From NCBI GenBank assembly GCA_964404195.1, contig CAYOJC010000010.1, forward strand, positions 6,514 to 70,513: 64,000 bases of DNA, written 5' to 3'. Shown here piece by piece: positions 1 through 64,000 of this stretch (its first letter is position 1; every line of letters starts with the position of its first letter). A model generated the notes under the pieces. It saw only the letters and a program-made list of their open reading frames with translations. It had not been told where the DNA came from and made no database searches. Position numbers and translations under genes: made by a program. The stretch comes from an uncultured Syntrophobacteraceae bacterium. Its GTDB lineage: Bacteria > Desulfobacterota > Binatia > UBA9968.

Positions 1-16
1 GGCGTTCATGCCGGAC

Positions 17-202
17 TCAACTGAGAGACTGCCTGGTCATAACGCACTCGTTCTGGCGTTCTTCCTGGACGAGACCGAAACCGCCGACCGTGAAGTAAGC
101 CGTGACCACGTCCAGAGAGCGGCCTTTATGCTCGGTCAGCAGACCCTTCAGAATGTCGGCTAGAACGTGAGTCTGGTTGTTGATGACGTAGGGGAGCTTC
201 AT
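17..202 (-). pseudogene. N-terminal remnant of a PLD-domain/SNF2-helicase-type protein
   Basis: MKLPYVINNQTHVLADILKGLL...SLDVVTAYFTVGGF resembles the start (IDN...LDIATAYF) of PLD-helicase fusions found in RM/defence loci; the similarity stops after about 47 aa and the frame closes. Confidence 0.5.
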
Positions 203-242
203 GATAGAAGGGACACGGAGTTTCCAGAACTCCTCGAACCAG

Positions 243-533
243 CTATCCGGTTTGGCTTCGCCGCTTGGGCAACTCGGCGGCACGGATCGTTTTCAATTTA
301 AGCCGGCGGGCAAGAGCGGCTGCCCCTGGCGATGGCCGAGGCGTGATCTCTGTCAGCGGCTGTTTCTTTTCCGCTTTGTAGATCTGAGCTCGAGCGCGAT
401 GGATCCATTCCAGAGACGGATAATCCCATTTTTCTTTTCTGTGCATCTTTTTATTCAGGGCCGATTTCAGATGCTGCGTGGATCGATTGAGCCTTGCGAG
501 GCTTAAAGCCTTCCGTTGCTCCTCTTCGCTCAT
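243..533 (-). CDS. hypothetical protein
   Basis: 96-aa ORF with a 4-bp ATGA overlap with the upstream nucleotidyltransferase gene. Confidence 0.5.
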   Translation of the reverse strand: MSEEEQRKALSLARLNRSTQHLKSALNKKMHRKEKWDYPSLEWIHRARAQIYKAEKKQPLTEITPRPSPGAAALARRLKLKTIRAAELPKRRSQTG

Positions 534-865
534 AACGAGACGCTTTCCCGCTCGATGTTTTGATAAAAAGGCGTCCCCGACTCCTGATTCTGCCGGTATT
601 CCTCGGCGCTCAGGATAGTCGGCGCGAGATTCGTGCCATAGGCCAGATCGACTTCAAGCGACTCCTCGACGATCCGGCGGCAAAGAGCTCGATTCTTCTT
701 TTGCACCACGACCAAAACGTCCAGATCCGACTCCTCCGTCCCCTCGCCGCGCACCCTGGAGCCAAAAAGGCGCAACGATAAAAGGTTCTCTCCAAGCAAG
801 GATTCAAGAGCGTTCTTGAAGCGAACCAATGCTTGTTGTTCTGCTTCGGTCAGAGGTTTTGTCAT
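530..865 (-). CDS. minimal nucleotidyltransferase (MNT/MntA-like antitoxin)
   Basis: LFGSRVRG...ESDLDVLV Pol-beta motif (GS-x10-DxD); 111 aa; RBS GGAGGTG. Confidence 0.9.
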   Translation of the reverse strand: MTKPLTEAEQQALVRFKNALESLLGENLLSLRLFGSRVRGEGTEESDLDVLVVVQKKNRALCRRIVEESLEVDLAYGTNLAPTILSAEEYRQNQESGTPFYQNIERESVSL

Positions 866-1066
866 TGATTTTTCACCTCCGTTTAAATGCTCCCGCAGTC
901 TACCTTCGCTCCGTCAGACGGTCGGTAACAACGGCAACTGTCCGCCCCGAATATAACAGGGATGGCTGAGCAAAACCAAACGACCTTGACGTTCTGAGCC
1001 AGGAGGAAGGATAGCGGAACAGAAAAGATTGCGCTGGAGCGGAATCGTCGGAGCGCATCCGGAGCC

Positions 1067-2914
1067 TTATTGAGACGCCGACTTCAGGGATTGCAGAACG
1101 TCTTCGGCGATTTTCTGGTTGATGAGCGGAACCTTTAAAAGCTCGTCCATCGACGCCTCCTCGATGCGCTTGACGCTGCCGAACGCGCGCAAGAGCGCGC
1201 GCTTGCGCGCGCCGCCGATGCCGGGAATCTTATCCAGCGCCGAATAGAGGGTTTGCCTGGCCCTAACCTTTTTATGATAGGTGATCGCGAAGCGATGCGC
1301 CTCGTCGCGCACGCGCTGGAGCAGAAACAGCGCGTTGGAATTGCGCTTCAGCACGATCGGGTTGCTCTGCCCCGGCAAAAAAACTCTCTCCTCCAGGCGT
1401 TCGATTTCGGCGCTCCGTGGGGCGCGCTCCACGCGCATTTTGGCCAGCCCGGCGACGTCGATGTTTTTTACGCCGAGATCGCGCAGCGCCGAGAGCGCCA
1501 TGCCGAGCTGCCCTTTGCCGCCGTCCACGACGACCAGGTCCGGCAGATCCCCCTCCTCGACGCCGCGGCTGAAGCGGCGCTTGAGCACTTCGTACATCAT
1601 CGCGAAGTCGTCCCCGCCTGCGTCTTCGCTGACCGTGCGGATGCGATAGTGGCGATAATAGCTCTTGTCCTGCTCGCCGTTGATAAACGTCACCATCGAG
1701 CCGACGGCGTGGGCGCCGTGGATGTTGGAAATGTCGTAGCATTCGATCCGCTGCGGATAGTGGCTGAGGCGAAGCTTCTCCTTCAGCTCCAGCAGCATTC
1801 TTTCCCGCTCTTTTTCCTGATCGTGCCGCTCGGCGTAGCTCTGGCGCGCGTTCTGCGCGGCCATCTCGACGAGCCGGCGCTTGTCGCCCCGCTGCGGACA
1901 CGCGATCGAGACTCTTTTGCCTCTGCGCTCGCCCAGATATTCCTCTCGCACTTCGCGGTCGTCGATCTCGACGGGCAACAGAATCTCGTCCGGCACGAAG
2001 CGCTCTCCCTGGTAAAATTGCGTGAGCAGCGATTCGATAATCTCCTCGTCGGGGAATTCAAGGTCTTCCAATGAATAAGCCTGGTTGCCCGTGAGCTTGC
2101 CCTGGCGCACGAAGAGGACCTGGACCTCGATGAAGCCGCCCTCGCGGTAGAGACCGAAGATATCCTGATCGGCGCCCCAGTGGGAGACCATGCGTTGCTT
2201 CTCGACGGTCTTTTCCACCGCCTGGATCTGATCGCGGATCTTGGCGGCCGCCTCGAACTCCAGCGCTTCCGCCTTCTCCTCCATCCGGCGCCTGAGCTCG
2301 TCGATCAGCTCCTGGCGCTTGCCCTCGATGAAGAGAATCGCCTCGCGCAGGTTTTCCTGGTACTCCTTCGAATCCACCGGCAGGACGCAAGGCGCGAGAC
2401 AGCGCTTGATCTGATATTGCAGGCAGGGGCGCGCGCGGTTCTTGAAATTATATTCGGTGCAGTTGCGCAGGAGAAAATGTTTTTCGATGATGTCGAGCGT
2501 CTCGCGCGCCGCAAAAGCCGACGAGTACGGGCCGAAATAGCGGCTGCCGTCTTTGACGATCTTGCGCGTCGCCGTGATCCTCGGCCACGGGTGCTGCACG
2601 TTGATTTTGATGCTGAGATAGCTCTTGTCGTCCTTCAACCGGATGTTGTAGCGCGGCTTGTACTGCTTGATGAGGTTATTTTCCAGGATCAGCGCTTCTT
2701 TCTCATTGCTCGTCACCAGCGTTTCGACATCCCCTACGCGATTCATGAGAAATTGGATCTGTGAGCGCCCCTCTCCGCCCCGGAAATAGGCGCGCACGCG
2801 CGTCCGCACGTTCTTGGCCTTGCCGACGTAGATGACCTTGCCGTGCTGATCGCGCATCAAATAAACGCCGGGCTGCGCGGGCAAGGCGTCGAGTTTTTCT
2901 TCGATCAGGGGCAT
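1067..2914 (-). CDS. uvrC: excinuclease ABC subunit C
   Basis: GIY-YIG N-terminus (PGVYLM..IYVGKAKN), RIECYDISN, DGGKGQL, RDEAHRFA, C-terminal HhH. Confidence 0.99.
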   Translation of the reverse strand: MPLIEEKLDALPAQPGVYLMRDQHGKVIYVGKAKNVRTRVRAYFRGGEGRSQIQFLMNRVGDVETLVTSNEKEALILENNLIKQYKPRYNIRLKDDKSYLSIKINVQHPWPRITATRKIVKDGSRYFGPYSSAFAARETLDIIEKHFLLRNCTEYNFKNRARPCLQYQIKRCLAPCVLPVDSKEYQENLREAILFIEGKRQELIDELRRRMEEKAEALEFEAAAKIRDQIQAVEKTVEKQRMVSHWGADQDIFGLYREGGFIEVQVLFVRQGKLTGNQAYSLEDLEFPDEEIIESLLTQFYQGERFVPDEILLPVEIDDREVREEYLGERRGKRVSIACPQRGDKRRLVEMAAQNARQSYAERHDQEKERERMLLELKEKLRLSHYPQRIECYDISNIHGAHAVGSMVTFINGEQDKSYYRHYRIRTVSEDAGGDDFAMMYEVLKRRFSRGVEEGDLPDLVVVDGGKGQLGMALSALRDLGVKNIDVAGLAKMRVERAPRSAEIERLEERVFLPGQSNPIVLKRNSNALFLLQRVRDEAHRFAITYHKKVRARQTLYSALDKIPGIGGARKRALLRAFGSVKRIEEASMDELLKVPLINQKIAEDVLQSLKSASQ

Positions 2915-3065
2915 CGATTGAATTATAGCAAATGCGCCGGGCTGATCTCCAGCTAAAACAACCGAAGACCTATGGAGCTATCAGAGTAAACCCTTCCTGC
3001 ATCGACCATCTTGACCTGCCGGAGAACAGGGTGTTAGTCTCGGCGGCAAGACGGAGGATCTTGCC

Positions 3066-4049
3066 ATGCGAGTTCCGACGAAGATCTCTTTTTTGCTCGC
3101 TCTTTTCGTTGTCACCGCACCGGCCGCCGCTCAAGAAAAACTGCGGCTCGCCTGGGCGGGATTCAGCCCGACGAACAGTCCGGTCTGGGTCATCGCGGAT
3201 CGGAAAATACTTCAGAAGATGGGTGTCCAGCCGGAAATCATTGCCATCAACGCCAGCCCGACCGTGCTGCAAGCCCTCCTCGCCAACGAAATCGAAGCGG
3301 CCAGTATTTCCGTCACGACCCTTGTGAGCTCGCGTCTTGCCGGCGCCGATTCGGTGATGATGATGGGGGTCGTTCCGACTTTTGTCGATTACATCGTTTC
3401 GTTGTCGAACATCACAGCGGTAGAGCAGCTCAAAGGAAAAACCGCGGGCGTCAATCGCCTGGGAAGCACATCGGACCTCGGGCTCAGGCTCGCGCTCAGA
3501 AAATTGGGCGTCGACCCGGAAAAGGACGTGAAGATAATTCCAGTGGGAGGAACCGCTGAGAGATTTGCTTCACTTTCAAAGGGCGTCATTCAGTTCACGA
3601 TTATACCGGAGCCGTTCTTGACCCAGGCGGAAAGGCTCGGCTTTCGCAATCTTTACAAGATCAGCGATCTGAAGATTCCCTTTTGGTGGAACGGCATTTT
3701 GTCGCGCGAGGCCATCGTCAAAACCAAACGGCCTCTCTTACAAAAACTTGTGCGCGCGATGATCGAGGCGATTCATATCATAAAAACCGAAAAGGAATAC
3801 GCCAAGGCGATTTTCAAGAAGAACTTAGGCATTGCCGATCCGGAGGGGCTGGAGCGGGCGTACCGGGATTATTCCAACGCTTTTCCGGAAGTTCCCTACC
3901 CCACTCCAGAGGGCGTTAAGACCATGCTCGACGATCTCGCGCCGCGCGATCCCAGGGCCGCGGCGGCGGATCCGAAAGCGTTCGTCGACCCAAGTTTTGT
4001 GAGAGAGCTGGATGCCTCCGGCTTTATTAAACAGCTCTACAGGAAATAG
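3066..4049 (+). CDS. ABC transporter substrate-binding protein (SsuA/NMT1-like)
   Basis: signal peptide, LKGK..GV.R.GS..D motif, GVDPEKDV; paralog of 4570..5559. Confidence 0.9.
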   Translation: MRVPTKISFLLALFVVTAPAAAQEKLRLAWAGFSPTNSPVWVIADRKILQKMGVQPEIIAINASPTVLQALLANEIEAASISVTTLVSSRLAGADSVMMMGVVPTFVDYIVSLSNITAVEQLKGKTAGVNRLGSTSDLGLRLALRKLGVDPEKDVKIIPVGGTAERFASLSKGVIQFTIIPEPFLTQAERLGFRNLYKISDLKIPFWWNGILSREAIVKTKRPLLQKLVRAMIEAIHIIKTEKEYAKAIFKKNLGIADPEGLERAYRDYSNAFPEVPYPTPEGVKTMLDDLAPRDPRAAAADPKAFVDPSFVRELDASGFIKQLYRK

Positions 4050-4111
4050 GCGAAGCGGAACACCTTCGGCAGATTCTTATCTTCAGGCAAAACAATCCAG
4101 AAACGGCAGCA

Positions 4112-4156
4112 CCCTCACCCCTTCCCTCTCCCTCTGGGAGAGGGCGAGGGTGAGGG
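4112..4156. repeat. REP-like palindrome CCCTCACCC..CCCTCTCCC-n-GGGAGAGGG..GGGTGAGGG
   Basis: imperfect inverted repeat; related copies at 5581 and 26185. Confidence 0.85.
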
Positions 4157-4194
4157 AATCTGGTTTTGACAGCTGAGGATGCGGCCCAGGCCGC

Positions 4195-4413
4195 TCAGTC
4201 CTTGGTGCGCACGAGGAGCAGCACCGCGCCAATGACGATCGCTCCTACACCCGCCCATTGGGGAACATTTACGGTCTCTTTCTCCTTGACCGACAACTCC
4301 AGCGGCCCGATCTTCGCCTCGTGGGTCTCCTTGGTGTAACTGAAGCTGCCGTATACCAGTCCGAGGACGCCGGCCACGATCAGGATAATTGCCAAGATTC
4401 TGATTGGATTCAT
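4195..4413 (-). CDS. small two-TM membrane protein (DUF3185-like)
   Basis: 72 aa, two hydrophobic helices flanking FSYTKETHEAKIGPLELSV; RBS GGAGGTG. Confidence 0.85.
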   Translation of the reverse strand: MNPIRILAIILIVAGVLGLVYGSFSYTKETHEAKIGPLELSVKEKETVNVPQWAGVGAIVIGAVLLLVRTKD

Positions 4414-4569
4414 ATCTATCCACCTCCAGAAAGTTTATGCGTCGCCGCGAAAAGCACTTATAGCACAAGGTCCAAGCGCCGCCTAATGCAAAATTTAGTG
4501 GAATCCAACCTTGACCTCGTTCGAGCCAAAATGTTAGCTTTCCCCCATGCTGATCAAGGAGGATAATTC

Positions 4570-5559
4570 ATGCGAAGAAAAGCTCTAATCGCGCTCCTCG
4601 CCCTGGCCGCGGTTCTCATGTCTCGAACGTCGATCCTCGCTCAAGACAAAATCCGTATCGCCTGGGCGGGAGACAGCCCCGCCAATAGCCCAATCTGGGT
4701 GGTTCAGGAAAAAGGCTTGCTGAAGAAGCACGGCTTGACCCCCGAAGTCATCCGCATCTCCGCCAGTCCCATAGCGCTGCAAGCAATGTTGGCCGGCGAA
4801 GTGGACGTGATCGTTACTTCGGTCACTACCCTGGCAAGCTCCCGGCTGGCCGGCGCGGACATTGTGATGGTGCTCGGCATGGTTCCCACTTTCGTCGATC
4901 ACATTATCTCCCTGCCGTCGATCGCCGGCGTGGAACAACTCAAGGGAAAGATGGGCGGCGTCAATCGTCTCGGCAGCACCTCGGACCTGGGACTCCGGCT
5001 CGCTTTGAGAAAGCTCGGTGTCGATCCGGAAAAAGACGTCCAGATCATCACGGCCGGAGGAAATCCGGAACGCTTCGCGGCGCTCTCTAAAAGCATCGTT
5101 CAATTCACGATCATGCCCGAACCGTTCGTGCGGGAGGCGGAGAAGCTGGGGTTTAAAGACCTGCTCGATATCGGCTCGTTGAAGATCCCGTTTTGGTGGA
5201 ACGCGGTGCTGACGCGCGAAAGCATCATCAAGGCCAAGCGTCCTCTGCTGGCTAAATTCGCGCGCGGCATGATGGAGGCGGTCCACTTCATCAAGACGGA
5301 GAAGGAAGGCGCGAAGGCGATCTTCAGCAAGAATCTGCGAATCACCGACCCTGAGAGCCTGGAGCGCGCGTGGAAGGCATACAACACGGTCTTTCCCGAA
5401 AATCTCATGCCCACCCCGGACGGCGTAAAGACGATGCTCGACGATCTCGCGCCGCGCAATCCCAAAGCGGCCGCGGCCGATCCGAAAGCATTCGTCGATA
5501 TGAGCCTGGCACAGGAGATCGAGGCTTCGGGATTTCTCAAGCAATTGTATAAGCGATGA
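4570..5559 (+). CDS. ABC transporter substrate-binding protein (SsuA/NMT1-like)
   Basis: signal peptide; long identical blocks with 3066..4049 (GVNRLGSTSDLGLRLALRKLGVDPEKDV, LKIPFWWN). Confidence 0.9.
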   Translation: MRRKALIALLALAAVLMSRTSILAQDKIRIAWAGDSPANSPIWVVQEKGLLKKHGLTPEVIRISASPIALQAMLAGEVDVIVTSVTTLASSRLAGADIVMVLGMVPTFVDHIISLPSIAGVEQLKGKMGGVNRLGSTSDLGLRLALRKLGVDPEKDVQIITAGGNPERFAALSKSIVQFTIMPEPFVREAEKLGFKDLLDIGSLKIPFWWNAVLTRESIIKAKRPLLAKFARGMMEAVHFIKTEKEGAKAIFSKNLRITDPESLERAWKAYNTVFPENLMPTPDGVKTMLDDLAPRNPKAAAADPKAFVDMSLAQEIEASGFLKQLYKR

Positions 5560-5580
5560 GCTTCCAGCCAAGTTCGAAGT

Positions 5581-5624
5581 CCCTCACCCAACCCTCTCCC
5601 TCAGGGAGAGGGCAAGGGTGAGGG
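5581..5624. repeat. REP-like palindrome (second copy)
   Basis: ccctcacccaaccctctccc-tca-gggagagggcaagggtgaggg. Confidence 0.85.
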
Positions 5625-5678
5625 TTTGCAGATTGCTGATAGCTGACCGCTGACGGCGTTCCGAAAGAGGCAATAACA

Positions 5679-6497
5679 ATGGCAACCAGCGTGGATGAAC
5701 ATCCGGGACTGCGGCCGGGGCTTGGAAGACTTCACGGAAGAGTGGCCGTCGTCACCGGCGCCAACAGCGGCATCGGCCGCGCCACCGCGCGCCTCTTCGC
5801 GCGCGAGGGGGCCAAAGTCGTCTGCTGCGACATTCAGGAGACGACCAGCCCGAGAATCGACAAACTCATCGAGCAGGACAGCGGCGAGGCCCTTTTCGCC
5901 CGCGTCGATGTGACGGTTCAGGCCGATTGCGATCGCATGGTTGCAACGGCGCTGGAACGCTTCGGCGATTTGCATATTCTCTTCAACAACGCGGGCGGCG
6001 GAATCAGGAAAAAAATTCACGAGCACACCGACGACGAATGGAACTTCATCGTGAATTTGAACCTGAACGGCCTCTTCCGCGGCGTGCGCGCCGCGATCCC
6101 CCACTTTCTGAAAATGGGGCGAGGCAACATCGTCAACACGGCTTCGACTTTCGGGCTCTTGGCAAGCGAGAAATATCCGGCCTACTGCGCGACAAAGGCG
6201 GCAATCATAAACCTCACGCGCCAGATGGCGCTCGACTACGGCACGAGCGGAATCAGAGTGAACTGCGTCTGCCCCGGCAGCGTCGAGACCGCGCGCTTTC
6301 GCGGCGTTCCTCCGCGGCCGACGCCGGAATTTACCGACGAGCAGCGCGCGCGAATGGCCGCCAGCAACAAAGCGCTGCTGCGAATGGGAAAGCCGGAAGA
6401 GATCGCCTACGGAGTCTTGTTTCTCGCTTCGGACGAATCGTCGTTCGTCACCGGCCACGCCCTCGTGCTCGACGGCGGCCAGACCATCGACGCGTGA
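5679..6497 (+). CDS. SDR family NAD(P)-dependent oxidoreductase
   Basis: TGANSGIG, NNAG, YCATK (YxxxK), VNCVCPG. Confidence 0.95.
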   Translation: MATSVDEHPGLRPGLGRLHGRVAVVTGANSGIGRATARLFAREGAKVVCCDIQETTSPRIDKLIEQDSGEALFARVDVTVQADCDRMVATALERFGDLHILFNNAGGGIRKKIHEHTDDEWNFIVNLNLNGLFRGVRAAIPHFLKMGRGNIVNTASTFGLLASEKYPAYCATKAAIINLTRQMALDYGTSGIRVNCVCPGSVETARFRGVPPRPTPEFTDEQRARMAASNKALLRMGKPEEIAYGVLFLASDESSFVTGHALVLDGGQTIDA

Positions 6498-6526
6498 GGC
6501 GGCGGGGTCAACGACTTGTCACTCGG

Positions 6527-6637
6527 CAAGGCGGTTATTTCATTCGGGCCGACGGCCGCCAGTTGGGCAACGGTGTCGAAATAGCTTGCGCCGACCGACC
6601 TCTGATGCTTGACGGCGTCGTAGCCCAGCGGCTCCAG
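6527..6637 (-). pseudogene. aceA: C-terminal remnant of isocitrate lyase
   Basis: startless minus-strand frame LEPLGYDAVKHQRSVGASYFDTVAQLAAVGPNEITAL resembles the ICL C-terminus GYxAVKHQREVGxGYFD...TTAL. Confidence 0.65.
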
Positions 6638-6660
6638 TAACCGGCGCCATCGTCACGGGC

Positions 6661-7233
6661 TCAAATGTCCGGGCTCTTGGCGTCCTCTATGATCGCCTTG
6701 AGGATGTCCTTGAGACGGCCTTTGTGCATGAACGGGCGGTCGCCGAGAAATTCGATATCGTCCACGAGCCAACGCTCCCCTTCTCGGATTACGAACACTC
6801 GATCTTTCCAGGCGAACTTGGAATTGTTGCGGTCATCGACGCTGGTCAGCTCGGCCTCGCACGTGGCCGACGTGTTTTGAATTTCGCATTGCAACGTCTT
6901 GTACGACAGCGCCCCCTGGTCCAACGAGCTGAACAGATCGCCCTCGATCCTGGTTTCTCTGAAAGAACTTTCTTCGCCTGTCGATGCCGCATCTAAGAGA
7001 CCCGCCAGACCGATCGATATCACCTTCTTGAATTCCACCTGCTGCTCCTTGGTCGGCACGCCCGACGGACGAATCTTCATATAAACATCGTAAAAGGAAC
7101 TCACCGCGTTCTTAGCCTGACGCTCCTCGCTGGGCCGCCAGCAAGCGGCGCAGGCAAGCAGCAACGCCGCGGCGCACCCGACCGTCCATCCGAAGCTGAC
7201 AACCGACCGCCGATTGCAAATGGCTGTTTTCAT
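6661..7233 (-). CDS. putative lipoprotein (DUF3828/YbjP-like)
   Basis: lipobox-like LACAAC, GDLFSSL, W.D...[11 protein letters not shown]; ATGA overlap with uvrB. Confidence 0.75.
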
Positions 7234-9269
7234 CCCTCCGCTCCCCGCGCCAGCAGCGGGTTCTTCAAGCCCAATTCCCGCTCTTCGATCCGGCGGATCC
7301 GGTCGCGCAACTCCGCGGCCTTCTCGAACTCCAGGCTCGCCGCGGCTTGTTTCATTTGTTTTCTAAGGCGCTCGAGCAGCCGCGGGTCCTCCTTGCGATC
7401 GTAGCTCTTCGCCTGCTCCGCAGCCAACGGCACCGTAAGATAGTCGGCTTCGTAGACTTCCACAAGCGGCGTGCCCAGAGACCGGACGACTGTCTGCGGC
7501 GTGATTCCGTGCTTCTTGTTGTAGTCGGCTTGCAGGAGGCGACGCCGATTGGTTTCGTCCATGGCACGCTTCATCGAGTCCGTCACCGAATCGGCATAGA
7601 GCGTCACGCTGCCGTTCACGTTCCGGGCGGCCCGGCCGATCGTCTGGATCAGCGAGCGCTCCGAGCGCAGAAATCCTTCCTTGTCGGCGTCGAGAATCGC
7701 CACCAGCGACACTTCGGGAATGTCCAATCCCTCGCGCAATAAATTGATTCCCACCAGAACGTCGAACACCCCCTTTCTCAGATCGCGGATGATCTCCACG
7801 CGTTCGAGCGTTTCGATATCCGAATGCAGGTAGCGCACCTTGACGTTCAGGTCCTGATAGTAGTCGGTCAGGTCTTCGGCCATCCGCTTGGTCAGCGTCG
7901 TCACCAGGACCCGCTCCTTTTTCTCCGTCCGCGTGCGGATCTGTTCGAGCAGATCGTCCACCTGGTTGCGCGCCGGCCGCACGGTGACTTCCGGGTCGAT
8001 CAGCCCGGTCGGCCGGATGACCTGCTCGACCATGACACGCCCGCTTTTTTCGATCTCGTAGTTCGCCGGCGTCGCCGACACATAGATCGCCTGGCGCACC
8101 TTCGACTCGAACTCAGCGAAATTCAGCGGGCGGTTGTCGAGCGCCGACGGCAGGCGGAAGCCGTATTCCACCAGCGTTTCTTTACGCGAACGGTCGCCGC
8201 GGTACATGCCGCCGATCTGCGGCACCGTCACGTGGCTCTCGTCGATGAAGAGCAGGAAGTCGTCGGGAAAATAGCTGATCAGCGTGGGCGGCGGAGCGCC
8301 GGGATTGCGGCCCGTGAGATGGCGCGAATAATTTTCGATGCCGGGACAGAAGCCCATTTCGTCCAGCAGCTCCAGATCGTAGAGCGTTCTCTGCTCCAGC
8401 CGCTGCGCCTCGAGCAACTTGTTCTGCGAGCGCAGCTCGGCGAGCCGTTCCGTAAGCTCGGCGCGAATGCCCACGACCGCCAGCTTCATTCTCTCGGTCG
8501 TCGTGACGTAATGGCTCGCGGGATAGATCGTCGCTTTGCCGACGCGCCGCTGCGCCTTGCCGCGTATCGGATCGATCTCGACCAATCCCTCGATCCGGTC
8601 GCCGAAAAACTCGATGCGCACGGCAGAGCTGTCTTCATAGGACGGAAAAACTTCGACGACGTCGCCCCGCACCCGGAAGGTGCCGCGGTGAAAGTCGTAG
8701 TCGCTCCTCTGATAGTGGATATCCACGAGCTTTCTGAGCACGCGGTCGCGCTCGATCTCCATCCCCTCTTCCAGATAGACCATCAGGTCGAAGTACGCTT
8801 CCGGCGAGCCCAGGCCGTAGATGCACGATACGCTCGCCACGATGATCGAGTCGCGCCGCTCGAGCAGCGCCTTGGTCGCGGAATGGCGCAGCTTGTCGAT
8901 CTCGTCGTTGATAGCGGAGTCCTTTTCGATGTAGGTGTCCGTCGACGGAAGGTACGCCTCCGGCTGGTAATAGTCGTAGTAGCTGACGAAGTAGCGCACG
9001 GCGTTCTGCGGAAACAGCTCTTTGAATTCGTTGTAGAGTTGCGCGGCGAGCGTTTTGTTGGGCGCGATCACGAGCGCCGGCTTGTTCACGCGCGCGATCA
9101 CGTTGGCCATCGTGAAGGTCTTGCCGGAGCCGGTCACTCCCAGGAGGACCTGGTAGCGTTTCCCTTGCTCGACGCCCAGGGCGAGTTTGTCGATCGCCTG
9201 AGGCTGGTCTCCCTGCGGTTGAAAGTCGGAGACGATCTCGAAACGGCCTTCTTTGCGCTCCAGCGTCAT
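7230..9269 (-). CDS. uvrB: excinuclease ABC subunit B
   Basis: [32 protein letters not shown]-terminal UVR; start taken at ATG 9269. Confidence 0.99.
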
Positions 9270-9395
9270 GGGGAAAAAATACCAGGGACGCAGCAAGGGA
9301 GCAAGCTTGCAAGTCTACAGCGAAAAGATTACCGTTGATCCGTCATCTTTGTCGGAGCAAATCGTTCACTTCAGGCCTGGGAATTTGGGGGAATC

Positions 9396-10403
9396 ATGCG
9401 AACGTCCTGCAATTTGAAAGTCGGCGCGATCGTCGGCGCGATTTTACTTTGGTTCTCTTCAACGGCCCCCGCCGCCGAGCTAAAAAAGGTCCGGCTCGCC
9501 TACGTCGGCTGGGAGGTCGGCGCCGCGATATCCTACGTCGGGATCGACGGGGGCATCTTCAAACAAAACGGCATCGAGGTCGAAGAGATTTTCATCCGCG
9601 ATCAGCTCGCCGGCGGCGTCCAGTCGTTGATCGGCGCCGATTTCATGATCGGCTTCGGCAATCCACTGGCCATCGTCCAGCCGGTTTTGGCCGGCTCGGA
9701 CCTCGTCTCGCTCTGCGCGCACGTGAGCGTGGAACCCTACGGCATGGCGGTAGCTCCCAACATCGGGAAAGTCGCGGAGCTCAAAGGGAAGCGGGTCGGC
9801 GTCTCCGAACTCGGCGGCAGATCCGACCTGATCGCGCGCGTCATGCTGCGCCGCGCCGGACTTGACCCGGTCAAAGACGTCGAGATCGTCTCCGCCGGGC
9901 TGGCGCCCAACCGGATCATGGCGCTGTCGAAAGATCTCATCCAGGGCGCGCCGCTGAATCAGCAATTTGCCGCCGAGGCCAAGCGACTCGGAGTCAAGAT
10001 CATCGACGTCAAGGATATACCCACGGTCACCGCGCTCCTGCTAACAACGCGGTCGTTCATCAAGAGAGACGAGGAAACGGTGCGGCGCTTCGTAAAGGCA
10101 TACGTGGAGGCGATTCATTTCTATCTCACCCGCCGCGCCGAAACCATCGCCATCATCAAGAAATATTTCAGCGGGGCCAACCCGGCCGCGCTGGAGACGA
10201 TGTATCAGGCCTTTGCCGCGCAACTGCAGCCGCTGCCTCTTCCCGACAAGGAAGCGACTCAAGCGATGATCGACACCGTCGCCGTCATCGATCCGAAATC
10301 CAAAAACCTGAAGCCGGCCGACCTTTTCGAATCGCGCTTTCTGGACGAACTCAAAGCCAACGGCTTCATGGAAAAGCTCTACGCGGAAAAAGTCAGCCTG
10401 TAA
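9396..10403 (+). CDS. ABC transporter substrate-binding protein (SsuA/NMT1-like)
   Basis: signal peptide, LKGKRVGV..LGG.SD, GLDPVKDV. Confidence 0.9.
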   Translation: MRTSCNLKVGAIVGAILLWFSSTAPAAELKKVRLAYVGWEVGAAISYVGIDGGIFKQNGIEVEEIFIRDQLAGGVQSLIGADFMIGFGNPLAIVQPVLAGSDLVSLCAHVSVEPYGMAVAPNIGKVAELKGKRVGVSELGGRSDLIARVMLRRAGLDPVKDVEIVSAGLAPNRIMALSKDLIQGAPLNQQFAAEAKRLGVKIIDVKDIPTVTALLLTTRSFIKRDEETVRRFVKAYVEAIHFYLTRRAETIAIIKKYFSGANPAALETMYQAFAAQLQPLPLPDKEATQAMIDTVAVIDPKSKNLKPADLFESRFLDELKANGFMEKLYAEKVSL

Positions 10404-10535
10404 TTGAAAGCGTTGGTTTTCTTTGCTATCTGCCGGCCGCGGTTTCACAGAAGTGCCTCTCCGTTAGAGGTACAGCGCCAAACCTATCATCGCTTACCAG
10501 AGCAAGTCGCTCGTTCAGCGGCTCTTGGGTCGGTA

Positions 10536-10633
10536 GGTGAACCAGTCGTTGCGGCGACACGCCACGTGCGCAGGTGGCCGTCTTCGGCGCGCGTAGGCTG
10601 TGGGGCACGCCACTGAACTCAGATCCGTTATAC
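10536..10633 (+). other. degenerate integron attC site (attC1)
   Basis: GGTGAAC-cagtcgttgcggcgac...gccactgaactcagatcc-GTTATAC, directly after the stop of a startless ORF tail (...SLVQRLLGR*). Confidence 0.55.
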
Positions 10634-10677
10634 GGTCGGCGCTTCTATTGTAGTTGACACTGCGATAAACTGCTTTT

Positions 10678-10920
10678 GTGCCGGCGTTGCTGAGGGTTCG
10701 TGGATACCGATTTTTCTTCTTTAGCATGGAAGGACGGGAACCACCTCATATCCACGTAGCCCAAGCTGGACGGTATGCCAAGTTTTGGCTTGAGCCTGTT
10801 ACGCTTGCGGATGTGCGTGGTTTTAGAAGTCACGAGATCACTGAGATTCGACGGCTAGTTTTTGAGAATCAGCAGTTTTTCCTGGAGAAGTGGCATGAGT
10901 ATTTCGCCGAAAAGAAGTGA
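10678..10920 (+). CDS. DUF4160 domain protein (TA-like pair)
   Basis: MP.LLRV.GYRFFFFS.E..EPPHIHV...AKFWL...WHEYF. Confidence 0.9.
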   Translation: MPALLRVRGYRFFFFSMEGREPPHIHVAQAGRYAKFWLEPVTLADVRGFRSHEITEIRRLVFENQQFFLEKWHEYFAEKK

Positions 10921-11221
10921 AGCTTTAGCGATTGATGTTTCTTGCACCGTCGACACGCTGACGGTGCTTCTCGCGGATGGTCGAACGGTTTCTGCGCCCG
11001 TTGCTTGGTTTCCCCGCCTCATCGCAGCCACTCCCAAGCAGAGGGCTGACTGGGAATTAATTGGCGGGGGTATCGGTATTCATTGGGAATCTATTGACGA
11101 CGACATCTCTGTTGCGAGTCTCCTGCAGCCGGAAAATTTTATGCGCCTGCCTAACGAGTCCCTGCAGCCGACGCGCAAGAAGCGGCCCGTAAAGCTTCGT
11201 GGTCAAAGCATGCGCGGCTGA
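10895..11221 (+). CDS. DUF2442 domain protein (TA-like partner)
   Basis: L.DGRT.S.P..WFPRL..AT..QR..WELIGGG.GIHW..IDDDISV; the C-terminus runs into attC2. Confidence 0.9.
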   Translation: MSISPKRSEALAIDVSCTVDTLTVLLADGRTVSAPVAWFPRLIAATPKQRADWELIGGGIGIHWESIDDDISVASLLQPENFMRLPNESLQPTRKKRPVKLRGQSMRG

Positions 11222-11238
11222 AAGGCCTGCCGTTAAAA
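11149..11238 (+). other. integron attC site (attC2)
   Basis: R'' GCCTAAC, L'' ctgcagccgacgcgca pairing with tgcgcggctgaa, R' GTTAAAA; 90 bp. Confidence 0.8.
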
Positions 11239-11346
11239 ACTCCCTAGAAGGAATTGAGCCGACACGGAAGGCCTTGAGAGTTTCAACTTAATCACTGTGT
11301 TTTTCTCGCCTAACACTCTCTCGCTAAACGGCAATCAAAAAATTGA

Positions 11347-11473
11347 TCACCGCAGCCCTCTGACGATCGACTCCAATCGAGCCGTGACGAGCCACCCGGG
11401 CTGGCTGAGAATGACTCTCGCGGCGGAAGCCGAGATCGGCCGGCCGAGGTTTCACAGGCGCGCCCTTCCGTAA
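11347..11473 (-). pseudogene. diverged duplicate of the 3' end of gene 14026..14283
   Basis: LGRPISASAARVILSQPGWLVTARLESIVRGLR* versus FGKPISASAARIILSQPGRLVTARLESIVRQLR*. Confidence 0.9.
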
Positions 11474-11553
11474 ATCGCCTCCCCGCTTATTCCCCGCGAG
11501 CACGAAGTCGAATTGAAGCGAGCTTTACCCTGGCTGGGGACCTGCGCCGAAAT

Positions 11554-11616
11554 CAAAGGGGTCACAAAGGACAAAGGACAAAGGAAAGGACAAAGGACAA
11601 GACAACAAAGGGGTCA
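11554..11616 (+). repeat. CAAAGGA tandem stutter between two CAAAGGGGTCA copies
   Basis: caaaggggtca-caaagga-caaagga-caaagga-aagga-caaagga-caaga-caa-caaaggggtca. Confidence 0.9.
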
Positions 11617-12642
11617 AGTCCGCTCTTAGCCCTTGACATGCCGAGCAAGATTCACTAGATGCTCTTTATGGCTCGTCCACTACGCATTGAATACCCCGGG
11701 GCATACTACCATGTCATGAACCGAGGTCTTTCCCGCAGGGCCATCTTCTTGGAGGAAAAGGGCCGAGAGCGGTTTTTGGACTTACTTTCCGACATTGCGC
11801 AACTCTGGAAGATAGAGATCTACGCCTACTGTTTGATGGATAACCACTACCACCTCCTCTTTCAGACCCCTAAGGGGGACTCGCCCGCGCGATGCGACAC
11901 CTCGATGGGATCTACACCCAGAGGTTCAACCGAGCCCATCACCGAGACGGTCCCCTATTCCGGGGCCGCTACGAGGCGATCCTGATCGATGCCGAGGAGT
12001 ACTTTTTGTCTGTGGTCCGTTACATCCATCAGAACCCCATAGAGGCAGGAGTCGTATCGGACATAGATCGCTACCGCTGGAGCAGCCAACAGGGGTATCT
12101 GTCAAAGCGCGAGCGTCCTGTATGGCTCAATCCCACTCGGTTCTATCTCGGTTCGGTGGCGTTAGGGAATACCGGGAGTTTATGCACTCTGAGGTTGAAA
12201 AGGAGGTCGTCGATTTTTACAAAGGACCGTATCGGAGGTCGATCTTAGGGGATAAGAGATTTGTGGAGTGGGTCAAGGAGAGACTTGGTGACGGAGCCAG
12301 AGTGGAGGAGGAAAAGCCTGAGTCTCGCAGGGTATTTAAGTTAGGGATTGAGCAGATTGCCCGGGTAACAGCTAAGGTACGGTAAGCCCTTGGAGGAGCT
12401 AAGGAGAAAGCGGCGAGGTGAGGAGAACGAGGCGCGGTCGATGGCGATGTATCTGTGTCGGACCTTGGGAGGGCACAGGCATAGCGAGATCGGTAAGGTG
12501 TTGGGGTTAGAGAAGACCTCATCGGTGAGTTCAGCCTGTTTGAGGATGAAGGCGAGAGTTGGGGTGGAGAGGAAGATAGCCCGGAGAGCGGGAAGGATTG
12601 AAGAAGAACTACAAAAGAGCCAAGGGCGGACTTGACCCCTTT
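11607..12642 (+). mobile_element. Y1 (HUH, RAYT-like) transposase element bounded by 24-bp inverted repeats
   Basis: left aaaggggtcaagtccgctcttagc (11607-11630) versus reverse complement of 12619-12642 aaaggggtcaagtccgcccttggc, 22/24 identical. Confidence 0.8.
11668..12635 (+). pseudogene. Y1 transposase with C-terminal DnaA-like HTH, three frameshifts
   Basis: MARPLRIEYPGAYYHVMNRG, NHYHL (HUH), YIHQNP, YRWSS, ARSMAMYL...SEIG..LG; split over four ORFs (breaks near 11875, 12130, 12385). Confidence 0.9.
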
Positions 12643-13116
12643 ACCTTTACCGATGATCACGATGTCGTCGGCTTGTTCTCCGTCGTGAACCTCAACAGGC
12701 GCCCCGTCAAGGTCTGGCTCTTCAACCTCCTCAGCGAGATCGAAGTTCGACTCGGTGAATTCGTGTCCCGGCACGTCAACGATCAAGAGCTGTACAGCCT
12801 GACTCTTGGCGCGACGACAGATCCCAAGTACGAGGCCGTCAAGCGCCGCTACAAGACAGATCAAGACAACGGCCTTGAGTTGCCTGTGGCCGAATATCTG
12901 TATTTCAAAGACTTGATCAAAGTGGCCGTCTCGAACTCACTCCACCGAAAGCTTGATTCGAGCCGCACTCACTTCGAGCGGTCACTGGGTTCATTGGCCG
13001 CCCTTCGCGACGAAGTAGCTCACCCGGCTCGTTCCTTGGTGCGGGAGGCAAAGGGGGTTATGAGTCTGCAACGACGCGTCGAGCGGATCGATGATACGCT
13101 TAGAAGGTTGCGGTGA
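12643..13116 (+). pseudogene. 5'-truncated CBS-like/HEPN (Rx4H) protein
   Basis: VVGLFSVVNLNRRPV..WLF..LSEIE, EYLYFKDL, LRDEVAHP; no start codon after the transposon end. Confidence 0.55.
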
Positions 13117-13125
13117 AACTGCGCA

Positions 13126-13878
13126 ATGCATTATGACTTAACTTCCGTACCCGAGAGGTATCACAGTTCGCGTGCATTGGCATCTGCCGATGTGAGAAGA
13201 TGGGTGAGTCTTGTTCAAGAGGTCATCCAGCCTGAAGTTAGCAAGTCGTTGATTGATCTTGGATGTGGCACTGGACGATTCACCGTGCCGCTAGCTGAAC
13301 AATTGGGGATTCCTGTTATCGGCGTTGATCCATCGCGGAGGATGCTCCGAGAAGCAAAGGAAAATGCGAGCACATCACGAATTACGTATCGAGAAGGCAG
13401 CGCAGAGTCCATACCGTTGGATGCAAACGCTGGGGCATTGATATTCATGTCGAACGCCATTCACCATGTGAAGAACCTTGATCAGGCTTTGCGGGAGATG
13501 GCCAGAGTCCTCCAACCGCACGGCATTGTGTTCCTCCGAAATTACTCGCGCGAAAATCTGGAATCTCTCTACTATCTACAGTTCTTCCCAGAGGCTATTC
13601 AAATCTCCCGAGAGATGATCTGGCCGCGTAGCACGTTTGTTGAAAGCTTCAGGGCCAGAGGCTTTGCCTTGCTATCGCAAGGAACCGTGCATCAAGAGGC
13701 ATCACCTGACTTTGAGGCTTATATCAGAAAGATCAGTAGCCGAGTCTATTCGGATCTGGCTCTTATTACGGATGAGGCGTTTCACCGAGGCCTCGCTAGA
13801 ATGAAAGAGTCTGGTGCATCGTTGGGAGACGGGCCTGTTATGGAGGACGTTGACTATTTCGTATTTCAGAGATGTTGA
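13126..13878 (+). CDS. class I SAM-dependent methyltransferase (cassette gene)
   Basis: IDLGCGTG, GVDPS..ML, AESIP, LREMARVLQP.G; lower GC than the flanks; attC begins 2 bp after the stop. Confidence 0.92.
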   Translation: MHYDLTSVPERYHSSRALASADVRRWVSLVQEVIQPEVSKSLIDLGCGTGRFTVPLAEQLGIPVIGVDPSRRMLREAKENASTSRITYREGSAESIPLDANAGALIFMSNAIHHVKNLDQALREMARVLQPHGIVFLRNYSRENLESLYYLQFFPEAIQISREMIWPRSTFVESFRARGFALLSQGTVHQEASPDFEAYIRKISSRVYSDLALITDEAFHRGLARMKESGASLGDGPVMEDVDYFVFQRC

Positions 13879-13879
13879 T

Positions 13880-13972
13880 GCCTAACCCGTCGCTGGAGCC
13901 AACGCCTCGGTCGCGTCGCGGTTGCAATCGCCCGCGCCCGACTCGGCGTGGCTCAGCTCTCAGCCGTTAAGA
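13880..13972 (+). other. integron attC site (attC3)
   Basis: R'' GCCTAAC, ctggagccaacgcc pairing with ggcgtggctcag with extrahelical bases, R' GTTAAGA; 93 bp. Confidence 0.88.
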
Positions 13973-14025
13973 CTCTCTCTAGGGACTTTACTGGACACGG
14001 AAAGGCCGCGAGACTCTCGTCTAAA

Positions 14026-14283
14026 TCACCGCAACTGCCTGACGATAGACTCCAAGCGCGCCGTGACCAGCCGCCCTGGCTGGCTTAAAATGATTCTTGC
14101 CGCGGATGCCGAGATCGGTTTGCCGAAGAGACTAAGGCGGCGTCCGTCTCTTTCTTGATTGTTCGCCCACTCGGCAAACTCCTCGGGCGTCGGCGGATGG
14201 CCGATCTCGCACGCGCACCGGCGCACGATGAAGCCGAGCATCATCTTGTTCTGATCGGTTTTTCTCGCCGCGTTATCGTCCAT
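14026..14283 (-). CDS. small hypothetical protein (gene X)
   Basis: 85 aa, GHPPTPEEFAEWANN; its 3' end is conserved at the protein level in the diverged copy at 11347. Confidence 0.8.
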   Translation of the reverse strand: MDDNAARKTDQNKMMLGFIVRRCACEIGHPPTPEEFAEWANNQERDGRRLSLFGKPISASAARIILSQPGRLVTARLESIVRQLR

Positions 14284-14337
14284 CGTTGCGAATTGTTTTC
14301 TTTCTACAGCCTACCGCCTACAGCCTATCGCCTGTTT

Positions 14338-15273
14338 TTAGTCCGTCAGGTGCGTCGTGGCTTTCATGTGCTTGTCGACGGTCACATAGCCGCGGTACTG
14401 ATCCACCATCCAATAGCGGACGCCGAACTCGAATCTCAGCTCCTTCATATCGACGTCGTTGGGATTGAAATGCTGGTGGTGCATCATGCCCGGCGGCACG
14501 TGCACCGCGTCGCCCTGCACCCAGTCGTGCCGCTTGCCGCCGATTTCCGAGTAGCCGCTGCCTTCCAGCGCGTACAGATACGCCTCCGGGTGGGCGTGGC
14601 TGTGGCTTTTCGTATGCGCGAGATCGACGAAGATCGAGCTGATCGCCACCGCCGTCGCCTTGAAGCCGTTCTGCTTACCGCTCCGGCCCATGAGAAAATA
14701 AGTCGCTCCGTGCTTGGACTCGTCGGATTTTTCGAACTGCTCCTGGTGCATCGAGATGCGCCGGCCGTCGACCGGCCAGGATTGCGATTCCTCGGAGGGA
14801 AATTTCGCGAGCGCCGACGCGTCGTTCTGTCCGGCGTCATCGATCTGCTGCATCGGCCCCATGCGTATGAACGACTCGAGCGGCCAGGCCAGGCCGGAGA
14901 GGTAAACCACCGGCTCCTTGCCGGTATTGAAGAGCTGGTGCGCGGAACGATGCGGCACATGAAAGATCGTCCCGCGATGGAAATTATATCGCTTGTCGTC
15001 GAGAATCATGAAACCTTCGCCGCTCTCGACGTAGATCGCCTCTTCGCCGTGAACGTGCTTGCCCGTGTGCCAGCCCGCGGCAATCTCCGCCTTCATCAAT
15101 AGACTGCCGCCCGTGGGAAAGCCGGTCTCGGGAGCGATCATCAGCGCGGCCTTGGCATCTTGCCGCGTGCGAACCCAATTCAAATCTTTCCCGCGCGCCA
15201 CGCGCGGCCCCTCATTCACGACTTTCTCGTTCAGTTCCGATTCATCCAACCACGCCTGATAAAAATCTTTCAT
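14338..15273 (-). CDS. bicupin domain protein
   Basis: two cupin motifs (HTGKHVHGEEAIYV..G.G; HSHAHPEAYLY..EG.G...HHQHFN); RBS GGAGG before ATG 15273. Confidence 0.9.
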   Translation of the reverse strand: MKDFYQAWLDESELNEKVVNEGPRVARGKDLNWVRTRQDAKAALMIAPETGFPTGGSLLMKAEIAAGWHTGKHVHGEEAIYVESGEGFMILDDKRYNFHRGTIFHVPHRSAHQLFNTGKEPVVYLSGLAWPLESFIRMGPMQQIDDAGQNDASALAKFPSEESQSWPVDGRRISMHQEQFEKSDESKHGATYFLMGRSGKQNGFKATAVAISSIFVDLAHTKSHSHAHPEAYLYALEGSGYSEIGGKRHDWVQGDAVHVPPGMMHHQHFNPNDVDMKELRFEFGVRYWMVDQYRGYVTVDKHMKATTHLTD

Positions 15274-15346
15274 CCTGCCTCCGGTAAATTTTTTCTCGAT
15301 TCCTGAAAAATTATCCGATGACCCGGTACAAGTCAAACCGTAAGCG

Positions 15347-16564
15347 TCAAGTCTCAGGTAATTTTCGCAATTGCGGGGCGAAATAAAAGATCGCCACCAA
15401 CAAGACCACCACCGCGCCGGCCTCGATCGCAAACGGAGCGCTGGTCCACTCCGCCATGAAGCCGGCCTGCATGCCACCGAACTCCCTCATGCCGGCCGCG
15501 CTGAGACCATAAACTCCCATCACCCTTCCGCGATAACTGTCCGTAACGTTGAGCTGGATGAGCGTGTTGAGCAGCGTGTCAAAGGTCATGCTCAACATCC
15601 CGACGACAATGAGCATCAAACAGGCCGTCGTAAAACTCCCGCTGGCGGCGAAGAAAAAAATCGCCAGCGCCGAGCCGCACAAACTCATCACCATCGTCCG
15701 CCGATTCACCTGGCTCCGCCCCAGCGCGGCCACGCCGAGCGATCCGATGATAGTTCCCAGCCCCGGCGCCGCGGAAATAAATCCCAGGCCCGACGCGCCA
15801 ATGTTATGGACGACCTTGGCAAACACCGGCAATAGAATAATGTAGGAGCGGCCGAAGATGCTGAAGAGCGCCGAGGTGATCAGCAGCGTGAGAATAAGCT
15901 TTTGCCGGCGGATGTAGCCGATGCCGTCGAGCAGGCTCTCCCCCATGCGCATCGGCTCCCCCTCGGGGCGCGACTTTGGAATGCGTATCCGCAGCATCGC
16001 CGCGATTACGGCGAAGTAAGTCACGGCGTTGATATAGAAACAGCCACTGATGCCGACCGAGTTGACCAACAGCCCCACCAGTGCAGGCCCGAGGAGGCCC
16101 GCGCCGTGCCAGGTGATCGAGTTTAACGCGAGCGCGTTCACCAGGTCTTCGCGGCTGACGAGCTGCGGGATCAGCGAGTGGCGCACCGGCTGCTCGAACG
16201 CCCACACCGTCGCGGTAATCGTGCCGAAGACAAAAATGTGCCACACCTGAATCGCGTCGAACGATAGCAGCACCGCAAGCACGAGCGCGCTCACCAGAGA
16301 GACGATTTGAATCCAGATCATGATGAGCCGCCGGTCCCAACGGTCGGCCATGACGCCGCCCACCAGGAAAAAGAACAGCAACAGCACCGTCCTGAGCAGA
16401 CTGAAGAGCCCGAGATAGAACGGGGAATCGGTCAGGTCGAAGACCAGCCAACCCTGGGCGACGGCCTGCATCCACGCGCCGACGTTCGAAACAAAATAGC
16501 TCGACCAGAACCATAAATAGTCCGGGTAGCGCAGCGCGCGGAAAACCTCGCGTCCTTTGAACAT
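15347..16564 (-). CDS. MFS transporter (MFS_3-like)
   Basis: about 12 TM, GGVMADRWDRR, YRGRVMG. Confidence 0.93.
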   Translation of the reverse strand: MFKGREVFRALRYPDYLWFWSSYFVSNVGAWMQAVAQGWLVFDLTDSPFYLGLFSLLRTVLLLFFFLVGGVMADRWDRRLIMIWIQIVSLVSALVLAVLLSFDAIQVWHIFVFGTITATVWAFEQPVRHSLIPQLVSREDLVNALALNSITWHGAGLLGPALVGLLVNSVGISGCFYINAVTYFAVIAAMLRIRIPKSRPEGEPMRMGESLLDGIGYIRRQKLILTLLITSALFSIFGRSYIILLPVFAKVVHNIGASGLGFISAAPGLGTIIGSLGVAALGRSQVNRRTMVMSLCGSALAIFFFAASGSFTTACLMLIVVGMLSMTFDTLLNTLIQLNVTDSYRGRVMGVYGLSAAGMREFGGMQAGFMAEWTSAPFAIEAGAVVVLLVAIFYFAPQLRKLPET

Positions 16565-16600
16565 AGAAACGTTTTCTTGACGGCGGGATCCCGTTGGATG

Positions 16601-17602
16601 TTAGCGGTTGTAGAGGGCGCGGATAAAACCTGCGTCGTCCAATTCCTTCACAAACCTGTTGTCCATGAAATCCTGCACCTTGGCGTTGGCCGCCTTGGGA
16701 TTGCTTCGCTTGATGAAATCGAGCACGGTCTGGAGTCCCGCCTCGCTGACATAGGGAACTCTGGGGATCACACGGCCAACGTAATAGTCATAGCTCACGT
16801 TAAGTACGTCCATGTCGTCGGTCCGCATGTACTTCTTGAGCACCCCGATCGTGAAATCGCGGTGGCTCTTGGCATAGTGGATGCCGGAGATAAAGCCCTT
16901 CGTGAAGCGGGTCACCGTCTCCGGTTTGTTCTGAATCAGCGTTCGCGTGGTGATCAGTCCCGCCGCTTCATAGGGAATGTTGAGCGCGTTGAGATCGAGC
17001 AGCGCGCGGAAGCCAAGCTTTTGAGCCGCTACGTAAGCTGCCGGAGTCAGCACCGTCGCGTCGACCACCCCCAAATTCAAAGCTGTGATTCTCTCGTTGT
17101 CGCTCCCGATCGTGACGATATTGACGTCGCGCTCGCCGAGACCTAGTTGTTGAACGGCCAGCCGAGCCGCGAAATCGGAATCCGTCCCCGGCCGGCTCAC
17201 CGCCAATTTTTTTCCCTTGAGACCCGCAGCGGAGGTAATTTCCTTTCTGGACACGAGGTAGAACGAAAGACCAGGTGCGGCCGTGGCGATCAGAACGGTA
17301 TCGGACCCGCCCAGCTTGGCTAAAAGCGAAGAGCTGGCGCCAAGAGCGCCGAATTGCGCCTCCCCCACCACCAGTGCGTTGATCGCCGTGGTGCTGCCAC
17401 GGAGAAAAACGACGTCCACATCGAGCCCCTGCTGGCGATAAAGTCCGGCTTCGCGCGCCACCCAGAACGCGGTCAGGTTTCCGCCGAATGAGCCGAACGC
17501 GAGGACGGCTCGCTCGATTTTCTGACTCCGGCCGGACTCGGGAATGAGGAACAGAGAAAAAAGCAAAACCGCCGCGCAGAATCGGGTTGAAATTCGAATC
17601 AT
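16601..17602 (-). CDS. ABC transporter substrate-binding protein (SsuA/NMT1-like)
   Basis: signal peptide, LKGKKLAVSRPGTDSD. Confidence 0.9.
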   Translation of the reverse strand: MIRISTRFCAAVLLFSLFLIPESGRSQKIERAVLAFGSFGGNLTAFWVAREAGLYRQQGLDVDVVFLRGSTTAINALVVGEAQFGALGASSSLLAKLGGSDTVLIATAAPGLSFYLVSRKEITSAAGLKGKKLAVSRPGTDSDFAARLAVQQLGLGERDVNIVTIGSDNERITALNLGVVDATVLTPAAYVAAQKLGFRALLDLNALNIPYEAAGLITTRTLIQNKPETVTRFTKGFISGIHYAKSHRDFTIGVLKKYMRTDDMDVLNVSYDYYVGRVIPRVPYVSEAGLQTVLDFIKRSNPKAANAKVQDFMDNRFVKELDDAGFIRALYNR

Positions 17603-19179
17603 GGTCGTTGTCCGTCTATCAATTTTTTCTTCCGCAAAAATTCACTTACCACATCTTTCGGCGCGCGGCGCGCGCCGTCCACTTCGAAATTCATCTGCTG
17701 CATCTCTTCGACCGAAATGGATTCGCCAAGCGCCTTCAGAACGGCGCGTATCTCCGGATGTTGTTGGAGCGTTTGTCGTCGTACGACCGGCACGGCGTCG
17801 TACGGCGGAAAATACCGGCGGTCGTCTTCCAATTGTACGAGACCAAGGCGCGCGATCAGACCGTCGGTCGAGTTGCCCGCGATCAGATCGATCTGACGGT
17901 CCGCGAGCGCGCGATAGGTCAGCGAGAGATCCATCTCGCGCACCTGGAGAAATTTAAGACCGTAGGCGCGCGCGAATCCGTCGTAGCCGTCGGGACGCGA
18001 CATGAAATCCTGGCCGAATCCCGCGCGCCACCTGGGCGCGTAGCGCGCGGCGTCTGTGATCCTTTTGAGCTTGAGCTTCAGGGCGTCCTCGCCGCGCACC
18101 AGAATCGCAAAAGTATTGTTGAAGCCTAACGGCTCGGTCCATTCGAGGCCGAAACGCGCCGCATATTCTTCTTTGACTCGACGGTATACTTCCTTCGCAT
18201 CCGACAACGGCGGCAGCTTCAAGATCGCGGTCAACGCGGTGCCGGTGTACTCGACATAGGCGTCGATCTCCCCTGCGACGAGCGCGTCGTGCGCCAGGTT
18301 TCCACCAAGGTCGAAGCGGCGTTCGACTTGAAGTCCGGTTTTGCTCTCGATCGCTTGCGCCAAAATTTCTCCGACGATGATCTGCTCCGTGAAATCTTTC
18401 GATCCGATTGCGATCCGACTTGAAGCCGCGCCGGAGTAAAACGCTACGGCGGCCCAAACGCCTAACGCCGCGGCCAGAGCGACGGCCGCTGCTGCAATAA
18501 CGCGCCGCCGGCCGAGCCGCACGCCGGCCCCCCTGCTGAACAACACTTCCACCCAACCGAGAAGAAAATCAGCGGCCAGCGCCATCATCGCGGCCGGCAC
18601 GGCGCCGGCCAGGATCAACGTGTTGTCGTTCATTCGGAGGCCGCGGAAGATATAGCGCCCAAGCCCCCCCGCGTCGATTGCCGCCGCGATCGTGGCGGTT
18701 CCAACGGAAATCACGGTCGCGACGCGCACGCCGGCGATGATGACACCGAGCGCCAGCGGAATCTCGATCTGAAACAAAAGCTGCCGGTCCGTCATGCCGA
18801 GGCCTTTCCCGGCCTCGCGGATCGCCGGGTCCACGTTGCTGATGCCCGTGAAGGTGTTCCGGATGATGGGAAGCAGCGCGTAAAGGACGAGCGCGGCGAC
18901 GGCCGTGCGAGCGCCGATGCCGCCGATGACGCGGACGTGGAAGAGATATATATTCAGCGGGATGAGAAAGCCGAACAGCGCCAGGCTGGGAACCGTCTGC
19001 ATGATGTTGGCGAATCCCAGAATCGGCTTGCTGAGCGAGGGCCGGCGCGTGAGCATGATGCCGAGCGGGACGCCGATCAGAATCGCAATACCGGTGGAGA
19101 CTGCGACGAGAATAAGATGTTCCAGGGATAATTGTGCGACCTCGGCGCGGTGCGCGAGCAGAAATTCCCAAAGATTCAT
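17599..19179 (-). CDS. fused permease/substrate-binding protein, betaine/ergothioneine-type ABC importer (OpuBC/EgtU-like)
   Basis: QTVPSLALFG, EAGKGLGMT, GSKDFTEQ, YVEYTGT, GFNNTF, RPDG, FPPYDA. Confidence 0.92.
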   Translation of the reverse strand: MNLWEFLLAHRAEVAQLSLEHLILVAVSTGIAILIGVPLGIMLTRRPSLSKPILGFANIMQTVPSLALFGFLIPLNIYLFHVRVIGGIGARTAVAALVLYALLPIIRNTFTGISNVDPAIREAGKGLGMTDRQLLFQIEIPLALGVIIAGVRVATVISVGTATIAAAIDAGGLGRYIFRGLRMNDNTLILAGAVPAAMMALAADFLLGWVEVLFSRGAGVRLGRRRVIAAAAVALAAALGVWAAVAFYSGAASSRIAIGSKDFTEQIIVGEILAQAIESKTGLQVERRFDLGGNLAHDALVAGEIDAYVEYTGTALTAILKLPPLSDAKEVYRRVKEEYAARFGLEWTEPLGFNNTFAILVRGEDALKLKLKRITDAARYAPRWRAGFGQDFMSRPDGYDGFARAYGLKFLQVREMDLSLTYRALADRQIDLIAGNSTDGLIARLGLVQLEDDRRYFPPYDAVPVVRRQTLQQHPEIRAVLKALGESISVEEMQQMNFEVDGARRAPKDVVSEFLRKKKLIDGQRP

Positions 19180-19946
19180 GGCGCGGCCTCGGATGACGCC
19201 GGATCGCTGAGGCAAGAGACGAACGCCTGAACTTCAGGCTCGGCCGATTTAAGAAAATCGGCCGGCGGCCCCAGTAAAACTATTTTCCCGTCTTTCAGCA
19301 GCGCGATGCGCGAGGCGAGCAGGAACGCTTCGCGCACGTCGTGCGTGACGAAGACCATGGTCTTCCCCAGCCGCCGCTGCAGCGAGCGAAATTCCTGTTG
19401 GATCTCTCGCCGCGTGATCGGATCGAGCGCGCCGAAAGGCTCGTCGAGCAGCAGGATCGGCGGGTCCGCCGCCAGCGCCCGCGCGACGCCGACTCTCTGG
19501 CGCTGGCCGCCGGAAAGCTCGCGCGGATAACGCCCGGTAAAGCGCTCGTAATCGAGGCCGACCAGATTCAACAACTCGCGCGCTCGCGCGTCGATTTTAC
19601 TCTCTTCCCAACCTTCCAATCGCGGCACGACGCCGATATTTTCCTCGATGGTAAAGTGCGGAAACAGGCCCACTTCCTGGATGACATAGCCGATGCGGCG
19701 CCTGAGCCGGATCGGGTCCCACTCGGTTGTCGTTTTGCCGTCCACGAGCACCTGACCTGAGGTGGGATCGAGAAGCCGGTTGATCAGCTTCAGCGTCGTC
19801 GTCTTGCCGCAGCCGCTCCGTCCGAGCAATACCAGGGTCTCGCCCTGATTGACGCTCAAATTAAGGTCGTAGAGCAGCGTCCTTCCGCTCGGGAGGCGAA
19901 AGCTGACGTTACGGAACTCGATCGCTTTTTGCTCAACCGCTGCCAT
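19176..19946 (-). CDS. ABC ATP-binding protein (OpuA/ProV/EgtV-like)
   Basis: GRSGCGKTT, IGYVIQEVGLFPH, LSGGQRQR, DEPFGALDPITR. Confidence 0.95.
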   Translation of the reverse strand: MAAVEQKAIEFRNVSFRLPSGRTLLYDLNLSVNQGETLVLLGRSGCGKTTTLKLINRLLDPTSGQVLVDGKTTTEWDPIRLRRRIGYVIQEVGLFPHFTIEENIGVVPRLEGWEESKIDARARELLNLVGLDYERFTGRYPRELSGGQRQRVGVARALAADPPILLLDEPFGALDPITRREIQQEFRSLQRRLGKTMVFVTHDVREAFLLASRIALLKDGKIVLLGPPADFLKSAEPEVQAFVSCLSDPASSEAAP

Positions 19947-20016
19947 AAAATTCTATTTCTTGCGGCGCAGAGGACCTAGACACGCGAGATATTTATCCCT
20001 TATAGTCGTAGCGGAC

Positions 20017-21060
20017 ATGGAAAATCAAAGCGGACCTACCGTCTTTTCATCCCGGCACAGAAACCTGTGGCGCCCCACAGAGCCATCGATCTGGACATCG
20101 AGCTCCGACGGCGCCGGCCAGGATCGAGCGCTCTCGGTTTTGAGAACTTTGCTGGATCAGCCCCGCTGGCTGGAGCCGTACCACCTCTACGACGACGCCG
20201 GCTCGCGCCTGTTCGAGAAAATCTGCGAGCTTCCGGAATACTATCTCACAAGGACCGAAAGCGCCATTCTGACGGACAACGCCGCCGAGATCATCCGCTC
20301 GGCGCGCGTGGAGTGCATCGTAGAGATCGGGGCCGGTAATTCGCAAAAGACCTTGCGTCTATTAGAGGAGCAGGTCCGGCAGCGGCGCGGAGGAGCGTTC
20401 GCCCCTATCGACGTGAGCCTGCCCGGCCTCAGGATCGCCAGGGACGCGATCGAAAGCCATTTTCCCCAATTGACGTTTCATGGATTGCACGGCAAATACG
20501 AAGACGGAATCGCCAGCATCGAGAAGAATCTTCCGACCTTGTTCGTTTTTTTAGGAAGCACCGTCGGCAACTTCAACTACTCCGAGTTCGCCGGCTTTTT
20601 CCGGCATCTTTCGCAATCGATGGGTCCCGAGGATTATTTTTTACTCGGCGTAGATCGGGTCAAAGACGCGGGCGTTCTGGAAAAAGCTTACAACGACTCG
20701 CGGGGACTCACCGCCGAGTTCATCCTGAACGTTTTTCACAATATCAACCGGTTGCTGGGAAGCAACTTCGAGCGCAACAAAATGCGCTATCAATCGAGAT
20801 ACAATCCCGAATGGCGGCAGGTCGAGATGTACGCGGTCTCAAGCCAGAGACAGGAGATCGCTGTTCCTCGCTGCGAGACCTCCTTTGTCTGGGAAAAAGA
20901 CGAGAGAATATTGGTCGAAATAAGCCGCAAGTTCGATCCGGACCGGCTGCAAGAGCAGCTTCGCTGCTTCAGCCTCGATCCCGTCGCCCACTTCACCGAC
21001 CCGAAGAAGTGGTTTTCTCTTCTGTTGTTTCAGAAGGCCGGCGATCCGCTGCAAGCATGA
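20017..21060 (+). CDS. egtD: L-histidine N(alpha)-methyltransferase
   Basis: YDDAGSRLFEKICELPEYYLTRTE, EIGAGNSQKT, FLGSTVGNF, AYNDSRGLTAEF, EISRKF. Confidence 0.9.
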   Translation: MENQSGPTVFSSRHRNLWRPTEPSIWTSSSDGAGQDRALSVLRTLLDQPRWLEPYHLYDDAGSRLFEKICELPEYYLTRTESAILTDNAAEIIRSARVECIVEIGAGNSQKTLRLLEEQVRQRRGGAFAPIDVSLPGLRIARDAIESHFPQLTFHGLHGKYEDGIASIEKNLPTLFVFLGSTVGNFNYSEFAGFFRHLSQSMGPEDYFLLGVDRVKDAGVLEKAYNDSRGLTAEFILNVFHNINRLLGSNFERNKMRYQSRYNPEWRQVEMYAVSSQRQEIAVPRCETSFVWEKDERILVEISRKFDPDRLQEQLRCFSLDPVAHFTDPKKWFSLLLFQKAGDPLQA

Positions 21061-21129
21061 ATTGCTTATGAGGCCGGCTTGAACTAGGCTGATCGATGAC
21101 AATGTGCATTTTAAGGAGAAAAACATCTC

Positions 21130-22086
21130 ATGCGTGAAACAAAGCTTAAAATGATCCTCGCTAGCGTGGCGGTCTTAGGGTTGGTAGGGCTGTCGCAAAT
21201 CGCTCTGGAAAGTTACGTTGAGGCCCGCGCCGGTGGGGGCAGCTCGGGTGGATTTCGGGGCTCCAGGACTTACCAGTCTCCAGCCAGGCCTTCGCAGCCG
21301 GGCCCATCCCAACCCAGAAGAGAAGCAAGCCCTTCGCCGCAACAGCCCGGCCCGGTAGCGCCGCAGCCCGGCGGTTTTATGCGCGGGCTTGCCGGCGGGA
21401 TCATGGGAGGAATTTTGGGCTCGTTGCTTTTCTCCGGTCTAGCGGGAGCGGGCGGCTGGGGCGGCGGATTGGGCGGGAGCGGCTTCGGCCTTTTCGAAAT
21501 CCTGCTTATCGCGGGCGTTGGATATTTTCTGTACAAGAAGTTTCGCAGCCCCGCGCTCGCAAGCGGCCCTGGCGCGATGCGATATCAGAATACCGGAGAT
21601 TACGCCGCGAGCAGTGCGCCGGTCAGAGAGGAACTTGGCTCTAGTGAGCCCGATTGCCGGTCCATTCAGATGATGGACCGAGGCTTCGATCCAAATCGAT
21701 TCCTTAAATCGGCCCAGGATCTCTTTTTCAAAATACAGGGCGCTTGGAACCACCAGGACGCGGCGGCCCTGGGCTCGCTCTGCAGGTCGGAGTTGATGCA
21801 AACCTGGCAGCAGGAACTGGCCAATCTCCGCGCTCGCGGGCAAAAAAACCGCATGGACAATATCGCGCTTCGCACCAGCGAGATCACCGAGGCGTGGACC
21901 GAGACCGGGCTGGACTATATTACGGTTCGCCTCCAGGCCAATCTTTTGGACTATACAGTGGACGATAAGAGCGGCGCAGTGGTAAACGGTAGCGACTCGG
22001 AGCCGGTTGAGTTTGAAGAGTTCTGGACGTTCAGCCGCCCCGTCGGCCCTAATCCGTGGAAACTAGCGGCGGTGCAACAAGCCTAA
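21130..22086 (+). CDS. Tim44 domain-containing protein
   Basis: ARAGGG.S.G.RGSRT, Gly-rich TM, F..IQ.AW, EFWTFSR...WKLAAVQQ. Confidence 0.92.
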   Translation: MRETKLKMILASVAVLGLVGLSQIALESYVEARAGGGSSGGFRGSRTYQSPARPSQPGPSQPRREASPSPQQPGPVAPQPGGFMRGLAGGIMGGILGSLLFSGLAGAGGWGGGLGGSGFGLFEILLIAGVGYFLYKKFRSPALASGPGAMRYQNTGDYAASSAPVREELGSSEPDCRSIQMMDRGFDPNRFLKSAQDLFFKIQGAWNHQDAAALGSLCRSELMQTWQQELANLRARGQKNRMDNIALRTSEITEAWTETGLDYITVRLQANLLDYTVDDKSGAVVNGSDSEPVEFEEFWTFSRPVGPNPWKLAAVQQA

Positions 22087-22128
22087 CTCTCATACGCGAA
22101 GAGAAATCAAAATCGCCGATATTTCAGT

Positions 22129-23108
22129 TTAGCGGACGTCGAAAATTTGCTGATTAGGAGGCGACCATTTCCTTCAGGTTGGGCTCGATGGATGCCGGAC
22201 TCACGAAAACGAAATCCTTCTTGTACAGCTCCTGATTGCGCGGGATTTGTTTCACGCCCTTGCGGATCGTCATGCGCGGAATCTGCTGCGCCATCAGCGA
22301 CTGCGCTTCCTCCGACAAAATCCAGTCGACGAATAGGATCGCCGCGTGGGGATGCGACGCGCGGCGCATGAGGCTGACCACGTTCGGTTCCGCCGGATAA
22401 GGATCGAAGAGCCGATAGTCGATCGGCGCGCCTTTTTCTTTGTACTCGACCACGCGCCGGCCGCGCGCGGCGATGGCGATTGACGACTCGCCGGCCAGCG
22501 CAAGCTGCAGACGGATGATGCTGCTGGAGCCCGGCATGTGCAACTGCTGGCGCGCGAGCGCTTTCATATATTCGAGCGCTTTGGCCTTGCCCATCCTGTC
22601 CAACATGACCGTGAACCACGCGTACTCGTCGGTCCCAAGATTCATCTTACCCTTCCACTTGGGATGGAGCAGATCCTGATAACTCCGCGGCGCCTCGTCC
22701 TGGGGCACCAACTTGGTGTTGAACGCAACGACGATGGGCGTGACCTCATACGACGACCAGAAGCCCTGGCCATCGTAGGAGCCGGCGGGAAATGCTTTGA
22801 GCTCTGGCGACAAGTACGGAGCCGAGTAACCTTTCTCTCTTAACTCCCAAATCTCCACCGGCGCCGACGCCACCACGTCCACGACAATGCGGCCGGCCCT
22901 CGCTTCCGTATCGATCTTGGTAAAGATGCTGGACTGAGTCAACCGCGTGGCTTTGACCTTGATGAAAGGGAAAGCTTTTTCGAAAGCGCCGAGAATTTTG
23001 GGAAAATCGGCGAGGCCCATCGAAGTATACCAGACGAACTCTCCCTCTTTGCGCGCGCCGTCTTCCAGGACGGTTTTTCTTTGAGCCGGAGGCAGGCTGC
23101 GGATGGTC
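22129..23108 (-). pseudogene. extracellular solute-binding protein (Fe3+/thiamine-type), 5'-truncated and apparently frameshifted at the 3' end
   Basis: GARKEG.FVWYTS, DLLHPKWKGK, HPHAAILFVDW; no signal peptide (5' end abuts GGGGTCA repeats); removing one A near 22154 restores ...SYQQIFDVR*. Confidence 0.75.
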
Positions 23109-23135
23109 TTGGGGTCAGGTCTTGGGGTCAGACCC
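23105..23135. repeat. tandem GGTCTTGGGGTCA x2 + GACCC (transposon-end-like)
   Basis: 13-mer direct repeat sharing the GGGGTCA core with the Y1 element ends. Confidence 0.7.
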
Positions 23136-23174
23136 TTCAATCTAAACAATCTTATCTCTCGTCCCTCGACGAAC

Positions 23175-23260
23175 AAAGAACCCGGCTAGGGAAAGCCAGT
23201 CCGGGCTGTGATACGGATTCAAAGATGTGACCGGATCGGGGACCCAGCCGAAGTTAGTTT
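23175..23260 (-). ncRNA. candidate small structured RNA/attenuator, copy 1
   Basis: promoter, core identical to copy 2 at 50/51 nt, terminator AGCCCGGACUGG-CUUUCC-CUAGCCGGGUU-CUUU. Confidence 0.6.
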
Positions 23261-23265
23261 CGCGT

Positions 23266-23294
23266 AAAATAGGGCAAGTTGTCTAAGAAGGCAA
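23266..23294 (-). promoter_or_regulatory. sigma70-type promoter TTGCCT-N17-TATTTT (copy 1)
   Basis: hexamers and spacing identical to copy 2 while the spacer sequence differs. Confidence 0.7.
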
Positions 23295-23434
23295 CAGGCA
23301 AAAATACTGGGCGAAGGTAATCCAATATTTTAACCTCAATTGAACTGAGCGACGCTTCAATCGAATCCTGTTTAGGCTATTCTCCTCCCTGGAATAGACG
23401 CCTTTGAAAGAAAGAAGTTGCGCCGTAACACCCA

Positions 23435-23644
23435 TCACATTGTCACCACTCGATCCTTTAGCTTCCCTTTAGCCGCTCGTTCCACTAGCTTGTCGATTCT
23501 TCTCTGAGCCTGATATCCGATCTGCTCATGCCCGCATTCCTGGCAGATGAGGCAGGGGACGTTTCGGATCTCTAAAAGATCGGTTTGGACCGATGTCCGA
23601 CCTAAGTATGTCCTCGATCCGCATTGCTGACATTTGCCAGGCAT
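23435..23644 (-). CDS. YgiT/MqsA-type zinc finger protein
   Basis: CQQCG...IRNVPCLICQECG; 69 aa. Confidence 0.85.
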   Translation of the reverse strand: MPGKCQQCGSRTYLGRTSVQTDLLEIRNVPCLICQECGHEQIGYQAQRRIDKLVERAAKGKLKDRVVTM

Positions 23645-23781
23645 GGTTTCAACCCAGGTCCTTCTTATTCATAACCCTTAATCCCTTTAACCCTTCATCC
23701 CCCCAAATATGCCTGGCAGACCTGATCGTTAGTGGCGAGGGCCATAGCCCCTGGCCCATCGGCTGAAAAAGTGAAAAAGAA

Positions 23782-23805
23782 AAAGGGGGCAAGTCTGCTC
23801 TTGGC
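23782..23805 (+). repeat. solo copy of the Y1 element terminal repeat
   Basis: aaagggggcaagtctgctcttggc, 21/24 identical to 11607-11630. Confidence 0.75.
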
Positions 23806-23844
23806 TCAACTTGATAATCTTCTAAGTCTAAAACCCATGAATAC

Positions 23845-23928
23845 AAAAGCCCGGCTGGGAGCCAGTCCGGGCTGATGTAAAACGAACCGAAGATGTGACC
23901 GGATCGGGGACCCAGCCGAAGTCAGTTT
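23845..23928 (-). ncRNA. candidate small structured RNA/attenuator, copy 2
   Basis: core AAACUGACUUCGGCUGGGUCCCCGAUCCGGUCACAUCUU, terminator AGCCCGGACUGG-CUC-CCAGCCGGGCU-UUU. Confidence 0.6.
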
Positions 23929-23933
23929 CGCGT

Positions 23934-23962
23934 AAAATAGAATAAACATATCCAATAGGCAA
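23934..23962 (-). promoter_or_regulatory. sigma70-type promoter TTGCCT-N17-TATTTT (copy 2)
   Basis: same hexamers and 17-bp spacing as copy 1. Confidence 0.7.
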
Positions 23963-24038
23963 GAGGCGAAGTCTAATAACCGAGAGGCGCGAGGCAACAG
24001 GCAACAAGAATCGTGGGTTGTGTTCGTGGATCGTAATT

Positions 24039-24150
24039 TCAAAGCTTCAAAGCTCTAACCGCATTGGAGCCGAGGATTTGGCTCCGCTCTTTGTCGAAAG
24101 GGAGGATCAACTCCTTTACTTTGCGCACCGGTTCGAAGTCGCCCATCGAC
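24039..24150 (-). pseudogene. C-terminal remnant of an amidohydrolase-family protein
   Basis: MGDFEPVRKVKEL....ERSQILGSNAVRALKL* resembles the amidohydrolase_2 tail (ILGGNA.R.L.L). Confidence 0.55.
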
Positions 24151-24214
24151 AAAAGAGAAAGCCGTGACTCGTGTTCGTGAATCGTGATCGTCGGGCAGGA
24201 TTCAATGGAAGGAA

Positions 24215-24616
24215 TCAATCCCAAACGGTGCGAATCAAGCCCGACTTCTGAATCTTTTCGTCAGCCGTCACAAGCGGTAATCCCTCCACTCTAGCCTGTG
24301 CCACAATCATTCGGTCATATGGATCTCTGATTCCAACCAGCGCTGAGGCCTCGAGCAGGAGATGAGCGTCGTTCTCTCCTAATTCGAAGTTCTCCGCCTG
24401 CATTAACGAAAGAAGCAGCTCCCTGAAGGGCAGACGAAGACGGATTTTACCCGCCTCGGTGAGCAACATGATCTCCTCCAGCACGGTAAAAGGAATCAGG
24501 AGAGTATCCAGTCCCCGCTCCACCCGATCAAAAATAGTTTTTGCTCTGCGGCCCAGCTTCCGATGTTGGCCGGTCAGGTGATAGACGAGGGCGTGGGTAT
24601 CCGTGGCGAGAATCAT
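24215..24616 (-). CDS. vapC: type II TA toxin, PIN domain (VapC)
   Basis: DTHAL, EI, RDPYDRMIVAQARVEGLPLVTAD. Confidence 0.93.
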   Translation of the reverse strand: MILATDTHALVYHLTGQHRKLGRRAKTIFDRVERGLDTLLIPFTVLEEIMLLTEAGKIRLRLPFRELLLSLMQAENFELGENDAHLLLEASALVGIRDPYDRMIVAQARVEGLPLVTADEKIQKSGLIRTVWD

Positions 24617-24903
24617 TCAAAGAGAGACTCGATCCTTGATTTTCGCAGCTCTTCGATGGCCCGGTCGATGTCTCCTCCCGCGGCCGCCGTCCCCTTGAGC
24701 TTGAGAATCCGTTTTTCCTTGCGGCTTCGCAGATGCCTGCCCGCGTTGGACATCGCCTTGTACTTCTCGACTCCCACAATCACCGCAACCGGCTTCTGCC
24801 TCTTGGCAATGATGTAGGTCTGCCCTCGCTCGCTCACCTGGTCCACAAGCTCGCTCAAATTGGCCCGCGCCTCGACGAACGAAAGAACCTTTTCCTTTGC
24901 CAT
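24613..24903 (-). CDS. type II TA antitoxin, Phd/YefM family
   Basis: EARANLSELVDQV...IIAKRQKPVAVIV; ATGA overlap with the PIN gene. Confidence 0.93.
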   Translation of the reverse strand: MAKEKVLSFVEARANLSELVDQVSERGQTYIIAKRQKPVAVIVGVEKYKAMSNAGRHLRSRKEKRILKLKGTAAAGGDIDRAIEELRKSRIESLFE

Positions 24904-25054
24904 GATCCTCTCCCTTTCTCGGATGTACACTCTATATGTACACCAATACCGGAGGCTGTCAATGGGGAATTAAAAGGGATAAAGGATGAAATGGAATAAA
25001 AGTCGTGGTTCGTACTCGTGGCTCGTGATCGTGACAGTCCAAAGTACTCGGAGA

Positions 25055-26170
25055 TTAACCGACGCTGACCCATTTCTCCTGATCCACTGATTTCAGCACC
25101 GCGTCCACGACTCTCTGCGCCTCCAGCCCCTCGCGAAAACTTGGAACGGCTTCTGCGCCCGTCGTTATCGCCTGAGCGAACCTGCGCGTCAGGTTGGAGA
25201 ATAAAAACTCGCCGGGGACGCGCTTCGGGTCGGCGAGGTTCAAGCCCCGAATGAATTTTTCCGGAATAGGCAAAGATTCGAAATGCGCGTTCGCGCCGCG
25301 CACGCCGAAAAGCTTGCCCAGGACCCAGTCCGGGTTCTTGCGGTCGATGTCGACTTGCAGCGCTCCTTCGCTGCCGAAGATCCGAATACTCTGAAAAATA
25401 TTGCCGCGCGCGACGCCGCTGACGTGTAGGTTTGCCTGAACTCCTCCGCTAAGCTCCGCGATAAACATGCACGAGTCTTCCACGGTCACGGCGCCCTTTC
25501 CCGATCCGTCGGGAAGGCGCCGCTCCTTGTTGAAGATCGTCGCTTGGCCGGAGACTCTACGGAAGTCTCCCGCCAGCCAGCGGACGAGATCGATCAGATG
25601 AACGCCGGTGTCGCCCAAGACTCCGAAGCCGGCGGTTTCCTTTTTATGGCGCCAGCCGAGAGGCGTCTCCGGCGCCAATCTTCCTTCCACAAGCCAGGCG
25701 GCGTCCACATGAAAGACGCGCTCGCCCACGTAACCTTCTTCCAAAAGCTCTTTCATGCGCCGGACCGCGGGAATGAAGCGGAAATTGAAAGCCGTCATGT
25801 GGACCCGGTTGGCGTCGCGCGCGCCGGCCAACATGGCCTCCGCTTCCGTGAGGTTCAGCGCTAACGGTTTCTCGCAAAGGACGTGAAGCCCGCGGGAAAA
25901 CGCTTCCAGCGCTATGGGGCAATGAAGATTGGGCGGCGTGGCGATGCTCACCGCGTCGAGCTGTTTCATTTGGAGCAACTCCCGGTAGTCGGTGAAGACG
26001 TTCGGAATGCTGAATTCGCCGGCGATTTTTTCCGCCTCGGACCGCCTCCTCTGGCAAAACGCCGCGACCTCTACGTTGCCGGACACCCGATAGGCCAGAA
26101 TGTGGTTCCGTCCATAGCCACCGCCGATGACGCCGACGCGGAGTTTTTTATTGGTGGTTTGATCAGCCAT
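25055..26170 (-). CDS. Gfo/Idh/MocA family oxidoreductase
   Basis: VGVIGGG, IATPPNLH, HVLCEKP, GVLGDTGVHLID. Confidence 0.95.
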   Translation of the reverse strand: MADQTTNKKLRVGVIGGGYGRNHILAYRVSGNVEVAAFCQRRRSEAEKIAGEFSIPNVFTDYRELLQMKQLDAVSIATPPNLHCPIALEAFSRGLHVLCEKPLALNLTEAEAMLAGARDANRVHMTAFNFRFIPAVRRMKELLEEGYVGERVFHVDAAWLVEGRLAPETPLGWRHKKETAGFGVLGDTGVHLIDLVRWLAGDFRRVSGQATIFNKERRLPDGSGKGAVTVEDSCMFIAELSGGVQANLHVSGVARGNIFQSIRIFGSEGALQVDIDRKNPDWVLGKLFGVRGANAHFESLPIPEKFIRGLNLADPKRVPGEFLFSNLTRRFAQAITTGAEAVPSFREGLEAQRVVDAVLKSVDQEKWVSVG

Positions 26171-26184
26171 TTTTAAGACTGCTC

Positions 26185-26238
26185 CCCCCTCACCCTTCCC
26201 TCTCCCCCGTCGCGGGGGAGAGGATTAAGGTGAGGGGG
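26185..26238. repeat. REP-like palindrome (third copy)
   Basis: ccccctcacccttccctctcccc...gggggagaggattaaggtgaggggg; overlaps the desaturase stop codon. Confidence 0.85.
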
Positions 26239-27208
26239 CGCGATCCTTTCCAGCCGGCGTGCCGGACATTTCCGATCGAGTTCTCGGACCGCCGAACTGC
26301 CTAAACGCCGCGGAAAAATAATGACCCTCGAATTGCATCGATTGTTGCCGAAACACTTGCGGCAGCCCGATCCAGGGAATCGCGGGATTCCTGTGATGGA
26401 TGCCGTGCAGGTTGAAATTCAGCAAGCCCGCGGAGCAGACCGCCGGGAGCGACAGATTGCGCGCGTAGAACGTATCGTCGATCGGGGTGCCGTAATGGTA
26501 AACGTTGTCGAGAAAAGAGATGAGGAAGGCGCGGGCGAGAAGCACAACCGCGAGCAACGGCCAATAAGCGCCGTAACTCGCCGCGCTCGCGGCCAACAGA
26601 CTCAATATCACGAGTCCGTCCAGCCGCATCTCCCGGACCGCCTCGTCGCGCATGAGTCCTCTCATCAAATTTCCCGGCAGGTCGGCCCCGCTGAAATATT
26701 TTCGCTCCATGTGGCGGAGCGCGATTCGCGGCAGGAAAAACAGCAACGGGCTCGCAAGCTCCAGAAGATAGAGGCCGCCGAGGATGTGCGCGAAGTAGCC
26801 GAGCGAAGCCCGACGCCTCGAGGTTTTCTCCGGCGCGTAGAGTTCCGTCGCTTCGACCGGCGAGCGGTTCAACTTGTGATGGAGAAGATGGCTCAAACGC
26901 AGGATCAAAAACGGCGAGCCGAAAAAAATCGCCAGCAGCCGGCCGGCGGCGCGATTGACGCGGCGCGACGGATGGAACATGTCGTGAATCGCTTCATGAA
27001 GCAGGCTCCAAAACGGATTGTTCAGCGCGGCCGCCGGCAAGAGCGTGAGCGCCCACCAACGGCTCGATGGAAGCAGAAACAGCGGCAGAACAAACAGTTG
27101 ATAGACATTGACCAGAACGTGAAGCCCGGCGAGAGAAAGATTCAGCCCGGCCAAAATCGACGGCGCTGAGCTTCGACCCGGCTCCGGCACGGCTGTTTCG
27201 GTTTTCAT
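26225..27208 (-). CDS. fatty acid desaturase family protein
   Basis: three His boxes HEAIH, HLLHH, HGIHH plus TM segments. Confidence 0.9.
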   Translation of the reverse strand: MKTETAVPEPGRSSAPSILAGLNLSLAGLHVLVNVYQLFVLPLFLLPSSRWWALTLLPAAALNNPFWSLLHEAIHDMFHPSRRVNRAAGRLLAIFFGSPFLILRLSHLLHHKLNRSPVEATELYAPEKTSRRRASLGYFAHILGGLYLLELASPLLFFLPRIALRHMERKYFSGADLPGNLMRGLMRDEAVREMRLDGLVILSLLAASAASYGAYWPLLAVVLLARAFLISFLDNVYHYGTPIDDTFYARNLSLPAVCSAGLLNFNLHGIHHRNPAIPWIGLPQVFRQQSMQFEGHYFSAAFRQFGGPRTRSEMSGTPAGKDRAPSP

Positions 27209-27215
27209 CGCCCTC

Positions 27216-27845
27216 TCATCCCCTTAGCTTCTGAAACAAACTAAGCAGCACGATAAAGCCGAAGCCCGCGATGATCGCACCCGAGATCCGATGCACCCAG
27301 CGGAGACCGCTGTGGCTGAACATCATTCGCAGCGCGCGCATGCTGCTGCTCAGCACCACCCACCAGCTCGCCGAGCCGCAAAAGACGCCGGCCGTGAGGG
27401 TCGCCGAGGCGAGGTAGTGCCCGGTGAGATCCTCCACTCCCCAGCCGGCGTAAATCGCCACGAAAGAAAGCAGCGTCAGTGGATTGGTGAAGGTAAGAAA
27501 GAACGTCGAGGCGTAAGCGTGCAGGAGATTCTGCTCCTTGTCCCAAGCGGACGGCTCGGAAGGTTGCGTAATAAAAATTTTAGCTCCGACATAACATAGA
27601 AAAACTCCGCCGATCAGACGGAGCCATATCTGATGGCTCATATAGAAACTGGAAACCAACGTCAGCCCGAGCGCCACGATCCCGGCGGAAATCGCGTCGG
27701 CGGTCGCTACTCCCAGGCCGGAGAAAAGCCCGTACACCGGGCCGCGCGAGAGGGTACGGTTGACGCAGAGCAAGCCGATCGGCCCGACGGGGACGGCGAC
27801 CATCAGACCGATGACGAATCCTATGAGGAATAGGCTCACTTCCAC
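27216..27845 (-). CDS. LysE family translocator
   Basis: PVGPIG..C, G...GLGVATAD, FFLTFTNP. Confidence 0.93.
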   Translation of the reverse strand: MEVSLFLIGFVIGLMVAVPVGPIGLLCVNRTLSRGPVYGLFSGLGVATADAISAGIVALGLTLVSSFYMSHQIWLRLIGGVFLCYVGAKIFITQPSEPSAWDKEQNLLHAYASTFFLTFTNPLTLLSFVAIYAGWGVEDLTGHYLASATLTAGVFCGSASWWVVLSSSMRALRMMFSHSGLRWVHRISGAIIAGFGFIVLLSLFQKLRG

Positions 27846-27905
27846 TGATTCATATCTCCTACCCGTTTTAGCGGCAAAGCGGAAGCAATTTTCGGTCTCG
27901 CGTTT

Positions 27906-28718
27906 CTACCTCGCGCAGCGAAATCCGATGTTGTGATGTCCCGAGCGGAAATTGCGCGACAAACCCTTGCCGCGATGCGTTGCCGTCAGCTCCCCGGGTG
28001 GAGAATCGTGCCCTCCCCCGCGCGTGCCGCGCTCCGGACCGGGCGTTAAGTTTTCCCGGCCATCCGAAGGATTATAAGGATAGGGCAGATAAGCGCTGCT
28101 CACCCATTCCCACGCGTTGCCCGACATATCGAGAACGCCGAAAGGACTGGCGCCTTTTTGGAATCCGTCCACCGGCGCGGTGTTGTTGTATCCAGCATTG
28201 AACCGGCCGCGCGAATCGTCCGGCTGCTCGTTCCCCCAGGGAAATTTTCGACCGTCGGTCCCGCGCGCCGCCTTTTCCCATTCGGCTTCCGTCGGCAGTC
28301 TCTTTTTTACCCACGCACAATACTCTCTCGCTCCCACCCACGAGACTTCGACGACGGGATGGTTCTCGTAGCCTTTGTCCGCGATCCATTTTCCTTCGCG
28401 CCGATGGATGCGCGCGTCGGGATCGTCCACGTCGTAAAGCGATTCGCCGCTGTAATTTTTCGGCCCGACGGCGTTTAGAAAAGCGGCGAACCCGGCGTTT
28501 GTCACGGGAAGCCGGTCGATCGAAAATGCCGCCACCTCGACGCGATGCGCGGGCCGCTCGTCCGCGGGAACGGCGTCGCTCCCCATGGTAAACGGCCCGG
28601 TGGGAATTTTGGCCATGTCGCCCGTCTCCGCGCTAATGGCATCGGCGGCAAACAACGCCGGAAACCCAAAAACGCAAAAGAAAAATAGCCGTGCACTTTT
28701 AGCGGGCGAGAATCTCAT
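27906..28718 (-). CDS. FGE-sulfatase (SUMF1) domain protein, probably exported
   Basis: F.MGS, ERPAH.V, HPVVEVSW, RLPTEAEWEKAARG, DMSGNAWEW, GFRCA; hydrophobic N-terminus. Confidence 0.9.
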   Translation of the reverse strand: MRFSPAKSARLFFFCVFGFPALFAADAISAETGDMAKIPTGPFTMGSDAVPADERPAHRVEVAAFSIDRLPVTNAGFAAFLNAVGPKNYSGESLYDVDDPDARIHRREGKWIADKGYENHPVVEVSWVGAREYCAWVKKRLPTEAEWEKAARGTDGRKFPWGNEQPDDSRGRFNAGYNNTAPVDGFQKGASPFGVLDMSGNAWEWVSSAYLPYPYNPSDGRENLTPGPERGTRGGGHDSPPGELTATHRGKGLSRNFRSGHHNIGFRCAR

Positions 28719-28810
28719 GCGATCGGGCCGGTCAAACGCCCCAATATTATACAGGATCGCCTTGGCCTTCAACCTTTAATAAGGCACCGGCTTGCCGCGC
28801 CGCTTCCGGT

Positions 28811-29977
28811 ATGCCAGATTCCTACCACATGAATCTTGCCGCCACTTTTCAACGCCGCGGGATCGTCGAAGGATTCTTCGGACCGCCGTGGAGCATGAAG
28901 CACCGCGCGGAGATTTTTAAATTCGGCGCCGCGCGCGGCATGAACACCTATCTTTATGCCCCGAAAGACGATCCGTATCACCGCGAGAAATGGCAGCGGC
29001 CGTATCCGCGAGAAAAGTGGAGAGAGATGCTGCGGCTCATTCGCTCCGCTCAAAAATACAAAATCGACTTCGTCTACGGCTTTCATCCGGGAAGAGGGCT
29101 GCGCTTCAGCGACGATAAACCCATCCGAGTTTTACTCGCCAAAGCCGCGCGGTTTTATGACGCCGGGGTGCGCGCGTTCGCGATTCTCTTCGACGATATT
29201 CCTTCTCGCCTCGATTATGCGGCGGACCGTCGAACGTTCGGCGGCAGCCTCGCGCGGGCAGAGGGCGCGTGGCTCGGCAAAATTCTCGAACGCCAATCTA
29301 CGGTGTGGCACGACGTCGAATGGTGGATCTGCCCTTCCTACTACACCGACGATCCGCTGCTCGCGCGCGTCTTCGGACGGTTCGAAGCGAACTTCCTGGA
29401 AAAAATGGCGGAGCATCTTCCGCAGTCCGTCGCCTGTTGCTGGACCGGACCCAAGGTCGTCTGCAAGAAAATTACTCTGGCCGACGCGCGCCGCGCCGCC
29501 CGCCGGATCAGGCGCCGGCTGATTCTATGGGACAACTACCCGGTAAACGATCTTTCCATGAGCAGAGAGATGCACCTGGCTCCGCTGACCGGACGCGATA
29601 CACTCCTCCCCCAAGTTGTCGACGGTTATCTCAACAACCCGCTGCTGCAGGAATCGCTGAGCTTCATTCCGCTCGCGACCTGCTTCGACTATGCGGCCGA
29701 GCCCGCGGCTTACGACCCGGAGAAAAGCTGGGAGCGAGCAATCAGAGAGCGCTTTGGGGTCAAGGCGCTTCCCTATTGGCGGGCGATCCGACAATTCTGC
29801 GAGCGCATCAGCAAACTGAAAGACAAGACGGGTGGTTTGGCTGTGAGCCGCGAGAAACGCTTCCCCCTCGTTGCGGCCTTCTGCTACGTGGCCCAGCATA
29901 GCCATGAACGCTGGGCTGAAGAACTACAGCCCTGGATGGATCTTTTCGAAAAGAGCTTGACGCAAGCCGGACACTGA
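28811..29977 (+). CDS. GH84 beta-N-acetylglucosaminidase (O-GlcNAcase-like), stand-alone catalytic domain
   Basis: GIVEGFFGPPWS, YLYAPKDDPYHR, LFDDI (catalytic DD), CPSYY, WTGPKV, WDNYPVND; no signal peptide. Confidence 0.92.
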   Translation: MPDSYHMNLAATFQRRGIVEGFFGPPWSMKHRAEIFKFGAARGMNTYLYAPKDDPYHREKWQRPYPREKWREMLRLIRSAQKYKIDFVYGFHPGRGLRFSDDKPIRVLLAKAARFYDAGVRAFAILFDDIPSRLDYAADRRTFGGSLARAEGAWLGKILERQSTVWHDVEWWICPSYYTDDPLLARVFGRFEANFLEKMAEHLPQSVACCWTGPKVVCKKITLADARRAARRIRRRLILWDNYPVNDLSMSREMHLAPLTGRDTLLPQVVDGYLNNPLLQESLSFIPLATCFDYAAEPAAYDPEKSWERAIRERFGVKALPYWRAIRQFCERISKLKDKTGGLAVSREKRFPLVAAFCYVAQHSHERWAEELQPWMDLFEKSLTQAGH

Positions 29978-30018
29978 GGGAGAATCGAAATCTGGACGAC
30001 TGAACGGGAGGACAACCA

Positions 30019-30825
30019 ATGGGTGCACAAATAAAACACATGGCCATTGCCAGCGAAAATTACACGCTTATGGGGCGCTTCTATGAAGCGGTATTTCATT
30101 TGAGAACCTCGCCGAGGGCAAAACCGGAGAGCGCCGTCGTCGTCGGCGACGGCTACATCGGCCTGAACATCAACCCACGCCGCGCCGGCCGGCAGGCGGG
30201 CTTCGACCACTTCGGCTTCGAGGTGGACGACGTCGATTCGGTCCTTGAGCGAATGAAAACGAAATATCCGGCCGTCAACGTGTTGAAGCGCCCCGGCAAT
30301 AGACCGTTCGCGGGCCTGAGCACGCACGATCCCGCCGGAAACGTCTTCGACCTTTCCCAGAAAGGAATGGAAAACCGCCGCGACGTTTATGAAGACGGCG
30401 ACTGGAAGCAGGACCGCTTTATCTCTCACTTCGGCCTCAGGACGGTCATGCCGGAAACGTTGGCGCAGTTTTACGTCGAAGTCTTCGAGCTGCGCGCGCA
30501 GGAAAAACCCGTGGGCGATCCGAACTATTACTTGTCGGACGGCAAAGTGACGCTCGTCGTCATGCCCTGGAACATCAACGATTATCTGGGATCGGGCATC
30601 GAGCGGCCCGCGCCGGAACATATCGGTTTCAAAGTGGAGAGCGTCGAGACATTCAAGAAGGACCTGGAGACCTTGATCGGACGGAATCCAAGGCTTTCTC
30701 CCAGTCCCGTCGGCGGCGGGCCGGAAGGCGCAGCCAGGCTGAAGCTGTTCACAGCCTCGTGCCCCTTCGGCAAATACCATCTCGCCGATCCGGACGGAGT
30801 GTTGATCGATGTCTCCGATGCCTAG
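30019..30825 (+). CDS. tandem VOC/glyoxalase domain protein
   Basis: two modules ending HFGFEV..DPAGNVFDLS and HIGFKV..DPDGVLIDVS. Confidence 0.9.
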   Translation: MGAQIKHMAIASENYTLMGRFYEAVFHLRTSPRAKPESAVVVGDGYIGLNINPRRAGRQAGFDHFGFEVDDVDSVLERMKTKYPAVNVLKRPGNRPFAGLSTHDPAGNVFDLSQKGMENRRDVYEDGDWKQDRFISHFGLRTVMPETLAQFYVEVFELRAQEKPVGDPNYYLSDGKVTLVVMPWNINDYLGSGIERPAPEHIGFKVESVETFKKDLETLIGRNPRLSPSPVGGGPEGAARLKLFTASCPFGKYHLADPDGVLIDVSDA

Positions 30826-31798
30826 AGCGAAGACGATTGTAACCGCAATTTACCTTGCGTGCCTTCTGTCTCTGGCCTCCGCGTTTGTGGAATTCTCGTG
30901 GGCTCAGACCATCATCAATGTAGGCGTGCCGGCCAGCCAGACCAGCGCGATTCCGCTTCATATCGGCATCTCCAAGGGAATCTTCGCGAAATATGGCATG
31001 GACGTCAGGGTGATCGTCATTCCGAACGGCCGGGTCAACGTTAACGTGCTGAACAGCGGCAGCACCCAATTCTTCACCGGATCTTCGCCCGAGCTGTTTT
31101 TTGTCGGCGAGCAGGGCGGAGACATTATCGGACTGGGCTCATGGGACGACTCCTCTCCCTACAATCTAGTAAGCCGCGAAAAAATCCAGTCTGTGAAAGA
31201 CCTCAAGGGCAAAAAACTCGCGGCGGGCGGCTTGCTGGACAAAAGCCATTTGTTCCTGAAGCTCCTGCTTGCGCGCGAAGGCTTGGATGCGAATAAAGAT
31301 GTCGAGCTGGTTTTCATCGGCGGCTCTTCGGCGCGGCTTTCGATGCTTGCCGCCGGAAAGATCGATGCGGCGCCCGCGGCGCCGGAGTTCGCCAAACGGG
31401 CCGAGAAGCTGGGATTGCACGTCATCCCGATTGCCATGCCGTACACCAAAGGATTGATCACGACGCGAAAATCATACCTGGCCAAAAGCCGTACGACCAT
31501 CAAAGCTTTTCTGAGCGCGTTAGCGTAGTCCGTAAGATATCTCGTGAGCAACAAAGAGGACTCGATCCAAGTCATGGGCCAGGTATTCAGGTTGCAGGAT
31601 CGAGACGTGCTCGAATACGCCTATAATGTTCTCAAGTCTCATGCGCAGTCCGACCTCTATCCTTCGGAGGAGGGCTTACGTAACGTGCTCAAAACCATGG
31701 CCTACGACGATCCAAAATTTGCCGCAGTTCCTCCGTTGAAGCACATGGATCTTTCGCTCATCGAGGAACTGCGCTCCACAAAAGCGGCGCTGCGGTAA
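30818..31798 (+). pseudogene. SsuA/NMT1-like substrate-binding protein interrupted by one in-frame TAG (31526-31528)
   Basis: the frame continues FLSALA*SVRYLVSNKE...PSEEGL..VL, giving a full-length ~325-aa SBP. Confidence 0.85.
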
Positions 31799-31824
31799 AA
31801 ATCAAATCACGGTAAGGGGCACCT

Positions 31825-32643
31825 ATGACCGAGAAATTTATTGAAGTCGATGGGCTCAAGACCCGCTACCTCGAAGAAGGAAGCGGTCCGGTAGTTCTGC
31901 TGCTCCACGGAGCTTCTCTCGGCTCGTCGGCGGACGTTTGGGAGCGCAATCTCGCGCCGCTGGCCCGGCACGGCCTGCGCGCGCTCGCCTTCGATCAACC
32001 GGGCTTCGGCCTCACCGACAATCCCCGAGATTATTCAGTAGCTTACCGGCGTAGCTTCATCCTTAAGTTCATGGAGACTTTGGGAGTTGAGAAAGCGAGC
32101 CTCGTCGGCCACTCGCAAGCCGGTGGTATGGCGACAGGACTTGCCTTCGATCACACCGAGCGCATTTCCAAAGTCGTCGTGCTCGCAACCGGCAGCTTGT
32201 TGCCGCCGTTACCGGCAGGCGAAAAGAGCGGTGCGGGCGAGGGAGAAGAAGGAGGAAACTCCGAGCCGACTCTCGAAGACAGCCGCGCGCTGCTGGAACA
32301 TAATCTCTTCAACCACGCGCTGATCACGCCGGAAGTTCTGGAAAAGCGTCATCGCATGAGCGTCGGCAAAAACTTTCAAGCTTTCCTGGAGCGCGCCAAG
32401 GCCCCGCGGGGCGGCGGCAGAAAAGACAATGTCCCGATATGGGAGCGGCTGCATCAGCTTCCCGTGCCGCTGTTGATGCTCTACGGAAAACAGGACCGCG
32501 GCTCGGCCGCCGCGCGAGCCGCCGCGCTCAAAGAACGCTTCCCCACTCTCAACCTTCATCTGCTCGACAACGCCAAGCATCTCGCCCAATGGGACGCGGC
32601 GGAGGAGTTCGAGAAACTCACCGCAAAGTTCCTGACGTCGTAG
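31825..32643 (+). CDS. alpha/beta fold hydrolase
   Basis: LLHG, DQPGFG, GHSQAG nucleophile elbow, catalytic His (AKHL). Confidence 0.93.
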   Translation: MTEKFIEVDGLKTRYLEEGSGPVVLLLHGASLGSSADVWERNLAPLARHGLRALAFDQPGFGLTDNPRDYSVAYRRSFILKFMETLGVEKASLVGHSQAGGMATGLAFDHTERISKVVVLATGSLLPPLPAGEKSGAGEGEEGGNSEPTLEDSRALLEHNLFNHALITPEVLEKRHRMSVGKNFQAFLERAKAPRGGGRKDNVPIWERLHQLPVPLLMLYGKQDRGSAAARAAALKERFPTLNLHLLDNAKHLAQWDAAEEFEKLTAKFLTS

Positions 32644-32707
32644 CCGAGCATCTCAGGCCGTCTCTTCTTGATCAGCATCGCCGCGTGTCGTAGAACGTTG
32701 GCAGGCG

Positions 32708-34090
32708 ATGGATGCGGAATTTGTAAAAATGTCGGCGGCGGAACTGGTCCGCTTGCTCAAGGACGCGCGGCGACGCACGCTTGACCTCGTCGCCGATCTC
32801 AACGACGAGCAGATGATCGGGCCGCGGCTCGCGATCGTGAATCCGCCGCTCTGGGAGATCGGGCACGTCGCATGGACCCAGGAGTTCTGGACGCTGCGCC
32901 ATCTCGGCGGGGCAAAACCGCTGGTCGAAGGCGCGGACGCGCTTTACAATTCCACCGAAGTCGCGCACGACACGCGCTGGGAGTTGCTGCTGCCGTCGCG
33001 CGAACAAACTCTGTCCTATATGGATGCGGTGCTAACCCGCGTCGCGGAAAGCCTCGGCGCGCGCGAGTTAGCGCCTGAAGAAATCTACTTTTATCTTCTC
33101 GTCCTGTTCCACGAAGACATGCACGGCGAGGCGCTAACCTATACGAGACACACGCTCGGCTACCCGGCGCCGAAATTGAGCTCGATGAGCATCACGGACA
33201 AACTCCCTCGTGGCGGTGCTTTGCCCGGCGACGCCGAAATTCCCGGCGGGACTTTCATGCTGGGCGCGAATCCAGGCAATCTATTCATCTTCGACAACGA
33301 GAAATGGGCCCATCCCGTGGACATCGCGCCGTTCCGCATCGCGCGCGCGCCGGTCACGAACGGAGAATTCGCCGCCTTCGTGGACGACGGCGGATACCAT
33401 CGACGGGAATTTTGGAGCGAGGATGGCTGGCGCTGGCGCGAATCCGGCGGCGCGCCGGCGCTCGATCGATCGTTCTCGAAGTTTTTCAACCGAACGCAAG
33501 AATACAAAACGGATTGGTCGCCGGAAAAATCCGAGCATCCGGTCTATTGGAAAAAAGAAGCCGACGGCCGCTGGCTGCAACGGATCTTCGATCGATACGT
33601 CGCGCTCGAACAGGACCTTCCCGTCATTCACGTTAACTGGTACGAGGCGGACGCCTATTGTAAATGGGCGGGCCGCCGACTGCCGACCGAGGCGGAATGG
33701 GAAATGTCCGCCGCTGTTGAGCCTCACCCGAGTCAGTTCAAACGAAATTTTCCCTGGGGCGACGAGCCTCCGACGCCGGAGCGAGCGAATCTCGATGGCC
33801 GCGCTTTAGGACTACTCGAAGTCGGCGCGCTGCCGGAGGGAGACAGCGCCTTCGGCTGTCGCCAGATGATCGGCAATGTGTGGGAGTGGACCGCGAGCGA
33901 CTTCCAAGCGTATCCCGGTTTTGTCGTCGATCCATACAAGGAATATTCCGAGCCCTGGTTCGGCACGCACAAGGTTTTACGCGGCGGCTGCTGGGCCACG
34001 CGCGCGCGGCTCATTCGCAACACGTGGCGAAACTTCTACACTCCCGATCGCCGCGACGTGTGGGCGGGCTTTCGGACTTGCGCGCTCTAA
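32708..34090 (+). CDS. senA: selenoneine synthase (EgtB/SenA family non-heme iron enzyme)
   Basis: DinB domain NPPLWEIGHVAW, FHEDMHGEA (HxxxH), FGE domain, DPYKEYSEPWF; adjacent to a TIGR04348-type glycosyltransferase. Confidence 0.85.
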   Translation: MDAEFVKMSAAELVRLLKDARRRTLDLVADLNDEQMIGPRLAIVNPPLWEIGHVAWTQEFWTLRHLGGAKPLVEGADALYNSTEVAHDTRWELLLPSREQTLSYMDAVLTRVAESLGARELAPEEIYFYLLVLFHEDMHGEALTYTRHTLGYPAPKLSSMSITDKLPRGGALPGDAEIPGGTFMLGANPGNLFIFDNEKWAHPVDIAPFRIARAPVTNGEFAAFVDDGGYHRREFWSEDGWRWRESGGAPALDRSFSKFFNRTQEYKTDWSPEKSEHPVYWKKEADGRWLQRIFDRYVALEQDLPVIHVNWYEADAYCKWAGRRLPTEAEWEMSAAVEPHPSQFKRNFPWGDEPPTPERANLDGRALGLLEVGALPEGDSAFGCRQMIGNVWEWTASDFQAYPGFVVDPYKEYSEPWFGTHKVLRGGCWATRARLIRNTWRNFYTPDRRDVWAGFRTCAL

Positions 34091-34198
34091 CTTCGTGTGC
34101 TTCGTGTTCTTCGTGGTGAGAGAATTTTAACCACGAAGGACACGAAGGTCTCGAAGGAAGACAACACGACTCGCGCAAAGGCGCAAAGGGCGCCAAGG
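34091..34198. repeat. 9-mer/8-mer short tandem repeats forming a palindrome
   Basis: cttcgtgtg-cttcgtgtt-cttcgtggt..accacgaagga-cacgaagg; cgcaaagg-cgcaaagg-g-cgccaagg. Confidence 0.8.
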
Positions 34199-34239
34199 GA
34201 AACAGTGAACAATCGGGGCGAGCTCTTCACTTCCAACGT

Positions 34240-35187
34240 ATGAAGATCCGACTCGTCACGCCCGCCGGCCCGGCCGACCGCAACGGCAACAGCATCACGG
34301 CGCTTCGCTGGGCGCGCATCATCGAGCGTCTCGGCCACCGCGTCTTCGTGGACGCGTGTTATCGTGGCGAGGCGTGCGAACTTCTCATCGCGCTGCACGC
34401 GCGGAAAAGCGCGCCGTCGATTCGCCTCTTCAGGAAACAGCATCCGGACTTGCCGCTGATCGTCGCGTTGACCGGCACCGATCTCTATCGCGACCTCCGC
34501 ACGAGCGCCGCCGCCAGGCAATCTCTCGATCTGGCGACGCGGATAATCGTTCTCCAGTCGCAGGCGCTGAAGGAATTGCCACGCCGCCTGCGCCGGAAAA
34601 CGCGAGTCATCTATCAGTCCGCGTCTCAGGTCAAAGGCGCGCCACGGCGGAGCTACGCATTCAAGGTTTGCGTCATCGGCCACCTGCGCGCGGAAAAAGA
34701 TCCCATGCGCACGGCGATGGCGGCCCGCCTGCTTCCCGCTTCATCCACGGTGCGCATCGCGCACGTCGGCCGCCCCTTGAATGAGCGAAGCGAACGGCAG
34801 GCGCGCGCGGAGATGCGGCGCAATCCGCGCTATCGCTGGCTGGGAGAGTTGCCGCACTGGAAAACCAGAAGATTACTGGCGAGCAGCGATCTTTTATCTC
34901 TCACATCTCGGATGGAAGGCAGCGCCAACGTTCTGTCCGAAGCGATCGCCTCGTCCGTGCCGGTGGCCGCTTCCAAAATACCCGGCCTCATCGGCACGCT
35001 CGGGAAAAATTATCCTGGTTATTTCAAGCTCGGCGATACGCGCGGCCTGAGCCGCCTTCTTCGCCGCGCCGAATCCGATCGACGATTTTACCTGAAGTTG
35101 AAGTCCTACTGTGCGCGCCTGCGGCCGCTGGTCGATCCGGCGCGCGAGCGCGCGGCGTGGAAGAAGCTGCTCAGAGAGCTCTCATAG
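34240..35187 (+). CDS. senB: selenosugar synthase (TIGR04348-type glycosyltransferase)
   Basis: VTPA....NGN..TALRWA, IALHARKS, LTGTDLYRD, GHLRAEKDP, SRMEG.ANV.SEA. Confidence 0.88.
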   Translation: MKIRLVTPAGPADRNGNSITALRWARIIERLGHRVFVDACYRGEACELLIALHARKSAPSIRLFRKQHPDLPLIVALTGTDLYRDLRTSAAARQSLDLATRIIVLQSQALKELPRRLRRKTRVIYQSASQVKGAPRRSYAFKVCVIGHLRAEKDPMRTAMAARLLPASSTVRIAHVGRPLNERSERQARAEMRRNPRYRWLGELPHWKTRRLLASSDLLSLTSRMEGSANVLSEAIASSVPVAASKIPGLIGTLGKNYPGYFKLGDTRGLSRLLRRAESDRRFYLKLKSYCARLRPLVDPARERAAWKKLLRELS

Positions 35188-36414
35188 TTTGTCGGCTTTT
35201 TTCGGTTCATGAATCCAGTTTTTAATCCACGGCAGCATGACGAATGCCGGCAGTGAAATAAGAAACGTCAGCGCAAAGTAGTTGCCATAACCCAGGCGCT
35301 CCGCGCCGATGCCGCTGATTCCACCGACCAGCCGTCCGGCCAGCGAGAAAACCGAAGAGAGAAAAGCGTATTGCACGGTCGCGTGCTCTTTGTCGCAGAC
35401 GTTCATCAAAAAGGCGAGAAACGCCGCCGTCCCGAGTCCGCCGGTGAAAGATTCGATCACCGAGGCGCTATAAAGTCCGGCTCGTCCCAGCTCGCCCCAC
35501 GCGACGAGCGCGTACCCCAGATTGGACACCGCCTGCAATAAACCCAGCGCCCAGATGCCGCGAAAAGTTCCGTAGCGCGAGATGAAGCCGCCGCCGGCGA
35601 GCGACCCCGCGACGCTGAGCACGATGCCGAAAGTCGTCGGCACGAGTCCGATCTCGAAGACCGAACTTCCCTGATCGACCCAGAACGGCTTCACCATAGG
35701 GCCGATCGCGAACTCGCCCAGTTTGTAGGTGAGCACGAACAGCACGAGCGGAACCGCGCTCCAGGTTCCGATCCAATCCGTAAAGCCCGCCAGCCAGTGC
35801 GAACGCGTTTCCTCCGGCAGATCGAGCCGCGGCGAAAGCAAAACCGAAAAGCCCAGGAGCGCGAAGACAATGGCGGCGCAGAAATAAAGCGCGCCCCACG
35901 GAAATACCGAAGCGAGCAAAACCGTGCCGCCGCCGATCGCGACTAAAGCGACGCGGTACGCCGACGCGCGCACGCCGTTCACCGCGCCCTCTTCTTCCCG
36001 CGTGACGAGACCGACCGTGTAAGAATCGATCGCCACGTCTTGCGTCGCCGAGAGCGTGGTCAGCGCCAGCAGAAGACCGAGTAGCAGCAAGCCCGGATGC
36101 GCCGGGTCGACCAGCGGCAGCAAACCGACCGCGAGCGCGACGCCGAACATGCAGCCGCAAACCCAAAGCCTCCGGTCGCCGTAACGATGGACGAGCGGCG
36201 ACCAAAAAAATTTCAGCGAATAGGGAAGCTCCAAGAGGCGCAGGCCGCCGATCGCCCGGAGAGAAATTCCTTGTAGCCGCAAGTACACCGGCAGCGCCTC
36301 CCATAGAATCGCCACCGGCGCGCCCTGAATAAAGTAGAGCAGCGCGACGATTCCCAGCTTGCGCCGCGACTCCGGCGGCAGCCGCTCCGCGCCGAGAAAT
36401 TTCCAGAAATTCAT
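35182..36414 (-). CDS. AmpG-family MFS permease
   Basis: LYFIQG.P, PYSLKFFWSP, SATQDVAID, ATVQYAFLSS. Confidence 0.88.
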   Translation of the reverse strand: MNFWKFLGAERLPPESRRKLGIVALLYFIQGAPVAILWEALPVYLRLQGISLRAIGGLRLLELPYSLKFFWSPLVHRYGDRRLWVCGCMFGVALAVGLLPLVDPAHPGLLLLGLLLALTTLSATQDVAIDSYTVGLVTREEEGAVNGVRASAYRVALVAIGGGTVLLASVFPWGALYFCAAIVFALLGFSVLLSPRLDLPEETRSHWLAGFTDWIGTWSAVPLVLFVLTYKLGEFAIGPMVKPFWVDQGSSVFEIGLVPTTFGIVLSVAGSLAGGGFISRYGTFRGIWALGLLQAVSNLGYALVAWGELGRAGLYSASVIESFTGGLGTAAFLAFLMNVCDKEHATVQYAFLSSVFSLAGRLVGGISGIGAERLGYGNYFALTFLISLPAFVMLPWIKNWIHEPKKADKL

Positions 36415-36474
36415 TACAGCCGGATTACCAGAGCCTGGAACGGATATAAAGAGAAATATTTTTCTTTTTTATTT

Positions 36475-36628
36475 TTTAACCTGCTCTCCATTTACCCGTA
36501 ACATCCGACTTTTATCTTGAGCGGCGTGAGCACAACCGCCCTCCCGTTCACGCCGAGTAAAGCAACCGCGCTCCGCTGCCGGAGTCCGTGTAATCCCGAA
36601 TTCATCGGTCCGTAACGTGTTCGTAACA
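36475..36628 (+). promoter_or_regulatory. putative Pho-box-like direct repeats upstream of pstS
   Basis: CGTAAC at 36611 and 36622 (11-bp period); TTTAAC/CGTAAC at 36475 and 36497 (22 bp apart). Confidence 0.5.
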
Positions 36629-36661
36629 ATGCCGATATAAATAACAACGAAGGAGATCAAA

Positions 36662-37645
36662 ATGAATCGCAACATACTGTTCGCCTTGGTTCTATGCACT
36701 CTCTCCCATGCCATGCCCGCAGAGGCGCAAATCGTTCAAATCGACGGCTCCAGCACGGTCTTCCCGATCACCGAGGCGGTGGCCGAAGAATTTCAGAAAG
36801 CGAAAAAAGGAAAAGTCAAAGTCACGGTCGGCATCTCCGGCACCGGCGGCGGGTTCAAGAAATTCTGCCGTGGGGAGACCGACATCAGCGACGCTTCCCG
36901 CCCGATCCTCAAAGAGGAGATGGAAACCTGCAAGAAGACCGGCATCCAGTACATCGAGCTGCCGATTGCTTACGACGCGCTGACGGTCATGGTGAATCCG
37001 AAAAACGACTGGATCGCTTCGCTGACCGTGGCCGATCTCAAGAAAATCTGGGAGCCTTCCGCGCAGGGTAAAGTCACGCATTGGAACCAAGTCCGTCCGT
37101 CCTGGCCGAACGCGCCGCTGAAGCTTTTCGGTCCGGGCGCCGACTCCGGCACATTCGATTACTTCACGGAAGCAATCGTCGGCAAGGCCAAAGCCAGCCG
37201 CGGCGACTTCACGGCGAGCGAAGACGACAACGTGCTCGTCCAGGGCATCGCCAACGACAAAAACGCCCTAGGATATTTCGGCTTCGCCTACTACATCGAG
37301 AACCAGAAAAAGTTGAAGGCGGTGGCCATCGACGGCGGCAAAGGACCGGTGCTGCCCTCGGCGAAGACGGTCGAAGATGGAACCTATCAGCCGCTCTCGC
37401 GCCCGATCTTCATCTACGTGAGCAAAAAGGCCACGGAAAAACCCGAAGTCAAAGAGTTCGTCGAGTTCTACATGCAAAACGCGGCCAATCTCGTGAAGCA
37501 GGTCAAATACGTGGCGCTTCCCGCCAGCGCGTACACCATGGGTATCGAGCACTTCCGCAAGGGCAAGCTCGGAACGGTATTCGACGGCGAAGCGCAGGTG
37601 GGCGTCAAGATCGAGGATCTGCTCAAGCGCGAGGCGAAGTTCTAA
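36662..37645 (+). CDS. pstS: phosphate ABC transporter substrate-binding protein
   Basis: [34 protein letters not shown]. Confidence 0.97.
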
Positions 37646-37679
37646 GACGCGATCTTCAAAGAAAGGAAGGGCATCGACG

Positions 37680-38645
37680 ATGCCCTTCCTCATATCTATG
37701 AGTTTGTCCAATTCCACTGAAACCGGCGACATCGCACCCGCGGCGCAGCATCTCGTTGCCCGAGGGTCGATGCGCCGGTTGGGCGAGAGGATCATCGAAG
37801 CGCTGCTTTTTCTAGCGGCGCTCTCGTCGGTCGGCATCACGGTAGGCATCGTTGGAATCCTTCTCTACGAGTCCGCCGAGTTTTTCAGGCATGTCTCACT
37901 TGTGGACTTTCTTACCGATACGCAGTGGACCGTGCTGTTCGCCGATCCGCACTACGGCATCATGCCGCTGGTGACTGGAACGGTCGTAACTTCTGCCGTC
38001 GCGCTCGGCGTCGCGTTGCCGCTGGGCACGGTCATCGCCATTTATTTGAGCGAGTACGCGAGCACGAAAGTGCGCGAAATCATCAAGCCCGCTCTGGAAA
38101 TGCTCAGCGCCGTTCCGACCGTCGTCTTCGGTTATTTCGCCCTGCTCTCCGTCACCCCTTTGCTGCAGCGCTTCCTGCCGAACCTTCCCGGCTTCAACAT
38201 GCTCGCCGCGGGCATCGTGATCGGCATCATGATCATTCCCTACGTGAGCTCGCTCAGCGAAGACGCGATGAAGGCGGTGCCGGTGCACATTCGAGAAGGC
38301 TCGTACGCCATGGGCGCGACGCGGCTCCAGACCGCGCTGCGCGTGCTGCTTCCCTCCGCTCTCTCCGGCATCGCCTCGGCTTATGTCCTGGGATTTTCGC
38401 GCGCCGTCGGCGAGACGATGGTGGTCGCCATCGCTGCCGGTCAGCAGCCCAACCTCACGTTGAATCCGATGGAGCCAGCCGCAACTATTACGGCCTACAT
38501 CGTGCAAGTGAGTCTGGGCGATTTGCCCCACGGCAGCGTCGCTTACCAGAGCATATTCGCCGCGGGCTTGACCTTGATGCTGATGACGCTGGTCTTTAAC
38601 ATTGCCGGCTACCTGCTGCGAAAAAAATTCCGGGAGATTTACTGA
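37680..38645 (+). CDS. pstC: phosphate ABC transporter permease
   Basis: AIYLSEY, PTVVFGYF, SRAVGETM; exact start uncertain. Confidence 0.96.
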   Translation: MPFLISMSLSNSTETGDIAPAAQHLVARGSMRRLGERIIEALLFLAALSSVGITVGIVGILLYESAEFFRHVSLVDFLTDTQWTVLFADPHYGIMPLVTGTVVTSAVALGVALPLGTVIAIYLSEYASTKVREIIKPALEMLSAVPTVVFGYFALLSVTPLLQRFLPNLPGFNMLAAGIVIGIMIIPYVSSLSEDAMKAVPVHIREGSYAMGATRLQTALRVLLPSALSGIASAYVLGFSRAVGETMVVAIAAGQQPNLTLNPMEPAATITAYIVQVSLGDLPHGSVAYQSIFAAGLTLMLMTLVFNIAGYLLRKKFREIY

Positions 38646-39562
38646 TGGCCGGAGCGCGAAGCAATCTCGCAACCGGCGCGCGCCGCAAATTTTACGACGC
38701 GGCGTTCGCGATCATGGGACTGCTGGCGACGTTTATCGGCCTGATCACGCTCTCCGCCTTGTTCATCGATCTCGCGAGCGACGGCGGCAGCCGCCTGAGC
38801 TGGACCTTTCTCAGCTCATTTCCGTCGCGCTTTCCGCGCCAGGCGGGAATCCTCTCGGCATGGGTGGGAACGACGCTCGTCATGCTTGTGACGGCGCTGA
38901 CCGCCGTTCCGCTGGGCGTAGCCGCGGGAGTTTATCTGGAGGAATACGCGCCAAAGAACTGGCTCACGGCGCTGATTGAGATCAACATCGCCAATCTCGC
39001 CGGCGTTCCCTCAATCGTCTACGGCCTCATGGCACTGGGCCTATTCGTGTACCAGCTCGGCCTCGGCCACAGCGTCCTCACGGCGGGACTCACGCTGGCG
39101 CTCTTGATCCTGCCGATCGTCATCGTCGCCACGCGCGAATCGGTGCGAGCCGTTCCCGGCAGCATGCGGGAAGCGGCGTACGCGCTGGGGGCGACCAAAT
39201 GGCAGACGGTCAAAGACCATGTGCTGCCCTACTCGACGGGAGGAATTTTGACCGGCGTGATCATCGCGCTGTCCAGAGCAATCGGAGAAACCGCCCCGCT
39301 GATCACAATCGGCGCGCTGACCTTCATCGCCTTTCTGCCCGATTCTCCCGTGAAGGCGGAGTTCCCCTTCGTTTCGTTCGACTGGCTCATGTCTCCCTTC
39401 ACGGTGATGCCGATTCAAATGTTCAACTGGGTTTCGCGCCCGCAAGAGGAATTTCATTTGAACGCGGCGGCGGCCGGATTGATACTCATGCTGATGACTC
39501 TGGCGATGAACGGTCTCGCCATTTACCTGCGCTACCGCTTCCGCAAGCGAATCCGATGGTAA
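38645..39562 (+). CDS. pstA: phosphate ABC transporter permease
   Basis: NLAGVPSIVYGL, ALGATKWQT, RAIGETAPL. Confidence 0.97.
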   Translation: MAGARSNLATGARRKFYDAAFAIMGLLATFIGLITLSALFIDLASDGGSRLSWTFLSSFPSRFPRQAGILSAWVGTTLVMLVTALTAVPLGVAAGVYLEEYAPKNWLTALIEINIANLAGVPSIVYGLMALGLFVYQLGLGHSVLTAGLTLALLILPIVIVATRESVRAVPGSMREAAYALGATKWQTVKDHVLPYSTGGILTGVIIALSRAIGETAPLITIGALTFIAFLPDSPVKAEFPFVSFDWLMSPFTVMPIQMFNWVSRPQEEFHLNAAAAGLILMLMTLAMNGLAIYLRYRFRKRIRW

Positions 39563-39580
39563 ACCGCGAGGAGCGAGACG

Positions 39581-40441
39581 ATGGGAGATAAGATGCAAGT
39601 TGAGCCGCGGATAGAGATGCCCAAGATCAAGCTTGAGCCGGACCTGGCGACTAAAACGCCGGCGGCAAAGACCGCGTCCGAAATCGGCAGATCCATCATA
39701 GAAGTGCGGCAGCTCGACTTTTATTACGGCTCAACGCGCGCCCTCAAATCCATCGACGTCGACGTGCCGGAAAAGAAGGCCATGGCCTTCATCGGCCCCT
39801 CGGGTTGCGGCAAGACGACGCTTTTGCGGTGCTTGAACCGAATGAACGATCTCATCCCGAACGTTCGGATCACCGGCAGCGTCAAGCTTGGCGGGAGCGA
39901 GATCTATGATTCGGCCACCGACGTGATCAATCTCCGGCGCCGCGTCGGGATGATTTTTCAGAAGTGGAACCCTTTTCCGAAGAGCATCTATGAAAACGTG
40001 GTCTATGGGCTGAGAATCGTCGGCATCAATGACCGCAGACGGCTGGATGCGGCGGTGGAGGTAAACCTCAAGCGAGCGGCTTTGTGGGACGAGGTCAAGG
40101 ACAACTTGCACAAGAGCGCCTCCGACCTCTCCGGAGGTCAACAGCAGCGTCTCTGCATCGCGCGCGCCCTGGCCGTTGAGCCCGAAGTTTTGCTGATGGA
40201 CGAGCCCTGTTCCGCCCTCGACCCCATCTCCACGGCGAAGATCGAGGAGCTGATTCACGAGCTGAAGCACACGTTTACGATCGTCATCGTCACGCACAAC
40301 ATGCAGCAGGCCGCGCGCGTGTCCGACATCACGGCTTTCTTCTATCTGGGTGAGTTGATAGAATTCGGCGAGACGGCCAAACTTTTCACCAATCCCGAGA
40401 AACGGCAAACCGAAGACTACATTACGGGAAGGTTCGGCTAA
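39581..40441 (+). CDS. pstB: phosphate ABC transporter ATP-binding protein
   Basis: [38 protein letters not shown]. Confidence 0.98.
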
Positions 40442-40455
40442 AAAGGGAGAATACG

Positions 40456-41142
40456 ATGCTATCCCAACATACCGATAAACGATACGGAGAAGACTTGAAG
40501 AAGCTGCGCGAGGATATTCTCTACATGGGAGGGCTGGTCGAGGACCAGATCCAAAAATCGGTCAGCTCGCTGGTCGAGCGGGACTCGGCGCTGGCGGAGA
40601 CGATCATCGAAAGAGACCACGAGGTGAACCGCCTCGACGTCGAGATCGACGATCTGTGCATTCAACTGCTCGCGCTGCACCAGCCCGCCGCGCGCGACCT
40701 TCGCTTCATCACGACGGCTCTCAAGATCACGACCGACCTCGAGCGAATCGGCGACATGGCGGTCAACATCTGCGAGCGCGCCCTGGAGCTGAACGAGGAG
40801 CCGCAGCTAAAACCCTACATCGACATCCCGCGCATGGCGCGAACTTCGGAGCGGATGATCCGGGAAAGTTTGGACGCCTTCGTGCGAGAAGATACGGACC
40901 TCGCCTTGAAGGTCTGTAAAGACGACCAGGAAGTCGACGACCTCAACAGCCAGATCTTCCGCGAGACGATCAGCTTCATGATCGAAGATCCCCACACGAT
41001 CAACCGGGCGATGAAGATCAGCTCGATCTCGAAGTATCTCGAGCGGATCGCCGATCACGCGACCAACATCGCCGAGATGGTCGTATTTATGGTAAAAGGC
41101 AAGAGCATCCGGCACATGAAAGTAATTCCGCAATCGATCTAG
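40456..41142 (+). CDS. phoU: phosphate signalling protein
   Basis: QPAARDLR, DLERIGD, LERIADHATNIAE. Confidence 0.97.
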   Translation: MLSQHTDKRYGEDLKKLREDILYMGGLVEDQIQKSVSSLVERDSALAETIIERDHEVNRLDVEIDDLCIQLLALHQPAARDLRFITTALKITTDLERIGDMAVNICERALELNEEPQLKPYIDIPRMARTSERMIRESLDAFVREDTDLALKVCKDDQEVDDLNSQIFRETISFMIEDPHTINRAMKISSISKYLERIADHATNIAEMVVFMVKGKSIRHMKVIPQSI

Positions 41143-41209
41143 CATCGTCAACGTTGGCCGTATGCTCGTCGATCCCGTATTCAATAACCTGCAGCGAATA
41201 ACGACTCCC

Positions 41210-41900
<691 letters not shown>

Positions 41901-41923
<23 letters not shown>

Positions 41924-43709
41924 AGTCGTCGTCAAGCTGTTTCTCTCCTACCTCGTCGTCGTTCTCCTTCTGTCCGTCCTTTTTTATCTCTACGCCGCCT
42001 CCGTCGTGAAAGATTTTCACGTCTCCTCCCTGTCCGCGAAGATGCGGGATGAGGCGAAAATCGTAAGCCGCCTGCTTCCGCCCGGTTTGGACGGAAACGC
42101 TTTCGATCGAATCTGCCGCGAGGTAGAGCGAGACCTCGGAGTCCGCATCACCGTGATCGCGTTGGACGGAAAGGTTCTGGGCGACTCCGAAGAATCCTCG
42201 ACGGCCATGGAGAATCACGGGACACGTCCGGAAGTCATGGAAGCGCTGGCCAAGGGCGCCGGCGCCAGCACCCGCTACAGCACGACCGTCCGGCATGAGA
42301 TGCTCTACCAGGCCGTCCTCGACGGCAAAGACAAACCGGAAAGGATCATCCGGCTCTCCATTCCGTTGAATGCCATCGAAGAGACGGAGCGGTCCATCCG
42401 CCACGCCATTCTCCTCGGGCTCCTGATGTTCTCGGGCTTAGGACTTCTTTTGGCTTTCTTCTTTTCCCGCCAGTTGAAAAGAAGAGTTAAACGCCTGGTT
42501 GAATTTTCCGAGGAGGTGTCCAGAGGCTCTTTTCCGCTACCGATTCCCATAGGCCGGGAGGACGAGATCAGTCTGTTGGAGCGGAACTTGAACGAGATGA
42601 GCCGCAGCATTCAAGAGAAAATCAAGGGCGTCGTCGGAGAAAAAGAGAAGGTCGATTCGATTTTGCGCTGCATGACCGAAGGGGTTTTGGTCGTCGATAC
42701 CCGGGGGCGGCTCATCCTATTGAACGAGAACGCACAGAAAATGTTCAACCTTGCCACCAACCACGACCTGCGCGGCGCCTCTCTCATGGAAATCTCGCGC
42801 CATCCGGAGATGAAAAAGCTCATCGAAGAAATTTTGGCTTGCGATTGCAGGAACGAGTGCTTTACAAAGGAAATCTCGCTCGACGGCGGCGCTTGGTTCC
42901 GGGTCAACGCGGTGAGCTTGCGCGGCGCGGACGAAAAGTCTCTCGGCTACGTGCTCGTGTTCCACGACGTCACCGAGCTCAAGCGGCTCGAAACCGTGCG
43001 CTCGGACTTCGTCGCCAACGTGTCGCACGAGCTGCGCACACCGCTGACGGCCATTCGCGGCTACGCGGAGACTCTGCTTCAATCTCCGCCCGCCGATAGT
43101 AAAGACCAGGAACATTTCCTCGGCATCATCCATCGCCATTCGGAAAGGCTCGGAAGACTCATCGACGATCTCCTGGCGTTGTCCGACCTGGAGTCCGGCA
43201 AGATCCAGTTGACCAAAGAGCTTCTCCCGACCGCGGAGCTGATCTCGCGCGTCCTTGAAGTCTTCCACGACCAGGCGCGAAAAAAAGATATCGCGCTGTC
43301 GCAGGATATTCAGCCCGGCCTGCCTTCCATTCTCGGAGACTCGGACCGTTTGCAGCAGCTTCTCATCAATCTGATCGACAACGCGGTGAAATACACCCCC
43401 GCCGGCGGAGCGGTGAAGGTGCGCGCTTCTCTGGCCGTCTCCGCAAATCACCACCCGGCGATGGTGGAAATCGCGGTGTCGGATACGGGATGCGGCATCC
43501 CCGAGAAGGACCTGCCGAGATTAACCGAGCGTTTCTATCGCGCGGATAAAGCGCGCTCGCGCGAGCTCGGCGGAACCGGGCTGGGACTCGCGATCGTCAA
43601 GCACATCGTTCAGGCCCATCACGGCCGGCTCAAGATCGAGAGCCAGATTCAAAAAGGCACTACGGTGCGGGTTTTATTGCCGGCGGAAGAAGAAGGCTTG
43701 AGGCGATAG
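41901..43709 (+). CDS. phoR: sensor histidine kinase (PhoR)
   Basis: 2 TM, HAMP, PAS, DFVANVSHELRTP, ERFYRADKARSR, GGTGLGLAIVKH. Confidence 0.92.
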
Positions 43710-43736
43710 GCAACAGGCGAGAGTAAAAAAATCTCC

Positions 43737-44174
43737 TTAGGCCACGGCGCGACAGCTCGAGCCGCAAAACTCCTCGAGCTTCGATTCGATCAAGTTTCTA
43801 ACTTCTCTCGTTTGCTCCAGTCTTTCTTCCCACGTCCCCGTGAATTTTGACGGATCGGGAAAATTCCAATGCAGTCTCGCGCCGTCGCCGGGAACCACCG
43901 GGCATTGCTCGGCGCTGCTTTCGTCGCAAACGGTGATGACGTAGTCAAATCTTTGGCCGGTCTTGACGACATCGGCTACGCTGCGCGTCTCGTTCCCGCT
44001 GATGTCGATGCCTATCTCCCGCATGGCTTCTACGGCAAGCGGATTGAGGATTCCCGGCTCCAGGCCTGCGCTCTCGGCCTCGAACAGGTCGCCGCACATT
44101 TGATTCAACAAGGCCGCTGCCATCTGGCTGCGCGCGCTGTTGTGAACGCAAACAAACAGAACTTTCTTTTTCAC
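43737..44174 (-). CDS. arsC: arsenate reductase (LMW-PTP type)
   Basis: CVHNSARSQMA, TVCD....CP, HW.FPDP. Confidence 0.93.
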   Translation of the reverse strand: MKKKVLFVCVHNSARSQMAAALLNQMCGDLFEAESAGLEPGILNPLAVEAMREIGIDISGNETRSVADVVKTGQRFDYVITVCDESSAEQCPVVPGDGARLHWNFPDPSKFTGTWEERLEQTREVRNLIESKLEEFCGSSCRAVA

Positions 44175-44198
44175 GTTCGCCTCGGTCCCAGTCCAGGC

Positions 44199-45290
44199 TT
44201 ATCTAGCCTCTACGCTCGGGAACCAGTGACGCGTGCGGTTGCACACCGCACAGACGGAGAGCATCACTGGAACCTCGATCAGCACGCCCACTACCGTCGC
44301 AAGCGCCGCGCCCGAACCCGCTCCAAACAGCGCTATGGCCGTCGCCACCGCCAGCTCGAAAAAGTTGCTTGCACCAATCAAAGCACCGGGCGCCGCGACG
44401 GAATAAGAAACCCCAAAGAGCTTCATCAGCCCGTAGGTCAGGGACGAGTTGAAGTAAACCTGAATCAAAATAGGAACGGCGATCAGAAGGACGTGGAGAG
44501 ACTTTCCGGTAATGTTATCCGCCTGAAACGCGAAGATCAGAACCAATGTGGCCATCAGCGCGGTCATGCTGATCGGCGCGAGTCCGGGCAGCAGCTCCCG
44601 TTCAAACCGCTGCTGGCCACGGCGCGCAATGAACCAGCGCCGTAATAATACCCCAGCAGCCAGAGGAATAACGATGAATATAAAGACGGAGTACAGGAGA
44701 ACGATAAACGGCACCTCGAGCGACGATGCTCCGCTGACTAGGAAACGCACCACCGGCGCAAACAGGAAGAGCATGATCAGATCGTTCAAGGAGACCTGAA
44801 CTAGAGTGTAGGCGGGATCGCCGTCAGTGAGGTAGCTCCACACGAATACCATCGCAGTGCAGGGAGCTGCTGCCAGAATGATTGTGCCGGCAATGTACTG
44901 GTCGGCGTCGGCCGGAGATATCAGGCCCGAAAAAATGTATCGAAAGAAGAACCAGGCGAAGAACGCCATAGAGAACGGCTTCACCAGCCAGTTGACGAAG
45001 AGCGTCACCAAGAGGCCACGGGGCTTCTTGCCCACATTCTTCAGGGCGGCGAAGTCCACCTTCATCATCATCGGGGTGATCATCAGCCAGATCAGAACCG
45101 CGATGGGCACGTTGATTTGACTGCCTTCACCGAACTCGAACCGCCTCAGCCCATCCGTGAGGCCCGGAAGCAATTTGCCAACTGCCACGCCGGCCACCAT
45201 ACAAAGCGCTACCCATAGAGTGAGGTAGCGCTCGAAGATGGTCAGCCGCTTGTTTTCTTGGATCGGTATGAGACTTGCTGTTTCTTTCAT
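44199..45290 (-). CDS. acr3: ACR3 family arsenite efflux transporter
   Basis: FERYLTLWV, APCTAMV, GASNFFELAVA, GVLIEVPVML. Confidence 0.97.
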   Translation of the reverse strand: MKETASLIPIQENKRLTIFERYLTLWVALCMVAGVAVGKLLPGLTDGLRRFEFGEGSQINVPIAVLIWLMITPMMMKVDFAALKNVGKKPRGLLVTLFVNWLVKPFSMAFFAWFFFRYIFSGLISPADADQYIAGTIILAAAPCTAMVFVWSYLTDGDPAYTLVQVSLNDLIMLFLFAPVVRFLVSGASSLEVPFIVLLYSVFIFIVIPLAAGVLLRRWFIARRGQQRFERELLPGLAPISMTALMATLVLIFAFQADNITGKSLHVLLIAVPILIQVYFNSSLTYGLMKLFGVSYSVAAPGALIGASNFFELAVATAIALFGAGSGAALATVVGVLIEVPVMLSVCAVCNRTRHWFPSVEAR

Positions 45291-45300
45291 GTTCTTCCCG

Positions 45301-45729
45301 TTAAGTTTTCTTCATGGTTGCCGTTGACGGCGAGATAATGCTGGCCGGTTTCGGCGCCCTCTTAAGCGGAGCAGGCGCCTTTGGCGAGCAGCAAAGCCGT
45401 ACCAGGCGACTCCGATCGGTCTGCATCTCCTGGCTGTTCGCGAGACCCGCACGCACGGCGCTCAGAACCGTTGCAGCGTGGGGATCCGTTGGAACGGAAA
45501 GCCGGTAATGCATCCACTTGCCGTCGCGCCTTGCCGTAACAATCCCAGCTCGCCGTAAATAGGCTAGATGCCGGGATATTTTCGGCTGGCTCATCCCCAA
45601 AGCTTCAACCAAAAAACAAACACATACTTCATCGTCGCCCATCAGGTTCAGCAGCCGTAGCCGAGTGGGATCAGCCAGGGCCCGAAAAAGAAGTTCTATG
45701 TCGAATCCCTTGGTATTTTTGGTCTTCAT
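45301..45729 (-). CDS. arsR: ArsR family transcriptional regulator
   Basis: FRALADPTRLR, EVCVC, QPKISRHLAYLR, C-terminal CC. Confidence 0.95.
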   Translation of the reverse strand: MKTKNTKGFDIELLFRALADPTRLRLLNLMGDDEVCVCFLVEALGMSQPKISRHLAYLRRAGIVTARRDGKWMHYRLSVPTDPHAATVLSAVRAGLANSQEMQTDRSRLVRLCCSPKAPAPLKRAPKPASIISPSTATMKKT

Positions 45730-45758
45730 AAATTAGCGATCTTAGCACAAGTCAACGG

Positions 45759-45807
45759 ATATGCCTTGACATATATGTCTTCCCATTATATTCGTCAAGG
45801 CAGATAT
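45759..45807. promoter_or_regulatory. putative ArsR operator (inverted repeat over divergent promoters)
   Basis: atatgccttgac...gtcaaggcagatat, containing TTGACA. Confidence 0.65.
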
Positions 45808-45886
45808 GAAGGAGGCGGTATGGCCAAACTTTCCGACTCCGGTCAAGCAAAGGAGAACAACAGATTAAATAGGAAAGAAGGATAAT

Positions 45887-46336
45887 ATGACCAATCCAAG
45901 AAAGGTTCACGTGGCGCTGAACGTCGGCGACGTGGAGCGGTCGGTGCGATTTTACCGCGCGATGTTTGGCATTGATCCGATTAAGTGGAAGCCGGGATAC
46001 GCAAAGTTCGACATCGCTGAACCTCCGCTCAATCTCACGCTAAACTACGAAGGCAAGATCAATCAGTGCGGGGCTTTGAATCACCTCGGCATAGAAGTCG
46101 CAACCACAAGCGATGTCATCGCCGCCAAGGAGCGATTCAAACAAGCAGGGCTTGCGGCGGTGGATGAGATGAACGTGGATTGTTGCTACGCCTTGCAGGA
46201 CAAGGTTTGGATCACTGACCCCGACGGTTATCACTGGGAGATATTCACCGTCAAAGTCGGGGATACCAGGCCCGAACTGAACATCCTGGCTGCGAAGCCG
46301 GACGCCTCCCAGCCATTAAAGTGCTGTGCGGACTGA
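45887..46336 (+). CDS. arsI: ArsI/CadI family VOC metalloenzyme (C-As lyase-like)
   Basis: HVALNV, GYAKF...EPPLN, LNHLGIEV, CCYALQDKVW.TDPDG..WE. Confidence 0.88.
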   Translation: MTNPRKVHVALNVGDVERSVRFYRAMFGIDPIKWKPGYAKFDIAEPPLNLTLNYEGKINQCGALNHLGIEVATTSDVIAAKERFKQAGLAAVDEMNVDCCYALQDKVWITDPDGYHWEIFTVKVGDTRPELNILAAKPDASQPLKCCAD

Positions 46337-46425
46337 TTGGTCGAAACAGCGCTAGAGCTACCATTATCTTTCTGGGCTCCATTGCGCGCGCTGGGTTGCT
46401 CTAAGGATGGCCCCGCCCTTCTCTT

Positions 46426-46839
46426 CTACTCGCCGATCACTTTCACGATCACGCGCTTGCGCCGCCGGCCGTCGAACTCGGCGTAATAAACTTGCTGCCA
46501 GGGACCGAGGTCGAGCTTCCCCTGCGTGATCGGCAGGATCACCTGGTGGCCGATCAGCAAATTTTTGAGATGGGCGTCGCCGTTGGTCTCGCCGGTTCGA
46601 TGATGGCGATAGTCCACGCCCTCGGGCGCCAGGCGTTCGAGCCATTCCTCGATGTCCTGAATAAGCCCGTCTTCGGCGTCGTTGACGTAAACGCCTGCGG
46701 TGATGTGCATCGCCGAAACGAGCATCATCCCCTCCTTGATCCGGCTCTTCTCCAGGATCTCCGCCGCCTTCGCGGTGATGTTGACGAACTCGCGCTGTTT
46801 TTTGGTTTGGAACGAGAGATACTCGGTGTAGGACTTCAT
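46426..46839 (-). CDS. yjbQ: YjbQ family (secondary thiamine-phosphate synthase)
   Basis: [28 protein letters not shown]. Confidence 0.93.
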
Positions 46840-46846
46840 GCCGTGC

Positions 46847-47140
46847 TCAGCCCGCGCTGAATGAAAAATCCTTGACCGTGCCGTCCTGATTAAAGATGAC
46901 GTGCAGCCGCTTCTGCCTTTGCGGGCCTACGACCGAATAGAGATAGTAATAATACGTCCAGCTTTCGTTTCCGCTGTCCGAGCCTCGCTCCACCGGCTCG
47001 CCGAAGGACTCATACACCTGCTCTTTGGTGGTGACGTTGGGCTGGAGCTTTTCGACGGGAAAAGTGGCGAAATCTCTTCCGACCGGAATGCAACCGGCGA
47101 GAAAAAGCATGAAAATTAGAAGACAGAGTCTGCGCCGCAT
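46847..47140 (-). CDS. BamE/SmpA-like lipoprotein
   Basis: lipobox LAGC, TTKEQV...FGEP, W.Y, L.V.F..DG.V. Confidence 0.8.
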
Positions 47141-47152
47141 GTTTTTTTAAAC

Positions 47153-47279
47153 TAGGATGCTCAGAAAGCTCTCAGAGGCGAGGCGCGCGAAGGTCTGCGA
47201 GCGGAGGCGTACTTTTCTAGTACGTTGACGCGAAGCAGGCCGAGCGCAACGAAGCATATGAGGCTTTATGAGCATCCTA
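47153..47279. mobile_element. MITE-like 127-bp palindromic element
   Basis: terminal inverted repeats taggatgctca(g/t)aaagc..tca with TA at both ends; central gtac palindrome. Confidence 0.65.
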
Positions 47280-47897
47280 CTAAATTTCTCGCCTGCCTTC
47301 GAACGCCTTCCCCAGCGTCACGGCGTCGGTGTATTCGAGGTCGCCGCCCATCGGCAGGCCGCGCGCGATTCGCGTCACGGTGATTCCCAACGGCTTGAGC
47401 GTCTTGGAGAGATAGAGCGCGGTCGCTTCGCCCTCGACCGTCGGGTTGGTCGCGACGATCACTTCGCGCACGCCCGCGCCGAGCCGCTCGAGCAGCTCTT
47501 TGATCTTGAGCGCGTCGGGTCCGACGCCGTCGAGCGGAGAAATGGTGCCGTGAAGCACGTGGTAAAGCCCCTTGTATTCCTGCGACTTCTCCACCGCCAT
47601 CATGTCCGACGGCTCCTCCACGACGCAAATCTTCTCCCGCTCGCGCCGGGAATCCAGGCATACCGCGCATTGCGTGTCGTCGGAGCGGTTAGGATCGACC
47701 TCGCTGAGTCCGAAGCACGTGCAGCACAGGCCGATCTCGCGCTTGAGCCTGGCGATGCTTTCCGCCAGGTCCTGCATGTCTTCGGCTTTTTCTTTCAGCA
47801 TGTAAAAAGCCAGACGGGCGGCCGTCTTCTCGCCGATGCCGGGAAGCCTGGACAGTCCTTTGATAAGACGCGCCAGCGGCGCGGGATAGTTCGCCAT
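47280..47897 (-). CDS. recR: recombination mediator RecR
   Basis: LPGIGEKTA.RLA, C4 zinc finger, YHVLHG, ATNPTVEGEATA. Confidence 0.98.
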   Translation of the reverse strand: MANYPAPLARLIKGLSRLPGIGEKTAARLAFYMLKEKAEDMQDLAESIARLKREIGLCCTCFGLSEVDPNRSDDTQCAVCLDSRREREKICVVEEPSDMMAVEKSQEYKGLYHVLHGTISPLDGVGPDALKIKELLERLGAGVREVIVATNPTVEGEATALYLSKTLKPLGITVTRIARGLPMGGDLEYTDAVTLGKAFEGRREI

Positions 47898-47980
47898 ATC
47901 AGTGCGGTTAATAGTTATTCGTGTACTGGTTATTAGTTGACCGAGTGAACCATTAACTATTTAACCAGTAACCAGCCGGT

Positions 47981-48307
47981 TCAGGGCGTGAGCCCCGGTA
48001 TTTTCATGCCGCCGGTAATTTTGCTCATTTCTTCCGCCGCCATTTCGCGTGCCAGCCTGAGCCCTTCGTTCGTCGCGGCGAGGACCAGGTCTTGGAGCAT
48101 CTCCACGTCCTCGGGATTGACGGCCGCCGGATCGATTTTTATCGACGCCAAGGCGAGTTGGCCGGTGACGGTCACCCGCACCATGCCGCCGCCCGCCGCG
48201 GCCTCGACGGTGCGCCGCGCCAGCTCTTCCTGCGTGCGCGCCAGCTTCGCCTGCATCTCCTGCGCCTGCTTGAAAAGATTTCCCATGCCGCCGAAGCCTT
48301 GAGCCAT
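47981..48307 (-). CDS. ybaB: YbaB/EbfC nucleoid-associated protein
   Basis: KQAQEMQ, AGGGMV.V, DVEMLQDLV.AA.N. Confidence 0.97.
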   Translation of the reverse strand: MAQGFGGMGNLFKQAQEMQAKLARTQEELARRTVEAAAGGGMVRVTVTGQLALASIKIDPAAVNPEDVEMLQDLVLAATNEGLRLAREMAAEEMSKITGGMKIPGLTP

Positions 48308-48325
48308 GACGCTTCCTTTCTCTCG

Positions 48326-49990
48326 CTAATCCGCCCGCTTGACGGAGCCGCCGAAGATTCTGAGCGCCTCCCGGACTACATCGTTCCCCGCTTCGGGATC
48401 GGTCTTCGCTTCTTCGCTCCGCGGTTTTTTTTCCTGGAGGGGCGCGATCGAGACGGAGACTTCCGCAGAAAAAAAACGGCGCGCGAAATCCTTCAACAGC
48501 GAGAGATGTTCCGGGTCTTGCAGGTAATTCAGATGGTGGCGCTCTTCGACCCCGAGCGTGAGCGGCCCCGGCGGCAAAGCGAGAGGCCGCGCCTGCTCCA
48601 GATGAACCGCCAAAAACTTTTTTTCCTGCGTGACGAACGCTACGAAATTTTTCCACACCTCCGTCGCGTCGCCGGCTGATTCCCGGCCGGCGCCGCGCGC
48701 GGACGGAATTGCCTGCGGGACTGCGGCCGTTTTCACCGCTTGCGGCGCGGCGGCACGCAATGGCGCGGCCATCGAACTTCCGCCGGCGGACAATTTTTTC
48801 TCCAACGTCTCCAGCCGCTCGAGAAGCTCGCCGACGGGGAGCGTCGCCGGCAACGTCGCCAGCCGGATCAGCGTCGCCTCCAGGGCAAACCTCGGATAAG
48901 GCGAGCGCGCCGCCTCCTCGTCCCCTTCGGCCATGAACCTAAAATAGTCCAGCAAAGCATCCGTGGAGAGATCGGCCGCCTGACGCCCCAGATCTTCGAT
49001 CTCCTGGTCGGGCAAGTCTAAAACTTGATGAAGCAGTCCTGCATCCAGCGGAGCCCGGCCCGTCTCCCCTTGCGGGTTTTTCGTAAGGCACAACACGAGC
49101 AGATTGCGAAAATGCTCGACCAGCTCTTTCGAGAGCCGCGTGACGTCCTTACCCTGATTGACCATCTGGGCGACGAGGTCGACACACGTCCCGGCATCGC
49201 CGGCAATTACGGCCTGGGAAATTTCGTACAACACGCGGCGCTCCGTAACCCCCAGGATATCTTCGATGAGACGCTCGTCGATCTCCGTCTGGTCCGCTCC
49301 CGGCGCGGCATAGGAGAGAATCTGTTCGAGCAGCGACTGCGCGTCCCGCATGCTGCCCTCGGCCTCGCGGGCGAGCAGCACAAGAGCGCCGCCGGTGATG
49401 CGTAGCGATTCCTTTTCGGCGATGTCGCCGAGCCGCTCGACGACCTCGCGCGTCGCGATGCGCCGGAAATCGAACCGCTGGCAGCGCGAGAGAATCGTCT
49501 CGGGAAGGCGATGCGGCTCGGTCGTCGCTAATATGAATTTGACGAACGGCGGCGGCTCTTCGAGGGTTTTCAGGAGCGCGTTGAACGCGTCCTTGGTGAC
49601 CTGGTGCACTTCGTCGATGATGTAGATTTTAAAGCGGCTCTGGGCGGGTTGATACTTGACGTTCTCGATGATCTGCCGGACCTCGTCGATGCCGCGGTTG
49701 GAGGCGCCGTCGATCTCGTAGACGTCGAGGGATCTTCCTGCCGTGATCTCGACGCACTGAGAGCATTCGTTGCACGGATTTGCGGTCGGTCCCTTTTCGC
49801 AGTTGAGCGCCTTGGCAAGAATGCGCGCCGCGGTCGTCTTGCCGACGCCGCGGACGCCGGTGAAAAGATACGCGTGGGCGATCCTGCCGGCGCCGATGGC
49901 GTTGCGCAAAACTAGCGTGACGTGGCCCTGGCCGACGATGTCTTCGAACCGCTGCGGGCGCCACTTACGGGCAAGAACTAAATAAGCCAT
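48326..49990 (-). CDS. dnaX: DNA polymerase III subunit gamma/tau
   Basis: YLVLARKWRPQ.F, G.RGVGKTT, EIDGASN, IIDEVH, SRCQ; start ATG 49990. Confidence 0.98.
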   Translation of the reverse strand: MAYLVLARKWRPQRFEDIVGQGHVTLVLRNAIGAGRIAHAYLFTGVRGVGKTTAARILAKALNCEKGPTANPCNECSQCVEITAGRSLDVYEIDGASNRGIDEVRQIIENVKYQPAQSRFKIYIIDEVHQVTKDAFNALLKTLEEPPPFVKFILATTEPHRLPETILSRCQRFDFRRIATREVVERLGDIAEKESLRITGGALVLLAREAEGSMRDAQSLLEQILSYAAPGADQTEIDERLIEDILGVTERRVLYEISQAVIAGDAGTCVDLVAQMVNQGKDVTRLSKELVEHFRNLLVLCLTKNPQGETGRAPLDAGLLHQVLDLPDQEIEDLGRQAADLSTDALLDYFRFMAEGDEEAARSPYPRFALEATLIRLATLPATLPVGELLERLETLEKKLSAGGSSMAAPLRAAAPQAVKTAAVPQAIPSARGAGRESAGDATEVWKNFVAFVTQEKKFLAVHLEQARPLALPPGPLTLGVEERHHLNYLQDPEHLSLLKDFARRFFSAEVSVSIAPLQEKKPRSEEAKTDPEAGNDVVREALRIFGGSVKRAD

Positions 49991-50003
49991 TAAGCCCTTC
50001 GGG

Positions 50004-50060
50004 ATCTCAAATTTCAAATCTCAAGTTGCAAATTTGAAATCTGAGATTTGCAATCTGAGA
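50004..50060. repeat. heptamer tandem repeats forming a palindrome
   Basis: atctcaa-atttcaa-atctcaa-gttgcaa-atttgaa-atctgag-atttgca-atctgag. Confidence 0.8.
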
Positions 50061-50071
50061 TGCTGAGCAAA

Positions 50072-50215
50072 GCGAAGACGGGTGTCCATTGCTGACAGCC
50101 GGGCTGCCCTGTAACACAGGGGAAACGCCGCTACCGCTGCTTCCTTCCGGACCTGACGGGGTTTGCGGGACCGCCTTGCACAGGACCCGGCTATCAGCAA
50201 TCGACATCCGTTCGT
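50072..50215 (-). ncRNA. ffs: signal recognition particle RNA
   Basis: helix 8 GTCAGGTCCGGAAGGAAGCAGC inside a long hairpin; canonical position upstream of dnaX. Confidence 0.95.
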
Positions 50216-50317
50216 TATTCTTTTTTACCAACCGTGCGGAATCTCAACGCAACATCAACAACACTACGACGATCGATCCGAAGAATCAAGATGAAACAGC
50301 GCCGGGAGCCGATCCCG

Positions 50318-50383
50318 TTAACGTTTTTTTAATCCCTCCAGGCCGGATTTTAATTAGGCAACTTCTCCCTCGCTTGCTAGCGT
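50318..50383 (+). promoter_or_regulatory. putative KdpE-type operator/promoter of the APC transporter
   Basis: TTAA-N6-TTTAA-N9-GCCG-N2-TTTTAATT-N-GGC-N18-TAGCGT, colinear with 52455-52520. Confidence 0.65.
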
Positions 50384-50415
50384 TGAAACACCGCCGAAAT
50401 TTCTTCAGGCGGCAT

Positions 50416-52419
50416 ATGAAAAGCCCAACCCTTCCATCCATCAAAAATATTTTGCTCGGGAAACCCAAGGACCCCTTGGACCCGGGGGTCTTTCACCAGA
50501 TTTCCCTGGTTGCTTTTCTCGCGTGGGTCGGGCTTGGCGCCGATGGGTTGAGCTCGTCGGCTTACGGCCCTGAAGAAGCCTATCTAGCTTTGGGCGAGCA
50601 TTTTTATCTTGCCCTTCCTTTAGCGCTGCTGATGGCCGTGACGGTTTTCGTCATTTCGGCAAGCTATAGCCACATCATCGAGCTGTTTCCCACCGGCGGC
50701 GGCGGTTATCTCGTAGCCACCAAACTTTTGGGACCCAAAGTAGGCTTGGTTTCGGGCTCCGCGTTGATCGTGGACTACATGCTGACGATTACTATTTCCG
50801 TTGCCAGCGCGGGCGACCAGATTTTCAGCTTCTTGCCGGCCTCGATCTATGGAAGCAAGCTCGCGATCGAATTTCTTTTGATCTTTTTTCTTCTCTACCT
50901 GAATCTCCGCGGCACAAAAGAGTCGGTTCTGTTCCTACTTCCCATTTTTATCTGTTTCGTCGTTGCCCATATTTTTGCCATCAGCCTGGGAATCGTCCCA
51001 CAAGCGGCGGAAATTCCCGTCGTCGCTGCCACCACTTACCAGAAGACGGTCGGGGATATTCAAGCTATGGGACTGTGGACGACTGTTTTTATCGTTCTTC
51101 ACGCCTACAGTCTCGGCGGCGGAACCTACACCGGCATCGAGGCGGTCAGCAACGGCCTTCAGGTCCTGCGCGAACCCAGAGTCGAGACCGGAAAGAAGAC
51201 CATGCTCTACATGGCGACCTCGCTCGCCTTCACGGCCAGCGGTCTTCTGCTTTGCTATTTGCTCAACCATGTCGCACACGAGCCCGGCAAGACTCTCAAC
51301 GCGAGCCTTTTCACCATAATTTACGGAAATTTCTTTTCGCCCGATTCCGCATATGGCTTGATGATTTTTACTTTGGTAACGGAAGCGGCGCTCCTTTTGG
51401 TCGCGGCGCAGACGGGATTCATCGATGGCCCGAGAGTGCTTTCGAATATGGCGATCGATTCATGGGTTCCCCATCGCTTCTCGCATTTGAGCGACCACCT
51501 GGTTACCCAGTACGGCATCTGGTTCATGGGCATGGCGTCGCTGGCATTTCTCCTTTATACGGGCGGCGACGTAAGACTGCTGGTCGTCATGTACAGCATC
51601 AACGTATTTTTGACCTTCACTCTCTCTCAGCTTGGGATGTGCCGCCATTGGTGGGAAGTAAGGAAAGCCGAAAGACGCTGGCTGCGCAAGCTCTTTGTAA
51701 ACGGTCTCGGCCTGTCGTTCACGGCAACCATTCTGGTCATCACTGTAACTATCAAGTTCGCCGAGGGCGGCTGGGTGACGCTTCTGGTAACCTCCGCGTT
51801 TATTTTTCTCTGCCACGTCGTCCGATCGCACTACGAGCAAGTGCGCGGCGCGCTGAAGAGCCTGGATGAAACTCTCCTCAACCTACCCTTTCGTCCGGAT
51901 CTCAAAACTCCGGTGCCGGCGAAGAGCCCGAACGCCCCTACCGCGGTTCTCATCGTGAGGGACTTCGACGGGCTCGCGATCCATTCGCTCCTCAGCATCG
52001 GCCGGCTTTTTCCCAATCACTTCAAGAACGTCGTCTTCGTCTCGGTCGGATTGATCGACTCTGGCCGCTTCAAAGGCCTCGGCGAGATCGAGAACCTGCG
52101 CGGGGCCAAAGAAGAGGAACTCAAGAGCTTCACGGAGTTCGCCAACTGCCTGGGTTGGTACGCCGAGTATCGATATTCCCTGGGTGTTGATCTTATCGAA
52201 GAGCTGGAGAAGCTGTGCAAGTCCGTCGCGAAAGAGTTTCCGAGCGCGATCTTCTTCGCCGGCAAATTGGTTTTCGAGCAGGAGAATTTTCTCACCCGCC
52301 TGCTGCACAACCACACCCCGTTCACCCTGGAGCAGCGGCTACAGTTCGAGGGGCTGGAGATGATGATCCTCCCGATTCGCGTTTTCGCTGCCCCACAGCC
52401 CCAGCAATCCGCCGCTTGA
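50416..52419 (+). CDS. APC-family permease, KimA-like putative K+ transporter
   Basis: GADGLSSSAYGPEE, GGGGY.VA..LG, DY.LT..ISV, TGIEAVSNG, C-terminal soluble domain; start ATG 50416. Confidence 0.88.
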   Translation: MKSPTLPSIKNILLGKPKDPLDPGVFHQISLVAFLAWVGLGADGLSSSAYGPEEAYLALGEHFYLALPLALLMAVTVFVISASYSHIIELFPTGGGGYLVATKLLGPKVGLVSGSALIVDYMLTITISVASAGDQIFSFLPASIYGSKLAIEFLLIFFLLYLNLRGTKESVLFLLPIFICFVVAHIFAISLGIVPQAAEIPVVAATTYQKTVGDIQAMGLWTTVFIVLHAYSLGGGTYTGIEAVSNGLQVLREPRVETGKKTMLYMATSLAFTASGLLLCYLLNHVAHEPGKTLNASLFTIIYGNFFSPDSAYGLMIFTLVTEAALLLVAAQTGFIDGPRVLSNMAIDSWVPHRFSHLSDHLVTQYGIWFMGMASLAFLLYTGGDVRLLVVMYSINVFLTFTLSQLGMCRHWWEVRKAERRWLRKLFVNGLGLSFTATILVITVTIKFAEGGWVTLLVTSAFIFLCHVVRSHYEQVRGALKSLDETLLNLPFRPDLKTPVPAKSPNAPTAVLIVRDFDGLAIHSLLSIGRLFPNHFKNVVFVSVGLIDSGRFKGLGEIENLRGAKEEELKSFTEFANCLGWYAEYRYSLGVDLIEELEKLCKSVAKEFPSAIFFAGKLVFEQENFLTRLLHNHTPFTLEQRLQFEGLEMMILPIRVFAAPQPQQSAA

Positions 52420-52454
52420 GCGGGTAGCTATCCGCCGCCACACCCAACCGGTTT

Positions 52455-52520
52455 TTAATCATCTTTTAACTCCTAAGAGCCGCTTTTTAATTTGGCTGTT
52501 GCTCGACGCGTCAGTAACAT
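52455..52520 (+). promoter_or_regulatory. putative KdpE operator/promoter of the kdp operon
   Basis: T-rich TTTTAA repeats at 11-bp spacing; -10 TAACAT. Confidence 0.65.
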
Positions 52521-52553
52521 GAACGCAGGAGCAAAAGCAGAGGAGCGAATGGA

Positions 52554-52637
52554 ATGGCCGATCTGATTTTCATCGTGGTTACGATCGTCTTTTTTGCCAT
52601 CTCGTGGGGCTACGTCATCGGGTGCGACCGTATCTAG
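52554..52637 (+). CDS. 27-aa hydrophobic peptide upstream of kdpF (KdpG/KdpZ-like)
   Basis: MADLIFIVVTIVFFAISWGYVIGCDRI*, RBS GAGGAG; absent from the ORF track. Confidence 0.75.
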   Translation: MADLIFIVVTIVFFAISWGYVIGCDRI

Positions 52638-52647
52638 GAGGGAATTC

Positions 52648-52737
52648 ATGGCGCTGGAATATCTGCTCGGCATCATCGTGTCTTTTGTCGTCATGGGATA
52701 CCTGGTTTATGCGCTGCTCTATCCGGAGAAGTTTTAG
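52648..52737 (+). CDS. kdpF: K+-transporting ATPase subunit F
   Basis: MALEYLLGIIVSFVVMGYLVYALLYPEKF*, RBS AGGAGG. Confidence 0.95.
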   Translation: MALEYLLGIIVSFVVMGYLVYALLYPEKF

Positions 52738-52761
52738 CTCGGAGCTGCGAAGGGACAAAGC

Positions 52762-54483
52762 ATGACCGCAAACGGCTGGTTTCAAATTCTAATTTTTGTA
52801 GTTGTCATTCTGGCTTTAACCAAACCGCTCGGCATTTTCATGTTCTGCGTGTTCGAAGGCGAGCGGCAGCCCCTGCCGCGCGTCTTCGGTCCGATCGAAC
52901 GATGGCTGTACCGGCTATGCGGCATCGACCCAAAAGAACAGCAAGATTGGAAAGACTACACGTTCGCTCTTCTCATCTTTAGCGCCGTCACGCTGCTCGT
53001 CACCTACGGCATCGAGCGCTTGCAGCATCTCCTGCCCTTGAACCCACAGAATTTCGGCCCGGTGCCGGCGGATCTGGCCTTCAACACCGCCGTGAGCTTC
53101 GCGACCAATACCAATTGGCAAAACTACGCCGGCGAGTCCTTTATGAGTTATCTCACGCAGATGGCCGGATTGGCCTGGCATAACTTCCTCTCGGCGGCCG
53201 TCGGCCTCTGTGTGGCGCTCGCTCTTGCGCGCGGGTTGACCTATCGCTTGCAGCCCGGCGAGCACAAAACACTGGGGAATTTCTGGGTCGATCTCATGCG
53301 TTCTATTCTTTATGTCTTTCTGCCCATCTGCATTCCCGTGGCTCTAGTTCTGGTCTCGCAGGGAGTGATTCAGAACTTCGCTCCTTACGTCGACGTCACA
53401 ACTCTCGAAGGGGTCAAGCAATCGCTGCCCATGGGACCGGTGGCGTCGCAAGAAGTCATCAAGGAGCTGGGAACCAACGGCGGCGGATTTTTCAACGCCA
53501 ACAGCGCCCATCCGTTCGAAAATCCAACGCCCCTCACCGACATGATCGAGATGTTGTTGATCTTCGCCATTCCGGCGGCGCTGACCTACACGTACGGCCG
53601 CATGGCGCGGAATCAGAAACAGGGATGGACGATCTTTGCCGCGATGGCGCTGATGTTTTTCATCGGCCTGTCGGTTGCCTACTATTACGAGACGACCGGC
53701 AACGCCGCGCTGCGCGGCCTCGCAGTCGACCAAACCGCAGGAAATTTGGAAGGCAAAGAAGTCCGCTTCGGAATCGCCAACTCGGCGCTCTGGGCGACGA
53801 TCACGACGAATACTTCATGCGGCGCCGTCAATGCGATGCACGACAGCTTCACCGCTCTGGGCGGCCTCGTGCCGCTAGCGAATATTCAACTCGGCGAGGT
53901 CATCTTCGGCGGCGTCGGCGCGGGCCTTTACGGCATGCTGGTCTTTGTTTTGTTGTCTGTCTTTATCGCCGGCCTGATGGTCGGCCGCACTCCGGAATAT
54001 CTCGGCAAGAAGATCGAGGCGCGGGAAGTGAAGCTTGCGATGCTCTACGTGCTGATCTTTCCGCTCTTGATTCTATACTTCTCCGCCTGGTCGGCCGTAG
54101 CGCCGTACGGCCTCTCGTCCTTGAACAATGCCGGCCCGCACGGCCTGAGCGAGATCCTCTACGCCTACAGCAGCAACGCCGGCAACAACGGCTCGGCCTT
54201 CGCCGGACTTAACGGCAACACGCCGTGGTGGAACGTGAGCGGAGGCATCGTGATGCTCGTCGGCCGCTTTCTGATGATCGTTCCTGCGATGGCGATCGCA
54301 GGTTCGCTGGTCGGGAAGAAGACCGCGCCGGCAGGTCTCGGAACCTTCCCCACCGACGGAGCGCTTTTCGTCGTTCTCTTGATCGGCGTCGTGATTATCG
54401 TCGGCGCGTTGACATTCTTCCCGGCATTATCGCTTGGGCCCATTGTGGAGCATTTTCTCGCCCAAGCAGGAAAGGTCTTCTAA
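52762..54483 (+). CDS. kdpA: K+-transporting ATPase subunit A
   Basis: [30 protein letters not shown]. Confidence 0.99.
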
Positions 54484-54484
54484 A

Positions 54485-56548
<2,064 letters not shown>

Positions 56549-56558
56549 GGAGACTCGC

Positions 56559-57161
56559 ATGAAAAAAACATTGCAGATTGCGTTGCGGACGACAGTCGTC
56601 ACTCTCATCTTGACCGGGATTATCTACCCCTATGCGATTACCGGACTCGCCCAGATCCTGTTTCCATCCCGAGCCAACGGAAGTCTCGTTACGGACAAAG
56701 ACGGAAAAGTCATCGGCTCGGAGTTGATCGCGCAGCCCTTCATGAATCCGGCCTATTTCCAGCCACGCCCATCGGCCGCGGGAGAAAAGGGATACGATGC
56801 GACATCGTCCGGCGGTTCCAATCTGGGAACGACGTCGAAGAAGTTACAAGATCGCGTGGCCGAAGATCTCAAGCGGCTGAAGGAACAGAATCCGGACGCG
56901 CCGGGAACCATCCCCATCGAACTTGTTACCGCCTCGGGCAGCGGGCTCGATCCGCACCTGTCGCCTGAAGCCGCACTGTGGCAAACGCCGCGAATCGCTC
57001 GAGCGCGCAAAATCTCTCTAGAACAAGTCCAATCGGTGCTGGACTCCGCCGTGGAAGGAAGAACTTTCGGATTTCTCGGCGAAGCGCGAGTCAACGTGCT
57101 GCTCGTCAATCTGGCGCTCGACCGGCAATTCGGTCGCCCTAGCCGGACTCAAGTCCGGTAA
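56559..57161 (+). CDS. kdpC: K+-transporting ATPase subunit C
   Basis: ANGSL, GSELIAQ, SGGSN, SGSGLDPH, VNVL..NLALD. Confidence 0.98.
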   Translation: MKKTLQIALRTTVVTLILTGIIYPYAITGLAQILFPSRANGSLVTDKDGKVIGSELIAQPFMNPAYFQPRPSAAGEKGYDATSSGGSNLGTTSKKLQDRVAEDLKRLKEQNPDAPGTIPIELVTASGSGLDPHLSPEAALWQTPRIARARKISLEQVQSVLDSAVEGRTFGFLGEARVNVLLVNLALDRQFGRPSRTQVR

Positions 57162-57185
57162 GCTTTAACGTCGCGGCTGGAATTC

Positions 57186-57509
57186 ATGCTGCAATTTACC
57201 ATCGATAGCGAACTGGACCCAAAGAGCGCGTCGGTGCGCAGGCTGTTGGAAGCTCACCTCGTATACCAACGAATGAGCGCGGCCAAAACGTTCTCGCTCC
57301 ATTTGTTGGCGATCGTGGGCGTGGTGGTTTGGCTCGGGGAGATGTGGCCGTTTCTCCTTCCTACAGAAGTGCGCGTTGTCGCGCTCACGCTGTGGGGAGT
57401 TCTTCTTGTTTTTACCATCTGCGCCAGCCTCGAAGAACGGGCCTGGCATCGGAAGGTGGCGCGTTATCGCATCGAGCATCAGACCAAGCAACAAGAAGGC
57501 GCCGGATAA
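57186..57509 (+). CDS. hypothetical two-TM membrane protein
   Basis: 107 aa, co-oriented between kdpC and kdpD, two hydrophobic helices. Confidence 0.65.
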   Translation: MLQFTIDSELDPKSASVRRLLEAHLVYQRMSAAKTFSLHLLAIVGVVVWLGEMWPFLLPTEVRVVALTLWGVLLVFTICASLEERAWHRKVARYRIEHQTKQQEGAG

Positions 57510-57574
57510 ACCGGTTGACCTTCTCTCCAATCTCGTCTTAGATCCCCTAAGAACAAGCGGGATATAATCATCCT

Positions 57575-60253
57575 ATGGTAGAACACAGCCGGCCGGACCC
57601 GGATGCGATTCTGGCCGAACTCCGCCAAGAAGAGCCGTCCGGCCGAGGACGTTTGACCGTATTCCTCGGCATGTGTCCGGGTGTGGGCAAAACGTACACG
57701 ATGCTGCAGTACGCGCGCCAGCGTCTGCAGGACGGCGTGAACGTGGTTGTCGGCGTGGTCGAGACGCACAAACGAACCGAGACCGAAGCGTTGCTCGTAG
57801 GATTGCCTATTATCCCTCGTCGAACCATCGACTACAAAGGCGTCGCGCTTGAAGAAATGGACCTCGACGCGATTCTGGAGCTGCATCCGGAATTGGCGCT
57901 GGTGGACGAGCTGGCTCACACCAATGTCCCCGGCAGCCGCCATCCGAAGCGTTACCAGGATGTGCTGGAGTTGCTCGACGCCGGAATTTCCGTCACCACG
58001 ACGCTCAACGTTCAGCATATCGAAAGCCGCGTCGACGTTGTCCGGCAGATCACCGGAGTGACCATTCGAGAAACGGTTCCGGATTCCGTCCTGGATCGCG
58101 CCGACGAAATTCAACTGGTCGATCTTACGCCGGAGCAACTTCGCCAACGATTGGAAGACGGAAAAGTTTATCTCGGAGAAATGGCCCAGGCCGCTTCGGC
58201 AAATTTCTTCAAGCTGGAAAATCTGGCGGCGCTGCGCGAGATGGCGCTGCGCTTCGCGGCCGAAAGGGCCGACGACGTCATGCGTGGCGCCATGCGCGAG
58301 CGCAAGATCAGCGGCCCGTGGAATACCGGAGAGCGGCTGCTTGTGGGCATCGGACATGATGCGCGGGCCGAAAGCCTTATTCGATGGACTCGGCGGGTCG
58401 CCGGTGAGCTGGACTGCCCGTGGCTCGCCGTCTACGTCGAGCCAAACGCGCCCGTGGACGACGCCGTCAGAGATCGGCTGACGCGCAACATGTCTCTCGC
58501 CCGTCAACTCGGAGGCGACGTCGTCGTCACTTCGGGCCAGGATGTGAGCGAGACGCTTTTGCGCGTCGCCCGTGAGCAAAACGCGACTCAGCTCGTCGTC
58601 GGCAAGCCGACCCGGTCACACTGGCTGCATTGGCTTACCGGACGGTCTCCGGCTTACGATCTGATCCGAAAAAGCGGCGACATCGATATCTATGTCGTTC
58701 AGCCGGAAAAGCAGACTCCGAAAACTGAAGTTTCCAGTGGACCCGCGCTCTCGGCGTCGCCGATGCGTGAATTTCTGCTGGCGCTCGTTTCCACTCTCCT
58801 GGTCACGGGAGCGTCCTTGCTCATCGAGCCATTTACGGGCTACCGGGCCATCGCGCTGGTTTATCTTCTTCTGGTCGTCGCCGTGAGTTTCAAGCTGGGC
58901 CGCGGGCCGGTGCTGCTGGTCGCAGCGGCCGGCGCGCTCTTGTGGAATTTTCTGTTCGTTCCGCCGCACTTTACTTTTTACATCGACACGTTTCATGACG
59001 CGATGATGTTCGCCATACTTTTCGTGGTCGCGCTGGCCATGGGCCATTTCACCAGTCGCATGCGCCTGAGCGAAATCGCCGAGCGGCGCAGAGAGCGGAG
59101 AACCGCCGCCCTCTACGATCTTGCGCACCAGGCGGCCCTCGCGCCCGATTTGGATACCGGTCTTCGCGCCGCGATAAAATTGATCGAATCGATCTTCGGC
59201 GCTCAGGCGGCACTGCTGCTGCGCTTGCCGGACCATACGCTTTCGGACAAACCGCATACCGCGAGCTCTCTTTCGCTCTCGGAAAAAGAGAGAAGCGTGG
59301 CGGTCTGGGCCTTCGGCCACCGGATGCCGGCGGGAAAATTCACCGACACGCTGCCGGATTCCGACGCGCTGCATTTGCCGTTGCAGGCGCGCACCGCGGT
59401 CTTGGGCGTGCTTTCGGTCCGTCCCTCCTCCGGAAAATCGTTCGATACGACCGAAAGAGAGTTGCTCGAGGCTTTCGCCGCCTTGATCGGGACGATTCTG
59501 GAAAAAGACCATTTCATCGAGGCGTTCAAGCATGCCGAGATCATCGAGACCTCCGAGCGCTTGCACCGCGCGCTCTTCGACAGCGTCTCGCATGAGCTCA
59601 AAACTCCTTTGGCCGCCGTGCAGGCGGGGGTTGACGCCCTGGCCAGGCAAATCGGCGCAGAGGAGAAAACAACGGCGACGCTTGGCGAGATCCAATCCGC
59701 CGTGCGCCGGCTGCGCCGGGTCATCGACAATCTCCTCGACATGACGCGCATCGAAGCGGGCGTCATCGAGCCGAAGCTGGATTGGTGCGATGTCGGGGAG
59801 CTGGCACACGATTCCATCGCTCTGGCCGGAGAAACTCTCGGCGCGCACGCGGTAACGGTCGATGACGCGGAGAACCTTCCCATGGTGAAACTCGACCAAC
59901 CCCTGATCGAACAAGCTCTCTACAATCTTCTTCTTAATGCCGCCGCCTGGAGTCCGCCGGGATCAAAGATCCTGATTCGCGCGCGGCTGGACAAGGATAA
60001 GCTTGTTCTTTCGGTTCTCGACGAAGGCAAAGGGCTCAGCGAATCGGACTTGGCTCACATCTTTGAAAAATTTTATCGCGCTGCCGATGCCCGGCCCGGG
60101 GGCACGGGCCTGGGGCTTTCGATCGTCGACGGCTTTGTGCGCGCCCACGGAGGCAGCGCGCGCGCCGCGAACCGCGCGACCGGCGGCGCGGAGTTCACAC
60201 TGGAGATCCCGGTCGAAACGATGCGGGCGGATGTCATGAAGAAATTAGCTTGA
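57575..60253 (+). CDS. kdpD: sensor histidine kinase KdpD
   Basis: G..PGVGKTY.ML, VDELAHTN, USP, 4 TM, GAF, SHELKTP. Confidence 0.98.
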   Translation: MVEHSRPDPDAILAELRQEEPSGRGRLTVFLGMCPGVGKTYTMLQYARQRLQDGVNVVVGVVETHKRTETEALLVGLPIIPRRTIDYKGVALEEMDLDAILELHPELALVDELAHTNVPGSRHPKRYQDVLELLDAGISVTTTLNVQHIESRVDVVRQITGVTIRETVPDSVLDRADEIQLVDLTPEQLRQRLEDGKVYLGEMAQAASANFFKLENLAALREMALRFAAERADDVMRGAMRERKISGPWNTGERLLVGIGHDARAESLIRWTRRVAGELDCPWLAVYVEPNAPVDDAVRDRLTRNMSLARQLGGDVVVTSGQDVSETLLRVAREQNATQLVVGKPTRSHWLHWLTGRSPAYDLIRKSGDIDIYVVQPEKQTPKTEVSSGPALSASPMREFLLALVSTLLVTGASLLIEPFTGYRAIALVYLLLVVAVSFKLGRGPVLLVAAAGALLWNFLFVPPHFTFYIDTFHDAMMFAILFVVALAMGHFTSRMRLSEIAERRRERRTAALYDLAHQAALAPDLDTGLRAAIKLIESIFGAQAALLLRLPDHTLSDKPHTASSLSLSEKERSVAVWAFGHRMPAGKFTDTLPDSDALHLPLQARTAVLGVLSVRPSSGKSFDTTERELLEAFAALIGTILEKDHFIEAFKHAEIIETSERLHRALFDSVSHELKTPLAAVQAGVDALARQIGAEEKTTATLGEIQSAVRRLRRVIDNLLDMTRIEAGVIEPKLDWCDVGELAHDSIALAGETLGAHAVTVDDAENLPMVKLDQPLIEQALYNLLLNAAAWSPPGSKILIRARLDKDKLVLSVLDEGKGLSESDLAHIFEKFYRAADARPGGTGLGLSIVDGFVRAHGGSARAANRATGGAEFTLEIPVETMRADVMKKLA

Positions 60254-60948
60254 GCGATAAATCCACAGCGCTCATCATCGACGATGAGGTGCAGATCCGG
60301 CGGCTGCTGCGCGTCGTGCTCGAAGCGGACGGCTATCGGATCCTCGAGGCGGATTCCGGCGAGCAGGGACTCGCAGATATCGCGCTCCGCAGGCCCGACG
60401 TCGTGCTGCTCGATCTCGGTCTGCCTAAAATAGACGGACTCACCGTGCTCAAGCGCCTGCGCGAATGGAGCCGCGTTCCGGTACTGGTCCTTACCGTGCG
60501 GGCCGATGCCGAAGAAAAGGTGGCTGCTCTCGATGCGGGAGCCGACGATTACGTCACCAAGCCTTTTGATTCGGCGGAGCTTCTCGCCCGGCTGAGGGCG
60601 GTTCAAAGGCGCGCGTCGACCGATAAAGACGAGCCGTACTTTCAAGCGGGCCATCTCGCCGTGGATTTCAGCAGCCATACCGTCACGGCCAACGGACGAG
60701 AGGTCAGACTCACCGCCACCGAATATGCCCTGCTGAAAATATTAGCGCAGCACGCGGGCAAAGTCGTCACGCACAAGCAGTTGTTGCGGGAAGTCTGGGG
60801 GCCCAACGCGGAGGAACAGTCGCAATACCTGCGCGTTTACATGACGCACCTCAGGAAAAAGATCGAAATTCCCGACGCGCGCGAGAAGCTTTTGAGGACG
60901 GAGAGCGGAATCGGCTATCGGTTGGTCTTGCCGTCGGCAAAGAAATAG
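60250..60948 (+). CDS. kdpE: response regulator KdpE
   Basis: REC domain, HKQLLREVWG, YLRVYM..LRKKIE. Confidence 0.96.
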   Translation: MSDKSTALIIDDEVQIRRLLRVVLEADGYRILEADSGEQGLADIALRRPDVVLLDLGLPKIDGLTVLKRLREWSRVPVLVLTVRADAEEKVAALDAGADDYVTKPFDSAELLARLRAVQRRASTDKDEPYFQAGHLAVDFSSHTVTANGREVRLTATEYALLKILAQHAGKVVTHKQLLREVWGPNAEEQSQYLRVYMTHLRKKIEIPDAREKLLRTESGIGYRLVLPSAKK

Positions 60949-61047
60949 ATACTGGTTATGGGTTGATTGGTTATTGGCTCCCACTCGGCGCCGTCGAACC
61001 CGGCCCCTCTTTCCATTAACGAATAACGAGTAACCAATAACTAAAAC

Positions 61048-61139
61048 TGGCGGAGAGGGGGGGATTCGAACCCCCGAGTCGGGGTTAGCCGACTACACGA
61101 TTTCCAGTCGTGCACCTTCAACCGCTCGGTCACCTCTCC
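61048..61139 (-). tRNA. tRNA-Ser(GGA)
   Basis: GGAGAGG acceptor, anticodon loop CT-GGA-AA, long variable arm, GTTCGAATC, encoded CCA. Confidence 0.97.
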
Positions 61140-61296
61140 GGCTTTGAACATTAATAACACAGCCTAACATTGGAAGGAAGTTTTTACCCGGGCACTCCAA
61201 CAGTCGCCGGTCTTGCCGGAGCCGCGGCGCGGCTGGAATTTTCCTCTTGGAAGCCGACGGAATCGGCGCTACAATTTTTGCTGGGAGGACCACGAT

Positions 61297-61638
61297 ATGA
61301 TGCTCATCATCCACTGGTTCCTAAGCGCGCTAAGCCTTTTAATCGTCGCTCACCTCGTGCCGGGAATCGAGGTTCGCGGATTCGGCTCGGCGCTGATCGC
61401 AGCTGTAATCATCGGACTGGTCAATGCGACGCTGGGATTCATTCTGAAAATTCTGACGCTGCCGCTGACAATCGTCACCTTCGGGTTATTTCTGTTCGTG
61501 ATCAACGCCGTCATGCTGATGCTCGCGGCCGCGTTGGTGCCGGGTTTCGCCGTAAACGGATTCGGCGCCGCTTTGCTGGGCGCCATCGTGCTGAGCCTGG
61601 TAAGCTTTGTGCTGCGCGCGCTGATCTTCAGCCTGTAA
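61297..61638 (+). CDS. phage-holin-family (YvlD-like) 4-TM membrane protein
   Basis: GLVNA....L.ILTLPL.IVTFGLF.FVINA; RBS GGAGG. Confidence 0.9.
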   Translation: MMLIIHWFLSALSLLIVAHLVPGIEVRGFGSALIAAVIIGLVNATLGFILKILTLPLTIVTFGLFLFVINAVMLMLAAALVPGFAVNGFGAALLGAIVLSLVSFVLRALIFSL

Positions 61639-61674
61639 CGGCCCGGCGGTAAATTTCCGAAGAGTGCAAAATTT

Positions 61675-61766
61675 TGGCGGAGAGGGAGGGATTCGAACCC
61701 CCGTTACCCTTCCGGGTAAACTTGATTTCGAGTCAAGCGCCTTCAACCGGGCTCGGCCACCTCTCC
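61675..61766 (-). tRNA. tRNA-Ser(CGA)
   Basis: anticodon loop CT-CGA-AA, long variable arm, encoded CCA. Confidence 0.97.
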
Positions 61767-62264
61767 GCTCGTTCGACCCCCACGTTTTTCTTCTCGGATG
61801 CGGCTGAAGAATTCACTTAAAATGCGGCTGCACTCGTTCTCCATGACGCCGCGCGTCACAGGCAAAGTGTGATTCAGCCGGGAATCGTCGCAGAGGCGAT
61901 ACAGAGATTCCACGGCGCCGGCTTTGGGATCTAGACAGCCGAAGATCAATCGCGAAATGCGCGCCTGCAAGATCGCGCCGACGCACATGAGGCACGGCTC
62001 GAGCGTCACATAGAGAGAGCATTCTTCCAGCCGCCAGCTTTTCAGATGCGACGCCGCAGCTTGCAGCGCCAACACCTCCGCGTGCGCCATGGGATTTTGC
62101 AACTCTTCACGCCGGTTGTGAGCCCGCGCGATCACTTCGCCGTCGTAAACCACGACGGCGCCGACCGGAATCTCTCCGGCATCGGCCGCCTCACCCGCCT
62201 CACGGAGAGCCATCTCCATATAAAAGCGATCGCGATCGTCATCGTTCACTGTAAATTTGTCCAT
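61743..62264 (-). CDS. tadA: tRNA adenosine(34) deaminase
   Basis: EIPVGAV, AHAE, TLEPCLMC, RLNH; the stop lies inside tRNA-Ser(CGA). Confidence 0.96.
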   Translation of the reverse strand: MDKFTVNDDDRDRFYMEMALREAGEAADAGEIPVGAVVVYDGEVIARAHNRREELQNPMAHAEVLALQAAASHLKSWRLEECSLYVTLEPCLMCVGAILQARISRLIFGCLDPKAGAVESLYRLCDDSRLNHTLPVTRGVMENECSRILSEFFSRIREEKRGGRTSGEVAEPG

Positions 62265-62353
62265 GAGATTTTTCGACCATAACACAAAACCGGCGCCAAT
62301 GAAATTGACGGGCGTTTGAGCATGAGCGACGCCAGAGACCAAGACCTTGAGAG

Positions 62354-62442
62354 AGATTCTTCGCTACGCTCAGAATGACATTCAAGAGGCCCGTCATCCT
62401 GAACCCTTCGATTAGACTCAGGGCAGGCTCCGTGAAGGATCT
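62354..62442. repeat. REP-like inverted pair (GATTCTTCGCT..GCTCAGAATGAC / GTCATCCTGA..GAAGGATCT)
   Basis: two related ~27-bp units in opposite orientation, the second carrying an internal insertion. Confidence 0.65.
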
Positions 62443-62508
62443 ACCCAATGCGAGACCCGCCGAACCTTGACTCTCCGCTATGATTCTTTTAATTTGAGTA
62501 CTTGCAAT

Positions 62509-62584
62509 TGAGGAGTCGGCTAATTGGTAAGCCACCTGACTCTGGATCAGGCGATTGTAGGTTCGAGTCCTACCTCCTCAGCCA
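62509..62584 (+). tRNA. tRNA-Gln(CTG)
   Basis: TGAGGAG acceptor, anticodon loop CT-CTG-GA, GTTCGAGTC, CCA. Confidence 0.97.
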
Positions 62585-62585
62585 T

Positions 62586-62660
62586 GGTCCCATCGTCTAG
62601 CGGTTAGGACACCGGCCTCTCACGTCGGTAACACGGGTTCGATTCCCGTTGGGACCACCA
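62586..62660 (+). tRNA. tRNA-Glu(CTC)
   Basis: GGTCCCA acceptor, anticodon loop CT-CTC-AC, GTTCGATTC, CCA; 1 nt after tRNA-Gln. Confidence 0.97.
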
Positions 62661-62734
62661 TTCGACTCGCTTCGCTCGCTCATGGCAGGCCCTCTCGACT
62701 CGCAGGAAAACCTTCGCTCGCTCGCGGCAAGCCC

Positions 62735-63025
62735 CTACCACCTCAGTATCGTCACCGGATTCAGCGGTTTGTATTCCTGACGCTGGTTGGACGCCAGTTG
62801 CGACACCGGGTTGTCCGGTAGCGGTTCATCGCTCCGAGCGGCCGCCGTGAGGTCGCTGATGTAATCCTCGAAGCTGAAGCGCCGGCCATCCGAACGACTG
62901 TCGCGCCGGAACTCCAGCCTCTCTCTTTGCTCTAACGTTTCCCGCTCCTGTTCGTTGCCCTGCGCGATCGATGGCACAGACAATGACAAGATCAAAAATG
63001 CCAGAACGTTAGCCCGTAATTTCAT
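62735..63025 (-). CDS. hypothetical exported protein
   Basis: signal peptide, RBS AGGAG, C-terminal Trp. Confidence 0.65.
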   Translation of the reverse strand: MKLRANVLAFLILSLSVPSIAQGNEQERETLEQRERLEFRRDSRSDGRRFSFEDYISDLTAAARSDEPLPDNPVSQLASNQRQEYKPLNPVTILRW

Positions 63026-63239
63026 AAAAAGTCTCCTATCCCTGTAACAGCAACCCCCATGCCAGCCGGTAATGCACGCTTTTTTTCGCCTTTGCCGGAA
63101 AAGACCGCGTAATTTTTTCCCCGGAGGCGCCGAATCAAGGAATTTTTACTCGTTGTTAAATCTAAAATTGTCTGCAAAAATTCGCGCGGGAAACTTGAAA
63201 TAGCCGATATTAGAGCTACGATGATAGCAGGGGAAAAAT

Positions 63240-63956
63240 ATGTTCCGTGACAAAGTCGAGAAAAAAGATATCGTCAAAATGGATCCGGAGTTCCGCGACC
63301 TTTTAGGACGAGTGCTGACGATCCAGGCGGATTGCGAGATCGGCGGGCCCCACCTCTATGTAAAGGACATTTTGCCTTCCGCGCCCAGCAAGACCGACCA
63401 GTTGATCGTGGCGCGCACGGCGGCGGAAGAGCTGGATCATTTCCGCAAGATTGCCCGCGTCGCCGGAGAGATCGGCGTCGACGTTTCTCACGTGCTCAGT
63501 TGGCCCAATCATAAGCGCTACCTGGACGCGTTCCGAGGGAGTATCGAGACGTGGGAGGATTTCGCCGTATTCGGCTTTTTGATCGACCGCGTCGGCCGCT
63601 ACCAATTGGAAGAGTTCTTCGGCTGCACCTATCACCCACTGGAGAACATTTTGCCGCAAGTCTTAAAGGAAGAGATCGGGCACGTCGGCTACGGTGAGAG
63701 CAAAACGGCGGAGCTGGCCGCCAAGGGAGAAGAATCGCGAGAGAAGGTGCAGGGATCTCTGGACTTCTGGTACATCAAGGCGCTGGACATGTTCGGACGG
63801 TCGGATTCCACACGCGATCAACGCTACATCTACTGGGGCCTGAAGCGCCGGACCAATGCGCAGGCAAGAGAGGAATTCATCCGCGAGGTCGATCCTCTGA
63901 TCCTAAAGCTCGATCTGAAGGTTCCCGATCCACTGAAGGGCCGGCAATATTTATAA
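63240..63956 (+). CDS. PaaA/PaaC-like ferritin-like di-iron protein (phenylacetyl-CoA epoxidase family)
   Basis: QADCE, EELDH, DRVG, EEIGHV, W...ALDMFG. Confidence 0.85.
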   Translation: MFRDKVEKKDIVKMDPEFRDLLGRVLTIQADCEIGGPHLYVKDILPSAPSKTDQLIVARTAAEELDHFRKIARVAGEIGVDVSHVLSWPNHKRYLDAFRGSIETWEDFAVFGFLIDRVGRYQLEEFFGCTYHPLENILPQVLKEEIGHVGYGESKTAELAAKGEESREKVQGSLDFWYIKALDMFGRSDSTRDQRYIYWGLKRRTNAQAREEFIREVDPLILKLDLKVPDPLKGRQYL

Positions 63957-64000
63957 GTCTCGGAACGTCAAAGGCCCGGCCAAGGTTGTGCCGAATCTCA

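Follow-up and report, generated by a model that had tools for sequence, protein, structure and literature searches.

Two cassette-carrying alleles of one variable intergenic hot spot appear stacked head to tail between a pair of conserved genes

Results

Organization of the locus

We analyzed the interval from 10.4 to 14.3 kb of a 64-kb window, the whole stretch of DNA presented above, which belongs to a host genome that we designate G000. The locus appears to be two cassette-carrying alleles of one variable intergenic hot spot, here called A and B, that lie head to tail with a conserved gene on either side. By class it is an integrase-less cassette cluster (CALIN) combined with a displacement scar. 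The repeating unit runs from post-gene sequence through cargo, attC site and spacer to the tail of the flanking gene X, and there are two such units (n = 2). The features, in window coordinates, are as follows.

9396..10403, + strand: left flank, a conserved NMT1-type solute-binding-protein gene, likely recombination anchor
10404..10462, + strand: post-gene intergenic sequence of allele A (the "third piece" of the preliminary description), not derived from X
10463..10632, + strand: GTTAGAG core, then, tentatively, a short gene-less cassette-like stretch with a decayed attC-like end
10678..11221, + strand: DUF4160 and DUF2442 gene pair, common to G006 and partly to G001
11149..11238, + strand: attC2 (profile match and folding)
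11232..11345, + strand: allele A spacer, beginning at the GTT of attC2
11347..11447, - strand: displaced 3' tail of gene X, 101 bp, 33 codons plus stop, no lesion
11435..11446, + strand: microhomology joint between the X allele and post-gene sequence, 11/12 nt, with its allele A counterpart at 10428-10439
11448..11471, + strand: partial second copy of the post-gene intergenic sequence, the start of allele B
11607..12642, + strand: Y1/RAYT-like transposase element bounded by 28-bp inverted ends, its coding region broken into pieces
12643..13116, + strand: remnant open frame without family match, adjoining the transposase element
13126..13878, + strand: class I methyltransferase gene cassette
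13880..13972, + strand: attC3 (profile match and folding)
13966..14025, + strand: allele B spacer, beginning at the GTT of attC3
14026..14283, - strand: gene X, encoding an 85-aa conserved protein of no named family

The DUF4160 and DUF2442 genes form what we take to be a toxin-antitoxin-like pair. The 1-kb transposase element is absent from the preliminary description of this DNA; a second copy lies on contig C63, and in G001 and L094 the element occupies other positions of this locus. Gene X is found in 34 of 41 sampled genomes of the order, nearly always in single copy. Its match to Pfam HNH_repeat is sub-threshold only, its atlas scores do not exceed 0.80, and none of its 83 relatives at E values up to 0.001 carries a name; nothing in these three sources ties X to recombination. 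An Rfam search of the locus returned one chance match, and scans for promoters and terminators stayed at chance level.

attC sites and spacers

Using a sequence-only profile trained on six attC sites that lie elsewhere than in the window, we found that attC2 and attC3 are the two top matches in the 64-kb window (E = 6e-8 and 1e-4). Both fold with their R boxes paired, on the bottom strand, and we therefore regard them as genuine, in agreement with the preliminary description; the locus thus holds the at least two attC sites by which a CALIN is recognized. A candidate third site near 10537-10632 is a weak partial match (E = 2.5; folding z of 0.08), and the profile did not pick up the attC-like sites that had been spotted visually in G008 and L095. 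The report of no integrase nearby also held, given that no intI scores above the cut-off anywhere in the G000 genome, where only a fragment is present on contig C63. Above-cut-off intI genes occur in 33 of 90 family genomes.

As had been noted, the approximately 60 bp behind attC2 are homologous to the approximately 60 bp behind attC3 (0 of 2000 shuffles reach the score). In DNA searches of the 90 family genomes, both spacers match at this locus only: the allele A spacer in G000, G001 and G006, and the allele B spacer also immediately before X in G008. An exact pattern scan of a species-wide genome set gave no spacer match. The spacer begins with GTT in G000 (twice), G001 and G008. Two identities for the spacer were rejected. 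Identity with attI has no support in our searches, in which neither the spacers nor the post-gene sequence matched DNA beside family intI genes, and homology to the post-gene sequence failed the shuffle test (1517, 536 and 106 of 2000 shuffles). At the X locus of G001 we found the end of an intI gene and attI-like DNA, and the searches turned up no empty form of the allele, free of cassettes, in this clade; besides an attG-type insertion, an eroded integron would therefore also fit.

The displaced tail of gene X

Positions 11346-11447 match the 3' end of gene X (14025-14126) with 81% identity over 102 nt. The X fragment had been placed at 11347-11473; this assignment stands as far as 11447, and the remainder (11448-11473) is unlike X (449 of 2000 shuffles) and matches the G006 post-gene sequence instead (0 of 2000). 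Likewise, 10426-10465 had been read as a decayed X end, a reading that fails because 284 of 2000 shuffles score equally against X. Its sole matches are to the end of the 11347-11473 piece (0 of 2000) and to relatives' DNA behind the binding-protein gene, which is where 10426-10465 lies. The units number two, not three. The letters at 10463 do read GTTAGAG. The three homologies do not all end at TCCGT as proposed, since the letters after TCC differ (GTTAGAG, GTAAATC and GTCTCTT) and X homology ends at 11447, leaving no shared TCCGT crossover.

The X tail retains its reading frame and stop codon and encodes nearly the same peptide as X, and 11 of its 20 differences from X fall at third codon positions. 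It is nearer to foreign alleles (83-86%) than to resident X (81%).

Integrity of the assembly

In a possible source run, error-free contigs cover 9800-11718 and 12581-14900 at equal depth (97.8 and 101.2), and contigs from the runs of two further studies extend across 10802-11718, 11086-11473 and 12377-14178. The junctions are thus bridged by contigs from independent studies, and the X-tail joint lies inside contigs of three studies; the multicopy IS itself is spanned by none of the contig pieces listed. Among the contig matches listed, which were searched as contigs only, there is no joint at TCCGT. A chimera of two strains assembled across the multicopy IS, raised in the preliminary description as an alternative, would account for the lack of a listed piece across the IS and draws on the presence of other-allele strains in related runs. 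It is contradicted by the bridging contigs, the equal depth on both sides of the IS and the adjacency of the flanking genes in relatives, and we give it almost no credence.

Joints in related genomes

In G006, the copy of X is 225 bp long and extends past TCCGT, and mazEF, without an attC site, lies between the copies. The duplicated gene in G001 and in run X3 is the other flank rather than X, and 164 bp of this other flanking gene are copied at a relative's joint. Of the cassettes and 3' duplications expected at X orthologs, an X copy was seen in 1 of 20 fetched relatives and in 0 of 5 metagenome loci.

We found microhomology at four of the five joints that have parents or stand-in parents. 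It amounts to 11/12 nt in the window (chance 5e-5; the X parent is a stand-in allele from G007), 11/12 in G001 (5e-5), 9/12 with 7 exact at C40 (4e-3) and 8/12 in run X3 (2e-2); at the C16 joint, whose donor-like parent is known from G008, it is at most 1 nt. For C40 and C16, the parental alleles also occur singly. Loci identified by Pfam as UbiD, semialdehyde dehydrogenase and glutamate-synthase-like oxidoreductase are orthologous across G001, G003, G006, G008 and G010 and bear tails of their own there. The UbiD gene is joined by three different cargoes, all of them within some 4 nt of a single point. Four genomes have cargo and joint in common at the semialdehyde-dehydrogenase locus and differ in the sequence behind the tail stop; the G000 and G006 tails match at 34/35 positions in the near part and 21/28 in the far part. 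For C5 in G006, a later deletion accounts for some of the length variation. The last 300 nt of the binding-protein gene are 85-87% identical between strains whose uvrB genes are 97.5% identical, which makes this gene end a likely recombination anchor, although ordinary flank exchange yields the same mosaic.

Gene-tail copies across the genome

The G000 genome contains 49 single-locus 3'-end copies at 44 genes, several of them likely paralogue tails, versus 8 5'-end copies at 7 genes; a further 169 close repeats fall outside this count as unclassified. Besides X, the targets are enzymes and binding proteins. Tails are 52-580 bp long, and the alleles differ by 4-25%. The density of tails is approximately 1 per 100 kb for G000 as well as G006, compared with approximately 1 per 400 kb in a further four genomes. 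No target motif was found at tail starts, where there is a slight GC excess (p = 0.04) and no clear k-mer.

Mismatches by codon position number 229/139/609, so that 62% are at third positions, and 42 of the 49 pairs are dominated by third positions. Synonymous codon changes outnumber changed codons (512 versus 322), and there are 2 new stops. These excesses indicate that most of the divergence of the tails arose while they belonged to functional genes. They bear on the alternative of an old tandem duplication within the lineage, followed by cassette turnover and decay, which the two colinear copies of the interval and the frameshifting indels in 14 of 49 tails would suit. Given the codon pattern, the kept frame and stop of the X tail and its closer resemblance to foreign alleles, we judge such a duplication very unlikely, unless the copy had long been functional.

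An attC-like motif is present in the cargo of only 1 of the 49 3'-end copies, the one in the window, so attC sites and gene-tail copies represent two separate processes. This weighs against the preliminary description's central proposal of a hybrid element, in which cassette modules integrate site-specifically at TCCGT in X and restore it, and which would need an integrase acting in trans. In its favor, GTTAGAG stands at 10463, each spacer follows an attC and leads into X, and intI is available in the family. The unit found is a different one, however, the third piece is not X, X copies are rare among relatives, and the crossover is not fixed (101 bp in the window, 225 bp without an attC in G006, the other flank in G001); we consider the hybrid most improbable. 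The accompanying description of pieces added in succession, with an outcome resembling target-gene displacement, was borne out.

The illegitimate joints might also be the work of the abundant Y1/RAYT-like elements, through one-ended transposition or adjacent duplication, the opposite end being joined by homologous recombination. An element-end-like motif, picked post hoc, occurs in the last 60 nt of cargo at 7 of 49 joints versus 60 of 1878 other cargo windows (p ~1e-3), the same end type is seen at joints of G000 (C7) and G006 as well as at a loose end of run X4, and there are 11 Y1 matches in the G000 genome. Nevertheless, 42 of 49 joints lack the motif, motif-to-joint distances vary, some 160 bp separate the window joint from the element, that joint has a microhomology of its own, and such elements collect in hot spots anyway. 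We regard this explanation as unlikely.

Discussion

We consider it likely, at a probability of roughly 0.78, that the allele stack derives from a relative's DNA that found a homologous anchor in one flanking gene and was joined illegitimately at its other end; the other gene-tail copies in G000 were likely made by the same process. In a first step, an integron integrase since lost from this genome would have placed cassettes before the spacer, so that the arrays of different strains end in different cassettes. Subsequently, an incoming piece comprising the binding-protein gene end, cassettes, attC2, spacer and the first 101 nt into X would have entered by recombination within the binding-protein gene; the ragged end of this piece would have been joined to the resident post-gene sequence, with both cargo sets retained as a result. 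The joint can be read in the sequence, and the route to it is our reconstruction. A mirror route with the anchor in X, or circle closure followed by one crossover, would give the same picture, and no dedicated recombinase or fixed site would be required. The transfer may have run in either direction.

Uptake with one homologous anchor is supported by breakpoints, and even a flanking gene, that differ among close relatives. The comEC and dprA genes of a putative competence system are present and open. By the account in PMC3240628, such joints have 3-10 bp of microhomology, and in E. coli re-circularised DNA entering by a single crossover leaves 109-950 bp duplications. Some observations run against this reading: events are additive, with allele B retaining post-gene sequence from the joint on and C40 keeping both alleles; C40 needs a true duplication within an anchor gene; the C16 joint has 1 nt of microhomology at most; and random joining does not explain the clustered UbiD joints. 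Two candidate contributors were rejected: NHEJ as the joining route, given that Ku has no match in G000, G001 or G006 (it was found in G009 and G053), and loss of mismatch repair, given that MutS is present in 5 of 5 genomes tested.

More speculatively, and with doubt outweighing belief, additive allele stacking may be a main, integrase-free route of gene gain in one subclade (about 1 locus per 100 kb), self-feeding, array-building and set in rate by a lineage-specific factor. With a tail in place, a module of gene end, cargo and tail would carry a pair of arms with homology to one and the same gene and could enter any allele by ordinary recombination, leaving resident cargo undeleted; integron-like arrays behind housekeeping genes would result. 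Competence, absence of Ku or Y1 transposase ends are candidate rate-setting factors. Since the scars are countable (approximately 1 per 100 kb versus 1 per 400 kb), the 90 available genomes offer a way to look for the genetic factor that underlies the rate.

The locus documents cleanly, from nature and with parents and joints available, how DNA is added at integrase-less hot spots. An attC site beside a duplicated gene end need not mean a common mechanism, and a tempting "new hybrid element" is thereby removed. Displaced gene tails are, in addition, a source of error for island finders and gene callers.

Several known systems resemble this locus in part, as far as their published accounts cited here go. 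Like a CALIN (10.1101/030866), it has at least two attC sites without a nearby intI, and the GTT at its putative right-hand crossover fits the GWT consensus of attG cassette insertion (10.1101/2022.09.11.507474). Unlike in either, the attC pair here comes from two stacked alleles and is split by a gene tail and an IS. Islander integrase islands (PMC4383910) share the regenerated gene and displaced fragment flanking foreign DNA; here, in contrast, there is no integrase and no fixed crossover, either flank may be copied, and the copies are diverged alleles. Integrase-less hot spots (PMC5635113) likewise hold variable cargo between conserved genes with mosaic ends, in organisms with uptake genes, but the model described there is double crossover with replacement, whereas events here are additive and leave tails.

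Homology-facilitated illegitimate recombination and single-crossover insertion-duplication (PMC3240628) combine one homologous anchor, which is likely here as well, with a short microhomology joint, as found here, and their 109-950 bp duplications agree with our 52-580 bp. In that source the events were produced in the laboratory from identical DNA, and the classical form loses about 1 kb, about as much as it inserts; the alleles here are 4-25% apart, and resident cargo is kept without a deletion of similar size.

In rhs C-terminal displacement arrays (PMC2935791) and Vibrio cholerae T6SS effector-immunity arrays (PMC5361080), as here, an intact gene is followed by variable-length fragments of related alleles, new DNA being added and old DNA kept. 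Those arrays are explained in their sources by circle single crossover or homology-facilitated illegitimate recombination. The targets here differ in being ordinary genes at dozens of loci, with tails that amount to near-synonymous alleles instead of new toxin tips: the X tail peptide is close to X itself, the other targets are enzymes and binding proteins, and an exchangeable toxin tip with an immunity gene is absent. The cargo differs as well, consisting of cassettes, toxin-antitoxin pairs and transposase elements. The route has thus previously been suggested for toxin loci and demonstrated in laboratory work, and a genome-wide description at ordinary genes was not found in the literature searched; what is new here are the parent-resolved joints and an about fourfold enrichment in one subclade.

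Layout of the variable interval

The region is bounded by two converging conserved genes, and the interval between them holds two stacked alleles, A and B, each ending in an attC site, a spacer and gene X sequence.

NMT1-type binding-protein gene, left flank, ends at 10403
Y1/RAYT-like element, 11607-12642, 1036 bp with 28-bp inverted ends
Gene X, right flank, 14283-14026, its 85-aa product belonging to no named family

Gene X is present in 34 of the 41 sampled genomes of the order. It encodes an order-wide small protein, lies behind a bicupin gene (14026-14283), and has a weak HNH_repeat match; its distant matches include longer repeat proteins. The left flank is a mosaic: strains that share 97.5% identity in uvrB share 85-87% over the final 300 nt of the binding-protein gene. 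The interval between the two genes is a hot spot.

The preliminary description had named a chimeric assembly as an alternative. The junctions are bridged by contigs from sequencing runs of two other studies (10802-11718, 11086-11473 and 12377-14178), and contigs of a possible source run cover 9800-11718 and 12581-14900 with no differences, at depths of 97.8 and 101.2. Since none of the listed contig pieces spans the multicopy Y1/RAYT-like element, linkage over it rests on equal depth and synteny in relatives. This element occupies three different hot-spot positions in three strains (window 11607-12642; L039; L094). In G000, the genome holding the window, another copy lies at C63:97-1132, directly behind an intI 3' fragment, and the element's end motif occurs dozens of times.

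attC sites and integron context

attC2 and attC3 are genuine: they are the top two window matches of a sequence profile made from six attC sites outside the window, and their R boxes pair on folding. A third attC-like site near 10537-10632 is weak with this profile (E 2.5). The spacers that follow attC2 and attC3 are homologous, as proposed (0 of 2000 shuffles reach the score), and GTT starts the spacer in 4 of 5 copies. The absence of an integrase extends to the whole of G000, which has no intI over the cut-off and only a fragment on another contig; of the 90 family genomes, 33 have an intI above that level. Among 11 genus relatives, only one has intI over the cut-off. In family integrons (L059-L088), attI-like DNA is seen by eye downstream of intI, an apparent inverted-integrase layout. 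Two more single attC-like sites occur in G000, at C60:25063 and C155:3218.

The locus is a CALIN under the published definition (10.1101/030866). Chromosomal GWT sites can also take up cassettes (10.1101/2022.09.11.507474); an eroded integron fits equally well, because the related genome G001 carries an intI piece and attI-like DNA at the locus. No empty, cassette-free allele was found in the relatives examined.

The gene X tail and its joint

It had been proposed that attC modules insert at a TCCGT point in gene X and restore it, leaving copies of its 3' end at 11347-11473 and 10426-10465. The first copy is real in part: a 102-nt match (81%) lies at 11346-11447, but the remainder of the 11347-11473 piece is not X. 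This piece is chimeric, with X up to 11447 followed by a second copy of the binding-protein gene's post-gene sequence; for the part after 11447, 0 of 2000 shuffles score as well against the post-gene sequence of the related genome G006, versus 449 of 2000 against X. The 10426-10465 stretch recurs as ordinary post-gene sequence of the binding-protein gene in G006, in G008 and in metagenome contigs, and 284 of 2000 shuffles score as well against X. Given that this stretch is not X and that the other piece is chimeric, with its X match ending at 11447, the homologies have no common TCCGT endpoint. The site-specific restoring-module model is wrong; the sequence features beneath it (attC pair, spacers, X tail) are real. 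What remains is a CALIN combined with a displacement scar.

The same interval in relatives

We fetched 20 stretches around X, several of which end at a contig edge. Of these, the G006 stretch alone carries a second copy of X. It is 225 bp long and 95% identical; a mazEF pair separates the two copies, and no attC was detected between them. None of the five metagenome loci has an X copy. In G001 it is the other flank that is duplicated, with 164 bp of the end of the binding-protein gene at 87% identity. Behind this copy come a C-terminal piece of intI, attI-like DNA, a cassette and the Y1/RAYT-like element, placed elsewhere than in the window. In G008, a short insert is accompanied by the allele-B spacer and a single X; an attC-like site there was seen by eye only. 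Sequencing run X3 adds another joint, which leads from 11221 back to 10047. In more distant relatives the interval holds unrelated genes or almost nothing. A 399-bp deletion at 10402-10802, which takes out the first cassette along with half of DUF4160, is fixed in G001 and also occurs in runs X3, X4 and X5.

Gene-tail copies across the genome

Self-comparison of G000 gave 528 close direct repeats, of which 294 remain after filtering by length, identity and distance. These comprise 65 repeats at 3' gene ends, 10 at 5' ends, 50 that were flagged as paralogue pairs and 169 unclassified. After removal of repeats with distant copies, 44 genes retain 49 copies of their 3' ends (a set that by eye still includes several likely paralogue tails), whereas for 5' ends 8 copies are left, at 7 genes. 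The 49 tail copies have a median length of 158 bp and 88% identity, and 41 reach at most 12 nt beyond the stop. Cargo size has a median of 1.7 kb, with a GC content of 54%, versus 58% for the genome; the cargo contains an attC-like motif in 1 of 49 cases, the window locus. Tail differences at codon positions 1, 2 and 3 number 229, 139 and 609. Synonymous codons number 512 and changed codons 322; 2 new stops occur, and 14 of 49 tails are frameshifted. Together, these counts mark the tails as fragments of alleles that once worked.

Five loci checked in five relatives have their own tails, with shared or different joints, and single parental alleles exist for the loci on contigs C40 and C16. At least two tails are stacked behind one gene, for example, in L101 (C7:40086-43339), L102 (C64:7415-10171), L105 (C44) and L108 (C101). 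In L104 (C21:31992-32535), a miniature element of ~45 bp, with the same type of ends as the Y1/RAYT-like element, links the broken tails of a converging gene pair.

Rates were compared in 20-kb pieces among genomes of the same order. Tail loci number 31 in 3.22 Mb of G000, 4-5 in 0.4 Mb of G006, and 1 per ~0.4 Mb in each of G009, G053, G026 and G025; the p value of 0.002 for the G000/G006 excess is overstated, since kin genomes are not independent.

Joints were scored where both parents, or a stand-in, could be aligned, the X parent of the window joint being taken from G007. The window and G001 joints each have 11 of 12 matching bases (chance 5e-5), the C40 joint 9 of 12, among them an exact 7-nt match (4e-3), the run X3 joint 8 of 12 (2e-2), and the C16 joint at most 1 base of microhomology. 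Element-end-like motifs, chosen after looking, abut 7 of 49 joints. At C40 (L100 3383-3887), an exact microhomology of 7 nt directly fuses the tail of one converging gene to that of the other, and each parental allele is found in a relative. At the UbiD locus (L101 2585; L129, L130, L131), three unrelated cargoes in four genomes have joints within ~4 nt, at one GC-rich point.

Proposed mechanism

At the locus, two alleles stand in tandem and meet at a microhomology joint; breakpoints vary, and the tails show allelic divergence. We propose that DNA of a related strain would recombine in one flanking gene, its other end being joined illegitimately. Alternatively, the incoming DNA may close into a circle and enter via one crossover. 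Each of these two routes has a precedent: illegitimate joints with 3-10 bp of microhomology, and E. coli recombinants of which 56 of 60 have partial duplications from a single crossover, measuring 109-950 bp in the 14 sequenced (PMC3240628). A third route is unequal interchromatid integration during transformation (PMC3784515).

For recombination in one flanking gene, the direction is unproven, and we favor an anchor in the binding-protein gene because intact X itself is host-like (94% to G001), unlike the foreign tail (81%). With this anchor, X would never have been broken or restored here. DNA-uptake genes are present in G000, as is MutS; an open comEC frame of 839 aa (C10:4030-6522) lies immediately left of the window, ~10 kb away from the hot spot. 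Counting against the mechanism are the additive outcome, the C16 joint, the later erosion of some tails and the unexplained UbiD joint cluster. A search for Ku gave no match in G000, G001 and G006, the three closest genomes, but the scar-poor genomes G009 and G053 both have it.

Comparison with known systems

This kind of process is already known; its genome-wide occurrence at ordinary genes is without a description in the literature searched (partial coverage). The C-terminal displacement at rhs (PMC2935791) and T6SS arrays (PMC5361080) work by a like pattern, but the window locus does not belong with them because it has no exchangeable toxin tip. It differs from integrase islands (PMC4383910) in lacking both an integrase and a fixed site, and falls into the class of integrase-less hot spots (PMC5635113).

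Follow-up and report, generated by a model that had tools for sequence, protein, structure and literature searches.

A candidate portable promoter with a terminator-containing leader RNA, present in multiple copies in genomes of an uncultured Binatia family

Introduction

Terminator-containing 5′ leaders, i.e. attenuators and the expression platforms of riboswitches, consist of a promoter, a structured leader and an intrinsic terminator, with a ribosome site and a start codon within tens of bases. Multicopy families of intrinsically terminated sRNAs include LhrC of Listeria and NsiR1 and Yfr2 of cyanobacteria. Such families comprise several to many near-identical units per genome. Every unit has a promoter and a terminator of its own, and some units lie in tandem clusters. 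A base-pairing sRNA usually starts with a single-stranded 5′ part and continues through a hairpin and a U-rich linker to its terminator. Highly similar promoter regions ahead of non-homologous genes have been described as putative mobile promoters, and regulatory RNA motifs could, according to the same paper, travel on them (Nijveen, Matus-Garcia and van Passel 2012, PMC3575422).

Here we describe an RNA unit that occurs twice on the minus strand of a 64,000-nt stretch of DNA from an uncultured Syntrophobacteraceae bacterium of the class Binatia (assembly GCA_964404195.1, contig CAYOJC010000010.1, positions 6,514 to 70,513), hereafter called the window. The unit shares with terminator-containing leaders the order of promoter, structured leader, terminator and coding region, and it is likewise conserved across orthologous genes. 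Unlike these, it has no leader peptide, recognisable aptamer, supported antiterminator helix or Rfam family, and it precedes dozens of unrelated genes in one genome. Compared with the mobile promoters of PMC3575422, it is a defined, reused block that includes a structured RNA and a terminator, with up to 30 copies per genome in one bacterial family. It resembles the LhrC, NsiR1 and Yfr2 families in its repeated, separately promoted and terminated units, but most copies abut a co-directional coding region and target complementarity was not found. A motif flanking some of the copies is similar to that of the REP/RAYT systems (REP sequences and REP-associated tyrosine transposases; PMC3116915 and PMC3337134) in being inverted around Y1 transposase genes and dispersed in about 60 copies. 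This likeness is limited to the flanking motif, and the RNA unit itself lacks such ends.

Results

Anatomy of the two units in the window

Both units were delimited from the sequence together with a covariance-model match. Copy 2 occupies 23844..23962 on the minus strand, with the model match at 23844-23929 (88.4 bits). Its promoter has the −35 hexamer TTGCCT (23962-23957), a 17-nt spacer and the −10 hexamer TATTTT (23939-23934), and the RNA start is predicted near 23928. The first hairpin, P1, is formed by 23917-23909 with 23905-23897 and is followed by a linker of the CGUUUUACAUC type and a terminator stem (23872-23862 with 23858-23849) that leads into TTTT, UUUU in the RNA, at 23848-23845. 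Copy 1 occupies 23172..23294 on the same strand, with the model match at 23175-23261 (98 bits). It has the same hexamers, TTGCCT at 23294-23289 and TATTTT at 23271-23266, again separated by 17 nt, and the spacer sequences of the two copies differ. Its P1 pairs 23249-23241 with 23237-23229 and leads into a linker of the CCGUAUCAC type; the terminator (23206-23196 with 23189-23180) is followed by TTCTTTGTT in a T-rich tract reaching to 23172. The conserved blocks at 23222-23272 and 23890-23940 are identical at 50 of 51 positions and start 668 bp apart. Two minus-strand units with a promoter, a near-invariant core and a GC hairpin plus T-tract, as read by the first-pass annotation, were all confirmed in the sequence.

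The fold of copy 2 is clearly better than that of shuffled sequences (z −4.98; none of 200 shuffles equally good), and that of copy 1 is weakly better (z −1.49; 17 of 200). No start codon with a ribosome site is present inside the unit. Across copies the P1 loop is 3, 4 or 6 nt long, and since these lengths differ by non-multiples of three the unit is not coding, in agreement with the earlier statement that it holds no ORF. Nor had the unit been recognised as a known riboswitch, and a scan against Rfam 15 bears this out: between 22900 and 24300 there was no match at the gathering score and none at E≤10, and in the whole window only the SRP RNA and four tRNAs were matched.

Surroundings of the units

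Both copies belong to an accessory insert, about 1.95 kb long, that is absent from the genomes G003, G005 and G010. Directly downstream of copy 1 is a gene for a solute-binding protein, SBP (22154..23176, minus strand; Pfam SBP_bac_6/8/1). It is truncated at its 5′ end and has lost the signal-peptide end relative to the orthologues in G003, G005, G006 and G010. Homology to the intact orthologues begins at about 23110, and at the junction of the inserted DNA and the truncated gene lie two REP-type motifs (23111..23134, minus strand; GGTCTGACCCC at 23134-23124 and GACCTGACCCC at 23121-23111). Copy 2 stands ahead of a zinc-ribbon ORF of 69 amino acids (23435..23644, minus strand) that lies between the units and starts about 200 nt downstream of copy 2; its only Pfam matches, to Zn_Ribbon_YjdM and YokU, are weak and below cut-off. 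Upstream of copy 2 and within the insert, Pfam identifies a PhdYefM antitoxin (24613-24930) and a PIN/VapC toxin (24215-24616), both on the minus strand, and this pair (24215..24930) has its own promoter. DNA reads also show joints from 23277-23301 to 25004-25016, which would correspond to a variant lacking the toxin-antitoxin pair, copy 2 and the zinc-ribbon region; these joints have low likeness, may stem from other loci or organisms and were left out of account.

A GCCTNNN heptad array (23982..24002, minus strand) is located directly upstream of copy 2. The genome holds 119 such arrays. They occur at the promoter, or at most 110 nt upstream of it, in 7 of 14 units of this genome, and in about half of its units, copy 1 included, the array runs into the −35 TTGCCT. 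After the terminator of copy 2 follows an accessory module of about 60 nt (23785..23844, minus strand), which ends in the REP-type motif GACTTGCCCCC at 23795-23785. This module is outside the RNA model and is found at six genomic places; at one of these the unit core is missing, and at another the module and the terminator hairpin are duplicated in tandem. Over its last 22-24 nt the module is similar to the Y1 element's ends.

The first-pass annotation had noted a transposon-end motif after both copies. The motif is present, but it is distinct from the unit and belongs to the REP-type repeats of Y1 (RAYT-like) transposases. Its source in the window is an element of about 1.03 kb (11610..12639, plus strand) with inverted GGGGTCAAGTC...GACTTGACCCC ends and a truncated Y1 transposase frame (11701-11889), of which a second copy lies on contig C63. 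The motif, (G)TCTGACCCC / GACTTGACCCC, is inverted on both sides of Y1 transposase genes: flanking copies were found at three of five full-length genes (on contigs C81, C99 and C155) and at both 1.03-kb elements, and for the two other full-length genes (C32 and C140) a copy was found on the downstream side alone. With a relaxed pattern it occurs 60 times in the genome, and it adjoins eight unit copies. It is this flanking motif alone that, inverted around a Y1 gene and dispersed, behaves as a REP/RAYT repeat. The suggestion that the RNA itself is associated with the Y1 element was rejected, as none of the five full-length Y1 genes has a unit within 350 nt.

Copy number and distribution

About 15 (14–16) copies of the unit were found in this genome. 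Within the same family, searches with the covariance model gave roughly 320 matches, spread over 21 of 23 genera and 60 of 90 genomes, at 1–30 copies per genome. In a class-wide sample it was present in 5 of 151 genomes, this genome counted. The four others are three of eight genomes of its own family and one of two of a sister family, and none was found in 17 other families. In several genomes the sole copy is the leader of a DUF378 gene. The identity of copies is 0.714 within and 0.680 between genomes; recent bursts are therefore disfavoured, and we rejected that idea on account of this small difference.

Homologues with modest covariation thus occur in 60 of the 90 family genomes, beyond the local pair from which the first-pass annotation had started, and the copies elsewhere in this genome together with the family-wide matches rule out local duplication as a full account. 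A literature search returned nothing on Binatia non-coding RNA, Binatota riboswitches or a DUF378 riboswitch. These results support the view that the unit is an uncatalogued promoter-to-terminator RNA and not a local oddity.

Conservation of promoter, hairpin and terminator

A match to TTGACA-N16–18-TATAAT at no fewer than 8 of 12 positions, in the right place, was found in 57 of 87 distinct copies compared with 13 of 213 control windows, and the TTG of the −35 is present in 72 of the 87. That the hexamers are kept while the spacers diverge, first remarked on for the two copies in the window, also holds across diverged subfamilies, in which hexamers and spacing are retained between unrelated spacers. 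Subfamily variants are TTGACC-N18-TACAAT and a TTGACG −35 with an AT-rich, −10-like box 16–18 nt on. At least 7 of the 9 terminator stem pairs are kept in 67 of 88 distinct copies. An intact terminator, i.e. an intact stem with at least five T in the next 9 nt, is found in 59 of the 88, and in about a quarter of copies the terminator or the U-tract is gone. Within the main subfamily the sequence of the 5′ tail, AACUAACUUC, is strongly conserved, which is not so in the others; these conserve the P1 3′ arm, the linker and the terminator.

On 114 distinct sequences pairing is observed in 90.3% of cells, compared with 19–49% with slid partners. Double changes affect 11 of 18 pairs (25 cells), a result reached by at most 1 in 500 shuffles on the model-fitted alignment. 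Significance of covariation arises only on alignments fitted to the covariance model: on a structure-blind MAFFT alignment of 61 sequences it was not significant, and RNAalifold on a MAFFT alignment of whole units predicted zero pairs. Covariation is modest to weak, and the stems are conserved mainly as sequence. Three G·U pairs in P1 are also conserved (of 114 sequences, 99 have GU at the first, 83 UG at the second and 86 GU at the third), and consequently the P1 hairpin can form only on the strand carrying promoter and terminator.

Mutually exclusive terminator and anti-terminator folds had been proposed on the basis of pairing between the core CGGCUGGG and the terminator 3′ arm CC(C/U)AGCCG. 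The complementarity is real, with a duplex of −17 to −19 kcal/mol. An antiterminator role is not supported, because the pairing would itself leave a GC helix immediately ahead of the U-tract; it also shows no covariation and is lost in the DUF378 leader of G006. When the four complementary segments are numbered from the 5′ end, 87% of cells show the alternative pairings 1:4 and 2:3, with covariation no better than in shuffles. Pairing 1:4 would still leave a helix before the U-tract. The sole competitor for the terminator 5′ arm, 2:3, is a weak 6-bp helix (−9.2 kcal/mol) that spans about 28 nt of loop. None of these alternative pairings makes a convincing antiterminator.

Genes next to the units

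By a crude ORF call on 88 copies, the next ORF is co-directional in 50 and convergent in 26, with 12 excluded for short flanks. When only ORFs with a Pfam match over cut-off are considered (45 copies), 37 are co-directional and eight convergent; this is a hand tally that includes orthologous loci, so that the counts are not independent. In 20 of the 37 co-directional copies the ORF starts at most 35 nt from the model end, leaving no space for a further promoter. The eight convergent neighbours mean that some copies cannot be leaders.

The DUF378 leader precedes an orthologous gene in seven species, six of one genus and one (G020) of another. It keeps the −35, −10, P1, linker and terminator, and the promoter spacer and the P1 loop vary. 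An SBP gene of G006 and G008 has a common leader with an identical private terminator variant. DUF378 was not found in this genome by tblastn. Other genes downstream of units include ORF6N, TctC, SBP, DndB, NERD-kinase, GAF and NT5C genes, toxin-antitoxin pairs, a transhydrogenase, periplasmic binding proteins and defence-like genes. These genes have no obvious common function, and therefore no signal can be proposed.

Near-identical promoters are thus found ahead of non-homologous genes, as described for putative mobile promoters, and an intrinsic terminator lies between the start and the co-directional ORF, as in a leader. Among the three options that the first-pass annotation had offered, an attenuator or leader agrees best with these data, given the 37 to 8 orientation and the DUF378 leader in seven species. 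An sRNA linked to toxin-antitoxin genes was another, and for this the link proved only partial.

Transcript traces

About 5% of sampled words were present in one metatranscriptome run. Placed at 85% likeness, it gave three contigs with a depth of 2–3. One, at 24182-24361, covers vapC with one mismatch. Another (23253-23300) covers the promoter portion of copy 1 and continues into unlike sequence, and the third (23862-23905) represents a relative's copy and extends beyond the U-tract of that copy. The contigs do not clearly cover the RNA. Since they show no ends and DNA may be present, they are no evidence for or against transcription.

Discussion

We consider it probable, if by no means certain, that the unit is a portable promoter with a terminator-containing leader (an attenuator), which also yields an RNA of about 88 nt. 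A self-contained sigma-70-type promoter would be followed by this leader RNA, consisting of a single-stranded tail of about 12 nt, the 9-bp P1, whose stem includes three G·U pairs and whose loop varies, a conserved linker of 25–30 nt and the GC-rich intrinsic terminator. Transcription from the unit's own promoter would mostly halt at the terminator and release an RNA of 85–90 nt or so. The co-directional gene, usually 3–180 nt further on, would be expressed only via read-through, and a gene reachable by read-through alone would make the unit a portable promoter plus attenuator. Anatomy, distribution in the family, conservation of promoter and terminator, strand-specific pairing and placement relative to genes are observed; transcription of the unit, partial or regulated termination, and the reading of the near-invariant stem and linker by some factor are inferred.

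The unit could instead be a free-standing, trans-acting multicopy sRNA family, in which the ~88-nt RNA pairs via its 5′ tail and the neighbouring genes are incidental. Its own promoter and strong terminator, the classic sRNA layout, the convergent neighbours (8 of 45) and the highly conserved tail of the main subfamily are all consistent with this. The predominance of co-directional neighbours (37 of 45, with 20 starting within 35 nt), the several genomes that carry only a single DUF378 leader copy, and the retention of P1 3′ arm, linker and terminator, not the tail, in other subfamilies argue against it. Furthermore, sites complementary to the tail are not enriched: the 14-nt tail complement has 20 matches with up to two mismatches outside units, compared with 3–61 for five shuffled words. 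We therefore regard a purely trans-acting RNA as unlikely; a dual role in cis and trans would be compatible with the leader reading. A small-molecule riboswitch, with P1 and linker as an aptamer whose ligand sets termination versus read-through, would fit the promoter-proximal conserved element followed by a terminator just before coding regions, the lack of an Rfam family, and near-invariant stems, which could reflect alternative pairing. However, the candidate aptamer is merely a 9-bp hairpin with a variable loop and a linker, its conserved bases lie in stems and not in loops or junctions, and the alternative helices lack covariation. Nor is any pathway common to the downstream genes (toxin-antitoxin, ORF6N, kinase, DndB, binding proteins, DUF378, transhydrogenase). 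Sensing of a ligand by the RNA itself is highly improbable on this evidence.

Scarcely more credible is a repeat that acts at the DNA level, such as an integron attC-type site or cassette boundary, a MITE or a REP/REPIN, with the likeness to promoter and terminator being incidental. Several features point in that direction: same-orientation clusters 600–3000 bp apart with single small genes between them, units on both sides of ORF6N genes at five loci, window copies in an accessory insert absent from relatives, REP-type motifs adjoining eight copies, and integron integrases over cut-off in G019 and the unpublished G016. For attC sites, however, RYYYAAC/GTTRRRY core sites were not seen by eye at the unit ends in either orientation. 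The best integron-integrase match in this genome, with its ~15 units, reaches 104 bits, with the cut-off at 265; around the intact integrase of G019, about 10 kb are free of repeats and units, and both integrase contigs lack covariance-model matches. We rejected the attC idea, as neither core sites (by eye) nor an adjacent integrase were found. MITEs are bounded by terminal inverted repeats and target-site duplications; the unit has no terminal inverted repeats, and homology among copies extends from the −35 region or the heptads to the U-tract or the REP motif. Strand specificity of the hairpin through its G·U pairs, the full-length Y1 genes without a unit within 350 nt, and the similar identities within and between genomes, which speak against recent bursts, likewise count against a DNA repeat.

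The reading of the unit as a portable promoter and leader can be extended to a mobile attenuator, in which one antiterminator protein, RNA or ligand reads the hairpin and linker and thereby jointly controls as many as 30 operons scattered over a genome. In this way newly acquired genes for transporters, defence, ORF6N proteins and toxin-antitoxin pairs would be wired into a single RNA regulon that began as a DUF378 leader. This is a speculation, and we think it rather doubtful.

The unit adds a candidate to the few leaders without a known sensor. For annotation, it accounts for many of the breaks in Binatia assemblies and of the intergenic repeats that stand there as "orphans". If the proposed explanation is correct, the unit would constitute a new family of RNAs found only in an uncultured lineage of soils and sediments. 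It would also be a clear natural case in which promoter, regulatory leader and terminator are reused together, as one block, before many unrelated genes. It would then offer a system for studying how cis-regulatory RNA multiplies within genomes, and how horizontally acquired toxin-antitoxin, defence and transport genes join host control.

The duplicated unit and its family

Inspection of the minus strand revealed two copies of a unit made up of a promoter, a predicted hairpin leader RNA of ~88 nt and a terminator, copy 1 at ~23294–23172 and copy 2 at ~23962–23844, with 668 bp from start to start. In both copies TTGCCT is followed by a 17-nt spacer and TATTTT, the spacers being unrelated in sequence, and a 51-nt block is identical at 50 of 51 positions. 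The conserved core 3' of the promoter gives a 9-bp hairpin, P1, in which GGCUGGGUC is paired with GAUCCGGUC and three of the pairs are G·U. The linker 3' of P1 differs between the copies, and a GC-rich hairpin followed by a T-tract closes both. This agrees with the first-pass annotation, which had described the duplication and did not recognise it as a known riboswitch; an Rfam scan of the two units gave no match at the gathering score and none at E ≤ 10.

Searches with nhmmer and a covariance model of the unit, R1 (88 positions, 18 pairs), showed that the source genome holds about 14–16 copies. Matches were found in 21 of 41 sampled relatives. Among 90 genomes of the family that were searched, 60 had the unit, between 1 and 30 copies in each, and these represent 21 of 23 genera. 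The unit is thus a family of repeats and not a local duplication, the homologues elsewhere having been proposed as a check on the original claim. A class-wide sample gave the unit in 5 of 151 genomes including the source genome; without it, the unit was present in 3 of 8 genomes of its own family, in 1 of 2 of a sister family and in none from 17 other families, where it is to be read as not found in the sampled genomes rather than as absent. The core also occurs on public contigs titled Candidatus Binatia and on “Deltaproteobacteria bacterium” metagenome-assembled genomes. Copies are often clustered in the same orientation, 600–3000 bp apart. Their identity is 0.714 within and 0.680 between genomes, which does not indicate a recent mobile burst.

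Three of the genomes (G016, G022 and G187) carry an unpublished flag. They give rows in the five alignments of unit copies (A1–A5), and two to three genomes in the tallies of 41 relatives, of ORF6N and of the 90-genome family. G016 supplies the four-copy cluster L044 with its TTGACG-type promoter subfamily, copies in loci L016, L037, L048 and L052, the last with a U-A compensatory example, integrase fragments, and DndB, SIR2-like, AAA_16, PIN, aldo-keto reductase and one TctC among the downstream genes. L031 and the unit-flanked ORF6N locus L128 come from G022, and L158, with another U-A compensatory example, from G187. None of the findings in the window depends on these genomes, nor do the distribution across the family, the leaders of DUF378 or, in outline, the promoter and terminator statistics.

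Promoter, terminator and pairing

At the expected distance, 57 of 87 distinct copies share at least 8 of the 12 positions of TTGACA-N16–18-TATAAT, versus 13 of 213 control windows, and the -35 TTG is found in 72 of the 87. In diverged subfamilies the hexamers differ and the spacers are unrelated, with the promoter geometry unchanged. At least 7 of the 9 terminator stem pairs are kept in 67 of 88 distinct copies, 59 of which show at least 5 T within the next 9 nt.

Covariation, another check proposed at the outset, depended on the alignment. With 61 copies aligned by MAFFT without regard to structure it was no higher than in shuffles, whereas model-fitted alignments, which are biased towards the model and consist of sequences related by descent, gave double changes at 9 of 18 pairs for 88 distinct sequences (equalled in 1–5 of 500 shuffles) and at 11 of 18 pairs, in 25 cells, for 114 (equalled in 0–1 of 500). 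Among the 114 sequences, 90.3% of cells are paired, versus 19–49% for slid partners. Covariation support for the predicted structure is modest.

Each of P1's three G·U pairs is retained in 83–99 of the 114 sequences. Because these pairs are conserved, P1 forms solely on the promoter/terminator strand, and such a strand-specific hairpin argues for an RNA over a double-stranded DNA site. Both the sequence and the length (3, 4 or 6 nt) of the P1 loop vary, which excludes a coding role. Three copies from three genomes (G000:C130:1449–1494, L156 and L150) carry an extra CCTGCC...GGCAGG hairpin at the same insertion place in the P1 3' arm region.

The accessory insert and associated repeats

In three relatives (G003, G005 and G010) an intact solute-binding-protein (SBP) gene with a signal peptide directly follows the oxidoreductase gene located at 25055–26170 in the window. 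Here, an insert of ~1.95 kb (about 23111–25054) has replaced the 5' end of the SBP gene (22154–23176, minus), which has lost its signal peptide. A fourth relative, G006, carries an unrelated insert at the corresponding intergenic site and the first three carry none; the site is therefore an insertion hotspot. The insert consists, in order, of a Phd/VapC pair, the C-terminal remnant of an amidohydrolase-like gene, copy 2, a ~60-nt REP-ended piece, a zinc-ribbon ORF, copy 1 and two REP-type motifs at the junction. The remnant (...ILGSNAVRALKL; 24039–24150, minus) was identified by eye between two CACGA arrays. Pieces of ~60–65 nt 3' of some terminators (23785–23844, minus, and contigs C38, C75, C130 and C154) are found at six places in the genome, one without a unit core and another tandemly duplicated with the terminator hairpin; they have a possible mini-ORF of 7–10 codons at the start and a REP motif at the end.

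The suggested link to a Y1 element holds for the motif, which neighbours some units and is not part of the RNA. Y1 transposase genes have GACTTGACCCC and (G)TCTGACCCC on their two sides as inverted repeats, the REP/RAYT arrangement described in PMC3116915 and PMC3337134; the likeness concerns this flanking motif and not the unit. The genome has 11 Y1 matches, five of them full length (281–391 aa); full-length genes with inverted flanking repeats lie on contigs C81, C99 and C155, and the window has an element with a truncated 108-aa frame between inverted repeats (11610–12639, plus). Under a relaxed pattern the motif occurs 60 times in the genome, only 8 of them no more than 150 nt downstream of a unit. 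The REP/RAYT-like system takes in contig C63 as well.

Several heptad arrays were observed. GCCTNNN arrays of at least three heptads number 119 in the 5-Mb genome versus <1 by chance (23982–24002, minus, in the window); they usually have four heptads beside a T-rich stretch and are intergenic, often just past gene ends or in head-to-head pairs. In 7 of 14 units such an array lies at the promoter or up to 110 nt upstream, reaching into the -35 in about half of those. Three CACGANN arrays of ~34 nt (15 in the genome), at 24007–24040, 24158–24191 and 24999–25032, lie between the modules of the insert and separate them. Of five arrays of a third heptad type, CTCAANA, two are upstream of units. The SRP RNA (50094–50192, minus) and four tRNA genes (61051–62657) of the window are ordinary.

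Genes downstream of the units

A crude ORF call on 88 copies placed the first downstream ORF co-directionally in 50 and convergently in 26, several of the latter spurious, with 12 excluded for short flanks. A hand tally of first ORFs over the curated Pfam cut-off gave 37 co-directional and 8 convergent cases; 20 of the 37 ORFs begin no more than 35 nt past the point where the model match stops, usually preceded by a GGAG-type ribosome site. Orthologous loci are among the counts, which are not independent of one another. The downstream genes are of many kinds: DUF378 (7 cases), ORF6N (5–6), TctC and SBP (3 each), DUF7948 and DUF7718 (2 each), MazE, DUF4258, DndB, NERD-kinase, SIR2-like, GAF, CHASE2, TPR, NT5C, alcohol dehydrogenase, transhydrogenase and others.

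The DUF378 gene is led by a unit in six species of the source genus and in G020, from another genus; in G013 it is not. The -35, -10, P1, linker, terminator and ribosome site are conserved among these leaders, with the promoter spacer and P1 loop free, and in five of the genomes the leader is the sole copy. This conservation ahead of orthologous genes is the strongest single argument.

All 8 genomes with at least 5 unit matches among the 41 relatives have ORF6N hits, and ORF6N is multi-copy in multi-copy unit genomes. A unit lies directly upstream of 6 of 20 ORF6N loci, and five of these also have one downstream (L112, L113, L127, L128 and L131; from G019, G017 and unpublished G022). A common pool of accessory genes may lie behind this association. 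ORF6N-domain genes in unit-rich genomes are ~186–199 aa, some with in-frame stops.

Possible roles of the unit

The terminator had been proposed to switch with a mutually exclusive antiterminator formed by the core. The complementarity of the core to the terminator 3' arm is real (-17 to -19 kcal/mol); the antiterminator role is not supported. Because this helix would also end immediately before the U-tract, it would not stop termination. It is formable only once the 3' arm has been made, then in competition with the adjacent 5' arm; it shows no covariation, and the DUF378 leader of G006 has lost it. The sole pairing able to sequester the terminator 5' arm is that of the P1 3' arm with GGACUGG (6 bp, -9.2 kcal/mol, across ~28 nt). 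The near-invariant stem sequences suggest either that other helices form or that a factor recognises the stems.

The orientation and spacing relative to downstream genes speak against a role purely as a trans-acting sRNA, as do complementary sites that are not enriched and a 5' tail that is non-conserved in other subfamilies; the unit may have a dual role, as leader and trans-acting sRNA. A reading as integron attC sites fails on the core sites (judged by eye), on the integrase, whose best match in the source genome is below the cut-off, and on linkage, the units not lying near the G019 integrase. Integron-type integrases above the NCBIfam cut-off occur in two relatives, G019 (C137:2470–3414 and C162:52795–53637) and unpublished G016 (fragments), and no recognisable repeat array was found within ~10 kb of the intact G019 gene.

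With its expression and regulation inferred, the best reading of this uncatalogued, lineage-restricted RNA unit is a portable promoter joined to a leader that contains a terminator and would also give rise to a short RNA.
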